The translations under genes were made by a program, and so were the position numbers. Shown in pieces: positions 1 through 64,000 of a stretch of 64,000 nt of DNA. This DNA comes from Perkinsela sp. CCAP 1560/9 (lineage: Eukaryota; Protista; Euglenozoa: Kinetoplastea), in assembly GCA_965644495.1 (NCBI GenBank), contig CBFFSA010000004.1:1-64000 (forward strand), given 5' to 3'. The notes below the pieces were generated by a model, which did no database searches, was not told the origin of the DNA, and was given only the letters and a program-made list of their open reading frames with translations. Positions within the stretch are counted from its first letter, which is position 1. Each line of letters opens with the position of its first letter.

Positions 1-2063
1 ATGGCACTAAATAAAACGGATGGAAAAGCTTTCGAAAAATCTAGAAAACCAATGCACATCCCGTTTCCTCTTAATGCTTTTACTCGTGCTTCGTTGAGAA
101 TCGCCTGGGCTTGCATTGTCGAACGGTCAGGTCTGAACCCACATTGATTATGGCGAAGCACAGGCTCTACATACGGACGAATTCGTTGTAATATTAAACA
201 GTTCATAAGTTTAACAACACAATTTACTAAGCATATGGGCCTTCAATTCTTTAAAAGAGTCAAGTCACCTTTCTTCGGTATCGGAACTTGTAGGACGTCA
301 CCCCAAACTTCCGGAGCCAATCCCGTGTCGTAAACGCGGTTGATAATGCTGAGCAACCACTTTCTAAGATAATCATTATCAACGATGCACGCAAAAGCCT
401 CCATGGGGATTTCATCCTTTCCCGGTGCCTTACCCCTCCCAAAGTGTGAAATTCCGCTTCGAAGCTCTTCCTCAGTGAAAGGGGCGTCCTCAAGTGTGTT
501 TGTTGGAAGATTCGCCTCTAAGAATCTTATATTGTCGTCGCCCCCTGTGTCTCCAGCAAAAGCTTCAAAAAACGTTTTTATCTCCGCCAGCTTCTGTCTG
601 TTTGAGGCCCCCGGTATGTTGAAGTCTGCTCGATCAACTCCACATATTTCTTTTACTGCTCTCCATGGGCTGGCGTGATTTTTCTTCATCTTAGATTCTA
701 GGACTTCACAAGACCTAGTTATAGCATCCTCGATTGCTCCCCTGTTGTGTGATACTAGTTCATTAAAGTCCTTACGCCTTCTGCTTTGCATGAAAATGTT
801 GCGTAGATTATCTGGTTCAGCACCTTGCAATCCTTCAACAGGTGCCTGTATATCAAGAGATATTTTTGTGATTGGTTTCGGAATTTCCTTTCCCGAAGAT
901 CGAAGGCAAGAGGCAAGAAGATCCCAGGAAGGAAGATCTTCTGTATGCAGTTGCGCTGCGACCTGTTCACAAATTCTGTTGTTAAACTTCTCTGCATGTT
1001 CTGGGTTTGATAATTGAAACCAGTGTATTTTCGATCTTTTGATGTTGGACGATATCTTCCATTTGATTCGAATCTCTGCTCGCACAAGAAAGTGTACTGT
1101 CGGCGTAGGAGCGGCAAAAACTTGATGATGTCGCAGAGCTGATGCAAAGCGTGAGCACACTGCAATGTGATCCAACTGGCGTTTAGCATCATTAGGCAAT
1201 ATGCATGTCCATACTCGCTTGCTAGGGCATAAGGAGTGTCCTGATTTGCAATCTATCCCTTCCAAAATCCCCTTCAACCTTTCAACAACAAGTTCGTCTT
1301 CTTCTGTCGTTTTGCCGAAAGTGAGAGGTGCATTTAAGTCCCCAAGTAGAAGTGCGGGTCTTCGAGGGGCTTTGCCTACTGCTTCGTGAAACGCGTTTGT
1401 CAAAGAAATATCAAACTCTTGTTTGGCCTCCTCTGGGGAGTCACGCGTCGGCCCATATGCGTTGAGCATAAAGGCTGACCCTCCTTCGATGTTGAACTCG
1501 CCGGCAATTATCCTATCATTTACTTTCCACGCCTTTATTGGCTCTTGCGTGATGAACCCCATACCGTTATACCCTTTCACTGCAGACATAAGGTAGATGA
1601 AAAAGATTTTATTCCCGTGTCGAAGCTTGCGCTTTAAAATATCAAATCCTTCGCCAGAAGTAAAAGTAAACCTTGTCTCCTGGAGAGCCAGTATATGCAA
1701 GTTGGTTTGTGCCATGTATCGCACAATCTCGTGCAATCGAGCAGAAGCTTTCAGTTTGAAAACGTCGTCACCTTCAAGTTTCAATGATGTCGTATTAAGA
1801 GTGCCTACAGCCAGATACTTCTTCACAGCAGACCCTTTCGGGTCGTCGTCGCGTAGGGCATGCTTGCCACACAGTACCCTAGTTTTCCGTGCTTTTCTAC
1901 GGTTGTTCGAACGCCCAGGTTTTCGAATGCGTGCTCCGCATAACACGATTCGCGAATCATACGGCGGAAAGGGAAGCGTTTCCGATCGCTGGGGTACTTT
2001 ACCCGCCAGCGACCTAGCTGAAAGAGGAAACCAGGCCCTCGTTGAGTTACAGTGCCCTTCCAA
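1..2063 (-). mobile_element. Non-LTR retrotransposon (APE endonuclease + RT, ingi/RTE-like), 5' part, with one in-frame stop; continues beyond window start
   Basis: ORF 243..2063 has APE motifs GTLN, LALQET, NAYGP, LGDLNA, QLDHI and RT domain 0 (KAPGKDEIP, PIPKKGD). After TGA at 243-245 the frame continues RPICL..QCGFRP..FLDFSKAF. Confidence 0.92.
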
Positions 2064-2154
2064 ATCCGAAACTCCGCACTGCTCGCGTATCTCCAGGAGA
2101 GTGCGATTTGTAACCTGGGCGAATAATTTTACTAATGCTCATCACTGCAAGGGA

Positions 2155-2262
2155 GCGAAGTTTAGCATGCCCGTCTGACCCCAACATCGGGTCAAACAGA
2201 GCACCCCGACCTAACGTGGACCTAAACAGAAGGTTAATAATTCCTAGCTGTGCAGGCCCGGG
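2155..2262 (-). ncRNA. Candidate degenerate HDV-like ribozyme in LINE 5' UTR
   Basis: Minus strand: CCCGGGCCUG can pair with UAGGUCGGG (P1-like), UCCACGU is L3-like, followed by a ~14-bp stem (2168-2203) and GCUAA (J4/2-like). P3 is defective. Confidence 0.35.
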
Positions 2263-2325
2263 CGCCTCCGCCATATTTTTGAAAATGTTCAAAAAAACAA
2301 AGGTTTAGTTAAACCCGTTGTTTTG

Positions 2326-3140
2326 AGCTAATTAACGGTATGATTTTAAATCGTATTCGGCCCTCGACCGAGCGAATTCTACGCGAAAATCAATATGGTT
2401 TCCGCCCGGAGAGGTCCACCTGTGGAGCCCAAATTATTCTCAACGAAATCCTCACGAAATCAAGACGGAACCGAAGTCATGAAAATGTCATGATTGCTTT
2501 CATCGACTTCGCGAGTGCCTTTCCATCGCTTTCACACTCATCTATCAGGGCAGCGTTACATTCGTTCCACGTAGGACATCGAATGACAACCCTTGCAATG
2601 TCGGCCTACGAGGGTTTAGAGGATGGGTTTAGATTGTACGTACCCCGTTTGGGAAAACCAGCTCCTTTCCTATTACCTCGGGTATTTTGCAAGGGGATGC
2701 ACTGGCTCCGTATTTATTTATCATGGTTCTCGATCGCATCCTTCACGCGGCATTGAAACATAAAGATGATGGACTAACGCTGAGCTCCACCGGAACCAGA
2801 AAACGTGGATATAAATCAATACGAGTGACTGATATTGATTGCGCTGATGATTCGATCCTGTTTTCCGACTCCAAACGTTCATTAGAAAGGATGGTTGACA
2901 GCGTCGCTGCTGAAGCATCCAAAGCTAATTTGAGTATAGCCGCTGGTGTCAACAAAACGGCATGGAACAAAACAGCATGGCCAATATGGCTTGTCAACGT
3001 TATCCTCAAGCTAATTAACGGTATGATTTTAAATCGTATTCGGCCCTCGACCGAGCGAGTTCTACGCGAAAATCAATATGGTTTCCCCGCCCGGAGAGGT
3101 CCACCTGAGGAGCCCAAATTATTCTCAACGAAATCCTTAA
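2326..3140 (+). pseudogene. Frameshifted LINE RT fragment with ~135-bp internal direct repeat
   Basis: Motifs QYGFRP, FIDFASAF, QGDALAPYLF and DCADD (YADD-like). 2326-2460 is repeated at 3009-3140. Confidence 0.88.
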
Positions 3141-3164
3141 GAAATCATCGCAAAAAAAAAAATC

Positions 3165-3372
3165 CGAATCATTCCGGATTGCTCCGGATGGTCACTGGCA
3201 AGCCAGGCCCTTCACAGACAGATTTGGAAGTTCCGAAGCCGACGTCCTCTACCAGTTTCCGCTTTTCCAAGGCGGCACCAACATGCTGTTGCCAACACGC
3301 TGCGTCGACGAACTGTACGTCAACACGGCTCACCCAAGAGGTGTAAGCCGGGTAGGGGGGCTGGTTCCCTGA
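3165..3372 (+). pseudogene. C-terminal fragment of an unidentified repeated ORF (copy 1 of 3)
   Basis: Translates SEADVLYQF..LPTRCVDELYVNTAHPRGVSRVGGLVP*. Homologous to 45936-46110(-) and ~53290-53410(-). Confidence 0.6.
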
Positions 3373-3414
3373 TGCATACTAAGCGGCACTTGATAATGCA
3401 TATAGCACATTGAT

Positions 3415-3654
3415 TGCGAGGAGATGGCGCTGGTGAGGGGCATGGGGTTCCACCCTCCGGCCTTCTCCACGTACAGGGTCCCGGGCCCAGAAACCTTGAC
3501 CTTCCTCAACAAGGTGGCCCGGGCCCACTCATCGGACAAGAATGGGTTTCTCGCCCATCTCTTAATGGCCATCGGGGTGGCCATCCAGAGAGGGAATGCC
3601 CAGATTGCGCAGGCGGCGGTACAGGACTGGTACCGCCGCGGGGTTCTGGGGTAG
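3415..3654 (+). mobile_element. 3' fragment of CRE/SLACS-like RLE retrotransposon
   Basis: PAFSTYRVPGPETLTFL..MAIGVAIQRGNAQIA..WYRRGV is near-identical to the C-terminus of ORF 33040..33870. Confidence 0.85.
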
Positions 3655-3714
3655 GACCAGGGAGGGGGGGTAGGCTTCCGGTGGGCCTAGGGGGGTTAAC
3701 ATATCCTACTTAAA

Positions 3715-5296
3715 ATACGTTTTAGGAGTCGATTTTGGAAAAATAATATTTTTACTTGTTTTTGGGTCAAAGAAAAAAATTTTTGGTCAACCCAAAAATT
3801 TCAGAAAATTTGACCTTGTCGGACCCTTCCTGCGCGTACCAAGGGGGGGATGGAAAATTATCGACGCGATATACAGTGAAGTATTACACGAAAGAGCCTA
3901 AAAAACAAAAATTGGCTTCGAAAACAGGAGAAACCGGAAGGATTGGAGCCAAAAAAAGCCGATTTTCAGGTAAAAATGGGGTCAATTTTAGCTATTTTCG
4001 CTCTCAGAGCACTAAATCAGACATTTGCGCTTGGGAAATTACTCTTAGGCATGAATGAAAGCCTACCGAACGTATTGGGTGGAGAATACGACTCCAACCA
4101 TACCATTCTTTCGACACTAAAATGACCCTTGGGGTCCGAAAAATACTTTTTCACCTTTTTTAGTCAAAAATGGGTCATTTGGAGGGGCGCACCACGGTTC
4201 GAAGAAGGGATACCTTGCGAAAACAACTGCGGAGAAAGCTAGTGTAGGTCCCAAACTATCAAAATGCAATAGGGGAAACGATTTTGGAAAAATATTTTTT
4301 TTGCCATTTTTTTAGCTAAGTTGAAATGTTTTTCAAAAATGTTTTCCGAACTTGGCGGACCCGTCCTGCGGATACGCGAGGGGGTCACCACCGGGTAGGG
4401 GGATATAAAATGCGCGCCAAGACCCCGGCTATCCCTTCTGCGGTTTTTTTTCGAAAACTAATTTTCTCGAAAAAATTTGCTCGACCATGACCTCCCTAAT
4501 TTTCCCCCCCTGGACCCCCCTAATTTTTTCGAAAAAATTTGCTCCACCATGACCTCCCACTGGACCCCCCATTTTTATCATTTTTTTTTTTAAATTTTGG
4601 ACCACCGGAGCCCCCTTTTATATTTTTTTCCTTTATTATATTACTGTGTTCCTCTTTATATTTTCACTGTTCTTGTTCACTTTTTTTTCAATAATCGAGG
4701 GTAGAGCGGTAGTTATACAACCACCGCAGTACGAGTGGATTATATTGCGGTGGTTGTATAACTACCGCTCTACCCTCGATTATTGAAAAAAAAGTGAACA
4801 AAAACGGTGAAAATATAAAGAGGAACACAGTAATATAATAGAAGAAAAATTTATAGAAGGGGCTCCGGTGGTCAAAAAATTTTCCGGGGGGGGGTCCATG
4901 GGGGGGAGCATACCGCACGAAACTTTTTTGAAAAAATTATTTTTCGAAAAAAATCCGCAGAAAGGGTAGCCGGGGTCTTGGCGCGCATTTTCCACCCCCC
5001 AACCCGGGAGTGACCACCCCTCGCATGCGCAGGACGGGTCCGCCAAGTTTGGATTTTTTCGGATTTTTTTTTTGAAAAAAAATTCAAATTGGCGAAAAAA
5101 ATGGCAAAAAAAATATTTTTTCAAAATCCTTTTCCCTATTGTGTTTTTATAGTTTGGGCCCTATACTAGCTTTCTACACCGTTGTTTTCGCAAGATATCC
5201 ATTCTTCGAGCCGTGATACGCCCCTCAAAATGATACATTTTTGACTAAAAAAGGTGAAAAAGTATTTTTCATACCCCAAGGGGATTTTTTGTGTCG
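3715..5296. repeat. Two R1 repeat copies tail-to-tail (3715-4730 +, 4744-5296 -)
   Basis: The R1 terminus GAGCGGTAGTTATACAACCACCGC occurs in inverted orientation on both sides of a ~13-bp spacer. The arms are similar but not identical. Confidence 0.9.
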
Positions 5297-5319
5297 AAAG
5301 AATGGTTTTTGTGTCGAAA

Positions 5320-5635
5320 GATGACCTTGGTGAAAGTTCCATTTTGGCTTCTTGGGATGCCACTGGTATTCGAAGAGAAATGTGGGGGTATGAGCCATGG
5401 AGACGTCCATTGATCGACGATATCAAACAGAAAGCACAGTCTGGAAATCTTTTGGAAACCGTTGAAATTTCTGAAGACCCTCCAAGCGATAGTGACATTG
5501 AGGATATCTCCGATCAGCGTGATTCAAGACGAACAAGTCTTCCTTCCGGATCTTTCCCAATTCCATGGCGAAACTTTCCTCTCCTGCTTGTGAAGAACAT
5601 CGGAAGGCCCCGAAAAACAGTTCCTGTGGAAGAAA
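5320..5635 (+). pseudogene. pogo/Tc1-type transposase C-terminal remnant
   Basis: SILASWDATGI resembles the I-x-x-S-W/F-x-x-T-G-I motif that follows the DDE_1 domain, followed by an acidic tract. Confidence 0.5.
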
Positions 5636-6498
5636 TCCAGGCTAAACTGGTCGAGGGAGATACTAAAGGCACCTTTGGAAAACCACCTCGAAACTAGAAC
5701 GGTATCACCCGTTAAAGACCCTTTTGCCACATCAGAATGCTCTACAAACCGGGGGATACCGTTCCAGTTTCGAGGTGATTTCCCAAAGTGCCTTTAGCAT
5801 CTCCCTCGCCCACTTTAACCCGGATTACATAGCCATCCGAACATGCTCCCTATGGCGCTTTATAGCTTCCAACGCGAGGAAGTCGTCGTCGCTGCGGTAA
5901 AAAGACAGAAAGGCTACGCCTTCTGCCTTTTTGCCTTGCGCCTCCTCCTTCCTCTACGGCCTCGCGTGTCACACACTTCCGAGTAAAGTTTGGCCTTTGT
6001 AGGTATATTACCGGAACGTTGTGGAGAAATATCGAATGAAACCAAAGCGTATACACGTATATCAGGCCTCAAACTCTCAAAAAACGGTCTAGGAGTTGAT
6101 TTGGGAAAAATATATTTTTTGACTTTCACCCACAAGTTTTCAGTTTAATTTTTCAAAATTTCAAAAATTGCTATGATCACCCTGGTGGGGAGGTGGGGGG
6201 GGGCAGGGGATACCCATCGGAATTGTTGAAAAACTAGTGATCTCGTCACTCAATTCGATTCATACGTCTTTGTAATTTTTTTTTTCAAAAACTGACCTGA
6301 AACGATATCGGGCACGATATCGGGCCACAAATCGGGCACGAAATGGGGCACGAAATCGGGCAAGAACGGGCACGGCGAATTAACCTACGGTAGCGAGGGA
6401 GTAGTATCTCCATCAATATAAATATAATCCAGGCTAAAATCGGGCACGGCGAATCAACCTACGGTAGCGAGGGAGTAGTATCTCCCTCAATATAAATA

Positions 6499-6694
6499 TA
6501 ATCCAGGCTAAAGTGGACGAGGGAGATACTAAAGGCACCTTTGGAAAACCACCTCGAAACTGGAACGGTATCACCCGTTAAAGACCCTTTTGCCACATCA
6601 GAATGCTCTACAAACCGGGAGATACCGTTCCAGTTTCGAGGTGGTTTTCCAAAGGTGCCTTTAGTATCTCCCTTGCCCACTTTAGCCTGGATTA
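6499..6694. mobile_element. ~195-bp foldback MITE (also 5634-5827, 53798-53990; halves at 15742-15822, 40925-41047)
   Basis: ~78-bp inverted arms ATCCAGGCTAAAGTGGACGAGGGAGATACTAAAGGCACC.., flanked by TA. Confidence 0.88.
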
Positions 6695-6926
6695 CATAGC
6701 CATCCGAACATGCTCCCTATGGCGGAATTGTTGAAAAACTAGTGATCTCGTCACTCAATTCGATTCATATGTCTTTGTAAATATTTTTTTCGAAAACTCA
6801 CCTGAAACGAAATCGGGCCACAAATCGGGCACGACGAATTAAATCTACGGTAGCGAGGGAGTAGTATCTCCCCCAATAACTTTTTACCCGCCCAAGTCAT
6901 TTTATAAATGTTGGTATTTTCTTTTT

Positions 6927-7025
6927 TAGGCTCTTCGTTAAACGCGGTGGTTGTTTTCAACTTAGAAGTCACTCATGCTGCGCGCTTCGCGTTGAAAACT
7001 ACCGCCGCGTTTAACGAAGAGCCTA
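6927..7025. repeat. ~98-bp hairpin forming one end of R1. Also at 12676, 12819 (half), 14850, 16953, 31841, 34840, 48346, 56245, 57281; degenerate at 17369, 42713
   Basis: 35-bp arms TAGGCTCTTCGTTAAACGCGGTGGTTGTTTTCAAC / GTTGAAAACTACCGCCGCGTTTAACGAAGAGCCTA around a loop containing GCGCTTCGC. Confidence 0.95.
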
Positions 7026-7613
7026 AAAAAGAAAATTTAGCCTGGCAAACGGAAAGATTATAGCCAAAAATAGCCGAAATTCGGGTAAAAATGGGGTGAT
7101 TTTCGCGTAGTTTTGCTGTCAGAGCACTAAATCCGACATTTGCGCGTGGGAAATCACTCGTAGGCATGAATGGAAGCCTACCGAACGTATTGAGTAGAGA
7201 ATGCGACTCCAACCATACCATTCTTTCGACACTAAAATGACCCTTGGGGTCCGAAAAATACTTTTTCACCTTTTTAGTCAAAAATGGGTCATTTTGAGGG
7301 GCGCACCACGGTTAGAAGAAGGGATACCTTGCGAAAGCAACTGCGGAGAAAGCTAGTGTAGGTCTCAAACTATCAAAATACAATAGGGGAAACGATTTTA
7401 GAAAAATATTTTTTTTGTCATTTTTTTAGCTAAGTTGAATTTTTTTTCAAATTTTTTTTTCCGAAAAAATCCGAACTTGGCGGACCCGTCCTGCGGATAC
7501 GCGGGGGGGTCACCCCCGGGTAGGGGGGTGGAAAATGCGCGCCAAGACCCCGGCTACCCTTTCTGCGGCTTGTTTTCGAAAGCTAATGTTTTCGAAAAAA
7601 ATTGCTCGACCAT
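6927..7613 (+). repeat. R1 repeat copy, truncated at its junction with the Helitron ORF
   Basis: Same sequence as 31841-32525 up to GCTCGACCATGA. Confidence 0.9.
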
Positions 7614-7614
7614 G

Positions 7615-10600
7615 AAAAAAACGATACCCTTTTCGCCAGCAAAGCGAAAGGCATCACAAGGTCAGATCTACGCCTTATACAGGCGATACGGGCTGCCAAC
7701 TTACAGGATCGCAGTGGGTCCAAACAAGAACGATAAAAATCTAGCTCTAAGAATCATTACAAATGATGAGAGCGAAAAAATGCAGGAAATGCGGGCCAAC
7801 CTTTCGAACGGCAAATCCGTACTCTTCTTACCAAATTGTACGGAATGTCGAATGTAGATGAGGTAAAGAAGGAACGTGACGTTCTTGAAGGCCTCTTTGG
7901 TCGCCCTCGAGCATTTTTTGGTGTCGTAGAATGCCAGAAACGAGGTGCGCTACACTTTCATAGTGTACTATGGACGAATCTTAGTCCACACTACGTCTCC
8001 GAATTAATTCACATTGTGAAGGAGCACGATGGTCTCGCGAAGTCTTTGAGTACGACGATGCGCTCTGATCTGCACGAGTGGGCGCGAAGGATCAGTAAGG
8101 AGCTTTACGGCCCTGCAACGCTCGACTACTCAAAGATGTATCGCGGAGGACTACATATCATTCCTGATGAAGAGGATGATTATTTCAGGGAACATGTGGC
8201 CAAAAGTGCTGTTGATGTTCAGCAGCACGTTGGTCACAGACCCATGTTTTTAAAAATGAAAGGAAACATAAACAAGAACAAATACCGATATGGCATTCCA
8301 TCCGTACTTCATGAAAATGAAACGGAAGTTGGAGAGGTTGAGGTTCAGATGGATGAATCTGGACAACCGGAATTCCGGCTCAAGCCTCCAACACGGTCGA
8401 TTAAAAATGATGCCATTTGGTCAGTACTTGATGAACGGTCTCTGATTGTGCTTCTGCGCAATAACCATGACCCGACACAAGACACTAAACGGGAATCCAT
8501 CACCGTTCCGTACAATGAAACACTCACTGCTTGCGTAAGATGCAATACATGTGCAGTTTTCATTGGGAGCGAAGGCCCCGGCATAAAAATTATGCAGTAT
8601 CTCATAAAATATATGAGCAAGAACATTGGTCCACCTGTGTACATTGTACCAGCACTTCGCGCAGCCAATGACCACCTTCAAAGGGGTCTGAATTCAGAGC
8701 ACAGAGCGCAAACTGACATTCCGATGGCACGCTTAGTTTTACAGAAATTGTCGAACATGACACATCGAAAGATGGAAGTTTCAATCGAAATGGCAACTGT
8801 CTTTTGTCTCGGCCAACCCTCCGAGTACATGAGCCATAACTTCACATGGATCAATATGAACCGTGTAATGAAGTTCCTGGCAAACATCTCAAGTGAGTTA
8901 GATCACAGATATATAGAAATCAGTGACGATGATTCGTCACAAGACTCCTATATAGAGTTCGACAACGGTATCTTAGAGGCTCCTATAATGATCACCGAAC
9001 ATGATTGTGCAGTTATTGCACCGCTCCATGTGCGTTACATGCACAGGGGCGAAGATCTTCAAGACCTTGAACTGTATTCCTATGCAAGCATTGTCAGCGT
9101 AAAGAAGAAAAGAGCTGAGCTAGCTCAAGAAGAGCCCGATCATGATTCAGATTTTGAGTCAGGGACAAATCGAAGACGTCGTCGCGGACGTCGTGCTAAT
9201 GGGAGATACGCCTTTGAGGAAATTGAGGGCCTCCCGGAATTTGAGCCTGGATATATTGTTAAGCAACAGTTGCGCTCTTTGCACACTGTGCCAGCTATAC
9301 CAGGTTTTCCCATATTGAGTTCTTCAAAAGAACCTGGGACACGAGCTCGAAGCCAGCTTCGAGTAGGGAAACGCATGGTGGCATTGTTTTCCCCATGGAC
9401 GAAAGGCTCACCGAGCCATGAAATGACCCTAGAAGGGTTTGAAAAGCTTCTCAATGAAGCGAAAGTAAATACGCCTGGAAAGTATGACACAATGTGCAAC
9501 TTTCTTCGGCTTTTACATGCTTCTAAGAATACAGAGAACGCGGCAGATTTGTATAACGCAAAGATGCTTGCCATCTAGAAGAAGCAAGATTAGCACGCAA
9601 CATTGTGTACGAAAATGAGCTTGAAGTCCGAGAGGTTGAACCTCATCTTCAAGATGCTCTTGAAGCACAGCAGAACACTGCAGTGGTCAATGAAGAGCGA
9701 TTGGTTCAGCAGAATGCATACTGCGAACTACAAACGTGAACTTTAACGGCCGCGTTAGGAAGTTCTACTGAGAACTCCCCTGAAGAAAATGTTGATCTTG
9801 CATCGACGATGACAAGGACGAGGTCCAATATTTCAGTCATAAATGCGAGAGAGCGCTATGCTGAAATGATTCAAAACGAGCGACTTGCAACTTCGGCTCA
9901 ATCTGAGCCAAGTGCACCAATGGACAGAGCTCATTTTAATGAGGATCGTCCGCTGGCTCGCAGTAATACGACGAGATTACGTTCGATCGCAGCTACATAT
10001 TGCGCGAAGTCAACAGTTCCATTGAACTGAACTATGCACAGAAACAGTGCGTAAATCAAATTGAAAATTTACTAAACGGGAAACTAGACCGCGAGCGGAA
10101 ATGAATGTTTCTGCTCGGTGGCCCCGGAACCGGGAAAAGTCTAGCTTCCCGTTTTATAATGCAAGAACTGGGAAGCCAATGTATTACAATGGCGCCCACT
10201 GGGATCGCCGCATCAGTACTGCACTGTTTCACAATACACGCTTCCCTCTGCATACCGATAGGGGCTACTGCAAGAAATTTGAAACATCTTTCAAGCAGTA
10301 GGCTTCTAAAGGTATGAGAAATGTCGATTAATCATAGTCGACGAAGTGTCAATGATCAGCAAGTGTTTCCTTGCTTGTATCAACACTAGATTGCAGCAAA
10401 TCAAAGGCAATGAGCAGCTCCCCTATGGAGGCATCAACATGCTCTTTTTGGGAGATTTTTATCAGCTGCGACCAGTACAAGGAGCATCTCTTACCATAGA
10501 AGATAGTCCTCCTGGTAATAATCCCATTTTTGGGAATATTTTTCAAGTCTCGCATGTGTTTGAACTCAAACAGCAAATGCGAGCACGACAAGATACTGTA

Positions 10601-11380
10601 TTTTCAGATATCTTGCGTCTTGTTCGAAAAACTCCGAATGAGGGGTTGAAGTTCATCCAATTGGTAAAACCTCTGACCTCTGAGGACCAAGAAAAGTTCC
10701 GCAATGCAATTGTCATTGTTGGAACAAATATTGAACGACACAAGATTAATGTCGCAATGGCAAGAATTTTTGCCAGACGTCACAATTGCCCATTGTTTGC
10801 ATGGACAGGCGATAACGTCCAAGGTAAACTCATTGACACACACCCTGAAGCATTTTCTGTATTTGTAAAAGGAGCACCCGTTGTAATCACGGAGAACATT
10901 GCTCCTTATACATTGAAAATTGCGAATGGGACCGTGATTGAAATGAAAGATCTTGTGTCAGACGATTTGTCATACGACACTATTGATGGTGTTCGTTATC
11001 TAAGAAAAGCCCCTTCTTTTATGCAATGCATTGAGAAGGGGTCAGGAGTAGGGTTTTACGCCAAAAAGGCGCAGCACCATGACAAGACAACCCAAAGAAA
11101 CTTTTAAGTGGAATTGGGATTTGCCTATACGTATCACAAAGTACAAGGTATCACCGTGAAGAAAGGTGTTATTCTTGACTTGAATGATAGGACGTGGTTG
11201 AGGACTCGCCAAGCTCACAGTAGCAATATCCAGGGCACAATGCTTCGGTGATATTCGAGTGCTCCCTGGCATGGGCACAGATCGCCCAGGAACACACCTG
11301 AATTCAGGTTACCATAGGCCTAAATTTCCGGCCATGGAAAAAGCAAATCGGCTTACCGATTTGTCTTATCAATTCTAAGA
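7615..11380 (+). mobile_element. Decayed Helitron (Helitron2/Helentron-like) Rep-helicase
   Basis: Rep: IYALYRRYGLPT, HUH motif VECQKRGALHFH, Y2 motif YLIKYMSK. PIF1 helicase: GGPGTGKS, APTGIAA, IIVDEVSM, GDFYQLRPV, QQMRA, FAYTYHKVQG, VAISR. Broken by stops and frameshifts. Confidence 0.92.
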
Positions 11381-12049
11381 CATTAGAATGAAACCATCTT
11401 CTCAGGAAGACCTCTCCAGGGGGGAAGCACGCTTGATACCGGTCACAAGCCCGGCGTCTTCAGCTTTGGCAGAAGAAGTGTGACCCCAACGCTCACGTGG
11501 CCCCTACCAAAAAAAATGTCCCCATTAAGAAGTCTCCTTTAAAAGCACCTTCAAAAACAAACCATTACTTCAAAATTATCTGCCAGGAAGTAGAGCACCC
11601 CCCGCCCCAGCGGGTCTGCACCCACTCGAAGGGCCCGCGCAACGGGCCCTTCAAAAAAAAGATTTCAGAACCTTGCGTCCTTCAAAATTACCTACCACAA
11701 AGTAAAGCACCCCCCTCGCCAGCACCTCCTAGAAGGGTCCGAAACTAAAATTACGAAAAAGTACGAGCGATCCGAACGCTCACACGGCCGCTACGAAAAG
11801 AAGAGGTATCCATCCTGCTCTGTTAAAAATTCCCCGAAGCGAAGTAAATCACATCCCTGCGTCAGCGTGTCTCGAAGTTCAGTAGTATCTGATTCACTTT
11901 TTTATTCACCTTCATCTCTTTCACCATTCATCGCACCCACTTAGTATACCTACTCATTTAGTATACCTACTACGTATACTATCCTGGAACATGGTTTAAT
12001 ATCTGATTCACTTTTTTAATCACCTTATCTTTTTACCCTTCCTCCCTAT

Positions 12050-12415
12050 ATGTCTACTCTTCCGGAGAACGTCCTCACCGCAGAATGCGATACATCGCTG
12101 AAGATCAGTGATGTTAAGCGGAAGCGGGATGACTTGCACGAATCAGAGATGAACTTGAGTTCAGCTCTGGGCGAGCGTGACGAGCGCTCGATCACTGTGG
12201 AGCATGTTCCGGCGGAAATGACAAACAAAAATCTAAGTGAGTATTATGCCTTCTTTGGTGACGTAAAACTTGTCACAATAATTAGAAAGTTCAAACGTGC
12301 GTATGTCTGTTTTGCTACGACAGAACAAGCTAAACATGCATGCAGCACGTACCGCAAGAGCAAGGACAGCCAAAAAACACAGCCAAAAAAGCAGGTGAAG
12401 AAGATGAAGTTTTGA
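12050..12415 (+). CDS. Small RRM-domain protein (plus strand, possibly element-borne or a fragment)
   Basis: SITVEHVP (RNP2-like), FFGDV and RAYVCFAT (RNP1-like). Confidence 0.6.
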   Translation: MSTLPENVLTAECDTSLKISDVKRKRDDLHESEMNLSSALGERDERSITVEHVPAEMTNKNLSEYYAFFGDVKLVTIIRKFKRAYVCFATTEQAKHACSTYRKSKDSQKTQPKKQVKKMKF

Positions 12416-13272
12416 AAGGCGAAGATTAATTGACAAAGAAAAGTGATACAGGAAGAAAGTTTTTTTCTTTGTCGAAGAAGTGAATTTCTAAAACGTAGTT
12501 TTCCGGGGTTTTTTCAGTGCACGTTTTCATGTTTTTCTTCTCCACTTTTTCTCCTCTAAAAGCCCATACTGTTCTGTTTAACAAGTAAAGTACTACTCGT
12601 TCTCCAAATCTATATTTTCATTCTCCTAAATTTTCGTTCTCCAAATTGTCCATCGTTCTCCAAATTTTTCTTTTCTAGGCTCTTCGTTAAACGCGGAGGT
12701 AGCTTTCAACGCGAAGCGCGCAGCAGTGGTGCCTTCTAAGTTGAAAACAACCACCGCGTTTAACGAAGAGCCTGGAAAAGAATACAACCACCGCAATAAC
12801 ACATTTATTTTTCTTTTTTAGGCTCTTCGTTAAACGCGGTGGTAGTTTTCAACGTGAAGCGCGCAGCATGAGTGACTTCTAAGTTGGTGATCTCCAAAAG
12901 ATCATGAATAATCTACTTTTTTGGGGGGAAAAGCTCGATTTTTCGGCAACAATTGCGAAATATTACACCGAATTTGGGCCGTTTTGGATGCCCTTAATCT
13001 GTCGACAAAAACGCCGCAGAATGGTAGGTGAGGTCCCAAACTCTCCAAATACGGTTTAGGAGTCGATTTTGGAAAAATAATATTTTTGCTTTTTTCGGAA
13101 TTTTTGACCTTGTCGGACCCCTCCCGCGCGTACCAGGGGGGGGGGTACCCCACTCGCACCTTTATCTGGCATAAAAAGTGGCCCACTTATATTGCATACT
13201 AAGCTGCACCTTTATATTGCATAATTCACCTTTATATGGCATATTAAGCTGCACCTTTATATTGCATAAATT

Positions 13273-13746
13273 CTACACCTTTGTCTGGCATAAAAGTTGA
13301 AAAAAAATCGATAACTTGGTGAGACAGATCTCTCCGGAAAAATTGTTGTTACTCAAGACCATATAGGCTATATTACCTGGAAGCGCAGTGAGGTCAGCCT
13401 TTCCACGAAAAAAATTACCATCAATGCAGAAATTAAGAAGCTTCGGTGGCAGCTCCGTAAAAGGTACCTCACCTTCCAGTCCATTACTGTAGAGTTTTAA
13501 AATAACCAGAGCATGAGGGAGAAATTCCCACCGAAGAATCCCCGAAAGGCGGAATCGATGCCATTCAATTTCAGTAACATGGCCTTCCTCATCGCATGTG
13601 ATTCCACTCCACCTACAAGCGGGAGTGTCTATATTCCATGACGGCCGATGAAGTTTCACGTTTTCAATGAGATGCGCAAGTTGATATTCTGGAGGCGGCA
13701 AGTTTCCTCGCACCTTTGCAGCCTCCAGTGGAATGCTCGTGTTCAT
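13273..13746 (-). pseudogene. 3'-truncated LRR gene (copy of the gene at 25286)
   Basis: 13312-14052 is nearly identical to 25556-26300. It breaks after EICLTKL. Confidence 0.9.
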
Positions 13747-14052
13747 ACGTCTGCTAGGGAAATAAGAAAAGTTGAATGAAGCACATAATTCTTGCATAAA
13801 AACAAGTTGGAAATCGGAAAATCGTAATAAGTCATGTTCCGTGTTAGTAACACGAAAGTAAGGGCGGCAAAGCTCTTCGTTAGGGGAGAGAGACCTCTTG
13901 TTTGCAACAACAATGAGCAAAAACGAAAAAAAAAGAATCAAAATTCCCCACGACGGGGGGGGGGAGGTCAATAACCTCCCCTATACTTACGTATCTCCAT
14001 TGTTTTTTTTGTATATTTTACGTTGCAAAGCCCATCACCGGTAAAGTGACTA

Positions 14053-14948
14053 ATTGCGGTGGTTGTAAAACTACCGCTCTACACTCGATTATTGAAAAAA
14101 AAGTGAACAAAAACAGTGAAAATATAAAGGGGAACACAGTAATATAATAGAAGAAAAAAATATAAAAGGGGGCTCCGGTGGTCCAAAACTGAAAAAAAAA
14201 TTTGAAAAAAATGGGGGGTCCATGGGGGGGGTCCAGGTGGGGGGTCCAGGTGGGGGGTGGCATGGTCGAGCAAATTTTTTCGAAAAAATTAGTTTTCGAA
14301 AAAAAACCGCAGAAAGGGTAGCCGGGGTCTTGGCGCGCATTTTCCACCCCCCTACCCGGGGGTGACCCCCCCGCGTATCCGCAGGACGGGTCCGCCAAGT
14401 TCGGATTTTTTCGGAAAAAAAAATTTGAAAAAAAATTCAACTTAGCTAAAAAAATGACAAAAAAAATATTTTTCCAAAATCGTTTCCCCTATTGTATTTT
14501 GATAGTTTGGGACCTACACTAACTTTCTACGCAGTTGTTTTCGCAAGGTATCACTTCTTCGAACTGTGGTGCGCCCCCGAAAATGACCCATTTTTGACTA
14601 AAAAGGTGAAAAAGTATTTTTCGGACCCCAAGGGTCATTTTAGTGTCGAAAGAATGGTATGGTTGGAGTCGCATTCTCTACCCAATACGTTCGGTAGGCT
14701 TCCATTCATGCCTGCGAGTGATTTCCCACGCGCAAATGTCGGATTTAGTGCTCTGAGAGCAAAAATATGCGAAAATGACCCCATTTTTACCCGAATTTCG
14801 GCTATTTTTGGCTATAATCTTTCCGTTTTCCAGGCTAAATTTTCTTTTTTAGGCTCTTCGTTAAACGCGGCGGTAGTTTTCAACGCGAAGCGCGCAGCAT
14901 GAGTGACTTCTAAGTTGAAAGCAACCACCGCGTTTAACGAAGAGCTTA
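14053..14948 (-). repeat. Full-length R1 repeat
   Basis: Runs from ATTGCGGTGGTTGT to the 98-bp hairpin. Confidence 0.92.
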
Positions 14949-15857
14949 AAAAAGAATTATAAAGGTGCACTATGCAATATAAAGGTGATTATACAATATA
15001 AAGGTGCAGCTTAATATGCAAAATGAAGGTGCCGCTGAATATGCAATATCAAGGTGAATTATGCAATATTAAGGTGCCTTATGCAATATAAAGGTGCATT
15101 ATGCCAGATAAAGGTGAATTCATGCCAGATAAAGGTGAATTCATGCAATATAAAGTGCCACTTTTTATGCAAGATAATGGTGCGGGTGCCTACCCCCAGG
15201 TGGGCGGGTGGAAAGTCATCGCCGCGGCCTACTCTACCACTTCCCTGCGCTCGATTTCGAAAATCAAGATTTTGAAAATTTCAAAAAATGTATATGCCCC
15301 CCCCCCCCTGGACTCCCCATTTTTTTCAATTTTGGACCACCGGGGCCCCCCTTTCAATTTTTTCTTCTATTATATTACAGTGCGTGGTGTTATTACGGGA
15401 CGGGTATTTAAGGGACAATATTGAGGCCACGATTTGTGGCCCGATTTCATGCCCGATATCGCGCCCGATATCGTTTCAGGTGAGTTTTCTAAAAAAAAGT
15501 TTACAAAGACGTATGAATCGAATTGAGTGACAAGATCACTAGTTTTTCAACAATTCCGATGGGTACCCCCTGCCCCCCCTCCCCACCAGGGTGATCATAG
15601 CAATTTCTGAAATCAGAGGAAGGAGGAGGCGCAAGGCACAAAGGCAGAAGGCGTAGCCTTCTGTCCTTTTGCCGCGGCGACGACGACTTCCTCGCGTGGG
15701 AAGCTGTAAGAGGTCCTAGGGAGCATCTTTCGATGGCTCTGTAACCCAGGCTAAAGTGGACGAGGGAGATACTAAAGGCGCCTTTGGCAAACTACCACAA
15801 AACTGGAACGATATCTCCCGGTTTATATATATTTTATATATAAAAAGGGGGCTCCGG

Positions 15858-17051
15858 TATATTTATAAAAGGGGGCTCCGGTGGTCCAAAATTTTAAAAA
15901 AAATTGAAAAAAATGGGGGTCCATCGGGGGGGGGGGCACAAGTCGCTTTTTGAAAATCTTGATTTTCGAAATCGAGCGCAGGGAAGTGGTAGAGTAGGCC
16001 GCGGCGATGACGTTCCACGACCACCACCTGTGTGTACCCCCCCCCCCTGGTACGCGCTGGAGGGGTCCGACAAGGTCAAAAATTCCGAATTTTTTGGGAT
16101 GACCAAAAAAATTTTTTTTGGACCCGGAAAAAAGTAAAAATTTTATTTTTCCAAAATCGACTCCTAAAACGTGTTTTAGGAGTTTGGTTTCTCGAAAAAA
16201 ACCCGCAGCAGCGGTGGCCGGGGTCTTGGCGCGCATTTTCCACCCCCCTACCCGGGGGTGACCCCCCCGCGTATCCGCAGGACGGGTCCGCCAAGTTCGG
16301 ATTTTTTCGGAAAAAAAAATGTGAAAAAATTTCAACTTGGCGAAAAAAATGGCAAAAAAAAATATTTTTCCAAAATCGTTTCCCCTATTGTATTTTGATA
16401 GTTTGGGACCTACACTAGCTTTCTCCGCAGTTGTTTTCGCAAGGTATCACTTCTTGACCCCCCGCGTTCGCCAAGTTCGGATTTTGAAAGAACGGGTCCG
16501 CCAAGTTCGGATTTTTTCGGAAAAAAAATTCAACTTGGCGAAAAAAACGGTAAAAAAAATATTTTTTCAACCTTTTTGCCCTATTGTATTTTGACAGTTT
16601 GGGACCTATACTAGCTTTCTGCGCAGTTGTTTTCGCAAGATATCACTTCGTGGAGCCGTGGCACGCCTCCCACAATAGCCCATTTTTGACCAAAAAGTGC
16701 GAAAAAATAATTTTCGGACCTAATGGGGTCTTTTTATGTCAAAAGAATGGTGTGGTTGGAGTCGCATTCTCTGCCCAATACGTTTAGTAGGCTTTCATTC
16801 ACGCCTACGAGTGATTTTTCACACGCAAATACAAGATTTAGTGCTCTGAGAGCAAGAATACGCAAAAATTACCCCATTTTTATCTGAAAATCGGCTAATT
16901 TTGGCCATAATCCTTGTGTTTTCTTTAGCTTTCCAGGCCGAATTTTCTTTTTTAGGCTCTTCGTTAAACGCGGTGGTAGTTTTCAACGCGGAGCGCGTAG
17001 CATGAGGGACTTCTAAGTTGAAAACAACCACCGCGTTTAACGAAGAGCCTA
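15858..17051 (-). repeat. Rearranged R1 copy with internal duplication
   Basis: R1 blocks with the GCCAAGTTCGGATTTT segment repeated, ending in the 98-bp hairpin. Confidence 0.85.
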
Positions 17052-17518
17052 AAAAAGAAAAGCTTATTTTCAACCCCTTGCAAAAAATTACATTTTTGCT
17101 ACACAGTTAACATAAAAAATGGGTAACCTCGATTGTGCTCCCGGTGAGGCCCCGGAGTTGCGAGAGGCCTCCATACCCCACAACATGTGCATTATGACAG
17201 ATAAGGGTGCATTGTGACAGATACGGGAGCATTTATGACAGATCAGGGTGCGAGTTTCTATGACAGATAAGGGTGCGGGTAGAGTAGGTGGTGGTAGAGT
17301 AGGCCGCGGCGATAATTCCCCCCCGCCCCCCCCCCCCCCTCACACACATGTGGGGGTTACCACTCCCTGTAAACGCGGAGGTAGTTTTCAACGCGAAGCG
17401 CGCAGCTGTGGCCTTGGGGGGAACCACGACTGTATGTTGGATTGCCAAGCGTTGAAACAGAAATGTTGAAAGTCCTAAAAAAGGATAAACAAGCGCACAT
17501 TGAGACCATGTGACTAAG

Positions 17519-19735
17519 TTAGCTCTCTACGCTATAGTCCCACATAAGCACTTTATGTGCCCCAGATGCATCACAAGCCTCCCGAAAAAACCGCGAAACG
17601 TTTTTCTGCTGTTCTTTCCCCGAGCACAACACCACAGCAATACCACCACATCCCGTACCCGAGAGCTTTGCACCGAGCACTCCGTTTCTGGATGTCGCGT
17701 TTTGTACAATCCATTCCAGGGCCTCACAGGAGACCCCGATGTCTTGTAGCAATGCGTGATTATTTGTCATGGCGTTTCCCAGAGCTTCGAGTGAGAGCGT
17801 AGAGGAACTCAGCGAATGTAAAACGGGAAGAAGAACATCCACACGATAACGGCACAAAATTTGATAAAACCAACACGGATGAGCTAATGCACGACTTCGT
17901 ACCGCCTCCACCACCTGTGCGGTACTCGAGGTAATTCCTGTCGAGAGAACTAGCAAAGAAAGAACTCGTTTTTGGGTATTCTCATCGTTCGGTGTGGCTT
18001 CCCCTCGATTTTTCCGTGCTCCTCGAAGTATCGTAAAGCAACATCCCTCGCCTTGGATCGTATCCCCGGCGGATTCTATTCTGCTCACCATTTCCCAATA
18101 CTCCTTCATTTCTACCTCCTTTCTTTCCTCCTTGATAGCTTTTTCACCTTCTTTTCTAGCCTTTTCTTCTTTTCTCGTTTCCTCTTTTTCGCTCTTTTTT
18201 TCGTTGCCCGTTTCTTCTTCTTTTCTCGTTTCTTTTTCTTTTCTATCTTCCTCTTTTTCCTTTCTGTCTTCTTCTACTCTTTTCGTTTCTTCTTCTCTTT
18301 CCATTTCTTCTTTTTCTGTTCTACTTTCGCCTTCTTCTTTTCTATCTTCTTCTTTTTCCTTTCTATCTTCTCCTTCTTTTCTATTTTCTTCTTCTTTTTC
18401 CTTTCTATCTTCTTCTTTCTTTCCACCATCTTCTTCCTTTTCCTTTCCACCTCCTTCTCCTCTACCCCCCCTCCCCCCTCTCCGGTACAGCAGCACCCCC
18501 CCGTAGGTCGCGGCCGTGTTGTCCACGCCCGAGGGGTTGCCGTGGTACCCGCGCTCCCCGGCGTACCCGCTGCGGTTGATCGCGCGCTCGCTGAGGCCGA
18601 GCCCGTAGAGACTGCTGAGGGCGCGGGAGAGGGCGACGACGTCCGCGGCGCTGGCCCCGACGCCGGAGACCGCGGTGAGGGGGCCGTGGAGGGTGAGGGA
18701 GAGAGAGAGTGAAGGAGATTGAGGGGATAGAGAGGATTGAGGGGATAGAGAGGATTTGGAGGATAGAGAGGATTTGGAGGATAGAGAGGATTCGGAGGAT
18801 AGAGAGGATTTGGAGGATAGAGAGGATTTGGAGGATAGAGAGGATTTGGAGGATAGAGAGGATTTGGAGGATAGAGAGGATTTGGAGGATAGAGAGGATT
18901 CGGAGGATAGAGAAGAAGAAGGAGGAGGAGAAGACGCTGAAATGGAGATAGGGTCTTTTGTAGGAGACCATTTTGTGTTTTCTGGAAGGTTATTTGACGA
19001 TGTAGAAGACACAGATGAAGGCACAGAGGAATAAGGCACAGAAGAAGATGCAGAAGACGACTCTCTGCTTCCTGGAGTCGTATTTGACGATGCAGAAGTG
19101 CGATCCGATTCGTTGGAAACCACTTTTAAGTTTTCTGCATTCGACGACAAACCGTTTGGTTTTATCGGTTTACCATCCCCGCTCACAGAAACAGGCGTTA
19201 CGCTCGTTTCACTCTCACCACCTTCGTCCGTACTCCAGTCAAATAATGCAGTAAACCGTTTGTTCTTGTCTTTTGGTGCCTCACTTGTTTCACTTCCATT
19301 TTCAACTTCATTCACGTCTAAAAGCGAAATTTGAAAGAGATGCTCCAAAACAAGACGATGCGCTTTGCGTTGTTCAAATCGTTTCTCGTGTTTGTATCCC
19401 GGGACTGCGGGACGACGATCCGTGACTTCCATTCGGATTATAGGAAGTGTGGATAAGTATGAATCGATGTTGTTGTTTAAAGAAGGAGAAGTGTTTTCGA
19501 AGTTGTTGTTTAAAAACGGAGCGCTGCTATGAGCAAATTGGCTAAAAAGCGAAGCATCAGGACATTGCAGCACTTGAATCGAACACGCGGTGTACTCCGA
19601 GACCGCCGCGACGAGTGCGGGCTCGCCGTAGACCACAAAGTGTTCCCCAAAGAGAATCACTTTACCGTACCCTTTGTGGAGTTCCGTGGTGTGGGTTTTG
19701 TGGGGGAAGAAAATACAGGGGGGAGGAGGTGACAT
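17519..19735 (-). CDS. MVK: Mevalonate kinase (trypanosomatid type) with large low-complexity insertions
   Basis: Motifs GKVILFGEHFVVYG, RPAVPGY, GVGASAA, HGNPSGVDN, GAKLSGTGCGG. Confidence 0.93.
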   Translation of the reverse strand: MSPPPPCIFFPHKTHTTELHKGYGKVILFGEHFVVYGEPALVAAVSEYTACSIQVLQCPDASLFSQFAHSSAPFLNNNFENTSPSLNNNIDSYLSTLPIIRMEVTDRRPAVPGYKHEKRFEQRKAHRLVLEHLFQISLLDVNEVENGSETSEAPKDKNKRFTALFDWSTDEGGESETSVTPVSVSGDGKPIKPNGLSSNAENLKVVSNESDRTSASSNTTPGSRESSSASSSVPYSSVPSSVSSTSSNNLPENTKWSPTKDPISISASSPPPSSSLSSESSLSSKSSLSSKSSLSSKSSLSSKSSLSSKSSLSSESSLSSKSSLSSKSSLSPQSSLSPQSPSLSLSLTLHGPLTAVSGVGASAADVVALSRALSSLYGLGLSERAINRSGYAGERGYHGNPSGVDNTAATYGGVLLYRRGGRGGRGEGGGKEKEEDGGKKEEDRKEKEEENRKEGEDRKEKEEDRKEEGESRTEKEEMEREEETKRVEEDRKEKEEDRKEKETRKEEETGNEKKSEKEETRKEEKARKEGEKAIKEERKEVEMKEYWEMVSRIESAGDTIQGEGCCFTILRGARKNRGEATPNDENTQKRVLSLLVLSTGITSSTAQVVEAVRSRALAHPCWFYQILCRYRVDVLLPVLHSLSSSTLSLEALGNAMTNNHALLQDIGVSCEALEWIVQNATSRNGVLGAKLSGTGCGGIAVVLCSGKEQQKNVSRFFREACDASGAHKVLMWDYSVES
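18715..18910. repeat. 18-bp coding minisatellite (SSLSSK)n
   Basis: GGAGGATAGAGAGGATTT repeated about 10 times inside MVK. Confidence 0.95.
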
Positions 19736-20125
19736 GGGGGTAAGGGGTGAGAGGGGGAAGAAAAGGGATAGAAAATGAGTTTTCTATTGGTTTCTGTGGA
19801 GATGGTGGGGATCGATTGATTCATTTTGAAACGTTGTGAACCACAACGTTCTCCATCAAAACTAAACTCAAAATCTGCAACGCTTGTAAAATTTAGGAAA
19901 GCGTGTTGCTGTAGTTTGTAGGCTTATATCTACAGTATGTAAGCTATCACAGCGCTTCATATTAGAATGTTCCTGTACTGTAAATTGTAGCACGAACAAG
20001 CTTTGCACTCGATTTCCAATAACATTAAAAGCATAAAACACCATATCTCCCCCTTTTTCATATTCTACACCCTTCGTTTCTTATGATTTCAAACAAAATC
20101 TCTATAAACCACATTTTCCCCTCTT

Positions 20126-21475
20126 TCACTCATTCGGAGCGCTCGACAACAGCTCTCGCGCGTGTTCCACAACCTGCTCTTTATCATGCAGCGCTAACAA
20201 CGTCTCGTCCTTGAAATAGATCACCAAATCGTGTAGTTTTCTTTGATACATCTCCGCCTCTTTTTTATACCGCAGCAACGCCTCCTCGTTTCTTCCCATC
20301 CCTCGAGAGCTTAGGCTATTCCCTGAAAAACTTGGTCCTCTCGTAAAACGATTGGAACTTACAGACGATGAAAAAGTGCCTTGCGTGGGGGTTCGTGGTT
20401 GTGTCCTCAAATTCGCTCGTACTCCAGTTTCTCGAACACTCGATACCCTTGAAGAAACAGCAGCATTCGTATTTTTACTCAAACCATTCGATCGCGACAT
20501 GAAACCCGTTCGATTTGTCGAAACACTCGAGGAGCGTTGGGTGGGATACGACAAATTCGATGTCGTTGGGGTTCTCGATGATCGGGGAAGCACACCCTTT
20601 TGGTTTTTATCCTTTACGGCGGCGCTCATTTGAGATAAACTCCCGGAAGGCACCGTACGCTGTCTCGAGGCACTACGCACTCTCCCGAGTGCTTTTCCCA
20701 GCGGGGTCTCAAACGAGGAAGAAGGCAGAGGTGGTCGAATGCTGGGCTCGAAATCAAAATTCCCCTCCCCGTGCGCGTCCAACGCATAAGAACCCATTTT
20801 CGAAAAAGGTGTGCGATGCGCAGAGGAACACGACGAAAACAAACCCCGCTGTCCGGACACCGCCCCGGTTTTACTTCTCTCCTTTTGCATCCCCACCACC
20901 GCGCTTGTCCCCCCAACACTCGGGGCTCGACTACTTTTTCCCACACTCCCTGCACGATACGAATTCACACTCGACCGTGTCAACCGCGGAGAGGTTCGTC
21001 CTAAACGACCTCCAGAGCTACTTGAGAGCTCTTTTACCCCCCCTAGCCCCCCATATTGTCGTTTTTGTGGGATTTGTTGTTGGGTTTCTTCTTCCCCCCT
21101 TTTCTCTCCCCCCCACCCCCACCCCCCTACCCTCTCACTCTGCCCCTTCATCCACTGCAGCAACTCTAAATTATGCTGAAAGTTCCCCGCGGCTAATTTG
21201 CGTACCTCCAACTCCTTCGTCGTACACTCTGCCGCAAACAGCTCTTGCAGTAATTTAAAATTATGCAGCGCCTCCGAAGGGGAGCGCACGGGGGAGCGGA
21301 CCCGGTGCCGGGGACATGGCGTGGAGCTTAAATAAGAAAATAAAAAAACAAAGGCCTCCCCGGAGCCGCATTGCTCGATGGAGGTGTAGGAGAGTCCCAG
21401 GACGGTGTTGAGCCAGGAAAGGCAGTCGGAGCGGGAAGAGGAAGAGGGGGGAGGGCAGGATAAGGGGTCGGACAT
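20126..21475 (-). CDS. EB1: EB1-like microtubule plus-end binding protein
   Basis: N-terminal CH domain (LSWLN..IEQCGSG..HNFKLLQ..FQHNLELLQW), S/R-rich linker and short C-terminal coiled coil. Confidence 0.82.
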   Translation of the reverse strand: MSDPLSCPPPSSSSRSDCLSWLNTVLGLSYTSIEQCGSGEAFVFLFSYLSSTPCPRHRVRSPVRSPSEALHNFKLLQELFAAECTTKELEVRKLAAGNFQHNLELLQWMKGQSERVGGWGWGGEKRGEEETQQQIPQKRQYGGLGGVKELSSSSGGRLGRTSPRLTRSSVNSYRAGSVGKSSRAPSVGGTSAVVGMQKERSKTGAVSGQRGLFSSCSSAHRTPFSKMGSYALDAHGEGNFDFEPSIRPPLPSSSFETPLGKALGRVRSASRQRTVPSGSLSQMSAAVKDKNQKGVLPRSSRTPTTSNLSYPTQRSSSVSTNRTGFMSRSNGLSKNTNAAVSSRVSSVRETGVRANLRTQPRTPTQGTFSSSVSSNRFTRGPSFSGNSLSSRGMGRNEEALLRYKKEAEMYQRKLHDLVIYFKDETLLALHDKEQVVEHARELLSSAPNE

Positions 21476-21932
21476 GGTATTTAGAAGGCTTGGATAAGGG
21501 TATAAGGGGTGTTTGGGGTATAAAAGGGTTTTTAGGAGATAAAAAAGAAAGAGAGAGAGGTGAAGAAGATAGGGGAGAGGGTGGGGATATGGGAAAGAAA
21601 AGGGTAGGAGAGAAAGAAGGAAAAAGAAGGAGGTAACAAAAGAGGTATTTTTTCTATAAATACGTTTTTGTTATTGTTACTATTCACATTTAACGTGTTT
21701 CTAAAAAAAGCAAAAAAATTAGAAGTCACGCAAAAAAGCAACACTGCCAACCAAATGCTTAAACTTAAACACGGGCACTAAATTCTAAGAAGAATTCAGA
21801 CCCAAATTGAAGATAAAAAACACATGAGAAAAAGCTTTACTTTCGTTATTTGCTATCTGATCCCCACAAATATACAAACCCCTTCGAAAGCAAAAAAACT
21901 CATATCTATTCTTCCACTCCCCGCTCTCCGCC

Positions 21933-24536
21933 TTACACCTTCCCCCCTTTCACCACAAAACGCAGCCTGCTCCCGCTGCCATCCAACCCGACCTCCACGA
22001 CACTATCCTCCACGAGCTCATTACTTATGATCATCCGACTCAGCTGGGTGACCACATTTTTATCCATCCACCGTTTTAACGGTCGTGCTCCAAATTCCGG
22101 GTCATAGGCTTGTTCCAGAATAAACGTCTTAGCCGCGGGCTCCAGCACCACCGTCACGCGTTTCTCCGCGAGCTGCTGATTTAACGTTTTCACCAACGCC
22201 TCCACAATCCCATGAAGTTCCGCAAACCCGAGTCTTTTAAACATAACAATATCATCCAGTCGGTTAAGAAACTCGGGACGAAAAAACTGTCGAACCGCTT
22301 GCAAAACTTTACCCTTCGCCACCTCATGAATCCCTGGACTCTCCGGGGCGTGTTGCAAAAACTCAGCCCCCAAATTGGAGGTCAAGATCATCACGGTGTT
22401 GGTAAAATCCACCGTTCGGCCTTGGCTATCCGTGAGTCGTCCATCATCGAGGGTTTGCAGCAGCACATTCAGCACGTTCGGGTGGGCCTTCTCCACCTCA
22501 TCGAACAGCACCACGGAGTGCGGTCGTCGTCGCACGGGCTCCGTGAGTTGGCCCCCTTCCTCATGCCCGACATACCCCGGGGGCGCCCCGACAAGCCGTG
22601 CCACGCTGTGGGGCTCCATGTACTCACTCATGTCGATTCGGACCATATTCTTTTCACTGTCGAAGAGCTCAGAGGCGAGCGCTTTCGCGAGCTCTGTCTT
22701 TCCCACCCCCGTGGGCCCGATGAAGAGAAAACATCCCGTGGGGCGGGACCGGTGGGAGAGTCCCGCACGGGAGCGCAGAATCGCCTCGGAAACCGCAGCC
22801 ACGGCCTCCTCCTGGCCCTGGATACGCCGGTGGAGGACCGCGGGGAGGTGAAGCAGCCGCTGCTGCTCGGTTTGGTTGAGTTTACTCACGGGGATTCCGG
22901 TCCACCGCGCCACGATCAGCGCAATGTCGTTTTCGGTGACACAGTTTTGTAACATGTGGGTTTTTTTTTCACGTTCCATTTTTTCTTTTGTGGAACGAAT
23001 CATGTCTTGGATTTGCGGGATGGCGTTGTAGCGAAGATCCGCGGCAGCTTCCATGTCGTGGGAGCGCTCCGCACGTTCGAGTTTTACCCGTTTTTCCTCT
23101 AAACGGGTTTGTAGATCGGTGAGTTGATGCACCAGACTGCGCTCGGCTTCGTAACGGGCCAGGAGAGGCCCGAGTTCGTCTCGGATGCGTTGAATCTCGG
23201 CCTGGATCGCTTGCAGACGTTCTTTGTTTTTGGGATTTTCCGAATCCCGTTCCAGGGCTTTGGTTTCAATCTCCAGTTGTCGTTGACGGCGCTCTAAGGT
23301 GTCGATGTTCTCCGGTCGTGAGTCCAGCTGTACGCGAACGTTGGCACAAGCCTCATCGATTAAATCAATCGCCTTGTCCGGGAGAAATCGATTGGTGATG
23401 TACCGATCCGAGAGCTGAGCGGCGAGCACAATCGCGTTATCCGTGATCTGTACCCCATGATGGGTTTCATACCGCTCCTGGAGTCCTCGAAGAATAGAAA
23501 TACAGTCCGGGACATTGGGCTCGTTAACGTAGACAGGCTGAAACCGGCGCTCAAAAGCGGCGTCTTTTTCCACATGCTTTCGGTACTCTTGAAGGGTCGT
23601 GGCCCCAATGGTTCGCAACTCCCCTCGTGCGAGCATGGGCTTTAACAAATTCGCCGCATCCATGGCCCCTTCCGCTTTTCCCGCACCCAACACCAGATGA
23701 ATCTCATCAATAAACAAAATAATCTCATTCGGATTCTCCTTCACCTCATTCAGCACCGCTTTCAATCTTTCCTCAAACTCCCCACGGTGACTGGCCCCCG
23801 CAATCAGCGCTCCCATATCAAGAGAAAAAATTCTCCCTTTTAAACTTTCCGGAATGTCCCCTCGCACAATCCGCTGGGCTATCCCCTCCACGATCGCCGT
23901 CTTCCCCACCCCGGGCTCCCCAATCAGCACGGGGTTATTTTTCGTCCGTCGGCTTAACACCCGAATGGTGCGACGGATCTCCTCATCCCGCCCCACCACC
24001 GGGTCGATCTTCCCCTCCTCCGCGAGTTGGCAAATGTCCTGGCTGTATTTCTCCAGCGCCTCATAGGTGGTTTCCTGATGCGCGGAGGTCACCTTTTTAC
24101 CCTTTCGCAGCTCCGTGACTTTCCCCTCGATCGCTTTTTTCGAAAGCCCCTGTCGGGTCAGAACCTCCCCGAGCTCCCGGCTCTCGTGGAGACTGAGTAA
24201 AAAGTGATCCACGGCCAGCAGCGTGTCCTGCAGAGAAATTCGTTTCTGCTCCGCGGTGTTTAAAATGCGCTGGAGTTCACTGTTCGGGGAGACCGAGGCC
24301 GGGGGAGGGGATTGTCCCGGCAGAGCGTTGGCTTTTTCACGAAACAGCCCCTCTAAATGGGAGGGGTCGGCCCCCAGTTTTTGCGCCACCCGCGCGGCCA
24401 GCCCGTGGGGGTCCTCGAAAAGGGCACAGGCGAGGTGGAACGGGGAGAGGAAACCACAGCCTTTTTGTTTGGCCATGGCGAGAGCGGTGGAGAGGGCGCG
24501 TTGGGCCATTTGGGTCCATTCGGTTGTGCTGGACAT
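21933..24536 (-). CDS. HSP100: Hsp100/ClpB disaggregase
   Basis: Two AAA+ domains (GEPGVGKT, GPTGVGKT), M-domain coiled coil, RIDMSEY, GARPLKR. Confidence 0.97.
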   Translation of the reverse strand: MSSTTEWTQMAQRALSTALAMAKQKGCGFLSPFHLACALFEDPHGLAARVAQKLGADPSHLEGLFREKANALPGQSPPPASVSPNSELQRILNTAEQKRISLQDTLLAVDHFLLSLHESRELGEVLTRQGLSKKAIEGKVTELRKGKKVTSAHQETTYEALEKYSQDICQLAEEGKIDPVVGRDEEIRRTIRVLSRRTKNNPVLIGEPGVGKTAIVEGIAQRIVRGDIPESLKGRIFSLDMGALIAGASHRGEFEERLKAVLNEVKENPNEIILFIDEIHLVLGAGKAEGAMDAANLLKPMLARGELRTIGATTLQEYRKHVEKDAAFERRFQPVYVNEPNVPDCISILRGLQERYETHHGVQITDNAIVLAAQLSDRYITNRFLPDKAIDLIDEACANVRVQLDSRPENIDTLERRQRQLEIETKALERDSENPKNKERLQAIQAEIQRIRDELGPLLARYEAERSLVHQLTDLQTRLEEKRVKLERAERSHDMEAAADLRYNAIPQIQDMIRSTKEKMEREKKTHMLQNCVTENDIALIVARWTGIPVSKLNQTEQQRLLHLPAVLHRRIQGQEEAVAAVSEAILRSRAGLSHRSRPTGCFLFIGPTGVGKTELAKALASELFDSEKNMVRIDMSEYMEPHSVARLVGAPPGYVGHEEGGQLTEPVRRRPHSVVLFDEVEKAHPNVLNVLLQTLDDGRLTDSQGRTVDFTNTVMILTSNLGAEFLQHAPESPGIHEVAKGKVLQAVRQFFRPEFLNRLDDIVMFKRLGFAELHGIVEALVKTLNQQLAEKRVTVVLEPAAKTFILEQAYDPEFGARPLKRWMDKNVVTQLSRMIISNELVEDSVVEVGLDGSGSRLRFVVKGGKV

Positions 24537-24557
24537 GAGAGAGGGGGAGAAAGTGTT

Positions 24558-24750
<193 letters not shown>

Positions 24751-25285
24751 AGAAGAGGTAAATAAAAAAGGGTTGAAGAGGATCTTTCTTTGTTCTGGTG
24801 TCAAATTATCGAAAGACAACAACGGAGATTTTAGTCACGTAAGGTCTCGGGCAGGCGACTGAGGTTCGGAAACTTCGAACATAGATTACAAACGTTCAGG
24901 AGAGGAGGTAAAAACTCCAAGTCTATTCTGTGTGAAGAATTACCAACGAGAGCTCTATTTTTTCACTGTTTTTGTTCACTTTGTTTCTTCAATAAACGAG
25001 GGTAGAGCGGTAGTTATGTAAAATAACCGCTGCAATAAAGGACACTGAATTACAGGTCGATAAATCCTGTGAATCGAGAGTGAATGAATCTTCAAGATAT
25101 AGTCTTCGAGAATTACAGGACATTTTCAACCTAAAAGGGGATGTGCCTTAATTAACGTGTCGCGTAATTACACTTAATTATAGTAAGTTCCAACCTGTAT
25201 TCCGTATCTCCCTGAATTTTGTTCATGGAACGTTTGTGGGCCCAAGTACGATCGTTAAAGTCTACTTTGATGGCTATGCGTATTG

Positions 25286-25990
25286 TTAAGGAATTACCTT
25301 CTTCACAAGATCCATTACATTTCCTCCCGGAACTCGAAAAGCTTCCTCCTTGAATGCACTGTCTTTAACGTACAGAAACGGGTTACCGTCCAAGCCCAGT
25401 TGACCCATTCCTTTGGGAAGAGAACTCAAGCTGACATGACCACGAAAACGATTGCTATTTAGAAGAAGTGAATTCATTGCGGAAGGAAGGTTTGTTAAAT
25501 CCAACGGCCCACTGAATTGATTGCTAACCAATTCAAGCAAATAAAGAGTTTGAGGTAACTTGGTGAGACAGATCTCTCCGGAAAAATTGTTGTTACTCAA
25601 GACCATATAGGCTATATTACCTGGAAGCGCAGTGAAGTCAGCCTTTCCACGAAAAAAATTACCATCAATGCAGAAATTAAGAAGCTTCGGTGGCAGCTCC
25701 GTAAAAGGTACCTCACCTTCCAGTCCATTACTGTAGAGTTTTAAAATAACCAGAGCATGAGGGAGAAATTCCCACCGAAGAATCCCCGAAAGGCGGAATC
25801 GATGCCATTCAATTTCAGTAACACGGCCTTCCTCATCGCATGTGATTCCACTCCACCTACAAGCGGGAGTGTCTATATTCCATGACGGCCGATGAAGTTT
25901 CACGTTTTCAATGAGATGCGCAAGTTGATATTCTGGAGGCGGCAAGTTTCCTCGCACCTTTGCAGCCTTCAGTGGAATGCTCGTGTTCAT
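25286..25990 (-). CDS. LRR protein, subfamily A
   Basis: ATG at 25990 by alignment to paralogues. W-x4-PAC-x-W-x-G-x-x-C N-cap plus six 23-aa LP-x2-L-x2-L-x-L-x2-N-x-F-x-G repeats. Confidence 0.9.
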   Translation of the reverse strand: MNTSIPLKAAKVRGNLPPPEYQLAHLIENVKLHRPSWNIDTPACRWSGITCDEEGRVTEIEWHRFRLSGILRWEFLPHALVILKLYSNGLEGEVPFTELPPKLLNFCIDGNFFRGKADFTALPGNIAYMVLSNNNFSGEICLTKLPQTLYLLELVSNQFSGPLDLTNLPSAMNSLLLNSNRFRGHVSLSSLPKGMGQLGLDGNPFLYVKDSAFKEEAFRVPGGNVMDLVKKVIP

Positions 25991-26786
25991 ACTTCTGCTA
26001 GGGAAATAAGAAAAGTTGACTGAAGCACGTAATTCTTGCATAAAAACAAGTTGGAAATCGGAAAATCGTAATAAGCCATGTTCCGTGTTAGTAACACGAA
26101 AGTAAGGGCGAAGGCAAAGCTCTTCGCTAGGGGAGAGAGATCTCTTGTTTGCAACAACAATGAGCAAAAACGAAAAACAAAAGAATCAAAATTCCACACG
26201 ACGGGGGGGGGAGGTCAATAACCTCCCCTGTACTTACGTATCTCCATTGTTTTTTTTTGTATATTTTGCGCTGCAAAGCGCATCACCGGTAAAGTGACTA
26301 ATTGAACATTAAAGTGACATTGGAATATTGAAAAGCAAGCTGACATTAATCGGTACCCAGATTACACTTTTTAAGTTTTATGAAGTATTCGCTACGATAT
26401 TACACTTGGATACGTAGCCCCTAACCACCATCCACTGACAGGAAAATCCTTGCAGATGTTTCAGCTTCAGCAACAAAGCCAAGAACAAGGCTCCGCAAGC
26501 TGTCCTATACCACTGTTGAATACTGGGTTAAAAACCTTTCAGAGGTGTATTGGACACAAGAATGGGAGTAAGAAGTTGCACTAAGTTTTGAGGACTCCAT
26601 GGCACCGAAAAACCGCTCGAAAATAACTGAATCATTTTCACATGACACTTCAAAAGTCGCATCTTTACCATTGTGCTTTACAAATTCCTATTCGCCTTCC
26701 AGAACCTTCTTTGCCTCATCTTTTCCTTCCATCCAACCCCATCATCCTCAACAGAATTCATTCTTCCAGATAGCCTCTGTGCTCTC

Positions 26787-29700
26787 TCAGGAAAGCATTT
26801 CCTCCCGTGACAGCTCTTCCAGCCTTTGCTGGGTCGCTTTTCGGTATTCCATCTCCTCTTTCTTTCGTTGCGCGAGCTGTGCTTGCTGTGCTTCCACCAG
26901 AGTGTGGGTAACCGGAACCTCCACGTGTCGTATTTCATACCCGACCCCATAGGAGGACTTCGAGGATCCCTCGGTCGCCCCTCCCCCCACTCGCTTCTTA
27001 CGAATCGCTACCCCAAGCGAAACCGTTTGCTGGGTATGGATCTTTTTTTCCGTATTTTTTGAGGATAACAAAAGATCTTTTTCTTTGGCATGATCTTCCC
27101 CTTTTTCATGGGATAATGATTCCTTGTTTTCGTGAGAGGATCGTAGTAAGGACGTGCGACCGGCCAAAGGGGTAGGACCCAGTCTACGCCCTCCCATGGA
27201 TTTAAGGGTATTTTGTAACTTGATGGCATCAAAGCTTTCTTTGGCCGTTTCTCGTAGAAGCCGGTCCATTTCCTCCTCTTCTTTTGGATTGCTTAATGGT
27301 TGATTCGCGTGAGTTGCGTTCTCTTCTTCATCCCATTTTTCGTTCTCAAATTCATTTTCTGCATCGATTTCAGCGTCTTTGGATTGGCTCTCGTCCCGTG
27401 CAGTTGTTTTTTCCTCTTTAGAAACATTTAGACGCTTCATTTCTTCCTCCGTAGTGAGCTCTTCCTCCTCTGTACTTTCCTCCAGTGAATCTTGTACCTC
27501 CACTTGTTGTAAAAATCGGTCATCCTCAATCGGATGCAACGCTTTATCCATTTCAGCATGTGATAACGCGAAATAATACACATAATCGTTCACAGGGTCT
27601 TGCGAAGCCTCCTGCACTCGTGACTTTGTCATCCCCGCTTTACGCGAAAAAGACGAAAGCGTAAAAGCATGTGCTTTACTGCTCTTGCTGTTCTTTTTTC
27701 CCGAATTTCGCGTTTCTGCTGCCGCTCGATCCAACTCTTTCATCACGCGGTCTAAATTCTCATTTGCCTCCTTTAAGGTTGCAGGAAAGGCTGAAACGAG
27801 ATTGAACCCCGCAGGCGATTGTTTCGAAAGCCCTTCATGGACTTCTGCAAATAGAAACCCTAGAGCGACGGGAAGCGGTTTCGGCAAACGCTGCATGTTT
27901 CGAAAAAAATAAAAAAGATAATAAAACAGCCGGGAGCGAAAAAGAGGATCCGTAAACCGTGTTTTAAACCGGGAAAGCGTGAGCGCGTGCAGGAGGGTAA
28001 GCACAAGCCGCGCACGGGCGTAGCCCCCATGGGGGGTGTCCTGCTCCATCCCATACAGCGTTACCATATAGAGAACATAGAAAAGAGTCCCATCGGTGAG
28101 CATACGACGTGAGGCGAACTCACCAAGGAAGCGAATATCGTGGATTCGTTTTTGTATCGCACGAACGGGATGGGGCGACGAAAAGAATTCGTTTTCTAAA
28201 TCCTGACGAAGTCGTTCGACAATGTCGTCAATTAAAAGGTGAGTGTGCGTACGCCACATTTTGTCGTTTTTCCACAGAATGTGAAGCACATTGGTGAGGT
28301 CTTCGATGCCCGTATCCCGCATACGAGCGGTTTTTCGCATCACACGTTGAAGCATTTGGAGATTTTCCGGTTTTGAACAGTCCAGTTTACGAATTTGTTT
28401 GCTCACGAAACTGACATTGTCACTGGAAAGCTCCACGAAAAGTAAATGGCGAAAGTAACGTTCCAGCATGGGTTTGTCGGTGTCTTTTCGTGTTGTCTTG
28501 GGGACGTTAAGCAATGCTTTCTCCTGGGCCGCTGTTTGGTCTTCTATAATAGATTTACATGTGGAGATGGCAGTCCCGAGACGAAGCTCCAACTCACCTC
28601 CCAGCACACGAATGGATTTTACAAAACTTCGAAGGAGGGATTCGAATTTAGGTCGTGTTACGGCGTTTCGAGTTAAATAGGGACCTACAGATTGTAAAAA
28701 CAGCAGCAGCGATTCCCCATTATGGGATCTCCCTTTGAGTTGCGCAATGTCTCCGCAGTAGGAAAGCAGACGAAGTAAACTTGCACTGGAACCGAGTTGG
28801 AACTTCGTTGCCTCACACAGCAACGTAACCAATGCGTGTTTAGGGCCGAGATCGGAGAAAGCGGATTGATCGACCATTTTCATCAGCCCCTCTTCGCATT
28901 GTTTGAAGCAAATCTCACCTAAATCGGTCAGAATGGGTTCAGAAGAGGCTTGTAGCATCGCTGCAATGCGTAGCAATCCGGGAGCACTGGCTTTGTGCTC
29001 AAAAGGCATCTCACTGATCGATCGGATCAGTTTTTTCTTACAGGAGAGTAAAAACGAGCGCCCTTGATCCTTGGAATGCCGTGTGCGGTATCGATTGAGC
29101 GCATGAGAAGGGGATAAAAAGGTAGAAAGCCATGTCTCAGCGGAATGAGAAACTTTTACCAGGTCCATAGCTTCGGACGAAAGCACATGATAAAGTAAGC
29201 CCAGGTCCTGAGTAACAGATAGCACCGCTTCTTGCTCCTCAACTTCAACATCCGTGTCCGTGAGAGAGGCGGCTCTCGGAGCTCCCAACGCCTCATCAAT
29301 CGGAATGGCTATGGAGGCAACATTATGATAAAAGGCTTCCTCGTCTTCCGTTTCAAAAAGTTTATCGCTGGACCAGGAAATCTCCCCCACGGAATAAAAA
29401 GCAGACAGCCCGGAGAGCAGAACAATATCCGATGTGTTTGCGGAATCTTTTTGAGAAGATTTTAAGTCATCCTGTAACGATGCCAAGGTAGGGGGGCTTT
29501 GTAGAGGAATCAATTCCCCATTCGGGTGTGTCACAACAATAGGGTGAAGTAACTGATAAAGCTTGTCGGCTATTTTTTTCTGCGTCCCGAATTGTTCACA
29601 AAGCGTCTCGGGAAGCTCCCCGGTACGTCGGATGACTTCCAAATTTTCTTTCCACAACGCTTTCATTTCGGAGTAAACTTCGTCCAAAATGTCAGTACAG

Positions 29701-30545
29701 AATTGGGAGACGTTTTTTACAAGTTCTTTAAATTCCTCCGCGGACGCCTGGCTGACATAAAGTTCCAAACTGGGCTCTGCACGTGAAACAATATCGTCAA
29801 AAGATGCAGTTTTATTCCTTTCTTCGCCCGACTCTGATATTTCTTGCCACTGTTTCGCACCATACAAATGACAGCCGATACTTTTTACAATAATTTGCAC
29901 CACGGACAACGCAAGTGTGACAATACCCGATGGAGGAATTAACTCCGGGTTATTTTCTGAATTTTGCAGCGTTTTGAGCGCTTCTCTAGAAAGGTAGGAA
30001 CGCTGTAACTGAGAAATAACCCAACGAAACAATTTCCACTCGGTGATAACACCATAGCGAAATAACGCACAACACAGTCGCGTGAGAATGCGAGATCGGG
30101 TCACGTCTTCTGCCTCCTTTCGGGGAGCAAGAAAAAAGGAAAGGGTCCATCGTTTTTTGAGATCTCCTAAAAGGGCAGGAGTAAAGCTTCCGTAGCGTTG
30201 GTGCATCTCTCCACACACCAGGGCAAGGCTCGGTACATCGGATGATTTGGTTTTTCCTTCTAGAACGGTGCTGATAATGTTTCCTGCGGCCTCGGTAAGA
30301 TATCGGCTTAGATTAAGTTGTTGCACGTCACGTATCACGACCGGGAGAGAACTGCTTTTGAACTCCGCAATGCGACGAAGAAATATCGCGGATCTTTTCA
30401 TGTCACTGGAGAGCTCACGGAGTTGGGCTGTGTCCAGTCGGTACGGTTTGGGTTCCAGATTTCGATTACGAAGCTCCTGGAGGCATTCTGCGTTCTCTAT
30501 ACAGTCGTTTTCAAGATGGAGATTAGGTGTAGAAAAGGTCGTCAT
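26787..30545 (-). CDS. UPF2: UPF2/NMD2 nonsense-mediated decay factor
   Basis: LSSDMKRSAIFLRRI, LNLSRYLTEA and MHQRY fit MIF4G-1. RIHDIRFLGEF fits MIF4G-3. Acidic C-terminus. Confidence 0.85.
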   Translation of the reverse strand: MTTFSTPNLHLENDCIENAECLQELRNRNLEPKPYRLDTAQLRELSSDMKRSAIFLRRIAEFKSSSLPVVIRDVQQLNLSRYLTEAAGNIISTVLEGKTKSSDVPSLALVCGEMHQRYGSFTPALLGDLKKRWTLSFFLAPRKEAEDVTRSRILTRLCCALFRYGVITEWKLFRWVISQLQRSYLSREALKTLQNSENNPELIPPSGIVTLALSVVQIIVKSIGCHLYGAKQWQEISESGEERNKTASFDDIVSRAEPSLELYVSQASAEEFKELVKNVSQFCTDILDEVYSEMKALWKENLEVIRRTGELPETLCEQFGTQKKIADKLYQLLHPIVVTHPNGELIPLQSPPTLASLQDDLKSSQKDSANTSDIVLLSGLSAFYSVGEISWSSDKLFETEDEEAFYHNVASIAIPIDEALGAPRAASLTDTDVEVEEQEAVLSVTQDLGLLYHVLSSEAMDLVKVSHSAETWLSTFLSPSHALNRYRTRHSKDQGRSFLLSCKKKLIRSISEMPFEHKASAPGLLRIAAMLQASSEPILTDLGEICFKQCEEGLMKMVDQSAFSDLGPKHALVTLLCEATKFQLGSSASLLRLLSYCGDIAQLKGRSHNGESLLLFLQSVGPYLTRNAVTRPKFESLLRSFVKSIRVLGGELELRLGTAISTCKSIIEDQTAAQEKALLNVPKTTRKDTDKPMLERYFRHLLFVELSSDNVSFVSKQIRKLDCSKPENLQMLQRVMRKTARMRDTGIEDLTNVLHILWKNDKMWRTHTHLLIDDIVERLRQDLENEFFSSPHPVRAIQKRIHDIRFLGEFASRRMLTDGTLFYVLYMVTLYGMEQDTPHGGYARARLVLTLLHALTLSRFKTRFTDPLFRSRLFYYLFYFFRNMQRLPKPLPVALGFLFAEVHEGLSKQSPAGFNLVSAFPATLKEANENLDRVMKELDRAAAETRNSGKKNSKSSKAHAFTLSSFSRKAGMTKSRVQEASQDPVNDYVYYFALSHAEMDKALHPIEDDRFLQQVEVQDSLEESTEEEELTTEEEMKRLNVSKEEKTTARDESQSKDAEIDAENEFENEKWDEEENATHANQPLSNPKEEEEMDRLLRETAKESFDAIKLQNTLKSMGGRRLGPTPLAGRTSLLRSSHENKESLSHEKGEDHAKEKDLLLSSKNTEKKIHTQQTVSLGVAIRKKRVGGGATEGSSKSSYGVGYEIRHVEVPVTHTLVEAQQAQLAQRKKEEMEYRKATQQRLEELSREEMLS

Positions 30546-30889
30546 GTAGGAAAGGGAATTTATCTATTACTAGTTAGATAGTGGACGTTGAGCTTTGATT
30601 TTTTGCCTTGCGGTACTGGAAAAACCTACTCGGGGTACGGGCTAATGAAATTATTAAGATTAAAATTGTTGCACAATAAAAAATTCACAAATTTTTGTTT
30701 TCCTGTTTTTTCCTGTTGAATGTGTGTGTCTTTTACAGAAAAAATGATGAAGTCACACATACAGCAGAGGTCTTTGGAGGACGTTGAGAACAAACACCGC
30801 GTCCAAAGAAGTGACGAAAACCAAACAAAGAAAATATAAACTTATTTAAACACCGAGAACCCTGAAAAAAGAGAAAAAAGAAAAACAGC

Positions 30890-31531
30890 CTAGCCGCTGA
30901 AATCCTCAAACCCTCGAACGCGGGTGAGTATACCATTGTTGACGATAATTTCAGTTCGTGTCACATCATAGTGCAAGCCCTTATACCTTTCCTCCACGTC
31001 CAAAATCCCCTCTAATTTTTTGTTTCTATCCAGATAAATGTCACGCAGAGACGAGGGGAGAACCGAAAAATCAACCCACCCTGAAAAGTCGTTTCCAGCA
31101 ATGCTCAAGTATTTTATCGAAGGAGGCAAAGACAGAAAATTCGGCGTTCCAGTAAATTTATTGTCTGAAATGCCGAGATTTTCCAATGAGGAAGGCAGAC
31201 ATTCAAACGGAACGTTTCCTTCCAATTGATTTCCCCAAAGCTTTAACTCTACTACAGTTCTGGGAAGATAATTCCAATCCAACTCACCACTGAGGTAACC
31301 GTTGTACCAATAAATGCCCATCACGTTGAGTTCTAAATCGCAATCAATTCCACCCCATTCACATGCGGGGGTATCGGTACTCCACGTGTCTTGATCCTGT
31401 TCCACGTTTTTCACGAATCGTGCCAAGTCATACTCCAGGGGGAGGGGAACTCCAGATACTTTTCCCGGGCGCTGGCCATGTGGAGCTTCTGAAGCCAATG
31501 TACGCAACAAAATGTTGTGGTAGATAGGCAT
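30890..31531 (-). CDS. LRR protein
   Basis: RPGKVSGVPLPLEYDL, TPACEWGGIDC cap, LRRs. First ATG at 31531. Confidence 0.88.
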   Translation of the reverse strand: MPIYHNILLRTLASEAPHGQRPGKVSGVPLPLEYDLARFVKNVEQDQDTWSTDTPACEWGGIDCDLELNVMGIYWYNGYLSGELDWNYLPRTVVELKLWGNQLEGNVPFECLPSSLENLGISDNKFTGTPNFLSLPPSIKYLSIAGNDFSGWVDFSVLPSSLRDIYLDRNKKLEGILDVEERYKGLHYDVTRTEIIVNNGILTRVRGFEDFSG

Positions 31532-31683
31532 ATAGAATGCTTTTTTAGAGTTTCTAATAAGGAAGAGAAACAAAGTTCACCGGCTCGAATCAATTTTTTG
31601 TCACCGGTTATTCGAGGTTTTGCCACCGGTTATTCGAAGGAGTTTTACCACCGGTTATGGGTAAATCTGAAAAAAAAATACTA

Positions 31684-32970
31684 AAGGGAGGGCTCGTCTA
31701 CTGTTGGCAACTTTTTTTGCCAACAATAGCCGATTGCCAACAATAGATGATACAATACCCCCTTTAACCAACAATAGATGGAGCGGCAATAAAATCATCT
31801 ATTGTTGGCCATCAAGGTAACTTACGCTACGTTTATTTTTTAGGCTCTTCGTTAAACGCGGTGGTTGTTTTCAACTTAGAAGTCACTCATGCTGCGCGCT
31901 TCGCGTTGAAAACTACCACCGCGTTTAACGAAGAGCCTAAAAAAGAAAGTTTAGCCTGGAAAACGGAAAGATTATAGCCAAAAATAGCCGAATTTCGGGT
32001 AAAAATGGGGTGATTTTCGCGTATTTTTGCTGTCAGAGCACTAAATCCGACATTTGCGCATGGGAAATCACTCGTAGGCATGAATAGAAGCCTACCAAAC
32101 GTATTGGGTAGAGAATGCGACTCCAACCATGCCATTCTTTCGACACAAAAATGCCACTTTAGGTCCGAAAAATACTTTTTCACCTTTTTAGTCAAAAATG
32201 GGTCATTTTGAGGGGCGCACCACGGTTAGAAGAAGGGATACCTTGCGAAAACAACTGCGGAGAAAGCTAGTGTAGGTCCCAAACTATCAAAATACAATAG
32301 GGGAAACGATTTTGGAAAAATATTTTTTTTACCATTTTTTTCGCCAAGTTGAAATTTTTTTCAATTTTTTTTTCCGAAAAAATCCGAACTTGGCGGACCC
32401 GTCCTGCGGATACGCGGGGGAGTCACCCCCGGGTAGGGGGGTGGAAAATGCGCGCCAAGACCCCGGCTACCCTTTCTGCGGTTTCGAAAACTATTTTTTT
32501 CGAAAAAATTTGCTCGACCATGACCCCCCTGGACCCCCAATTTTTTTCAATTTTTTTTAAGTTTTGGACCACCGGAGCCCCCTTTTATATTTTTTTCTTC
32601 TATTATATTACTGTGTTCCTCTTTATATTTTCACTGTTTTTGTTCACCTTTTTTCTAATAATCGAGGGTAGAGCGGTAGTTTTACAACCACCGCAATCAC
32701 TTACACTACCGTCGCCCCCCCCCTCACATACACGAGGATACATACATGCACATGTATACGTATCTTCGAAAAAGAGGAAATTTTCGAAAAGTTTCGAAAA
32801 AAGTGGAAATTTTGACCTTAGCAGACTCCAGGATTTTATCCGCCATACATGGCAATGAATCAAAAAAATCAAAATTAATTAAATGTCAACAATAACCGAT
32901 TGCCAACAATAGATGATTTTATTAGTTTGCCAACAATAGATGATTGCGAACAATAGACGTACGCCCCCTT
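31684..32970. mobile_element. TA-flanked TIR element with nested full R1 copy (31841-32697)
   Basis: Imperfect TIR AAGGGAGGGCTCGTCTACTGTT / AACAATAGACGTACGCCCCCTT and subterminal CAACAATAG repeats. Confidence 0.7.
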
Positions 32971-33039
32971 TACTGAAGACACTACTGTCCCTGCCATTAA
33001 TAATGATAACAATATTTTTTTTGTCATCCCCCGAACCCA

Positions 33040-33870
33040 TTAGCGCACGCCCCTACGGTACCAGTTTTGTACCGCGACATGCGCTATCTGGGCGTTCCCC
33101 TTTTGGATGGATACCCCGATTGCCATGATAAAATGGCTGAGGCAACCATTCTTCTCGCCGGTGGCCTTCCGAGCGACCAGATTTAGAAACTGGAGGGTCT
33201 CGGGCCCGGGGACACTGTACGTGATGAAGGCTAAAGGGAAGAAATCCATCTCCCCGGCCCCCGCCATTTCCTCGTGAGTGCGCCTTTTGAGGCGCTCAGC
33301 CTGCCTCACGGTGAAGGAGGGCTCAGCTGCCCCCTTATCGACGTAGGACGGGGCCAGTGGGTTTACCACCGTCACGTCCACTAGGACTAGTTTCCGCCCC
33401 AAAAGGAGGCAGATGTCCGGTCCCTGACCGTTATCGAATCTAGGTTCGACTAGGTCTGGGGAGAATCCGTACTGGATTAGTAGGTTGCAGAAAGTTTCCT
33501 TAACCCCCTTGTGACGAGAGGCTTGTGTCTTCCCCCGAACTTTCTTGCAATCCATGGCGTGGACGCAGAACTCCTCATTTTTGAGGGCCGCGCCGCACAC
33601 ACATTGGATTTCAGGTTCGGAGGTGGGGGCCACCATGTACCGGAGTCTAGCGGCGGTCTCCCATTCGGGATCCCGCATGTAGTACTCCGGCCTGTTCGGC
33701 CACGCATTCATCCACTTGGTCGAGTGGATGTTCTGGATCTGGCGCATGCAGAACAGATGCGTGGCCGACGGTGCCTTGTCCAGAGCAGCCGCCCCATAAG
33801 CGCGTCGCTGCTCCCTGGAGGGGGTGCCGGGGGACTGGCCTTGTAAGGCCTTGACTGCTTTGGCCTGCAT
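33040..33870 (-). mobile_element. CRE/SLACS-like retrotransposon C-terminus (Zn knuckle + restriction-like endonuclease)
   Basis: CVCG..HAMDC, RH, PDI..VDVTV, AERLK, FFPLAF. 5'-truncated. Confidence 0.88.
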
Positions 33871-34033
33871 GTCCTCCGCTTTGTCTTCGAAGGGGATGGT
33901 GCCCAGGAAGTCCGCCGTAAAAAGTTATTTACGAACGGCGTCGTTCCCATGGCTCCCATCCCCCCGAGCAAGGTTTCGGAACATGCGGTGATGGCCGCAT
34001 AACAATAAACTTCAAGAATGATAATGATTTCTT

Positions 34034-34828
34034 GGTCAGAACCCAATATTGCACACTCTCGAAAAAAAAATGTATTTTAAAATTTTCGATGCCATAAATT
34101 TTCTAACACGAAAATGTCTCAGAACAGAAGTACATGTGTATTTTATGTCCTCAAATATTCTTTTTCGGGGGCATTTTTGATACTTTATTAGTCTGTCGTT
34201 GTACTTTTCGGCCATAGCACGGAGGCGTGCCTCTCGAGAGTCCTCATTTCTTCCCAGACTCCCCCCTCAGAAGTTAATCTCTTTTTAAGCATAGAATTTG
34301 CCCCTTTCACCGTGCTAGTATGAACCCGCACTCTTCGGCTATATTCGTTCTTTTCATTGAGTGTGTATACCCAATGAGGCCTAGGATAGATTGTGTGGGG
34401 GGTGAGTCGATATCTGCGGGAGAGAAAAGGAGACTCCGGCGCTCGACAAGTACGCACTGGATATAAAAAAAATACCCATCGCTCCCCCCCCCCTGGATAA
34501 CGTATGTGATTTGTGAATGTCCTCGCTCACATTTCACTGTTTGAGCTATTAGTTTGGGCCCCTGAGCCATAAAATGCACTGACCTGCATCCCAGGAGCCA
34601 ACTTTGCTCATGCCAATGCTCTTAACACAAGAAATATCCGGGCATCCTGCGCAAACCGGAGTAAAATTTTCCTAAGTCATGCGGAAGGAGCGCTTGTAAG
34701 ACAAAAATGAACATAAATAAGCTAAGAAACGATGTCTAACGATTTTACTAGACGAAAATAAAAATTGGAAAAGTGTTAAAGTTGGGCGAAAAAAAATATT
34801 TTTTGTGCAATATTGGATTAATTCCACC
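34034..34828. mobile_element. Merlin-like non-autonomous element, copy 1
   Basis: GG-starting TIR with CCAATATTGCAC core and perfect 8-bp TSD GATTTCTT. Confidence 0.82.
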
Positions 34829-35385
34829 GATTTCTTATTTAGGATCTTCGTTAAACGCGGTGGTTGCTTTCAACTTAGAAGTCACTCATGCCGCGCGATT
34901 CGCGTTGAAAACTGCATACGCGTTTAACGCAGAGCCTAGAGAAGAAAAATTGGTTACGAAAGCCGAAGAAACCGGACGGCTTTAAACCAAAAATAGCCGA
35001 TTTTTAGGTAAAAATAGGGGCATTTTTGCGTAGATTTACGCTCAGAACACTAAATCCAACATTTGTGTGTGAGAAATCACTCGTAGGCATGAATACAAGA
35101 CTACTGCACGTAATGGGTAAATAATGCGACTTCAACCACACCATTCTTCCGACACAAAAACCCTTTAGGTCCGAATTTTTGTTTTGCACAACTTTAATCA
35201 TTCAGCCACCACCGGTCGTATTTAGCCCAAATGAGTCCTTGAACAGACTTAAATTTAGTGCTAAAGCTAATATCCTGCTTTACTCTCGTGGCCAAGCTCA
35301 CGCGGTTTCCGAGGCAGAGACCGACCTACAGTGCTCGTAAAAATTAGTGTATTTTTAATTAGTGTCGGTCGAGAAAATGACACTA

Positions 35386-35880
35386 AACGGGGGCCCGGGA
35401 TAACATACCTGTAACACGTTAACATACCTGGGGGGTATGTTATCGTGAACAGGGGTGGATAACATACCCCCCCCTCTGGATTTTGGAGTTTAGGGGTCAA
35501 TTTTCTTTTTGAGATTTTTTTACATGTGTAATACTGATAATTTTTTTGTCAACATGTGCACTCAAGAACTGAGTGGTATCCATGAAGAAATTCCAAGCGA
35601 GATTGTTTCGTCGGAGGATGAAGAGGAAGACGAGGAGGAAGAAGAGGAGGAAGATATTGACAATTCAGGAGTATTTTCGAAGACATAGTTGTCCTGAAAT
35701 TGTGGAGTAAAATACATGTATATTATTGTATATTACATGTATATTGGAGTAATTTTTTGAATTGGTGAATCATATTCTTCAAAAAAAATGATGGCATAAA
35801 AGTTAACATACCTGTAACAGCGTAAACATACCTGTAACACGATAACATACCGGGGGGGTATGTTATCCTGTAACACCGTT
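35386..35880. mobile_element. TA-flanked MITE with AACATACC subterminal repeats
   Basis: Imperfect TIR AACGG..GGATAACATACC, itself enclosed by another inverted pair (35336-35361 / 35881-35907). Confidence 0.65.
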
Positions 35881-35912
35881 TAATTAAAGATATACTAATT
35901 TTTACGAAGCTA

Positions 35913-36292
35913 AACCACTGTCCGGGTTAATATTCCTGGTAGGAATATTAAGAGGGTAATAGGAATATTGCGGGGGTTGTTTACAACCTCTGCTTCTCCC
36001 TTCTTTAAGGTGTCCGGGGTAGGGTGGATCCAGCAGTGTGAGAAAAGGGGGTCCAGCCCCCCTATCCTCGATTTGGGCACAAATCACTGTGCTTAAAAAC
36101 GTAGGTCCCGGGACTCGAACCCAGGTAGTCCAGTGGGTAAGACCTGCCGTTCATAATCTGGTGGTCGCAGGTTCGAAGCGGCGCGAAAAAAAACTTGGTC
36201 CTTTTTTGTTAATTTTTTAACATTCCTATGCCTCGTAATATTCCTATACCCTCTTAATATTCCTACCAGGAATATTAACCCGGACAGTGGTT
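35913..36292. mobile_element. TA-flanked MITE containing tRNA-like sequence
   Basis: 46-bp TIR AACCACTGTCCGGGTTAATATTCCTGGTAGGAATATTAAGAGGGTA. Confidence 0.9.
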
Positions 36293-36620
36293 TAAAAAAT
36301 TAGCAGAAAAGCACCAAAGTTTTTTTCGCGCCACGAAGCGGCGCGATCTTTGATCTTGTGCTCGTTTTGGTCTGTTCGGGTCTTGTGTGCGCGTTGGGGT
36401 TGCTATTTTGATGAAAAAATCATACCAAAAAGGGATTTTTGAGGGATAAATTGTGTGGATCTCAAGCAAAGACAGGGTAGGTGTCAGGGAGAGGGGGGGT
36501 AGGAATATTAAGCACCATTGGACCCCCAGCAATTTCGGTGCATTTCTGGGGCCACTATGGGACAACCGGTGCCACGATTGGACACTTCAAAGTTTAAGTT
36601 GTGCATTTTGTTTGCATTTA

Positions 36621-36970
36621 AACCCTGTTCCGGGTTATTGTGCCCCCCTGCACAACAACTGGCTCTAGGCACAATAACTAAATATTGGAAAAAACCAAAA
36701 AAAGGGTAAAAAAAAATTGGCGCCGCTTCGCGGCGCCTTTTTTGTAAACAAACACGTTCATGTGCAGAATGAGTTCTATTTAACGAATGCGTTGCTGAAC
36801 AAACACCGTTTTTTTCGAGAAAATGGGAATAAAAAACCTGCAAAAACATGCGGCGCCGCTTCGCGGCGCCATATTTGGGAGGGGGGGGCACAATAACAGT
36901 CGTCGTTTTCACTTATTGTGCCCCCCCTGCACAATAAGTAGCTCTAGGCACAATAACCCGGAACAGGGTT
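36621..36970. mobile_element. TA-flanked MITE
   Basis: TIR AACCCTGTTCCGGGTTATTGTGCC, with internal GGCGCCGCTTCGCGGCGCC twice. Confidence 0.9.
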
Positions 36971-37001
36971 TAAGTTGTGTAAACTTAAACTACTAAGTTT
37001 A

Positions 37002-37397
37002 GGTCAGATTAAACGAAGTTTGCACACTTTGCAAAAAAATTCTAAAAGTGACTAAATATCAGTGAATTCCAAAGAAAATCAAAATGATGCAGACAAGACG
37101 ATTTCCGCACAAAACAATGCCACATCCAACAAAACTCGTACCAGCGGGCTTAACCTCACTTAACCTCACTAAACGGAAGACGTGTGACACAGTTTATTTC
37201 AAGATACCCACAACAAAACCCACCATCAAAGTGATTGATCATGATTTTACCCGTACCTGAGAACGTAAAAAGGTCAAAGATACTAGCAAAGATTTTAAAC
37301 TACATATATTTTGCAAGCAGCAGAAACAAAAAATATTAATAAGAAAGATTGTTTTAATTTTTTTTGAAGAAAAGTGCAAACTTCGTTCAATTCCACC
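37002..37397. mobile_element. Merlin-like non-autonomous element, short variant
   Basis: GGTCAGATTAAACGAAGTTTGCAC / GTGCAAACTTCGTTCAATTCCACC with 8-bp TSD TAAGTTTA. Confidence 0.85.
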
Positions 37398-37593
37398 TAA
37401 GTTTACGGTTACCCCGGTTACTTACCCCTAAGTTTAAGTTACCCCCCGGTAGTTTAGTAATACAGGAGAACTAGTGGTAGGACTACGAGGTACTGAGTAC
37501 AGAGGTCTAGTAAGTACATACAACCAGGTAAGGTATCAACCAGGTAAGGTCTCGGATCTTCTAAACTGGACCCCTGACTAATGAATGTGTGGA

Positions 37594-38334
37594 TCACTGC
37601 AGAATTATTGAAGTGTTCTTACAATCAAGATATAAAAATTCACCAAGTTCATTTCGCTCAACGCGTCCCGTAAGTTTGGGGTTATCGTTCAAATATAGAG
37701 TCTCAAGTGAGCTCGGCAATGCATCCAGTTGTATCTTACCACAAAAGTCGTTTAAGCCCATCTCAAGATGTAGCATGCATGCAGGAAGATATTGCAAGTC
37801 AGGAGTTCCGGTAAATGCATTTCCTAATAGACACAAATACGACAAGTGAAAAGGCAGCACGGTGAGATCAACGCTCCCACTCATTTTATTACACAACACG
37901 ATCAATTTGTCCATCATCTCGGGAAGTTTACCCAACTCCAGTCCTCCACGTACATTTTTATCGGAGATATCAAACACTTGAACGGTATCGGGAATAAACT
38001 CCCAGCAAAGAAACCCCCTCATCGAAACGTAGGTTTCGGTCCAATAAATGTTTAGCACCTCATCGGTTTGGTACCTGCATTCGACGGCTGCCCAATCACA
38101 CGCAGGCGTCTCCGTAGTCCAACTCGGGTGAGGGTCTTCAATATTTTGGATAAGACGAGACAACGTGTACTCCTGAGGCAGCGGGATGTTACGAATACGT
38201 CCAGCGCGGACCTGATTGGGTGTCTCCTGTCTCCTGTGGGTTTCCTTGGAAGTTTGTTTTCGTTGTTTTTTTCTCGGAGGCTCGTCGTCCACAAGCACAA
38301 CGTGGAGGGCAGGGTAAAAATGAAAGGGTAGCAT
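37594..38334 (-). CDS. LRR protein with a basic NLS-like stretch
   Basis: PPRKKQRK, RAGRIRNIPLPQEYTL, TPACDW cap, LRRs. Confidence 0.88.
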   Translation of the reverse strand: MLPFHFYPALHVVLVDDEPPRKKQRKQTSKETHRRQETPNQVRAGRIRNIPLPQEYTLSRLIQNIEDPHPSWTTETPACDWAAVECRYQTDEVLNIYWTETYVSMRGFLCWEFIPDTVQVFDISDKNVRGGLELGKLPEMMDKLIVLCNKMSGSVDLTVLPFHLSYLCLLGNAFTGTPDLQYLPACMLHLEMGLNDFCGKIQLDALPSSLETLYLNDNPKLTGRVERNELGEFLYLDCKNTSIILQ

Positions 38335-38596
38335 AACAATATTACCTGTTACAGAGATTATTGTCGTAATTCATTACACGGTAAAAAAAAGAACAAGAAT
38401 GGTTGCGGTTTGTTTTTGAGGACCAATACTCCTTTTTAGGACGAACAAAAGCGGGACGAAAGGACAGCGGATTCGGAACGATTGGGTCGAAAAACGGTGA
38501 CATGCAAAATATTTGGATAATTTTGCAAAAACAAAATATTTCCAAAGTAAAGACCTATAGGGGGGGTACACATTGATAACGAATAGTGTATTAAAA

Positions 38597-39392
38597 GGTC
38601 AGATTCAGCCAATATTGCACAGTTTCAAAATAAATAAATAAATGAAAATCAACCACTTCTTTCTCAGAAGCACATAAAATCAACTATCATGAAAATATCT
38701 CAAAATAGAAGTGTTGTATATCCTCAAATTTTCTTATTCGCGGGCATTTGTGATACCTTTTTAGTGAACCGTTGCACTTTTTTGATACGACACGAGGACG
38801 TGTCTCTCGAGTGTCCTCTTTTCTTCCCAAACTCCCCCCTCAGAAGTAAGTCTTTTTTAAGCATAGAATTAAGCTCAGAAATCCCACTCTTCTACATCCT
38901 TTCCTTTCATTGAGCGTGAATCTCCAATGAGGCCCAGTATTACCTGGGTAGGAGTGAGCTGACATTTCGAGGGCAGAAGCGGAGACTCCAGCGCGTATAG
39001 GGATCGACAAGTGCGCACGGGATATACCCATTGCCCCCCCCCTCCTGACAACGCCACGTGGTTTGTGAATGTGCACGTTCACATTTTACGGTTTGGGCAA
39101 TGAGTTTGTACCCTCTGAGCCATGAAACGCAGTCCCCTCCATCTCATGATCCAACCTTGACCATCATTCTCATGACCATAATTCTAGCACATGAAATATC
39201 TGCATACCCTGCACAAATCGTAGCAACCCATTCGCTAGACATGCGGAAGTAACCCTCGTAAAGTAAAAATGGCCAAACAAATACTGAAAAATGATGCCCA
39301 ATATTTTTACCTTTTAAAATAAGAATATGAAGATCGCTAGAAAACTCGAGATTTTTTCTTATTTGCTTGTGCAATATTGGCTCAATTCCACC
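38597..39392. mobile_element. Merlin-like non-autonomous element, copy 2
   Basis: Paralogue of 34034-34828. TSD TATTAAAA/AATTAAAA. Remnant CVSWLRGYKLIAQTVKC on the minus strand. Confidence 0.8.
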
Positions 39393-39710
39393 AATTAAAA
39401 GAGTATCATGAAGTGCTCTGTCTTCGAATATGCTATTCTTTGGTTGCAAATTTCAAAATACTTACAATAAATTACAAAATATTCGTTATATTCATTACCG
39501 GTATTATCGGCTGCAAATTACAAAATATAAATTACTGGTAGTATTTCTCCGATGGCATTCTCATCGGTTTAAAAAAGGTGCACAACTTCAACCATTCGGC
39601 CACCACCGGTCGTATTTCGCCCAAATGAGTCCTTGAACAGACTTAAAATTAGTTTCTGAGACGTTTGCAGGTCCAAGTATGATTGTTAAAGTCTACGCTA
39701 ATGGACACGA

Positions 39711-40415
39711 TTAAGGAATTACGTTCTTAACAAGATCCATTATATTTCCTCCAGGGATTCGAAAAGCTTCCTCCTTGAAAGTACTGTCTTTAATGTATAG
39801 AACCGAGTTACCGTTCAAAACAAGTTTACTCATTCCTTTGGGAAGAGAACTCAAGCTCACATGACCACGAAAACGATTGCTATTTAGAAAGAGTGAATTC
39901 ATTGCGGAAGGAAGGTTCGTTAGATCCAACGTCCCACTGAATCGATTTCTTGCCAAGTTAAGCAAAGAAAGAGTTTGAGGCAACTTGGTGAGACAGATCT
40001 CTCCGGAAAAATTGTTGTCATTCAAGACGATATAGGCTATTGTATTTGGAAGCGCGGTGAAGTCAGCTTCGCTATGAAAAAAATTGCTTTCCATGCAGAG
40101 AGTAGTAAGTTTAGGTGGCAGCTCCATAAAAGGCACCTTACCTTCGAGTTTATTGCTATTGAGATTGAGCGCAACCAGAGTATGAGGAAGAAATTCCCAC
40201 CGAAGAATCCCCGAAAGGTGGAATCGATGCCATTCAATTTCAGTAACATGGCCTTCCTCATCGCATGTGATTCCACTCGATTTACAAGCGGGAGTGTCCA
40301 TAATCCATGACCGCCGATGAAGTTTCACGTTTTCAATGAGGTGCGCAAGTTGATATTCTGGAGGCGGCAAGTTCCCTCGCACCTTTGCAGCCTTCAACGG
40401 AATGCTTGTGTTCAT
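39711..40415 (-). CDS. LRR protein, subfamily A
   Basis: Intact 234-aa ORF, paralogue of 25286. Confidence 0.9.
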   Translation of the reverse strand: MNTSIPLKAAKVRGNLPPPEYQLAHLIENVKLHRRSWIMDTPACKSSGITCDEEGHVTEIEWHRFHLSGILRWEFLPHTLVALNLNSNKLEGKVPFMELPPKLTTLCMESNFFHSEADFTALPNTIAYIVLNDNNFSGEICLTKLPQTLSLLNLARNRFSGTLDLTNLPSAMNSLFLNSNRFRGHVSLSSLPKGMSKLVLNGNSVLYIKDSTFKEEAFRIPGGNIMDLVKNVIP

Positions 40416-40484
40416 TTTTTCTTGACGTGGTTGTAGAAGATAAGGTGAAACTTTGATAGTAATGTATGCGTTTGGTTTGAGTTA

Positions 40485-40822
40485 CAGGGGGAAAATTATG
40501 TTGCGTCAAGAAAAGTCGTGTTAATTTCTGGGATTAACACGACTTTTGTTGACACAACTTATGTTGCCACAACTTTTGTCCCCTCCATCAGCGAGATAGC
40601 AGTGCCAGAGCGTCATGTAATACCCCTGAAACCGCACTCTCGATGGTCAAGTGACCTTCGCTCCAAGGCAAAAGAGCGAATATGCACCTATTTTACCAAA
40701 AATAAGAACAATTATATTTTTTAACATACTTTTGTTCCTCCCCACGTTTCGCATTAACACGACTTTTGTTGACACAACTTTTGTTGCCTCGACTTTTGTT
40801 GACATAACTTTTTTTCCCCCTG
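40485..40822. mobile_element. TA-flanked MITE
   Basis: TIR CAGGGGGAAAA and internal ACTTTTGTTG repeats. Absent from the paralogous flank at ~42700. Confidence 0.75.
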
Positions 40823-41298
40823 TAACTAACCCGGGGAACGGTGTATTATTCAAAATTGGAATTTGAACCCAGGCTAAATATTGGAATTCGAAATTGGAAT
40901 TTGAACCCAGGCTAAATATTCTTTTCCCGTTAAATATTCTTTTGTCACATCAGAATGCTTTACAAAACGGGAGACACCGTTCCAGTTTTGTGGTAGTTTG
41001 CCAAAGGGGCCTTTAGTATCTCCCTCGTCGACTTTAGCTTGGGTTACATAGCCATCGACTTGAAGCGCACGATGATCCCCCAAGCGGAGTCCGAGAGTTG
41101 TGGGAGAGGGTAAAAATGAAATGGACGAACATACCACCCTCGAACATACCATGCCGTGTCCAGGTGGACAATATGCCTGCCCGTATGAAGGCAGTGCTGA
41201 AGGCTCGTGGGGGGGAATGCTAAATACTAATTTTACGGACATAAACTCTCTGGGGCGATTACTTTTCATCTTTTTTTTGGGACAAGAATTTCTTTATA

Positions 41299-41482
41299 CT
41301 GTCCCCCCCCGTTTAAGCGCACCTCGTTTTCCGCGAAAAGTACGCTTAAACGGGGGGGTCTGAATCACTACATAAAAAAAAATTGGCGCCGCTTCGCGGC
41401 GCCGGGCTCTTTCCTTCAACTCTATGTGCGCTTAAACGGGGGGGGGAGGCTGACCGGGTGCGCTTAAAGGGGGGGAGGACAG
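41299..41482. mobile_element. TA-flanked MITE
   Basis: TIR CTGTCCCCCCCCGTTTAAGCGCACC, central GGCGCCGCTTCGCGGCGCC. Confidence 0.85.
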
Positions 41483-41926
41483 TAATAGGTAGCAAAAAAA
41501 CCTTTCGAATGCTAAACCTTTCTATATTCATTCTTATTTCTTTTGTAGAACGAAATGAGATGAACTATCTATGGGTACTATTAGGTGACACTCATGCCTA
41601 CACTACTAGCATACGTTACCAGCGCAGCGATGTTATTTTGTAAATAGCTGAATACAAAAAATCCGCCATATCAATATCTACAAAATATCCGCCTTCTGCC
41701 GTTTTACCTTGCGTCTCCTCCTTCCTCTACGGCCTTGTGTGTATTCATCACGGGTAGTATTTCTCCGATGGCATTCTCATCGGTTTAAAAAAGGTGCACA
41801 ACTTCAACCATTCAGCCACTACCAGTCGTAGTTTGCCCAAATGAGTCCTTGAACAGACTTAAAATTAGTTCCTGAGATGTTTGTAGGTCCAAGTATGATT
41901 GTTAAAGTCTACGCTAATGGACAAAA

Positions 41927-42631
41927 TTACGGAATTACTTTCCTCACAAGATCCATTACATTTCCTCCCGGAACTTCAAATGCTTCGTCCTTGAATGCAC
42001 TGTCTTTAATGTACAGAGACGGGTTACCGTCCAAGCCCAGATGACTCATTCCTTTGGGGAGAGAACTCAAGCTCACATGACCACGAAAACGATTGCTATT
42101 TAGAAAAAGTAAACTCATTGCGGAGGGAAGATTTGTTAGATCCAACGGCCCACTGAATCGATTTTTTGTCAAGTTAAGCAAAGAAAGGGTTTGAGGCAAC
42201 TTGGTGAGACAGATCTCTCCGGAAAAATTGTTGTCACTCAAGACGATGTAGGCTATTGTATTTGGAAGCGCGGTGAAGTTAGCTTCACTATGAAAAAAAT
42301 TACCATCCATGTAGAGATGAAGAAGTTTAGGTGGCAGCTCCATAAAAGGCACCTTGCCTTCGAGTCTATTGCTATTGAGATTGAGCGCAACCAGAGTATG
42401 AGGAAGAAATTCCCACCGAAGAATACCTGAAAGGCGGAATCGATACCATTTGATTCCAGTGACAAGGCCTTCCTCATCGCATGTGACTCCACTCCATTTA
42501 CAAGCGGGAATCTCCGTACCCCATGAAGGCCGATGAAGTTTCACGTTTTCAATGAGATGCGCAAGTTGATATTCTGGAGGCGGCAAGTTCCCTCGCACCT
42601 TTGCAGCCTTCAACGGAATGCTTGTGTTCAT
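41927..42631 (-). CDS. LRR protein, subfamily A
   Basis: Intact 234-aa ORF. Confidence 0.9.
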   Translation of the reverse strand: MNTSIPLKAAKVRGNLPPPEYQLAHLIENVKLHRPSWGTEIPACKWSGVTCDEEGLVTGIKWYRFRLSGILRWEFLPHTLVALNLNSNRLEGKVPFMELPPKLLHLYMDGNFFHSEANFTALPNTIAYIVLSDNNFSGEICLTKLPQTLSLLNLTKNRFSGPLDLTNLPSAMSLLFLNSNRFRGHVSLSSLPKGMSHLGLDGNPSLYIKDSAFKDEAFEVPGGNVMDLVRKVIP

Positions 42632-43212
42632 TTTTTCTTGACGACGTGGTTGTAGAAGATAAGGTGAAACTTTGATATTAAGGTACGTTTTTGGTTTGAT
42701 TCAACTAGATTTTCGTTGGAGATAGCTTTCAACGTGAAGAGCAGCAGTAGTGTATTCTCCGCTAAGAACAATCACCACGTTTAGCGAATCTTAAAAAGTA
42801 ATAAAGAAACATAAAAATTATGGATGAGCATCCAAAGATTGAAAAATATGAATAACGCGGCAAAGGTACGTGAACAGGGGTTCTAAAAATCATTTCGTGC
42901 GATCACATTTCTGCGAAAATATCTGATACGACAGAACCATTAAATAGAAGTATTAAAAGAGTAACACGAAATGCTTAGCTTTCCGATATAAATACTATTC
43001 GTTTGAGGACGGAAATTTCAAGGTATCCATCGCCGATATTCCTCTTTTCAGTACCGGTACTATTTCTCGAGTGGTATTCACATCGTTAAAAAAGTATTCA
43101 TTCTATCCCCATAATTCAAGCTTGACTCAAAGGCGAAAAACAAGCGTCATCCCCGTGACGTTTGCTTTTCAACCGCGATCTCATTTTTTGGCCACTTAAG
43201 AAATCCACGCAC

Positions 43213-43992
43213 TTAGGCCAGCAGTCGAGTGTAAATTCGCTTCGCATTGGGGCAGTCCCACACCCAGTGCCTCATCGCAGTCAAATGCCAGTGAAGTTCC
43301 TTCACCGCTTTGGTTCGGTACGCTGCGGGAACTTGTTCACAGAAATCGGTGTAGGCCTTTGCGCACCCGAGTAATATTTTTTCTCGCTCTTCTGCATCCC
43401 ACACTTCACGTTGCATTTTAAATTTTGCGCGAAAAAGTGACGAGTAGACTTTTTCTGTTCGAAACGCCCACTTGACCAAATCCTCAAATTGACAAAGATA
43501 CGTTTGAAGGATTCGCTTTTCCTCTTGCGAGGCGTCTGTCGTTTTTCGCGTTCCTATCCATCTTTGATACCACGAAAAGTGTTTTCCAAGATACGCCTCT
43601 TCATAGGTTGTGCGGTGCGTGTAGACCTGATCGTCCCAGAAAGCATCAAAGCCGGTTGTCCAATCTACTTTTCGGAGCAACACAATGTCATGCAACAGGG
43701 CACTGAGCAGATAGGATCCCTGCGGGGTAAGACTTTGAATTAAGGAGGGCGTCAGTACCGGGAAGACGGAAGCGCCAGGGCCGACGTGTTCGGCTGAAAG
43801 AGCCCGAGTGAGATGTATCGCTTTTGTGGGATCGGTTTGGATATCGACAAAGTGAGTAAATTGATGCGATCGGGTGTTTTCGGGGCGACGCCAGGTACGT
43901 AGGAAAGCCCCTAGGGTAGCTGTGTTCGGTTTTTTGAAACCCATACCGCCCCAGAAGGACTGGATGGATTTAGGGGAGGTGACACGAAACAT
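43213..43992 (-). CDS. Hypothetical protein, probably mitochondrial
   Basis: Open frame on the gene strand. The first ATG gives MFRVTSP.., resembling short kinetoplastid targeting peptides. Confidence 0.7.
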   Translation of the reverse strand: MFRVTSPKSIQSFWGGMGFKKPNTATLGAFLRTWRRPENTRSHQFTHFVDIQTDPTKAIHLTRALSAEHVGPGASVFPVLTPSLIQSLTPQGSYLLSALLHDIVLLRKVDWTTGFDAFWDDQVYTHRTTYEEAYLGKHFSWYQRWIGTRKTTDASQEEKRILQTYLCQFEDLVKWAFRTEKVYSSLFRAKFKMQREVWDAEEREKILLGCAKAYTDFCEQVPAAYRTKAVKELHWHLTAMRHWVWDCPNAKRIYTRLLA

Positions 43993-44336
43993 GGGAAGGA
44001 TGGGAGAAGAAGGGTAAGAGCAATACCAAGGAAAAATTGACAAAATGGCTTTAGAGAACAGTGGCTATAAAAAGGAATGTAAAGACAATTTTGGTAATCT
44101 CCCTGCAGGCGCAGATAAACTGATTCCGTCAAAGGACATAAAACGTATAGAAATGGGAACCAAATATCGGAAGAGGGTCAACATTCGTAAAACTGAACCA
44201 ACTGTAAAGATTAATAGCGCATTGGAGAGCTCACATAGATTTCACATGATTGTACACTATGCCTCACGTCACGTACAGTAATTACATGGACTTCTGTGCA
44301 TGCGAAAAAAAAAATAAAAAAATAGAAAAGGAAAAA

Positions 44337-45536
44337 TTAGTCTGGATCTCGCAAATGGGACACCACCGTTCGTGTTTTTACCCGCCGAAGAGCTTCCTCC
44401 ATTACCTGGATTTCCTCATCTCGTAGGGAACGGTATTCCCCAGGGAGAAGCGACATTTTCTGCGCGTCCAAATGTTCGTAACCAAGACACTCTACGGAAC
44501 TTACGGCGTGTTGCCGAATTTTTTGTATCATACCGGGGCGCAACATTTGTGTGCGCAAATCCAAGTAAAGAACATCAGAAGAGGAGGCTGCACCTGCACT
44601 GTCCAACACAGGTTTCGGAGAAGATTCACCTTCCGTAGAAGCTGAATAAATCCGAAACCCAGCACCTTGGGGTTTCGAAAAAGAGGAAGAAGAATATTCC
44701 ATTCCTCCCTCTCCCCTTTCCTGCACCCTATGCACGTCTTCCTTTTCCTCCGGCGTCGCTTTCCTTCTTTGCACCCCACTTACCTCATATTTCACAAATT
44801 CACCTCGAAAGAACCCTGCGGTGTCCTTTTCCGGCACGTTGCGCAAAATTTGCTCCAAATTCTGCGCCACCTCTACTGGAGTGCCGAAACAAAAATGCAG
44901 CCGAAACAACCCTCCAGTCCCAAACATCGGGTGACATCCAAAATACCGATGCCACATTAAATCATTACTCAACAACACACACCCCGAACTTATGGAAGTT
45001 AAATACGGTGAATTAAAACCATAAACCGTGTGAGGTTGCCAGATTCCAAAATCCGGAGGCTGTATTCGATGCACAAAACTTTTCGCATTTCCCCCATTTA
45101 ACGAAAGCGAAACCCCCGGAGGTTTCGCATAGACCCCATAGACGCGGTGCAGGGCGCGGAGCTCCACGGGAACCCATTGCCCGTTGGTGGAGCAACGCAC
45201 GTAGAGGTTTCTGTTTTCCCATTGCTCATAGGGGAGCTGTTCCAGAAGGTTTTCAGGCGACAGCAACGCCCCGGTGGAACCGAGACGTAACGCGTTGTCC
45301 GAGACCCGGGCCTCCGCCTCGGATTGGGTCATGCCGGCGCGCATGGTAAGATAGAGCGCGGCACTGGGGAGGTGGGAGCAGAGGCGGTCGAGGCTGCGGA
45401 CGGGTTTCCCGGCATCGGCCTTTTTGAGCGTTTCTGCCGGGATGTGGGTGATCGCGGGCAGGCGTAGGGAGCCGCGGGTGTAGGAGGGGGTGTGGTAGGT
45501 GAAAGGACCGATCCGACGTGGGGGTTGGAAGACCAT
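44337..45536 (-). CDS. RsuA/RluB-family pseudouridine-synthase-like protein, probably inactive
   Basis: S4-like SLDRL, YAKPPG, SSGCVLLSND and C-terminal LLPGEYRSL. The catalytic RLD is replaced by YLT. Confidence 0.65.
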   Translation of the reverse strand: MVFQPPRRIGPFTYHTPSYTRGSLRLPAITHIPAETLKKADAGKPVRSLDRLCSHLPSAALYLTMRAGMTQSEAEARVSDNALRLGSTGALLSPENLLEQLPYEQWENRNLYVRCSTNGQWVPVELRALHRVYGVYAKPPGVSLSLNGGNAKSFVHRIQPPDFGIWQPHTVYGFNSPYLTSISSGCVLLSNDLMWHRYFGCHPMFGTGGLFRLHFCFGTPVEVAQNLEQILRNVPEKDTAGFFRGEFVKYEVSGVQRRKATPEEKEDVHRVQERGEGGMEYSSSSFSKPQGAGFRIYSASTEGESSPKPVLDSAGAASSSDVLYLDLRTQMLRPGMIQKIRQHAVSSVECLGYEHLDAQKMSLLPGEYRSLRDEEIQVMEEALRRVKTRTVVSHLRDPD

Positions 45537-45819
45537 GGGATCGGGGGGAATGTAAAAGGGTAAGGTAAATTTGTAATGTAAATTTGGGAAGAAAGGAGGA
45601 ATAAAAGGAAGAAAGAAAGAAAGAAAAGGTAGGTTATGAAAAATGGAAAAGCCTTCGATGGAGAGGTGTAATCAAGTCCGGTTTAGCATACAGCGTAGCC
45701 CCGGTATGGTACGAAGTCACAGGTATGGTAAGTTAATCCTCCCTCTGCCCTGCTACTAGGGGGGCGAGGGAGCGGTGAGGGGTGAGGGAACAGAGTGGTA
45801 CGAACGTAAAGTTTAGAGT

Positions 45820-45924
45820 GGATGGTGCTCAGACGACGAGTTCGATTCCACCTTAATACCTGGAGGCCTCACTCTAAGAGGCTGGGCTGAGATCCGACTA
45901 GGCCCAGTACTCGGAGCACCGTCC
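45820..45924 (+). ncRNA. Multibranch structured element next to the unidentified ORF remnant
   Basis: Closing stem GGATGGTGCTC/GAGCACCGTCC, inner stem CGAGT/ACTCG, three hairpins. Confidence 0.45.
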
Positions 45925-46172
45925 CAGACACACCCTCAGGGAACCAGCTCCCTTATCCGGCCTACACCGCTTGGGTAAGCCGTATTGACGTACAATTCAC
46001 CGACACAGCGTGTTGGTAACATCGTGTTGTAAGGGCGCATTGGGCATGCACCAAATTGGAAGAGGTTGTCCGTCTCGGTTATCAGTCTGTGAAGAGTATG
46101 GTCTTGCTTTTTTTCCGTTTTTCGAAAACTGACATGCACGTTATTCTAAAAATTTATGATCATTACTATTGA

Positions 46173-46901
46173 GTGATATTCTATAGACGCTCTTTGTTTT
46201 CTTATCCCATGACTTCTAACGACACTCCAAGAAAGGCGGAAAAGGGGGCGACACGTAAGTCTTCTAGAGGAGGTATAGAAACCCCCACCGATAACGGAAA
46301 TATTTCACAAGAATCACCATCTCAGGCCCGTCAACGTAGATCGCAGACCATTAGAAATTTGGAAGATAAAATTGCTGCTGCTCCGTCGCAGGCTGCCTTT
46401 GGTAATGCATCAGGGGGAACTCTTATTCATCACGTGTGCCCTGGTACGAAACGATTTGGGAATATCCAAGTTCCGCTGAAGTACACAGAATTGGCGAAAC
46501 ATTTTGAATATCAAATGTGTATCTTTGATAATAGTCAGGGCTATCCATCTAGGATATGTTCGCAGGAGTTCGCGAAACGCAAAGATCCGCAATCATTCCT
46601 TCAGGACGACGGCAATCAAAGGTGCCATATAAGTTTTAATTGCGACACAATATTTCATGGTCGATGTAAGCAACCGTACTACATCCATAAGAATGTGACA
46701 TGCAAGGTGCTGCATCCCAAAGGGGGAAGTAGCCAGGCGGAATTGTCACCCACAAATGACATTAAGAACGTAGAGGTTTTCATTAACAGGCATCTTCCCT
46801 GTATAGCGGCTTTGGCGAATATTTCAACTGCGAGATTCCTGGCTCATACACGGAGTTGTACAAGCTACTTCGTCCGGAAGCTACTCCCCATGAGATACTG
46901 A
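46173..46901 (+). CDS. Orphan Cys/His-rich ORF, possibly a transposon remnant
   Basis: 242-aa ORF opposite to the host gene strand. No recognised domain. Confidence 0.35.
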   Translation: MIFYRRSLFSYPMTSNDTPRKAEKGATRKSSRGGIETPTDNGNISQESPSQARQRRSQTIRNLEDKIAAAPSQAAFGNASGGTLIHHVCPGTKRFGNIQVPLKYTELAKHFEYQMCIFDNSQGYPSRICSQEFAKRKDPQSFLQDDGNQRCHISFNCDTIFHGRCKQPYYIHKNVTCKVLHPKGGSSQAELSPTNDIKNVEVFINRHLPCIAALANISTARFLAHTRSCTSYFVRKLLPMRY

Positions 46902-47239
46902 AAACTGTCTGCCAAGCGCGAAGACATTCCATTGATGCGAAAACGGATGCCACCCGTTGGGCAACCGACAGATTCGAAAGTTTTTCTTGGATCGAAGTGC
47001 GATGTCCGGTGAGGTAACGTTTACTTGCCTTCTCAACGTTTTATCTCTGGAGGCTGCCATCGTCGGGCGACTGAAAGCCTGTTGTTTCAATAACATTGTT
47101 TCGCATATCGTTAAGCGCATCATTTTCCTTATCGTGAACATGACCATAGGGAACAAAAAAATTCAAAAGTCGCACGAAAAAACCGAAATTAATTCATTGT
47201 TAACAATAATCGAATGTTAACAATAAATGAATTCCGATT

Positions 47240-48442
47240 ATTGCGGTGGTTGTAAAACTACCGCTCTACACTCGATTATTGAAAAAAAAGTGAACAAAAA
47301 CAGTGAAAACATAAAGAGAAACACAGTAAACCATGTTCCAGGATAGTATACCTAGTAGGTATACTAAGTGGGTACGGTATCCTAATTTTTGTCTAAAAAG
47401 CAAAAAAAATATTTTTGCGCCGCTTCGCGGCGCGTTCCTTATCTGTAATTGCTAGAAAAATGGTGTTTTGACCTTAAAATACGATTTCTTACCGTCTGAT
47501 TGCTAGAAAAGTTGCTCTGTCGCTTCTAAAAAAGGGACTTCGCCCGCTCGTGTTGCTGGGAGGGGGGGGGTAGGTATACTAAGTGGGCATGGGTATACTA
47601 TCCTGGAACATGGTTTAATATAATAGAAGAAAAAAATATAAAAGGGGGCTCCGGTGGTCCAAAATTGAAAAACAAAATTGAAAAAAATGGGGGGTCTAGG
47701 GGGGGTCCATGGGGGGATCCATGGGGGGGTCTAGGGGGGGCCATACCGCAAGAAATTTATTTTCAAAAGAATATTTTTCGAAAAAAACCCACAGAAGCGG
47801 TAGCCGGGGTCTTGGCACGCATTTTCCACCCCCCTACCCGGGGGTGACCCCCCCGCGTATCCGCAGGACGGGTCCGCCAAGTTCGGATTTTTTCGGAAAA
47901 TGTTTTTTGAAAAAAAATTCAACTTGGCGAACAAAATGGAAAGAAAAATATTTTTTCAACATTTTTTTCCCTATTGTATTTAGAGAGTTTGGGACCTATA
48001 CTACTAGCCTTCTGCACCGCAGGTTTCGGCAGATACACCTTCTTCTAGCCGTGGCACGCCTCCCAATATGGCCCATTTTTGACCAAAAAGTGCGGAAAAG
48101 TAATTTTCGTACTTAAAGGGGTCTTTTTATGTCGAAAGAATGGTATGGTTGGAGTCGCATTCTCTACCCAATACGTTCGGTAGGCTTTCATTCACGCCTA
48201 CGAGTGATTTCTCACACGCAAATATCAGATTTAGTGCTCTGAGAGCAAAAATACGCGAAAATCACCCCATTTTTACCCGAAATTCGGCTATTTTCGGCTA
48301 TAATATTTCAATTTTCTTCAGCTTTCCAGGCTTAATTTTCTTTTTTAGGCTCTTCGTTAAACGCGGTGGCAGTTTTCAACGCGAAGCGCGCAGCACGAGT
48401 GACTTCTAAGTTGAAAACAACCACCGCGTTTAACGAAGAGGC
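47240..48442 (-). repeat. R1 copy interrupted by a MITE
   Basis: Both R1 ends present. Confidence 0.9.
47329..47615. mobile_element. Tc1/mariner-type MITE inserted in R1
   Basis: TIR AACCATGTTCCAGGATAGTATACC. TA is duplicated relative to the uninterrupted ACACAGTAATATAATAG in other R1 copies. Half copy at ~11935-11998. Confidence 0.93.
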
Positions 48443-48525
48443 AAAAAAAAATATTGATTGTTAACAATAATCGAAAGTTAACAATAAACGATCCCCCATT
48501 TAAATAAAATTGACTTATTATCATT

Positions 48526-49365
48526 GGAGAGTATGCAGTAGGTCTGTGTAAGTTCGTGTTGGTCCGTGGCGAGCTGTGTAGGTACGTGTAGGTTCGTGGT
48601 AATCCGTGTAGATTCGTGTAGGTTTGTGTAGTTTTTTTTTGACATTTTTTGTGAAGGTTCAATGGGTCGGCCGCTAGGATGATTGCATGTAGGTAAAGTA
48701 GAACGAATTAGTTAAAACACGTCACTTGAATAAAAAGTTGAATAACAGCTGAAAGAATAACAACTGAAGGAATAAACCCGCTTAGGCACAATACTAAGAA
48801 TCCTTGTGATGGTAATAGTCGTTTTATTTAGCACGACTCACTCTTTACCTTATTTGGTGCCACTTATCTTTACTTCTTTATTAAAACTCTTTTACTATCT
48901 TAAACCTCTTTTTAGCTTTACATGCTTAAAACATCACGCACTTCGCGAGAAGCGACGTTCTTTTTTCGCTTTTTTGAAGATTCTACCTTATGTGAACCTT
49001 CTTCATCTTCAACTTCAATATGTTGTGGGCCACGTTTTACGTGAACCAAACGTGGTTCGTCTTCTTTATCCCGTAAAACTTTCAGTTCCTTGAGAATAGA
49101 AAACAAATCTTCAGGAGAAAGAGTCTCATCCTGAAGATCAGAACTGGCACGATGTACCTGATTTCGACGAATAAAAATCCTTCCTTCGTGACTAGGCGGT
49201 TCTCTATCGCAGAAACCAGGTCGTTGCGTTTTTCTTTTACGCTATGTATAAAACTAGAAATCAGAAAAAAGTGGTTCTGTGTAAGTCTGTGTGAATTCGT
49301 GTAGGTCCGTGTAGGTTCGTGTAGGTTTTTTTTGAACCCCAACCTAGCCCATCTGCAGACTCTCC
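48526..49365. mobile_element. Non-autonomous element with 9-bp TSD (Mutator- or Merlin-like)
   Basis: TIR GGAGAGTATGCAG/CTGCAGACTCTCC, TSD ATTATCATT, subterminal GTGTAGGTTC repeats. Confidence 0.85.
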
Positions 49366-49719
49366 ATTATCATTTATCAAGATAAATAGGAACCGAAAAC
49401 AGCATTCGGGCGAAAATACCCGATTTCTAGGCGAAAAAGTCAACTTTTTACCCCAGATTTTGGCCATTTTCAGCATTCGAATTGAAAAGTTTGTGACTTC
49501 GCTGTTCTAGAGAACAAAATATGTAGCTACAAGGGAAAAATTATTAGCGAAAAATTATTTAGCGATAATAATTTTTGGCTTGGGTGTAGCTTGAAACAAT
49601 TCAATGCTGACGCGCGCGACCCCTTCCCTCACAGCCTTCATCTCTGCTTCAATCTTCCCTTGCACGTTTCTGTCCAAAGTTCTGCAGGAGTCAATGTTTA
49701 TCGAACATCCAAGGAGGTA

Positions 49720-50620
49720 CTGTGCCCCCCCACTTATTTGTCGTAGTCCCACCCCCCCACTTAATTGTCCTTTTTGACGAGACTGAGCAGAAGCTGCGCC
49801 GGATTTTTTTTTTGGGGGCGGGCAATTTTTCCCTACGAACCTCATACATACAGTGTATCAGAACCCGACGTCTGAAGTAGTATTGTTTGTATTTATAAAC
49901 TGTCTACTTCAAGTTTTTCATATCACAATACGCTATACCTAGCTACATTTTTTTTCTTTGAAACTTAGTCCACCTCTTCCACAGAGTTTTGACGCGTCTG
50001 TGGCAGTATAAAGAGTTAGTCCTGTTGTGCGCGGTTCGCTGGCTTGGTTCCAGGTTCGGTCTATGGCCAATCGGAAAATATCTGATTTTCCAGTGTTCCA
50101 TTGCAAGAGAAGTACGCTAGATAATCTTGAATTCCAATTATGGGCATGCGCCTGACTTGTACATTCGGAGAGGAGTTCCATAGCATAATCAACTTCATAC
50201 AGCGGTTTGCGTACGATTCTGAGCATCCAAAGGAGCCGTGCAATTCAGCTTACTGCCGTACGAACAGTAAAGTCATCATAAGTAGACTTTGGTGTCACCC
50301 ACGATGAGACCGTTTCACTACGAACTCGCCAAAAAAGAATGTGCTTCTTCCATTCGTATTCCCAAAAAATTGGCCTTCAGACTTTCGCAGAATGGTTTTG
50401 GTTCTTTCCAGTACGCCTGTAAAATTTTGGAATCCTCCCTGCGAACAACCGTTCCCTACCACCACCACTCCCTTCTTCCCTCACTGCGAACAGTCATTTC
50501 CCACCACCATCCCGGTCGTCTCGCCCATGCCGCCTTGATGCTTGGGTTACAATATGGCCTCCTGCCCCACGAGTCGGTGCTCTATCAAACCCCATACCTT
50601 ATAGCGGTTTGACAAAAGAA

Positions 50621-50654
<34 letters not shown>

Positions 50655-50841
50655 TAAACTTTACTAGTACGGGAAAGGTAGAAAAACTACTCATACGATA
50701 AAGATACCGTTTCTGTAAAGCCAATTTTATCCGAACGCTTTGGAGATTCCTTTGTTTCATCTAACCAAATAAATTGACCCCCCCACTTAATTGTCCTTTT
50801 TTTGAAAAAGTGGTAACAAATAAGTAGGGGGGGGGGCACAG
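49720..50841. mobile_element. TA-flanked TIR element containing a possible retroelement 3' end with (CTA)n tail
   Basis: TIR CTGTGCCCCCCC..ACTTATTTG. (CTA)n at ~50621-50654. Confidence 0.8.
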
Positions 50842-51169
50842 TACGTGAAAGCCAAAACGTATGGTGGTGAAAGTGTAGTGAGTATAGTGACTCACTACAC
50901 ATGTAATGAGGTCAATACAAGTCACCTCCAGGGTATGTAAATAGGGGGGTTGTAATAAAGAATTGTAAAAATGTAAAACGTTTAGTCCTCAGTGAAAAGT
51001 GTGAAGAGCGCGAAATGTGCAATAATTCTGAAACCTTTCCCCTTCTACTAGTGCTGTGGTTATCCAAGAAAACAAAAGAAAATGGACAAAAAAAGAAAGG
51101 ATGTTACTTTAAAAAAAGAAAATTATAAACGGGAGGGGAAGTGCAACTTTGTAGATGATAGCACATGCA

Positions 51170-51907
51170 TTAGGTACTCGTGCGCAGACTGCTATACTTT
51201 ATCGTTATCTTCGTGGCCTGAATATTACAGGATAGGGACGAAGATGGTTTAAGCAGCTCCCCCGAAAGCTCAAGATTGTTGTGCAAATGCAACACCGTCA
51301 GCCAATGTGGAAGCAGGGCCAGATTCACCCACCCGGATAAGTGATTATCGGAGAGGTAAAGTTCTTCCAGAAAGCACGGAAGGAAACGTAGCTCAGGAGC
51401 CCCAGAAAATTTGTTGAGTCCGAGGTTCAGTACTACCATCCGTGAGGGTAGTTTAGAAAACGACAGCTCACCTGAGAAACGATTGTTTCGAAGGGTTAGA
51501 ATCCGCAAGTTTGGAGGAAGAGAAGAAAACTGCGGTGTCCCAGAAAATCGATTATTCGTCAGATCGAGTTCCTCTAAATTAGTGGGTAGTTTCTCGCACA
51601 CAAGCTCACCTTGTAAGTGATTGTGAGAGACAACAAACTTGCGGGTCGAGTGCGGAAGTCCAGACCACTCAAGAGTTCCGGATAGCGAACTGGTGGGTAT
51701 ATTATATTCACTCCACTGAAAAGAGGTAACGTCTTTTTGCGCATTGCACCGCACACCGTGCCAATCACAAGCTTTTGTTGCGGTTGTCCAAGATTCGTGC
51801 CTTTTTGTTATATTTTGGACCAGTCGTGTGAGATGGTATTCCTGGGGCAATGCAATCCCTCGAGTCTTACCGAGGCGGGCGGGTGTGTAATTGCTTTCGT
51901 CTGACAT
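51170..51907 (-). CDS. LRR protein
   Basis: RLGKTRGIALPQEYHL, ACDWHGVRC cap, six LRRs. Confidence 0.9.
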   Translation of the reverse strand: MSDESNYTPARLGKTRGIALPQEYHLTRLVQNITKRHESWTTATKACDWHGVRCNAQKDVTSFQWSEYNIPTSSLSGTLEWSGLPHSTRKFVVSHNHLQGELVCEKLPTNLEELDLTNNRFSGTPQFSSLPPNLRILTLRNNRFSGELSFSKLPSRMVVLNLGLNKFSGAPELRFLPCFLEELYLSDNHLSGWVNLALLPHWLTVLHLHNNLELSGELLKPSSSLSCNIQATKITIKYSSLRTST

Positions 51908-52471
51908 GAAAAAGTAATTCGTACCAAATGAAAGAGACAAATGAGGGAACCCGAGCTAATGACGTGGAGACAAAAGAGAAAAAGGCGTGTTCAAGAGACT
52001 TGTGCTAAAGGGACACAGAGAAAACCAGATTCATACAGGGGTTTCAGTTGATCTTGCCCCCCTGAGAAAATTTCGTTTTTTTGTCCTTTTTAAACCACAG
52101 AACAGTTTAACGATCCGGGGGAGGATAGTGAGGTGAAGAGAATCAGAAGGAGTCATTATTTCCGTACACTTTTTATCATAAACAATGAAATGATCTAAGT
52201 TCCTAAAACTAGACTCGCCGTGCCATCCTGTGCCATTTCGTGCCATCCGCAGAGAGAGTAAATTTGCAGGCTTCATTACCGGTTGCAAATTATAAAATAT
52301 TCATTACTGGTATTATTTCTCCGATGGTATTTTCATCGGCTCAAAAAAGGTGCACAACTTCAACCATTCAGCCACCACCGGTCGTATTTCGCCCTAATGA
52401 GTCCTTGAACAGACTTAAAATTAGTTCCCGCGTCCAAGTATGACCGTTAAAGTCTACGCCAATGGACACAA

Positions 52472-53182
52472 TTACGGAATTACTTTCCTCACAAGGTCCA
52501 TTACATTTCCTTCCGGAACTTCAAATGCTTTCTCCTTGAATGCACTGTCTTTAATGTACAGAGACGGGTTACTGCCCAAACCCAGACGACTCATTACTTT
52601 GGGGAGAGAACTCAAGCTCACATGACCACAAAACTGATTGTTATTTAGAAAAAGTGAATTCATTGCGGAGGGAAGGTTAGTTAGATCCAACGGCCCACTG
52701 AATCGATTTCTTGCTAAGTTAAGCCAAGAAAGGGTTTGAGGTAACTTAGTGAGACAGATCTCTCCGGAAAAATTGTTGCAACGCAAGACCATATAGGCTA
52801 TAGTATCTGGAAGCGCAGTGAAATCAGCTTTGCTATGAAAAAAATTACCATCCATGTAGAGATGAAGAAGTTTAGGTGGCAGGTCTGTAAAAGGCACCTT
52901 ACCTTCAAGTCTATTGACATTGAGAATAAAAGTATTCAGAGTATGAGGAAGAAATTCCCACTGAAGAGTCCCTGAAAGGAGGAATTGATACCACTTGATT
53001 TCAATAACACGGCCTTCCTCATCGCATGAGATTCCACTCCACTTACAAGCTGGAATCTCCGTACCCCATGAGGGCTGATAACGGTTCACGATGACGTTTT
53101 CAATGAGATGCACAAGTTGATATTCTGGAGGCGGCAAATTCCCTCGCACCTTCGCAGCCTTCAGTGGAATGCTCGTGTTCAT
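52472..53182 (-). CDS. LRR protein, subfamily A
   Basis: Intact 236-aa ORF. Confidence 0.9.
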   Translation of the reverse strand: MNTSIPLKAAKVRGNLPPPEYQLVHLIENVIVNRYQPSWGTEIPACKWSGISCDEEGRVIEIKWYQFLLSGTLQWEFLPHTLNTFILNVNRLEGKVPFTDLPPKLLHLYMDGNFFHSKADFTALPDTIAYMVLRCNNFSGEICLTKLPQTLSWLNLARNRFSGPLDLTNLPSAMNSLFLNNNQFCGHVSLSSLPKVMSRLGLGSNPSLYIKDSAFKEKAFEVPEGNVMDLVRKVIP

Positions 53183-53559
53183 TCTTTCTTGAATACGTGG
53201 TTGTAGAAAATAAGGTGAAACTTTGATATTAATGTAAAGGATGAAGGAATAGCTACAGGAATGTTATCGATTCAAGATTCTCTTGGGTAAGACGTACAAT
53301 CCGGCGACGCAACGTGTTGGTAACTGCACGTTGGTGCCGCCTTGGACAAACGGAAAATGGTAGAGGACATCGGTCTCCGAACCTCCAAATCTGTCTGTGA
53401 AAGGTCTGGATTGTCCGTGACTTAAGAATTGTTTAGGGGGGATATTAAAAAATACGTGGGACATCATAACACCCCCCTCCCAGAATGTTATCAGGCTACA
53501 GGAATGTGAAACCAGACCATGTTGTGTACAAATGTACAACATTTCTCTTACATTTTTAT

Positions 53560-54635
53560 TCAGGGTTCGCAGAAACTATAATATAGTAAAATATAGTTTT
53601 TTTCATTGAATATAGTTACTATATAGTACTATATTTACTATATTTTACTATAAAACTATAAGAAAACTATAAAGTTTTTTTCACTTTACAAGTGATATTT
53701 TTTGAGTCCTCTCCGCTTGTGAAGGACATACACACGCCTCTACATGCGTTCTTACACGCTTACATACGTATGATATGACAAGAAATTCTGAAAAAAATGT
53801 AACCCAAGCTAAAGTGGACGAGGGAGGTTCTAAAAGCACCTTTAAACCACCATAAAAATGGAAGGGTATGTCCCTTAAAGATTCTTTTGGCACGTCGGAA
53901 TCCTTTACAAACCGGGAGATATCATTCTATTTTTGTGGTGGTTTAAAGGTGCTTTTAGAACCTCCCTCGTCCACTTTATCCTGGGTTACATAGCTATCGA
54001 AACATGCTCCCTCTTCCCCGCGATTCCATCACCGCCGAAAAATATCATCAACTTGTGTGTCATCTCCTCGGAAATAGCAATGAAACGCATGCGAAAGGAA
54101 TGACGATAGGAAGTACAAACTCTCCACTCGACAACACACCGCGTAATTTATTCAGACTCATATGATTGTATTTATTCAAACTCATAGAATTGTGAGCAGC
54201 AGTTATTCAGTCCCAAGACATAACGTCGGTGGCTCCAGCCAACGCGCGGCGACAGCGATGCAGTGAGAAGATGTTCGGGACGCAAGATTCGCACAAGGCA
54301 ATCTGTCAAGGCCACGCGATGGGACTGGGGTACGTCCCCTCCTGACACAAGTTACATTCAACCGCTTGTTTACTTCCCTCCGTGTGCAGCAGTTCAATAA
54401 AATAATCTTTGCAGAAACTACCCCTCGTAACTTTAATTTCGGGCATCAATTTTCGGGTTTAAAAATAAGAAAAATCGTACACAAATGAATTCGCCGTGTA
54501 TTTATGGCGTGTTGGTGAGCTTCGGAGTGCCTAAAATGTGAAACAAAAAAATATAGTTTTTTATAGTTTTCGAAAAAAGTTTATAGTAACTATATAGTAC
54601 TATATTGATAGTTTTATAGTTTCTGCGAACCCTGG
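53560..54635. mobile_element. hAT-like element with 8-bp TSD and nested foldback MITE
   Basis: TIR CAGGGTTCGCAGAAACTATA, TSD ATTTTTAT. Confidence 0.8.
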
Positions 54636-54944
54636 ATTTTTATATATAGTATTTGAAAAATTATAATACTATATAGTACTATAATTATAGATTTTGTAGA
54701 TTTTCAGACCCCTGCAATTTTCCGGACTCTTAAGTGGGGCGGGGGTCGTACAGCCGAACGATAGAAGCAGCGTGTGAAATAATTGGAATCCCCAAGCTGA
54801 CATGTAAAAATGTCGCCCAAAATAAAATCACTTGGTCTGATGCAAAAGAGAGCTATAGGGTGGATGAGAGAGGACAAACAAGAAAGAAGAAAAAGGGGAG
54901 TAGGCATTCAAAATGATGAAACAATATTGCATCCTCCTTCTCTG

Positions 54945-55192
54945 AAGGCGCGCGGAGGACTGGTTGCCCCTCTCGTAGGGACTGCTGGTAAGTGTGTGAC
55001 CTAGCCACGCTGCGTCTCCGACTCCCGTCCTCGGTGAAGCGCCAGCCGTGAATTGCTACGGCAGGCTCGCCCACCGGTCCGTAAGGACCGGGCGTACGCA
55101 TCGGAGTTACATCCGAGCCGTCGGGCCCCTCACGTGGACGGTAGAGGGCCCATAGCCTGTCAAGGCCAAAAGGGTGCAAGAATCATCATCAT
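54945..55192 (+). ncRNA. GC-rich structured RNA-like element with (ATC)n tail (SINE or LINE 3' UTR?)
   Basis: Three hairpins (one with a GUAA GNRA loop) and a pseudoknot at 55117-55151. Confidence 0.5.
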
Positions 55193-55269
55193 AACTAGCT
55201 TGGAAATATAAAAACGCAACTAAACGCAATGGGCAGACAACTAAAAAAATCAAAAAGAAACAAGAATGT

Positions 55270-56220
55270 TCACCCGCTTCAGGAACTCACAAATCTCGCT
55301 AATCATCTTCTTGCTGGCAAGGCACCCGTCGAAGTACAGACATACAGTAGTGTTCAGCCTCTTTTACCCCCCCCCCCCCTACAGGTCTTGCATTTTGTTC
55401 GATTTTGGAAATATTTTGTATGGGACTGTTTTTCGACCCAATCGTTCCGAATCCGAGGTCCTTTTCACTCGTGGACACCTGTATCATACCTAAGCCGAAA
55501 AAAAACTGCAAAAGCCGATTTTTTTCAGAGTACATTTTTTTCAAAATTGGTACACTTGTTGGTGATTCATGACGGAGAAGCACCAGCTCCTGTGCTTACC
55601 TTCCACGAGGCAGGAGTCTCGTGTGCCCCGAGATGCGCACGGCACTCGCGATCGATTGAGAGCGACTTAAGTCCTATAAGACACTCGAAAAATTTCATAA
55701 ACTTAGCCCCGGGTCCATTATTGAAACTTTTCGCTTTTTTTCTGAAGATTAACCGGAAACGTTTAAGAATGCCTTCCGGGACTATAGTAAACGTTTTCTT
55801 TTGGTCAAGGAGACTAAAGTGCATACAAGTGTATGACTAAATACTAGAGATTACTTTGCACTCCTTTTCCACGTCTTCTGACCTACTTTACTACTGTTCC
55901 TCATCCGAAACATTCAAAAAAATAAACCCAAAAAAATTGTAATTAGCTTTTTTCACCCCTACCTGGCTAGGGGGGAGGGAGGTCGAGTGAAAAGGACCTC
56001 GGATTCGGAACGATTAGGTCGAAAAACGGTGGTATACCAAATATTTCCGAAATCGGACAAAATACAAGACCTGTAGGGGGGGGGGTAAAAGACGCTGAAC
56101 ACCACTGTATTTCGCAGGTGCGCGACTATGCGCGCTCAAGAAGGGGGAAAACGACGTTCTCCCTATCGCAGCGGGGGAGACTATTCGTCGTTTAGTGAGC
56201 AAGGCCGCGTGCCGTAGTGT
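55270..56220 (+). pseudogene. CRE-like RT fragment split by a MITE
   Basis: Removing 55345-56109 gives VQTYFAGARLCALKKGENDVLPIAAGETIRRLVSK. Confidence 0.85.
55345..56107. mobile_element. Tc1/pogo-type MITE
   Basis: ~125-bp TIR starting CAGT, TA TSD. Related half at ~38470-38570. Confidence 0.92.
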
Positions 56221-56244
56221 CCGAATGAAAGCAGGGAAATATTT

Positions 56245-57379
56245 TAGGCTCTTCGTTAAACGCGGTGGTTGTTTTCAACTTAGAAGTCACTCATGCTGCG
56301 CGATTCGCGTTGAAAACTACCACCGCGTTTAACGAAGAGCCTAAAAAAGAAAATTTAGCCTGGAAAACGGAAAGATTATAGCCAAAAATAGCCGAATTTC
56401 GGGTAAAATTGGGGTGATTTTCGCGCATTTTGCCCTCAGAGCACTAAATCCGACATTTGCGCGTGGGAAATCACTCGTAGGCATGAATGGAAGACTACCA
56501 AACGTATTGGGTAGAGAATGCGACTCCAACCATACCATTCTTTCGACACAAAAATGCCCCTTTAGGTCCGAAAAATACTTTTTCACCTTTTTTAGTTAAA
56601 AATGGGTCATTTTGAGGGGCGCACCACGGTTCGAAGAAGTGATACCTTGCGAAAACAACTGCGGAGAAAGCTAGTGTAGGTCCCAAACTATCAAAATACA
56701 ATAGGGGAAACGATTTTGGAAAAATATTTTTTTTGCCATTTTTTTCGCCAAGTTGAAATTTTTTTCAATTTTTTTTTCCGAAAAAATCCGAACTTGGCGG
56801 ACCCGTCCTGCGGATACGCGGGGGGGTCACCCCCGGGTATGGGGGTGGAAAATGCGCGCCAAGACCCCGGCTACCCTTTCTGCGGTTTTGTTTTCGAAAA
56901 CTAATTTTTTCGAAGAAATTTGCTCGACCATGACGCCCTCCCTGGACCCCCCAGTTTTTTCAATTTTTTCAGTTTTGGACCACCGGAGCCCCCTTTTATA
57001 TTTTTTTCTTCTATTATAAATTATTTATTACTGTGTTCCCCTTTATATTTTCACTGTTTTTGTTCACGTTTTTTTCAATAATCGAGTGTAGAGCGGTAGT
57101 TTTACAACCACCACAATAATCAAGTGTAGAGCGGTAGTTTTACAACCACCGCAATCCAGGGGGGGGTCCAGGGATTTAGTGCTCTGAGAGCAAAAATACG
57201 CGAAAATCACCCCATTTTTACCCGAAATTCGGCTGTTTTTGGCTATAATCTTTCCGTTTTCCAGGCTAAATTTTCTTTTTTAGGCTCTTCGTTAAACGCG
57301 GTGGTAGTTTTCAACTCGAAGAGCGCAGCATGAGTGACTTCTAAGTTGAAAACAACCACCGCGTTTAACGAAGATCCTA
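56245..57379. repeat. Full R1 copy (56245-57155 +) with duplicated terminus, then an inverted partial R1 (57172-57379 -)
   Basis: A ~38-bp terminal unit occurs twice. 98-bp hairpins lie at both outer ends. Confidence 0.9.
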
Positions 57380-57633
57380 AAAATTATAATAATTAATTAA
57401 TTTACTCACGAGTGCGTTGATTTGCTGCCCAGTCAATCCCACAACTCTGCCTTCCCCGCCGGCTCAACCACTCTCACCACCCGAACCACCGAAACCCTTC
57501 CAACTTCTCCAACCACCCCACTGAGCCAAATATCTCTTACTGGGCGTCAGCCCAAAAAGGGCCAAAATTTTCTTATTGGGGTGCCTCTTACTGGGAGGGG
57601 ATAAACGGGAGAAGAGTTCCTGCTTGCGTCAAA

Positions 57634-58017
57634 CATAGTAGCAGAATTATTAATAATTTTGACCTCTAATAATAAATTATAATTAATAATTATTAATAAT
57701 TATTAAGAATTATTATACACTAATTTTTGTCACTTTTTTGTCAATGCCGAAAGCCTCGGGCAGCGATATTCTAATGGAATGGTGGTTCGTTAGAAGTCCT
57801 GACGACTCGACGTACTGGCTTTGTCTGAAATGTCCCAAGCAAAATGAGAAATACCGCTGAAAAACCTGCTTGTGAGAAGGCCGTCCTCGCGGTCGTCCCT
57901 GTCACTGCAATATTTCGGGCCCGTCATCAAATCTTAATAATTCTTAATAATTTGTCTCCTCCTAATAATAGAAATTATTAATAATTATTAACGTAATAAT
58001 TATTAACTTCTACTATG
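57634..58017. mobile_element. P-element- or hAT-like MITE with 8-bp TSD
   Basis: CATAGTAG..CTACTATG termini, TSD GCGTCAAA, TAATAAT subterminal repeats. Confidence 0.85.
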
Positions 58018-58276
58018 GCGTCAAACCCCATTTAGATAGTAGGAACTTTGTACTTCTCATAAAAAAAAGTTTCTTTTTTTTGAAAACTCGATATTTCGTT
58101 TTGTTTTTGAACATTTTAGTTTCTCTATGGAAGAAAATAATAGCGGGAACGTGTAGAACGCGAAATTCTACACGAAGATGTGCTATGTATACCCCTATCC
58201 CCCCCTCCGCAAAGATTTCAGCCTATGGTCACTTAATCGTGACGGGGGGTTTATTTCCGCCCCCGGGTTACTAAGC

Positions 58277-58879
58277 TCAATTCTGAATCCAATCAGCCGG
58301 AAAGTCCCACCAAGCAGTTTTCGGTTCAATGTCTTTCGGAATCCATCCTAGGAGATTTGTATTTCCCATTATGTCAAATTCAGTAATCTTTGAATCTTTC
58401 AGGTATGAAAGATCAACAAAGCCAGTAAACCGATTTTGTGAGATGTTCAGAATTCGCATGGTAGGTGGCAGGTCCTCAAGGTGCAGCTCACCAGTAAACC
58501 TGTTGCACTGGAGCCACATTTTTTCAAGTCCAGGGGGAAGCGACGCGAAATTTATGCACCCGCTCAATTCATTGCTGCTCAGGTCCATTTTTTTTACAGA
58601 GCGTGGTATAGAATCCCAATGCAAAGTACCAGACAATTCTCGCGCATGCCAAGCAATGCGGATGACTTCACCCTCCTCTCTACACATCACACCATCCCAC
58701 TCACATGCGGGTGTAGCCGTACTCCATGACATGTATAAACCTTGAACATTACTAATAAACTTTGTGAGTTCATATTCCGGAGGGAGAGACATGCCCCTGA
58801 CCTTACCTGTACGTGTTGTGGTGCTCTGCGGAGGATCTGTGGCTTTGCAAATGGAGTGTACCAGAAAACCACGATTCAT
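58277..58879 (-). CDS. LRR protein
   Basis: RTGKVRGMSLPPEYEL, TPACEWDGVMC cap, LRRs. Confidence 0.88.
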   Translation of the reverse strand: MNRGFLVHSICKATDPPQSTTTRTGKVRGMSLPPEYELTKFISNVQGLYMSWSTATPACEWDGVMCREEGEVIRIAWHARELSGTLHWDSIPRSVKKMDLSSNELSGCINFASLPPGLEKMWLQCNRFTGELHLEDLPPTMRILNISQNRFTGFVDLSYLKDSKITEFDIMGNTNLLGWIPKDIEPKTAWWDFPADWIQN

Positions 58880-59559
58880 ATTGAAAATAATAACAAGGAT
58901 GCTTATTTAGAGAACTAGAATTTTTTAAACAGGAGATGTAGTCTTAACCAAACACAAGAAAACCATCCAAGGTATAGGTATGTTAACCGGGAATGTGGTT
59001 TTTGGGGGGCGTGTCTGCTGTGGTGAAGAAACTTAGAGAATGAGCCATGAGCAAGGAAGAACGCAGGAGTAGGAAAAGGGTAGAATGGGAAGAAATGAAA
59101 AAAGGATTAAAAAAAGTCGCTGACTATGTTTTTATAGGTACTACCCTTTATAGGTATGCAAGAATACATCTGAGAATAGAAAAGTAGTGCTTTCCGTTGC
59201 ACAATACGCGTCGTACGTATCGTTATCTTTGATGGGATTAGCACTTTACTAATAAAGTGATAAAAGGTAGAAAAAAAGGTAAACACACGCACATAAACAA
59301 GAATTGGAAGTGAGAGAGAACATGAAAAAGAGAAAATGAATCAGACAGAAAACAAAATTATGAGTGAAATAGTAAAGTATGAAAAACATTTTAACAAGTC
59401 GGGCAAGAAAATAATGCGCGATGCAAAGCAAAAATCCTTAAAAAATATCGCAAAAACTAAAAAATAAACGAACGATAAACACATGCAGTTCCCAAAAACA
59501 CGCACCCTTTCATTTCCCCCCTTTTTCTGATTTCATTCCCCACACACCTTCCCCCTTTT

Positions 59560-62500
59560 TCAGCGAAATTCCTCCTGCTCTTCCTTCCCATACTGCTCCA
59601 CCGGCACCATTCGCCCCATATCCGGGCCCACCATCGTCTCGACATGAAAATCGACCGGGATTTTCATTTCCGGAAACAACCCGCTCATCACTTCGCGTAC
59701 GCTTTTTAAAACCCGCTCGGTGTCCTTCACCACCTCATGGACTTTTTCCTTTCGACAATCGATCCACACACAGTCATGGACGGTGTTGGTGAGAAAAGCA
59801 GCGCCCTGATAATTTCCATTACGCAGAAAAACAGAGCGCCATAGGACTCCAATCATAATTTGAACAATCTCCCCCGCAAGTCCTTGCACGGGATAATTTA
59901 GAAGTTGGGTGTAAGAAAAGTTACGATCGCCTTGGGGATGAAACCCGCGAGCTCGGAGAATTTTAGGGTCCATGGTTTGAAAGGTGAAACGGGTCCCGGT
60001 GGGGAGACGAAATTCACCCTCTTGAGGGGAATAGGAAGATAGGGAAGGTGGAGTCGTTTTTTCATCTTTTTCAGGCGATGAGTTGGTTTGAGAACACAAA
60101 CGGTTTGCACGTGTTAAAGGATTTCCTTTTTCGATGGTTTCACCCTCCCTACCCACGTTGTCCTGCGTTAAAAGCTCTTTTTCGTTTTGTTCCCCATCCT
60201 CGCATTTCTTCTCTCCTCCTGCAATTTCCTCCAACGACTCCGGGGTGTTGAGCTTCACACTAAGCCGGACGGCGTCATAAAACCGTTTATTCCCGCTATA
60301 CACCAAATTCTCCTTCGCCATCAACCTCTTCACCGTCTCCACCTCCATCCCGGTATTCTCCGCAATCGTACGAGCCCCCGCCCCGTACTGCCGCTGAAAC
60401 GAAAACACCTTCGCCCGCCTCCGCATCTCCACAAACCTCGGCGTCTTCAACACCTTCGCCTCCCGCACCACCTGGCCGTAGCTCCACTCCGGGCGCATCA
60501 ACGTGACCCGTTTACAATGAAAATCCACCTTGCGGGTTAAATCCTTAATGCTCTCCGCATCCCCGGAGAGCACCGCGAGCACCACCACCTCCAGCTGGGT
60601 GTAGTCCACCTCCACACACACCCCCGCGGTCGCCCCGAACCGACTCACAAACACGTTGCGAAGCCCATGGGTCCCCTTCCCCCCCCCGTTCGAAGAAGCC
60701 GAGAACCCCCCGGCACCACTCCGCGGAATGTTTTGACAATTCGGATTCTGTGAAGCCAACCGCCCGGTGATCGTTCGACAGGGCTGCAGGCTGTGGTGAA
60801 TACACCGGTCCCGTGGATTCACCATCGCTAGCATCCCCGTACTCGCGGCTTCGTAGTACGTACTCAGTCGCTTCAGTGCGCCCCGGAGGTTGAGTAAAAC
60901 GGTACTGATCGCACAGCCCCTGGAGGCGAAGGCCTCGAGGACCGTTACGTTGACTGCGGGGTTTCCCTTTTTGGTTTGGGCTTTGTGGGATTGCAGCAGG
61001 GAGAGGCGTTGGGTTGGGGAGAAGAAGAGGGGGAGGCGGCTGGGGAGGGTGAGGGTGCCGGGGGGGAGGGGGTGGGCTCTATTATGCTTGTGAGGGTTGT
61101 GGTTGTTGTGTTGGGGGGAAGGTTGTTGGTTTTCAGAGGAACAGGTTGGTTTTGAGAAAAGGGTTTTTGGAGAATGGTGGGGATGGTTTGTGGTCGTAGG
61201 GGATGGCGTACCCCTTTTGTGGCTATTTTCATTTTTGTGGTTGTTGTGTTGGGGGGAAGGTTGTTGGTTTTCAGAGGAACAGGTTGGTTTTGAGAAAAGG
61301 GTTTTTGGAGAAACCTTTGAAAAAAGATTTTTTGGAGAAGTTTTTTTTGGAGAAGGTTCTTGATTTTCCGAGGCTCTTTTGTGACACTCTTTGTCGTTTA
61401 TATTCGTAGGGGCGTCATGAAGGGGAAGATTGGTTTCGTGAGATGCGTTGTTGTTGTTGTTTTGATTGGGAATTTTTTTTTTGTTTGAAAAAGGTAAGGA
61501 TTTTTGGTTTTCTGACGAACAGATCTCGTTTGTGGAAACCTCTGAAAAACCGTCTTTTGGACAAGATTCTTGGTTTTCAGACGCTCTTTTGTGACTCTCT
61601 ACTGTGGAGTTTTGGAGAGAAAAGTCGTCTGTATTCGCCTCATGAAGAAGAACACTAGTTTCGGTGGAAACCGGTTTTTTGATTTCAGTTAGGGAGGAGA
61701 CATTTTGACAGGCACTTTCCATGGAATCTTCCATATTGGGCTCGTCGTCGTGTTGTAAAAGTGTCTCATCCGGTGGATTTGGATCTGTAGCTTGGAAGGC
61801 TACATGGTTTATCTCTTCTTCATTCTGTTTTCGTTTCGTTTTCGTCTTTACGCTTGCGATAAGGGGTACGGCAAAAGCATCGCGTGTACTCCCAATCGTG
61901 CGACCTAACGCTTTTAGCACCGAGACATAAACAACCTCCTCGGTGGAGGGTGGGAAAAAAGAGCGAACAATTGGGTTATCCGGTAAATGGACCGGGTTTT
62001 CACCCCCTTCATGGGATCCCTTTTCTGGCTCACGCTCTTCCGGTTTGTTTGTCGACAAAGACGAGCCAGCGGCCTTTTCCTCCTCGTTTCTATTCCCACA
62101 AAGGTGAGAGAGGACGGCCCAGAGCCGGGGGGCGTCGCGGACACTGCTGCGGCGTAACCAACGGATCTCGCGCAGTAAACTCTCCGCGTGGGCGAATAAG
62201 AAAGCCAGAATCGGGGGGCGTTGTTGGACCACAGGGTCATAGGTTGCCGTGTCCTCGTTTGTTTCGTCCAGGTCTTCCTTTTCTTGTGGTTCGAACAGCG
62301 CGTCGTCGTCTAGCGTGGTATCCGAGAGATCGTCCTGCATGTTGGTACTACGGTTTTGATTCCTCAGCGGGGTACGTGCGTTTTGTTTTCTGTTCTCGGT
62401 GGATGGGGTTCCATCTCCTTTTGGGGTATCCCAAACTGCACTGAGTTGTAACATTTCCAGTGCATTGCGTATGTGAGGTTCCAGATAGGTCGCTGAGAGA

Positions 62501-63999
62501 ATGACCAAACGACGAACGCTTTGTGCGTCATATCCCGAACGAAGAAAACTTTGGCAATGGGCGACATTCGAAAAAGCGCTGTAGCGCATATACACCCGAA
62601 GCACGGGGTTAAAAAACCCGTCCTCGTCGGCGAGCACTAATCCGAAGTCAAATTTCCCATTCCGCTGTACGAATTGGCACACCTTTTCGTGGATTTCCTC
62701 AAAAGTGCCTTTGGTGCTGTACCCTTGTGCCTTCAAATAGGGCTCCGCGTAGGCTCTTCGAAACCCCGAGGGCCAGAGAAATTTTGAGAAAACCGCGAGC
62801 TCCACTGCCGCGCGTACATCTCGAGACGTGCGCAGCTGTTGTTGACTACTCGCGATACGCACAACGCCCCCAAAAAAGAGAGCCGAGACCACCCGCACGC
62901 TGAGCCAATTAAAATGTTGTCGTAGCACTGCGGGAACTTGTTTCGGAATGTGTGCCTCCAACGAGCTACGCAATTTCATAATCTCTTTTCGTAAATTCTC
63001 AAATTGTACCCACCCCTCATGGAGATCCACAAACAGCCCATTATACTCCATCTCCGCGGTCGCTAACACGCCCTCCATCCGTGCGTGCATCACAACCAGC
63101 TGCGAGCACTGCGCGGCTTTCTCAATTTGTCGTTTAAACACCTTTTCAGTATTTTTCAAATCTCCCACCAAATATTTCGACAACAGCTCATAGTGAATAT
63201 CCGAGGTATCCACCCCTTTCTGCCACATTTTCTTTATTTCATCGATTTTAGCACTTCCCCCGTACCGCTGCGCGACCTGATCCAATCCCGCAAGATTCGA
63301 CCCCACCCGGACACGTTGTCCCGATAACAAATACTCCCCATAGAGCGTGTCCCAGATTCTTCCCCCTTTTTGAAGAAACGCTTTCCACTCGGGATCACTC
63401 CAGACCCAGAGCAGGTCAAATTTCACGTTGTGACCCACGATGACCTCATAGGGGTCGAGACACGGGAGACGCATCTCACTTTTGGTCTCGAGTTTCCGAG
63501 GGGGAATGGATAGCGATCCCCGGTAATCGAGAGTCCCCGGGAGGACCACCCGATTGGCCTCACAAAACGGGCTTGCGATTCGCCGTTGGTGGGTATGGAT
63601 GGTAGTCTCGAGATCGAGAATAAGATATTTTTTATATTTTTTGAGGGTATCCTTTTCCCGTTGCAGGCGGGAGGGATGGGACAGGATGGATTGAATTTGA
63701 TTCAACACGTTTTGAGCCGCCGCGTCGTCGCGGATTTGACGAAAAGAGCGGAAAGGGGAGTTATTGTTTTTGGGGTTGTGCGTTGTAGGATTGTCCTTTG
63801 TAGGATAATCATCATTGTTTTGAGGGCTATCGCTTTCTTTTTTCTTTTCATTATTATTAACATTCTTCTCTTCTTTGTTTTCTTTATTTTGGAATGAAAA
63901 AGCCGAGTTTGGGGTAGAAAAAGATAAAAATGATTTTTGAGATGATGAGTTTTCTTGAGGAGAAGATTTTTGTGCTTCGAGCAAAGCAGGGGTGAGAGA
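59560..63999 (-). CDS. Kinetoplastid mitochondrial DNA polymerase I-like (PolIBCD-type), 5'-incomplete
   Basis: Exonuclease motifs LDLETT, GHNVKFD, YLVGD. Polymerase motifs TGRLAS..NCQNIP, DYTQLE, RRRAKVFSFQRQYG, NYPVQG, VHD. The frame is open to the window edge. Confidence 0.92.
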   Translation of the reverse strand, partial: SLTPALLEAQKSSPQENSSSQKSFLSFSTPNSAFSFQNKENKEEKNVNNNEKKKESDSPQNNDDYPTKDNPTTHNPKNNNSPFRSFRQIRDDAAAQNVLNQIQSILSHPSRLQREKDTLKKYKKYLILDLETTIHTHQRRIASPFCEANRVVLPGTLDYRGSLSIPPRKLETKSEMRLPCLDPYEVIVGHNVKFDLLWVWSDPEWKAFLQKGGRIWDTLYGEYLLSGQRVRVGSNLAGLDQVAQRYGGSAKIDEIKKMWQKGVDTSDIHYELLSKYLVGDLKNTEKVFKRQIEKAAQCSQLVVMHARMEGVLATAEMEYNGLFVDLHEGWVQFENLRKEIMKLRSSLEAHIPKQVPAVLRQHFNWLSVRVVSALFFGGVVRIASSQQQLRTSRDVRAAVELAVFSKFLWPSGFRRAYAEPYLKAQGYSTKGTFEEIHEKVCQFVQRNGKFDFGLVLADEDGFFNPVLRVYMRYSAFSNVAHCQSFLRSGYDAQSVRRLVILSATYLEPHIRNALEMLQLSAVWDTPKGDGTPSTENRKQNARTPLRNQNRSTNMQDDLSDTTLDDDALFEPQEKEDLDETNEDTATYDPVVQQRPPILAFLFAHAESLLREIRWLRRSSVRDAPRLWAVLSHLCGNRNEEEKAAGSSLSTNKPEEREPEKGSHEGGENPVHLPDNPIVRSFFPPSTEEVVYVSVLKALGRTIGSTRDAFAVPLIASVKTKTKRKQNEEEINHVAFQATDPNPPDETLLQHDDEPNMEDSMESACQNVSSLTEIKKPVSTETSVLLHEANTDDFSLQNSTVESHKRASENQESCPKDGFSEVSTNEICSSENQKSLPFSNKKKIPNQNNNNNASHETNLPLHDAPTNINDKECHKRASENQEPSPKKTSPKNLFSKVSPKTLFSKPTCSSENQQPSPQHNNHKNENSHKRGTPSPTTTNHPHHSPKTLFSKPTCSSENQQPSPQHNNHNPHKHNRAHPLPPGTLTLPSRLPLFFSPTQRLSLLQSHKAQTKKGNPAVNVTVLEAFASRGCAISTVLLNLRGALKRLSTYYEAASTGMLAMVNPRDRCIHHSLQPCRTITGRLASQNPNCQNIPRSGAGGFSASSNGGGKGTHGLRNVFVSRFGATAGVCVEVDYTQLEVVVLAVLSGDAESIKDLTRKVDFHCKRVTLMRPEWSYGQVVREAKVLKTPRFVEMRRRAKVFSFQRQYGAGARTIAENTGMEVETVKRLMAKENLVYSGNKRFYDAVRLSVKLNTPESLEEIAGGEKKCEDGEQNEKELLTQDNVGREGETIEKGNPLTRANRLCSQTNSSPEKDEKTTPPSLSSYSPQEGEFRLPTGTRFTFQTMDPKILRARGFHPQGDRNFSYTQLLNYPVQGLAGEIVQIMIGVLWRSVFLRNGNYQGAAFLTNTVHDCVWIDCRKEKVHEVVKDTERVLKSVREVMSGLFPEMKIPVDFHVETMVGPDMGRMVPVEQYGKEEQEEFR

Positions 64000-64000
64000 A

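Follow-up and report, generated by a model that had tools for sequence, protein, structure and literature searches.

What kind of mobile element occupies positions 13148-15190 of Perkinsela sp. contig CBFFSA010000004.1, and how did part of a host LRR gene come to lie inside it? The window, meaning the whole stretch of DNA that was analyzed, comprises 64,000 nt of this contig. All positions are window coordinates, while names such as C48 and C12 denote genome contigs and are given as contig:position. The original prediction was a Pack-type TIR element. It holds in describing a non-autonomous TIR transposon, precisely inserted, into which a host LRR gene has been copied in truncated form. Movement after capture finds no support, as the junctions of the cargo are unique. 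We show that the locus probably belongs to a eukaryotic IS30-like DNA transposon family, as a non-autonomous member whose interior has been replaced. Its parts and the related features of the window are as follows.

13094-13147, forward strand: left flank, a copy of the target repeat ending in a G-run and TA, 98% complementary to 16038-16089
13148-13311, forward strand: L-type arm (TIR), with end motif CCCCACTCGCACC and, inward of it, about 5 units of 20-25 nt
13312-14052, reverse strand: LRR gene fragment, 97.3% identical to the donor at 25556-26304
14053-14956, forward strand: complete R1 repeat, both ends coinciding with the ends of other R1 copies
14957-15190, reverse strand: R-type arm (TIR), with end motif GGCACCCGCACC read from the outside in, then about 10 units of 20 nt
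15191-15278, forward strand: right flank, the same target repeat, beginning with TA and 97% complementary to 15948-16018
15948-16089, reverse strand: paralogous empty site, the repeat uninterrupted, with a single TA at 16035-16036
17136-17285, reverse strand: solo arm of a related subfamily, next to the target repeat and to a further R1 copy
25556-26304, reverse strand: donor segment, consisting of the 5' 62% of an LRR coding sequence and upstream DNA

The element is a discrete 2043-bp insertion within a high-copy repeat, at the TA in the middle of a near-palindrome. As originally described, its inverted arms (13148-13311 and 14957-15190) are built of minisatellite. They are about 80% complementary across 120-138 nt and consist of 20-25-nt units (families D2 and D9), with 5 copies in the left arm and 10 in the right. 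These units are presumably repeated transposase-binding sites. The outermost 39 nt of the two arms match at 31 positions, and the ends of the element are asymmetric (CCACTCGCACC versus GCACCCGCACC). Both arms have relatives elsewhere in the genome. The L-type arm is 93% identical to C10:721803-721964 and 78-85% identical to copies on C1, C70, and C3; its outer 62 nt differ at three positions from a transposase-carrying copy on C70. The R-type arm is 86% identical to C11:156213-156383 and 94-96% identical to C3:735583-735695 and C3:737961-738088, and has the same innermost starting unit as the canonical array on C11. The solo arm at 17136-17285 contains a 49-nt motif that is found inside most family members.

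Comparison of the filled site with empty paralogs reveals the target. In the filled site, TA stands at 13146-13147 on the left and at 15191-15192 on the right. The flanks are joined by one TA in the empty copy within the window (16035-16036, reverse strand), as the original prediction had read it, and alignment finds the same at more than 20 further sites on 13 contigs. The target sequence is near-palindromic, CCAGGGGGGG-TA-CCCCCAGG. The letters formally allow a duplication of 2 to 6 bp, because the element begins in CCCC and CCCCC also follows in the target; in other copies CCC(C)AC is retained beside unrelated flanks, which favors 2 bp. The duplication rests on a single element, the window copy, in which both ends and both flanks could be read. 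Solo ends elsewhere have flanks that lack a terminal TA, which fits, without proving, an IS30-type duplication that has no sequence specificity. The same position in the same repeat is occupied by a second, different subfamily on C17, making two events in total.

The end motifs of the element belong to a family that is associated with IS30-type transposases. Genome-wide there are 53 occurrences of the same asymmetric motifs, against none in a reversed control; they form inverted pairs of L and R ends spaced 0.4-5.3 kb apart. At C70:21915-22652, inside an L end, lies a transposase that matches the NCBIfam IS30 equivalog model NF033563 with 182 bits (E 1.7e-53), against a model cut-off of 80 bits. 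A short transposase fragment on C9 lies likewise, judged by its coordinates only. Two further contigs have a homologous frame between their ends, again placed by coordinates only:

C48: ends at 541 and 2519, with a homologous IS30-family frame at 1197-1913 between them
C12: ends at 80545 and 83070, with a homologous IS30-family frame at 81944-82507 between them

In C48, C12, and C70, and in the C9 fragment, the transposase is oriented from the R-type end toward the L-type end. IS30-like frames of 328-388 amino acids, without a stop in the matched stretch, are present in the genome, several places having identical scores. An L end is also found at C11:161476-161500. One ORF inside a related copy (C2:843162-843974) matched no Pfam family. 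The usual interior of the family is either a transposase gene, in autonomous copies, or a 190-nt segment with 225-nt tandem repeats, in non-autonomous ones. In the open reading frame list of the window, the interior of the element is free of any transposase ORF.

The usual interior is replaced in the window by a piece of an LRR gene. The copy at 13312-14056, which the original prediction had noticed, aligns with 25556-26304 at 97.3% identity (750 aligned columns, 16 substitutions, and 4 indels), while all other LRR paralogs reach at most 88% and cover the first 435 nt only. Positions 13746-13312 represent the first 145 of the 234 codons of the LRR gene, including an LRRNT_2 motif (E 3e-4 in the captured fragment), and 13747-14052 is about 306 nt of DNA from upstream of that gene. 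The donor gene has its ATG at 25990 and a stop near 25286. The gene is complete, and its homology to paralogs extends to either side of the breakpoint; because that homology spans 25215-25990, the captured fragment begins mid-gene. This indicates that copying proceeded from the donor to the element. Donor and copy share the same orientation and lie 12.4 kb apart in the window. The copied segment does literally start and end at TA (13312-13313 and 14051-14052), as the original prediction had remarked; nothing was found that gives this TA a meaning. The open frame at 13273-13971 (232 amino acids) continues into the arm, where it meets a stop after 13 codons. For the neighboring ClpB-like protein, an exact search returned no match.

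The two boundaries of the LRR copy differ in character. At the arm boundary, sequence switches to LRR at arm position 164. Five other copies have homology that continues inward beyond this position, while the homology of the window L arm ends at 13311. The junction is blunt, with zero shared bases, and a search for microhomology there found none. At the other boundary, the predicted R1 copy proves to be a full-length R1 at 14053-14956. R1 and the LRR copy share a 4-nt overlap (ATTG), and the junction coincides exactly with the first base of R1. The R1 family has hundreds of candidates in the genome (595 at first look), many of them 100% identical over the first 88 nt. It has a terminal hairpin at its 5' end and a 115-nt palindrome at its 3' end, with folding z-scores of -4.6 and -9.6. 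R1 has also inserted, in opposite orientation, into the array of another family member at C3:735692. Since both of its termini are intact and it is found in that second array, R1 would have entered the element as a separate, later insertion. So exact an LRR|R1 junction is unexpected for an independent arrival, unless R1 landed at the boundary between fragment and array.

Together, these observations show an element with L-type and R-type IS30-like ends, its arms expanded into arrays of units, that integrated at the central TA and duplicated it. The normal interior between the arms has been replaced by the 741-745-bp LRR copy together with the complete R1. We infer that the LRR piece was most likely acquired in place, at or after integration, by repair of a break or by template switching, with a nearby sequence as template. 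One junction is blunt, and there is no progenitor copy, which copy-out-paste-in transposition would leave. As the composite has no transposase of its own, it could move only with an enzyme from an intact family member, and there is no sign of movement since the capture.

Alternatively, the LRR fragment, with or without R1, might have been captured elsewhere and the composite then transposed to its present position as a unit, in the manner of a true Pack-type element. The whole 2043-bp unit lies between intact ends, its duplication is clean when set against the empty sites, and the long IS30-like frames described above make it plausible that an enzyme was available. We nevertheless regard this history as unlikely. 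Neither chimeric junction has a second copy in the 21-Mb assembly, although a progenitor should remain after copy-out-paste-in (PMC9333248). Furthermore, the proximity of the donor, only 12.4 kb away and in the same orientation, fits local repair.

A second alternative treats R1 as a putative rolling-circle (Helitron-type) element that once stood upstream of an LRR gene and took along 741 bp of its 5' flank on being copied, with the LRR and R1 sequences then landing jointly in the IS30-like element. The LRR copy stops exactly at the first bases of R1, with the 4-nt overlap and a T|T step in the donor; both ends of R1 carry hairpins; R1 has been active very recently; and weak Helitron-like Rep and PIF1 matches, below Pfam cut-offs, are present at 7836-11104. 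This origin is nonetheless quite doubtful. The donor locus does not have R1, the LRR|R1 junction occurs only once in the genome, and the 5' end of R1 is absent at the Rep-like ORFs. An extra deletion would also be needed, as more than 1 kb separates the two arm boundaries in canonical copies. Replacement in place, followed by a separate arrival of R1, remains our preferred course.

The original prediction took the TA on either side of the insertion as the mark of Tc1/mariner, which would make it a Pack element moved by the abundant Tc1-like transposases of this genome. There are 141 genome matches to a Tc1-like transposase, including two intact copies at 100% identity, and the element end CCCCACTCGCAC loosely resembles the TIR ACCCCTCGACAC of a Tc1 element nested on C11. 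Pack-Mariner elements are known in rice (PMC8903248). However, a TA duplication is not specific to Tc1/mariner, because an IS30-type 2-bp duplication at the same target looks identical, and it is genes for IS30-family transposases that the paired end motifs enclose. The C11 Tc1 ORF (DDE_3), the only one of Tc1/mariner type between such arms, was considered as the autonomous partner and rejected: it has 33-nt TIRs and a TA duplication of its own. As this duplication sits within one array unit, the ORF is a nested guest. Its 100% identical transposase copy at C14:37330 has no such arms nearby, and none were found near eight close relatives. The Tc1/mariner assignment is therefore highly improbable, and we retain the IS30-like one.

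A chimeric mis-join of repeats and LRR locus during assembly is hardly credible: no junction is bridged by any public contig, and contigs of the LRR part show donor letters only (at 13392, 13725, 13749, 13776, 13832, 13880, 13894, 13983, 14020, and 14023), but these contigs are short and have variants dropped, one contig of run X2 matches the window L arm at 13183-13272 without a difference, the rules of transposition are obeyed exactly (the L and R ends are paired, 2 bp are duplicated, and the more than 20 empty sites agree precisely), and copy and donor differ at 20 positions, which counts against a mis-join, whose product would equal its source. The read support consists of short Logan contigs from four runs with variants dropped, and neither confirms nor refutes the assembly.

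The cargo of the IS30-like element does not account for growth of the LRR family. The original prediction had proposed that DNA transposons disperse and truncate LRR genes and so drive their expansion. None of the nine other readable armed loci has a host-gene fragment between its arms, a count that leaves out the interiors/flanks of C48, C12, C1:662764-663711, C2:1100835-1101865, C13:3696-4726, and C5:419761-420180. On contig 4, the eight other places with LRR paralogs all lie away from arms and end motifs. No second copy of either the arm|LRR or the LRR|R1 junction was found in the 21-Mb assembly. The original prediction had itself equated an absence of host sequence from other copies with a one-off rearrangement; the unique junctions, along with the lack of host cargo elsewhere, mark the capture as such. 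It is a single case that offers no explanation of LRR family growth.

The element can be compared with several known systems. Published bacterial IS30 elements transpose by copy-out-paste-in, make a characteristic 2-bp target duplication, and use nearly palindromic hot spots, into whose central 2 bp they insert (PMC9333248). The present family is similar to the bacterial members (E. coli IS30 and ISApl1) in that the transposase of its autonomous relatives passes the NCBIfam IS30 equivalog model, and in that the window copy shows a 2-bp target duplication and integration at the central 2 bp of a near-palindrome. In contrast to the 20-30-bp inverted repeats of bacterial IS30, the arms here measure 164 and 234 nt and hold 5-10 subrepeats of 20-25 nt. 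The ends are also asymmetric, the host is a kinetoplastid-type eukaryotic nucleus, and the window copy lacks a transposase.

Long inverted arms made of short tandem subrepeats are typical of foldback-type elements and of C. elegans Tc7, which are non-coding and depend on transposase in trans. The window element resembles these in its long, inverted arms of short subrepeats. Classical foldback elements generate 8-9-bp duplications. Here, the arms are IS30-like and enclose 1.6 kb of foreign DNA, unlike those of foldback elements and Tc7.

Plant Pack-TYPE elements (Pack-MULE, Pack-CACTA, and Pack-Mariner; PMC8903248, PMC6379663) share with the window element a non-autonomous nature, intact TIR ends, a target duplication, and an interior that holds a host gene fragment with high identity to its donor. 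They differ in superfamily, as IS30-like is absent among those described. The window element is also a single copy in a protist host, for which movement after capture is not seen, and it holds one fragment plus a nested repeat. Plants can form Pack elements from two neighboring insertions (PMC8903248), a route that we considered and rejected for this element, as its arm/cargo junction lies inside the arm region and off the terminus.

Among kinetoplastids, the DNA transposons reported are Merlin elements in two species only, with none in trypanosomatids (PMC8101967, PMC12278014). Merlin occurs in Bodo saltans and Perkinsela, with an IS1595-like transposase and 8-bp duplications (PMC8101967). 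Both Merlin and the present family are DNA transposons of bacterial-IS ancestry in a non-trypanosomatid kinetoplastid. The present family has a different transposase and, in the window copy, a captured gene fragment, whereas Merlin shows no gene capture. Our literature search found no IS30-family element described for any eukaryote.

The locus therefore requires a corrected superfamily call, and the attractive but unsupported idea of LRR expansion is removed. In its place stands unusually clean in-genome evidence that an IS30-type element integrates into a eukaryotic chromosome with the classical IS30 signature. A filled site and more than 20 empty paralogs can be compared within one genome, and reveal the 2-bp duplication and the center of the near-palindrome. 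With a non-autonomous member that carries a host gene fragment, the reach of the "Pack" phenomenon widens to another superfamily and another eukaryotic lineage, both new to it. There is a slim chance that the significance reaches further. The captured LRR module has an intact frame of 232 codons, brings its upstream region with it, and is oriented like the surrounding genes. Conceivably, a bacterial-type IS30 lineage established in this kinetoplastid-type nucleus both transposes there and yields Pack-like derivatives that pick up host gene pieces, and transcription and trans-splicing of the LRR module give a truncated LRR protein. The transposon family would in that case supply new variants to a surface or recognition gene family.

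The element at 13148-15190 combines inverted arms, a copy of an LRR gene fragment and a dispersed repeat. The assembly comprises 21 Mb in 110 contigs, and the window, the first 64 kb of contig 4, opens with 17 kb of repeat mosaic in which the element lies.

Features of the 13148-15190 element
13148-13311, left (L) arm: array of five copies of a 20-25-nt unit, inverted relative to 14957-15190
13312-14056, LRR-derived segment, between the arms: 97.3% identity to 25556-26304
14053-14956, full-length copy of the dispersed repeat R1, between the arms
14957-15190, right (R) arm: array of ten copies of a 20-25-nt unit, inverted relative to 13148-13311

The arms are ~80% complementary over 120-138 nt and agree at 31 of their 39 outermost nucleotides. 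Their tips are unlike: the L arm begins CCCCACTCGCACC, and the R arm, read from outside inward, begins GGCACCCGCACC. Sequence comparison confirmed every part of the structure as first noted, namely the inverted arms, the LRR copy, R1, the TA flanks and the empty site.

The arms point to an IS30-like transposon family. A genome search with the arms matched ~15 loci; the end-motif pattern gives 53 genomic hits, and its reversed control gives 0. The motifs pair in inverted orientation, one L-type (CCACTCGCACC) with one R-type (GCACCCGCACC), at a spacing of 0.4 to 5.3 kb. On contig 70, a 246-aa frame adjoining an L-type arm matches the NCBIfam IS30 equivalog model (E 1.7e-53, 182 bits, cut-off 80); its only Pfam match, to rve, is sub-threshold. 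This protein has 92 genome matches, among them IS30-like frames of 328-388 aa in which the matched stretch is stop-free. At the following loci the gene is oriented from the R-type end to the L-type end.

IS30-like genes associated with the end motifs
Contig 48, 1197-1913, plus strand: IS30-like gene; R end at 541, L end at 2519
Contig 12, 81944-82507, minus strand: IS30-like gene; L end at 80545, R end at 83070
Contig 70: IS30-like gene inside an L end
Contig 9: IS30-like fragment (45 of 246 residues) inside an L end

The window L arm differs from the contig 70 copy at just 3 positions in the outer 62 nt. The arms are therefore the terminal repeats of a family of IS30-like transposons, to which the window copy belongs as a member that lacks a transposase. 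The original prediction of a Pack-type element stands in part: the element is Pack-like, non-autonomous and TIR-bounded, and its donor and an empty site lie in the same window, but its superfamily is IS30-like and not Tc1/mariner.

A Tc1/mariner assignment fails because the end motifs pair around IS30-like genes and the one Tc1-type ORF between such arms is a nested passenger. This intact 332-aa DDE_3 transposase, considered as the autonomous partner and rejected, belongs to a complete 1.33-kb Tc1/mariner element (contig 11, 156383-157712) with its own 33-nt TIRs and its own TA duplication within a single unit of an IS30-like array. It has 141 genome matches in all, including a 100% identical twin (contig 14, 37330-38325) and close relatives without nearby arms. 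Pack-Mariner elements are known from rice (PMC8903248).

The canonical interior of the family has been lost entirely from the window element. In five other copies (contigs 10, 1, 70, 3 and 11), homology passes L-arm position 164 into a common 190-nt segment, beyond which the non-coding contig 11 copy has four 225-nt tandem repeats containing a 49-nt motif. In the window, family sequence ends ...AATCGA and LRR sequence follows directly, with no shared base found at this junction. The R arm begins precisely at the innermost unit of the canonical array.

The insertion is precise, and its site is a near-palindromic target within a high-copy repeat. The 52 nt before 13148 and the 71 nt after 15190 are the two halves of this repeat, of which more than 20 uninterrupted paralogs are spread across 13 contigs. 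The empty paralogs, including window 15948-16089, carry a single TA (...CCAGGGGGGG-TA-CCCCCAGGTGG...), whereas TA flanks the element on both sides at the filled site; this TA is the centre of the palindrome. From the window copy alone, the duplication could be as long as 6 bp, as the element starts CCCC and the target goes on CCCCC. Because CCC(C)AC is retained beside unrelated flanks in other family copies, we count it as element sequence and take the duplication to be 2 bp. IS30 transposes by copy-out-paste-in via circles or dimers, characteristically duplicates 2 bp, and inserts into nearly palindromic hot spots, at their central 2 bp (PMC9333248); the window element agrees in both the 2-bp duplication and the palindrome centre. 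On contig 17 (271300-271774), a different IS30-like end subfamily (units ...CCCTTATAACGCATAAAACTCG) sits in this target repeat too, at the G-run/T(C)A position that the window element uses, and this shared position suggests a genuine preference for the palindromic target. In window 16489-17285, a further R1 copy precedes the 49-nt motif of the family (17136-17184) and a solo arm of R type (17187-17285). This arm also adjoins the target repeat, but at another point within it, and ACTCTACC occurs on either side of that junction.

The LRR segment was clearly copied from gene to element. The donor LRR gene lacks introns, carries an LRRNT_2 motif and lies on the minus strand (ATG at 25990, stop near 25286); it shares 25215-25990 with its paralogs. 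The copy (13312-14056) differs from 25556-26304 by 16 substitutions and 4 indels. It starts mid-gene and extends upstream beyond the paralog homology, holding the first 145 of 234 codons and ~306 nt of 5' flank. A 232-codon open frame is kept, ending 13 codons within the arm; all three substitutions after the ATG change amino acids, too few to inform on selection. Window 13860-13985, corresponding to 26105-26232, is a short dispersed repeat upstream of the LRR gene (>35 genome copies, 75-85% identity). We infer that the fragment was acquired in place, through template switching or break repair, and did not arrive with the element, because copy-out-paste-in transposition leaves a progenitor and none is present, and because the donor has the same orientation and is only 12.4 kb distant.

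R1 would have entered the element independently, after the rest. Both of its termini are intact here: a 9-bp hairpin at the 5' end and a 115-nt palindrome at the 3' end (14050-14077 and 14842-14956; palindrome -42.5 kcal/mol, z -9.6). Over the 5' 88 nt, R1 matches dozens of copies, out of 595 first-look candidates, at 100% identity. Close to the 3' end, ACAACCACCGC is complementary to the 5' tip GCGGTGGTTGT, and the A-rich 3' tail differs in length among copies. The contig 3 family member also has R1 within its array, in the opposite orientation and at another position, which argues for independent later insertion. In contig 70 (21650-21773), a fragment of the R1 3' palindrome interrupts the IS30-like transposase gene within its N-terminal part, so R1 hits this family repeatedly. 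A minority view is that R1 carried the LRR flank along by rolling-circle transduction. The LRR copy does abut R1 exactly, with an ATTG overlap where the donor has a T/T step. The Rep and PIF1-like matches at 7836-11104 fall under Pfam cut-offs, and the R1 5' end was not found there.

Mis-assembly is unlikely, given the 20 differences between LRR copy and donor and the exact agreement of the structure with transposon rules. Among short Logan contigs from one study, from which variants drop out, none bridges a junction; those over the LRR part show the donor's letters, and one from run X2 agrees with the L arm of the window itself at every position of 13183-13272.

Expansion of the LRR family through these elements, as originally proposed, is unsupported. 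Each chimeric junction occurs only once in the genome, and the search for further arm pairs and their cargo revealed no host-gene fragment between the arms of the other members read, which contain tandem repeats or a nested Tc1-like element, a 1.07-kb TIR element or R1. The other LRR paralog places, eight in number, are all on contig 4, and none has an arm or end motif nearby. Several arm-bearing loci have LRR-type ORFs that share the N-terminal motif (..PQEY.LA..I...) within a few kb, with no sign of capture (contig 10, 716824-717441; contig 2, 834345-845702; contig 19, 96000-96860). LRR genes and IS30-like transposons occupy common repeat-rich neighborhoods. A non-coding copy of the 1.07-kb TIR element (window 53561-54634, ends CAGGGTTCGCAGAAACTATAA) has an LRR paralog (52742-53182) at a distance of ~0.4 kb. 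It is 98% identical to contig 11, 158879-159959, where the element is nested within the L arm of an IS30-like element and flanked on both sides by an 8-bp direct repeat (AATTATGC). Its termini and 8-bp duplication look hAT-like.

The host genome is of kinetoplastid type, as indicated by spliced-leader cores and long, intronless frames on a single strand in the window. The conserved 3' core CAGTTTCTGTACCTTGTTGGT with a GT donor occurs 109 times, compared with 0 for the control, and these cores do not form one tandem array but are dispersed across many contigs. Merlin elements are the only DNA transposons reported from Bodo and Perkinsela (PMC8101967), and none are reported from 57 trypanosomatids (PMC12278014). 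A literature search returned nothing relevant on IS30 as a eukaryotic superfamily. For IS30-like elements, this locus supplies empty-site proof of integration, a target palindrome and a captured host gene fragment.
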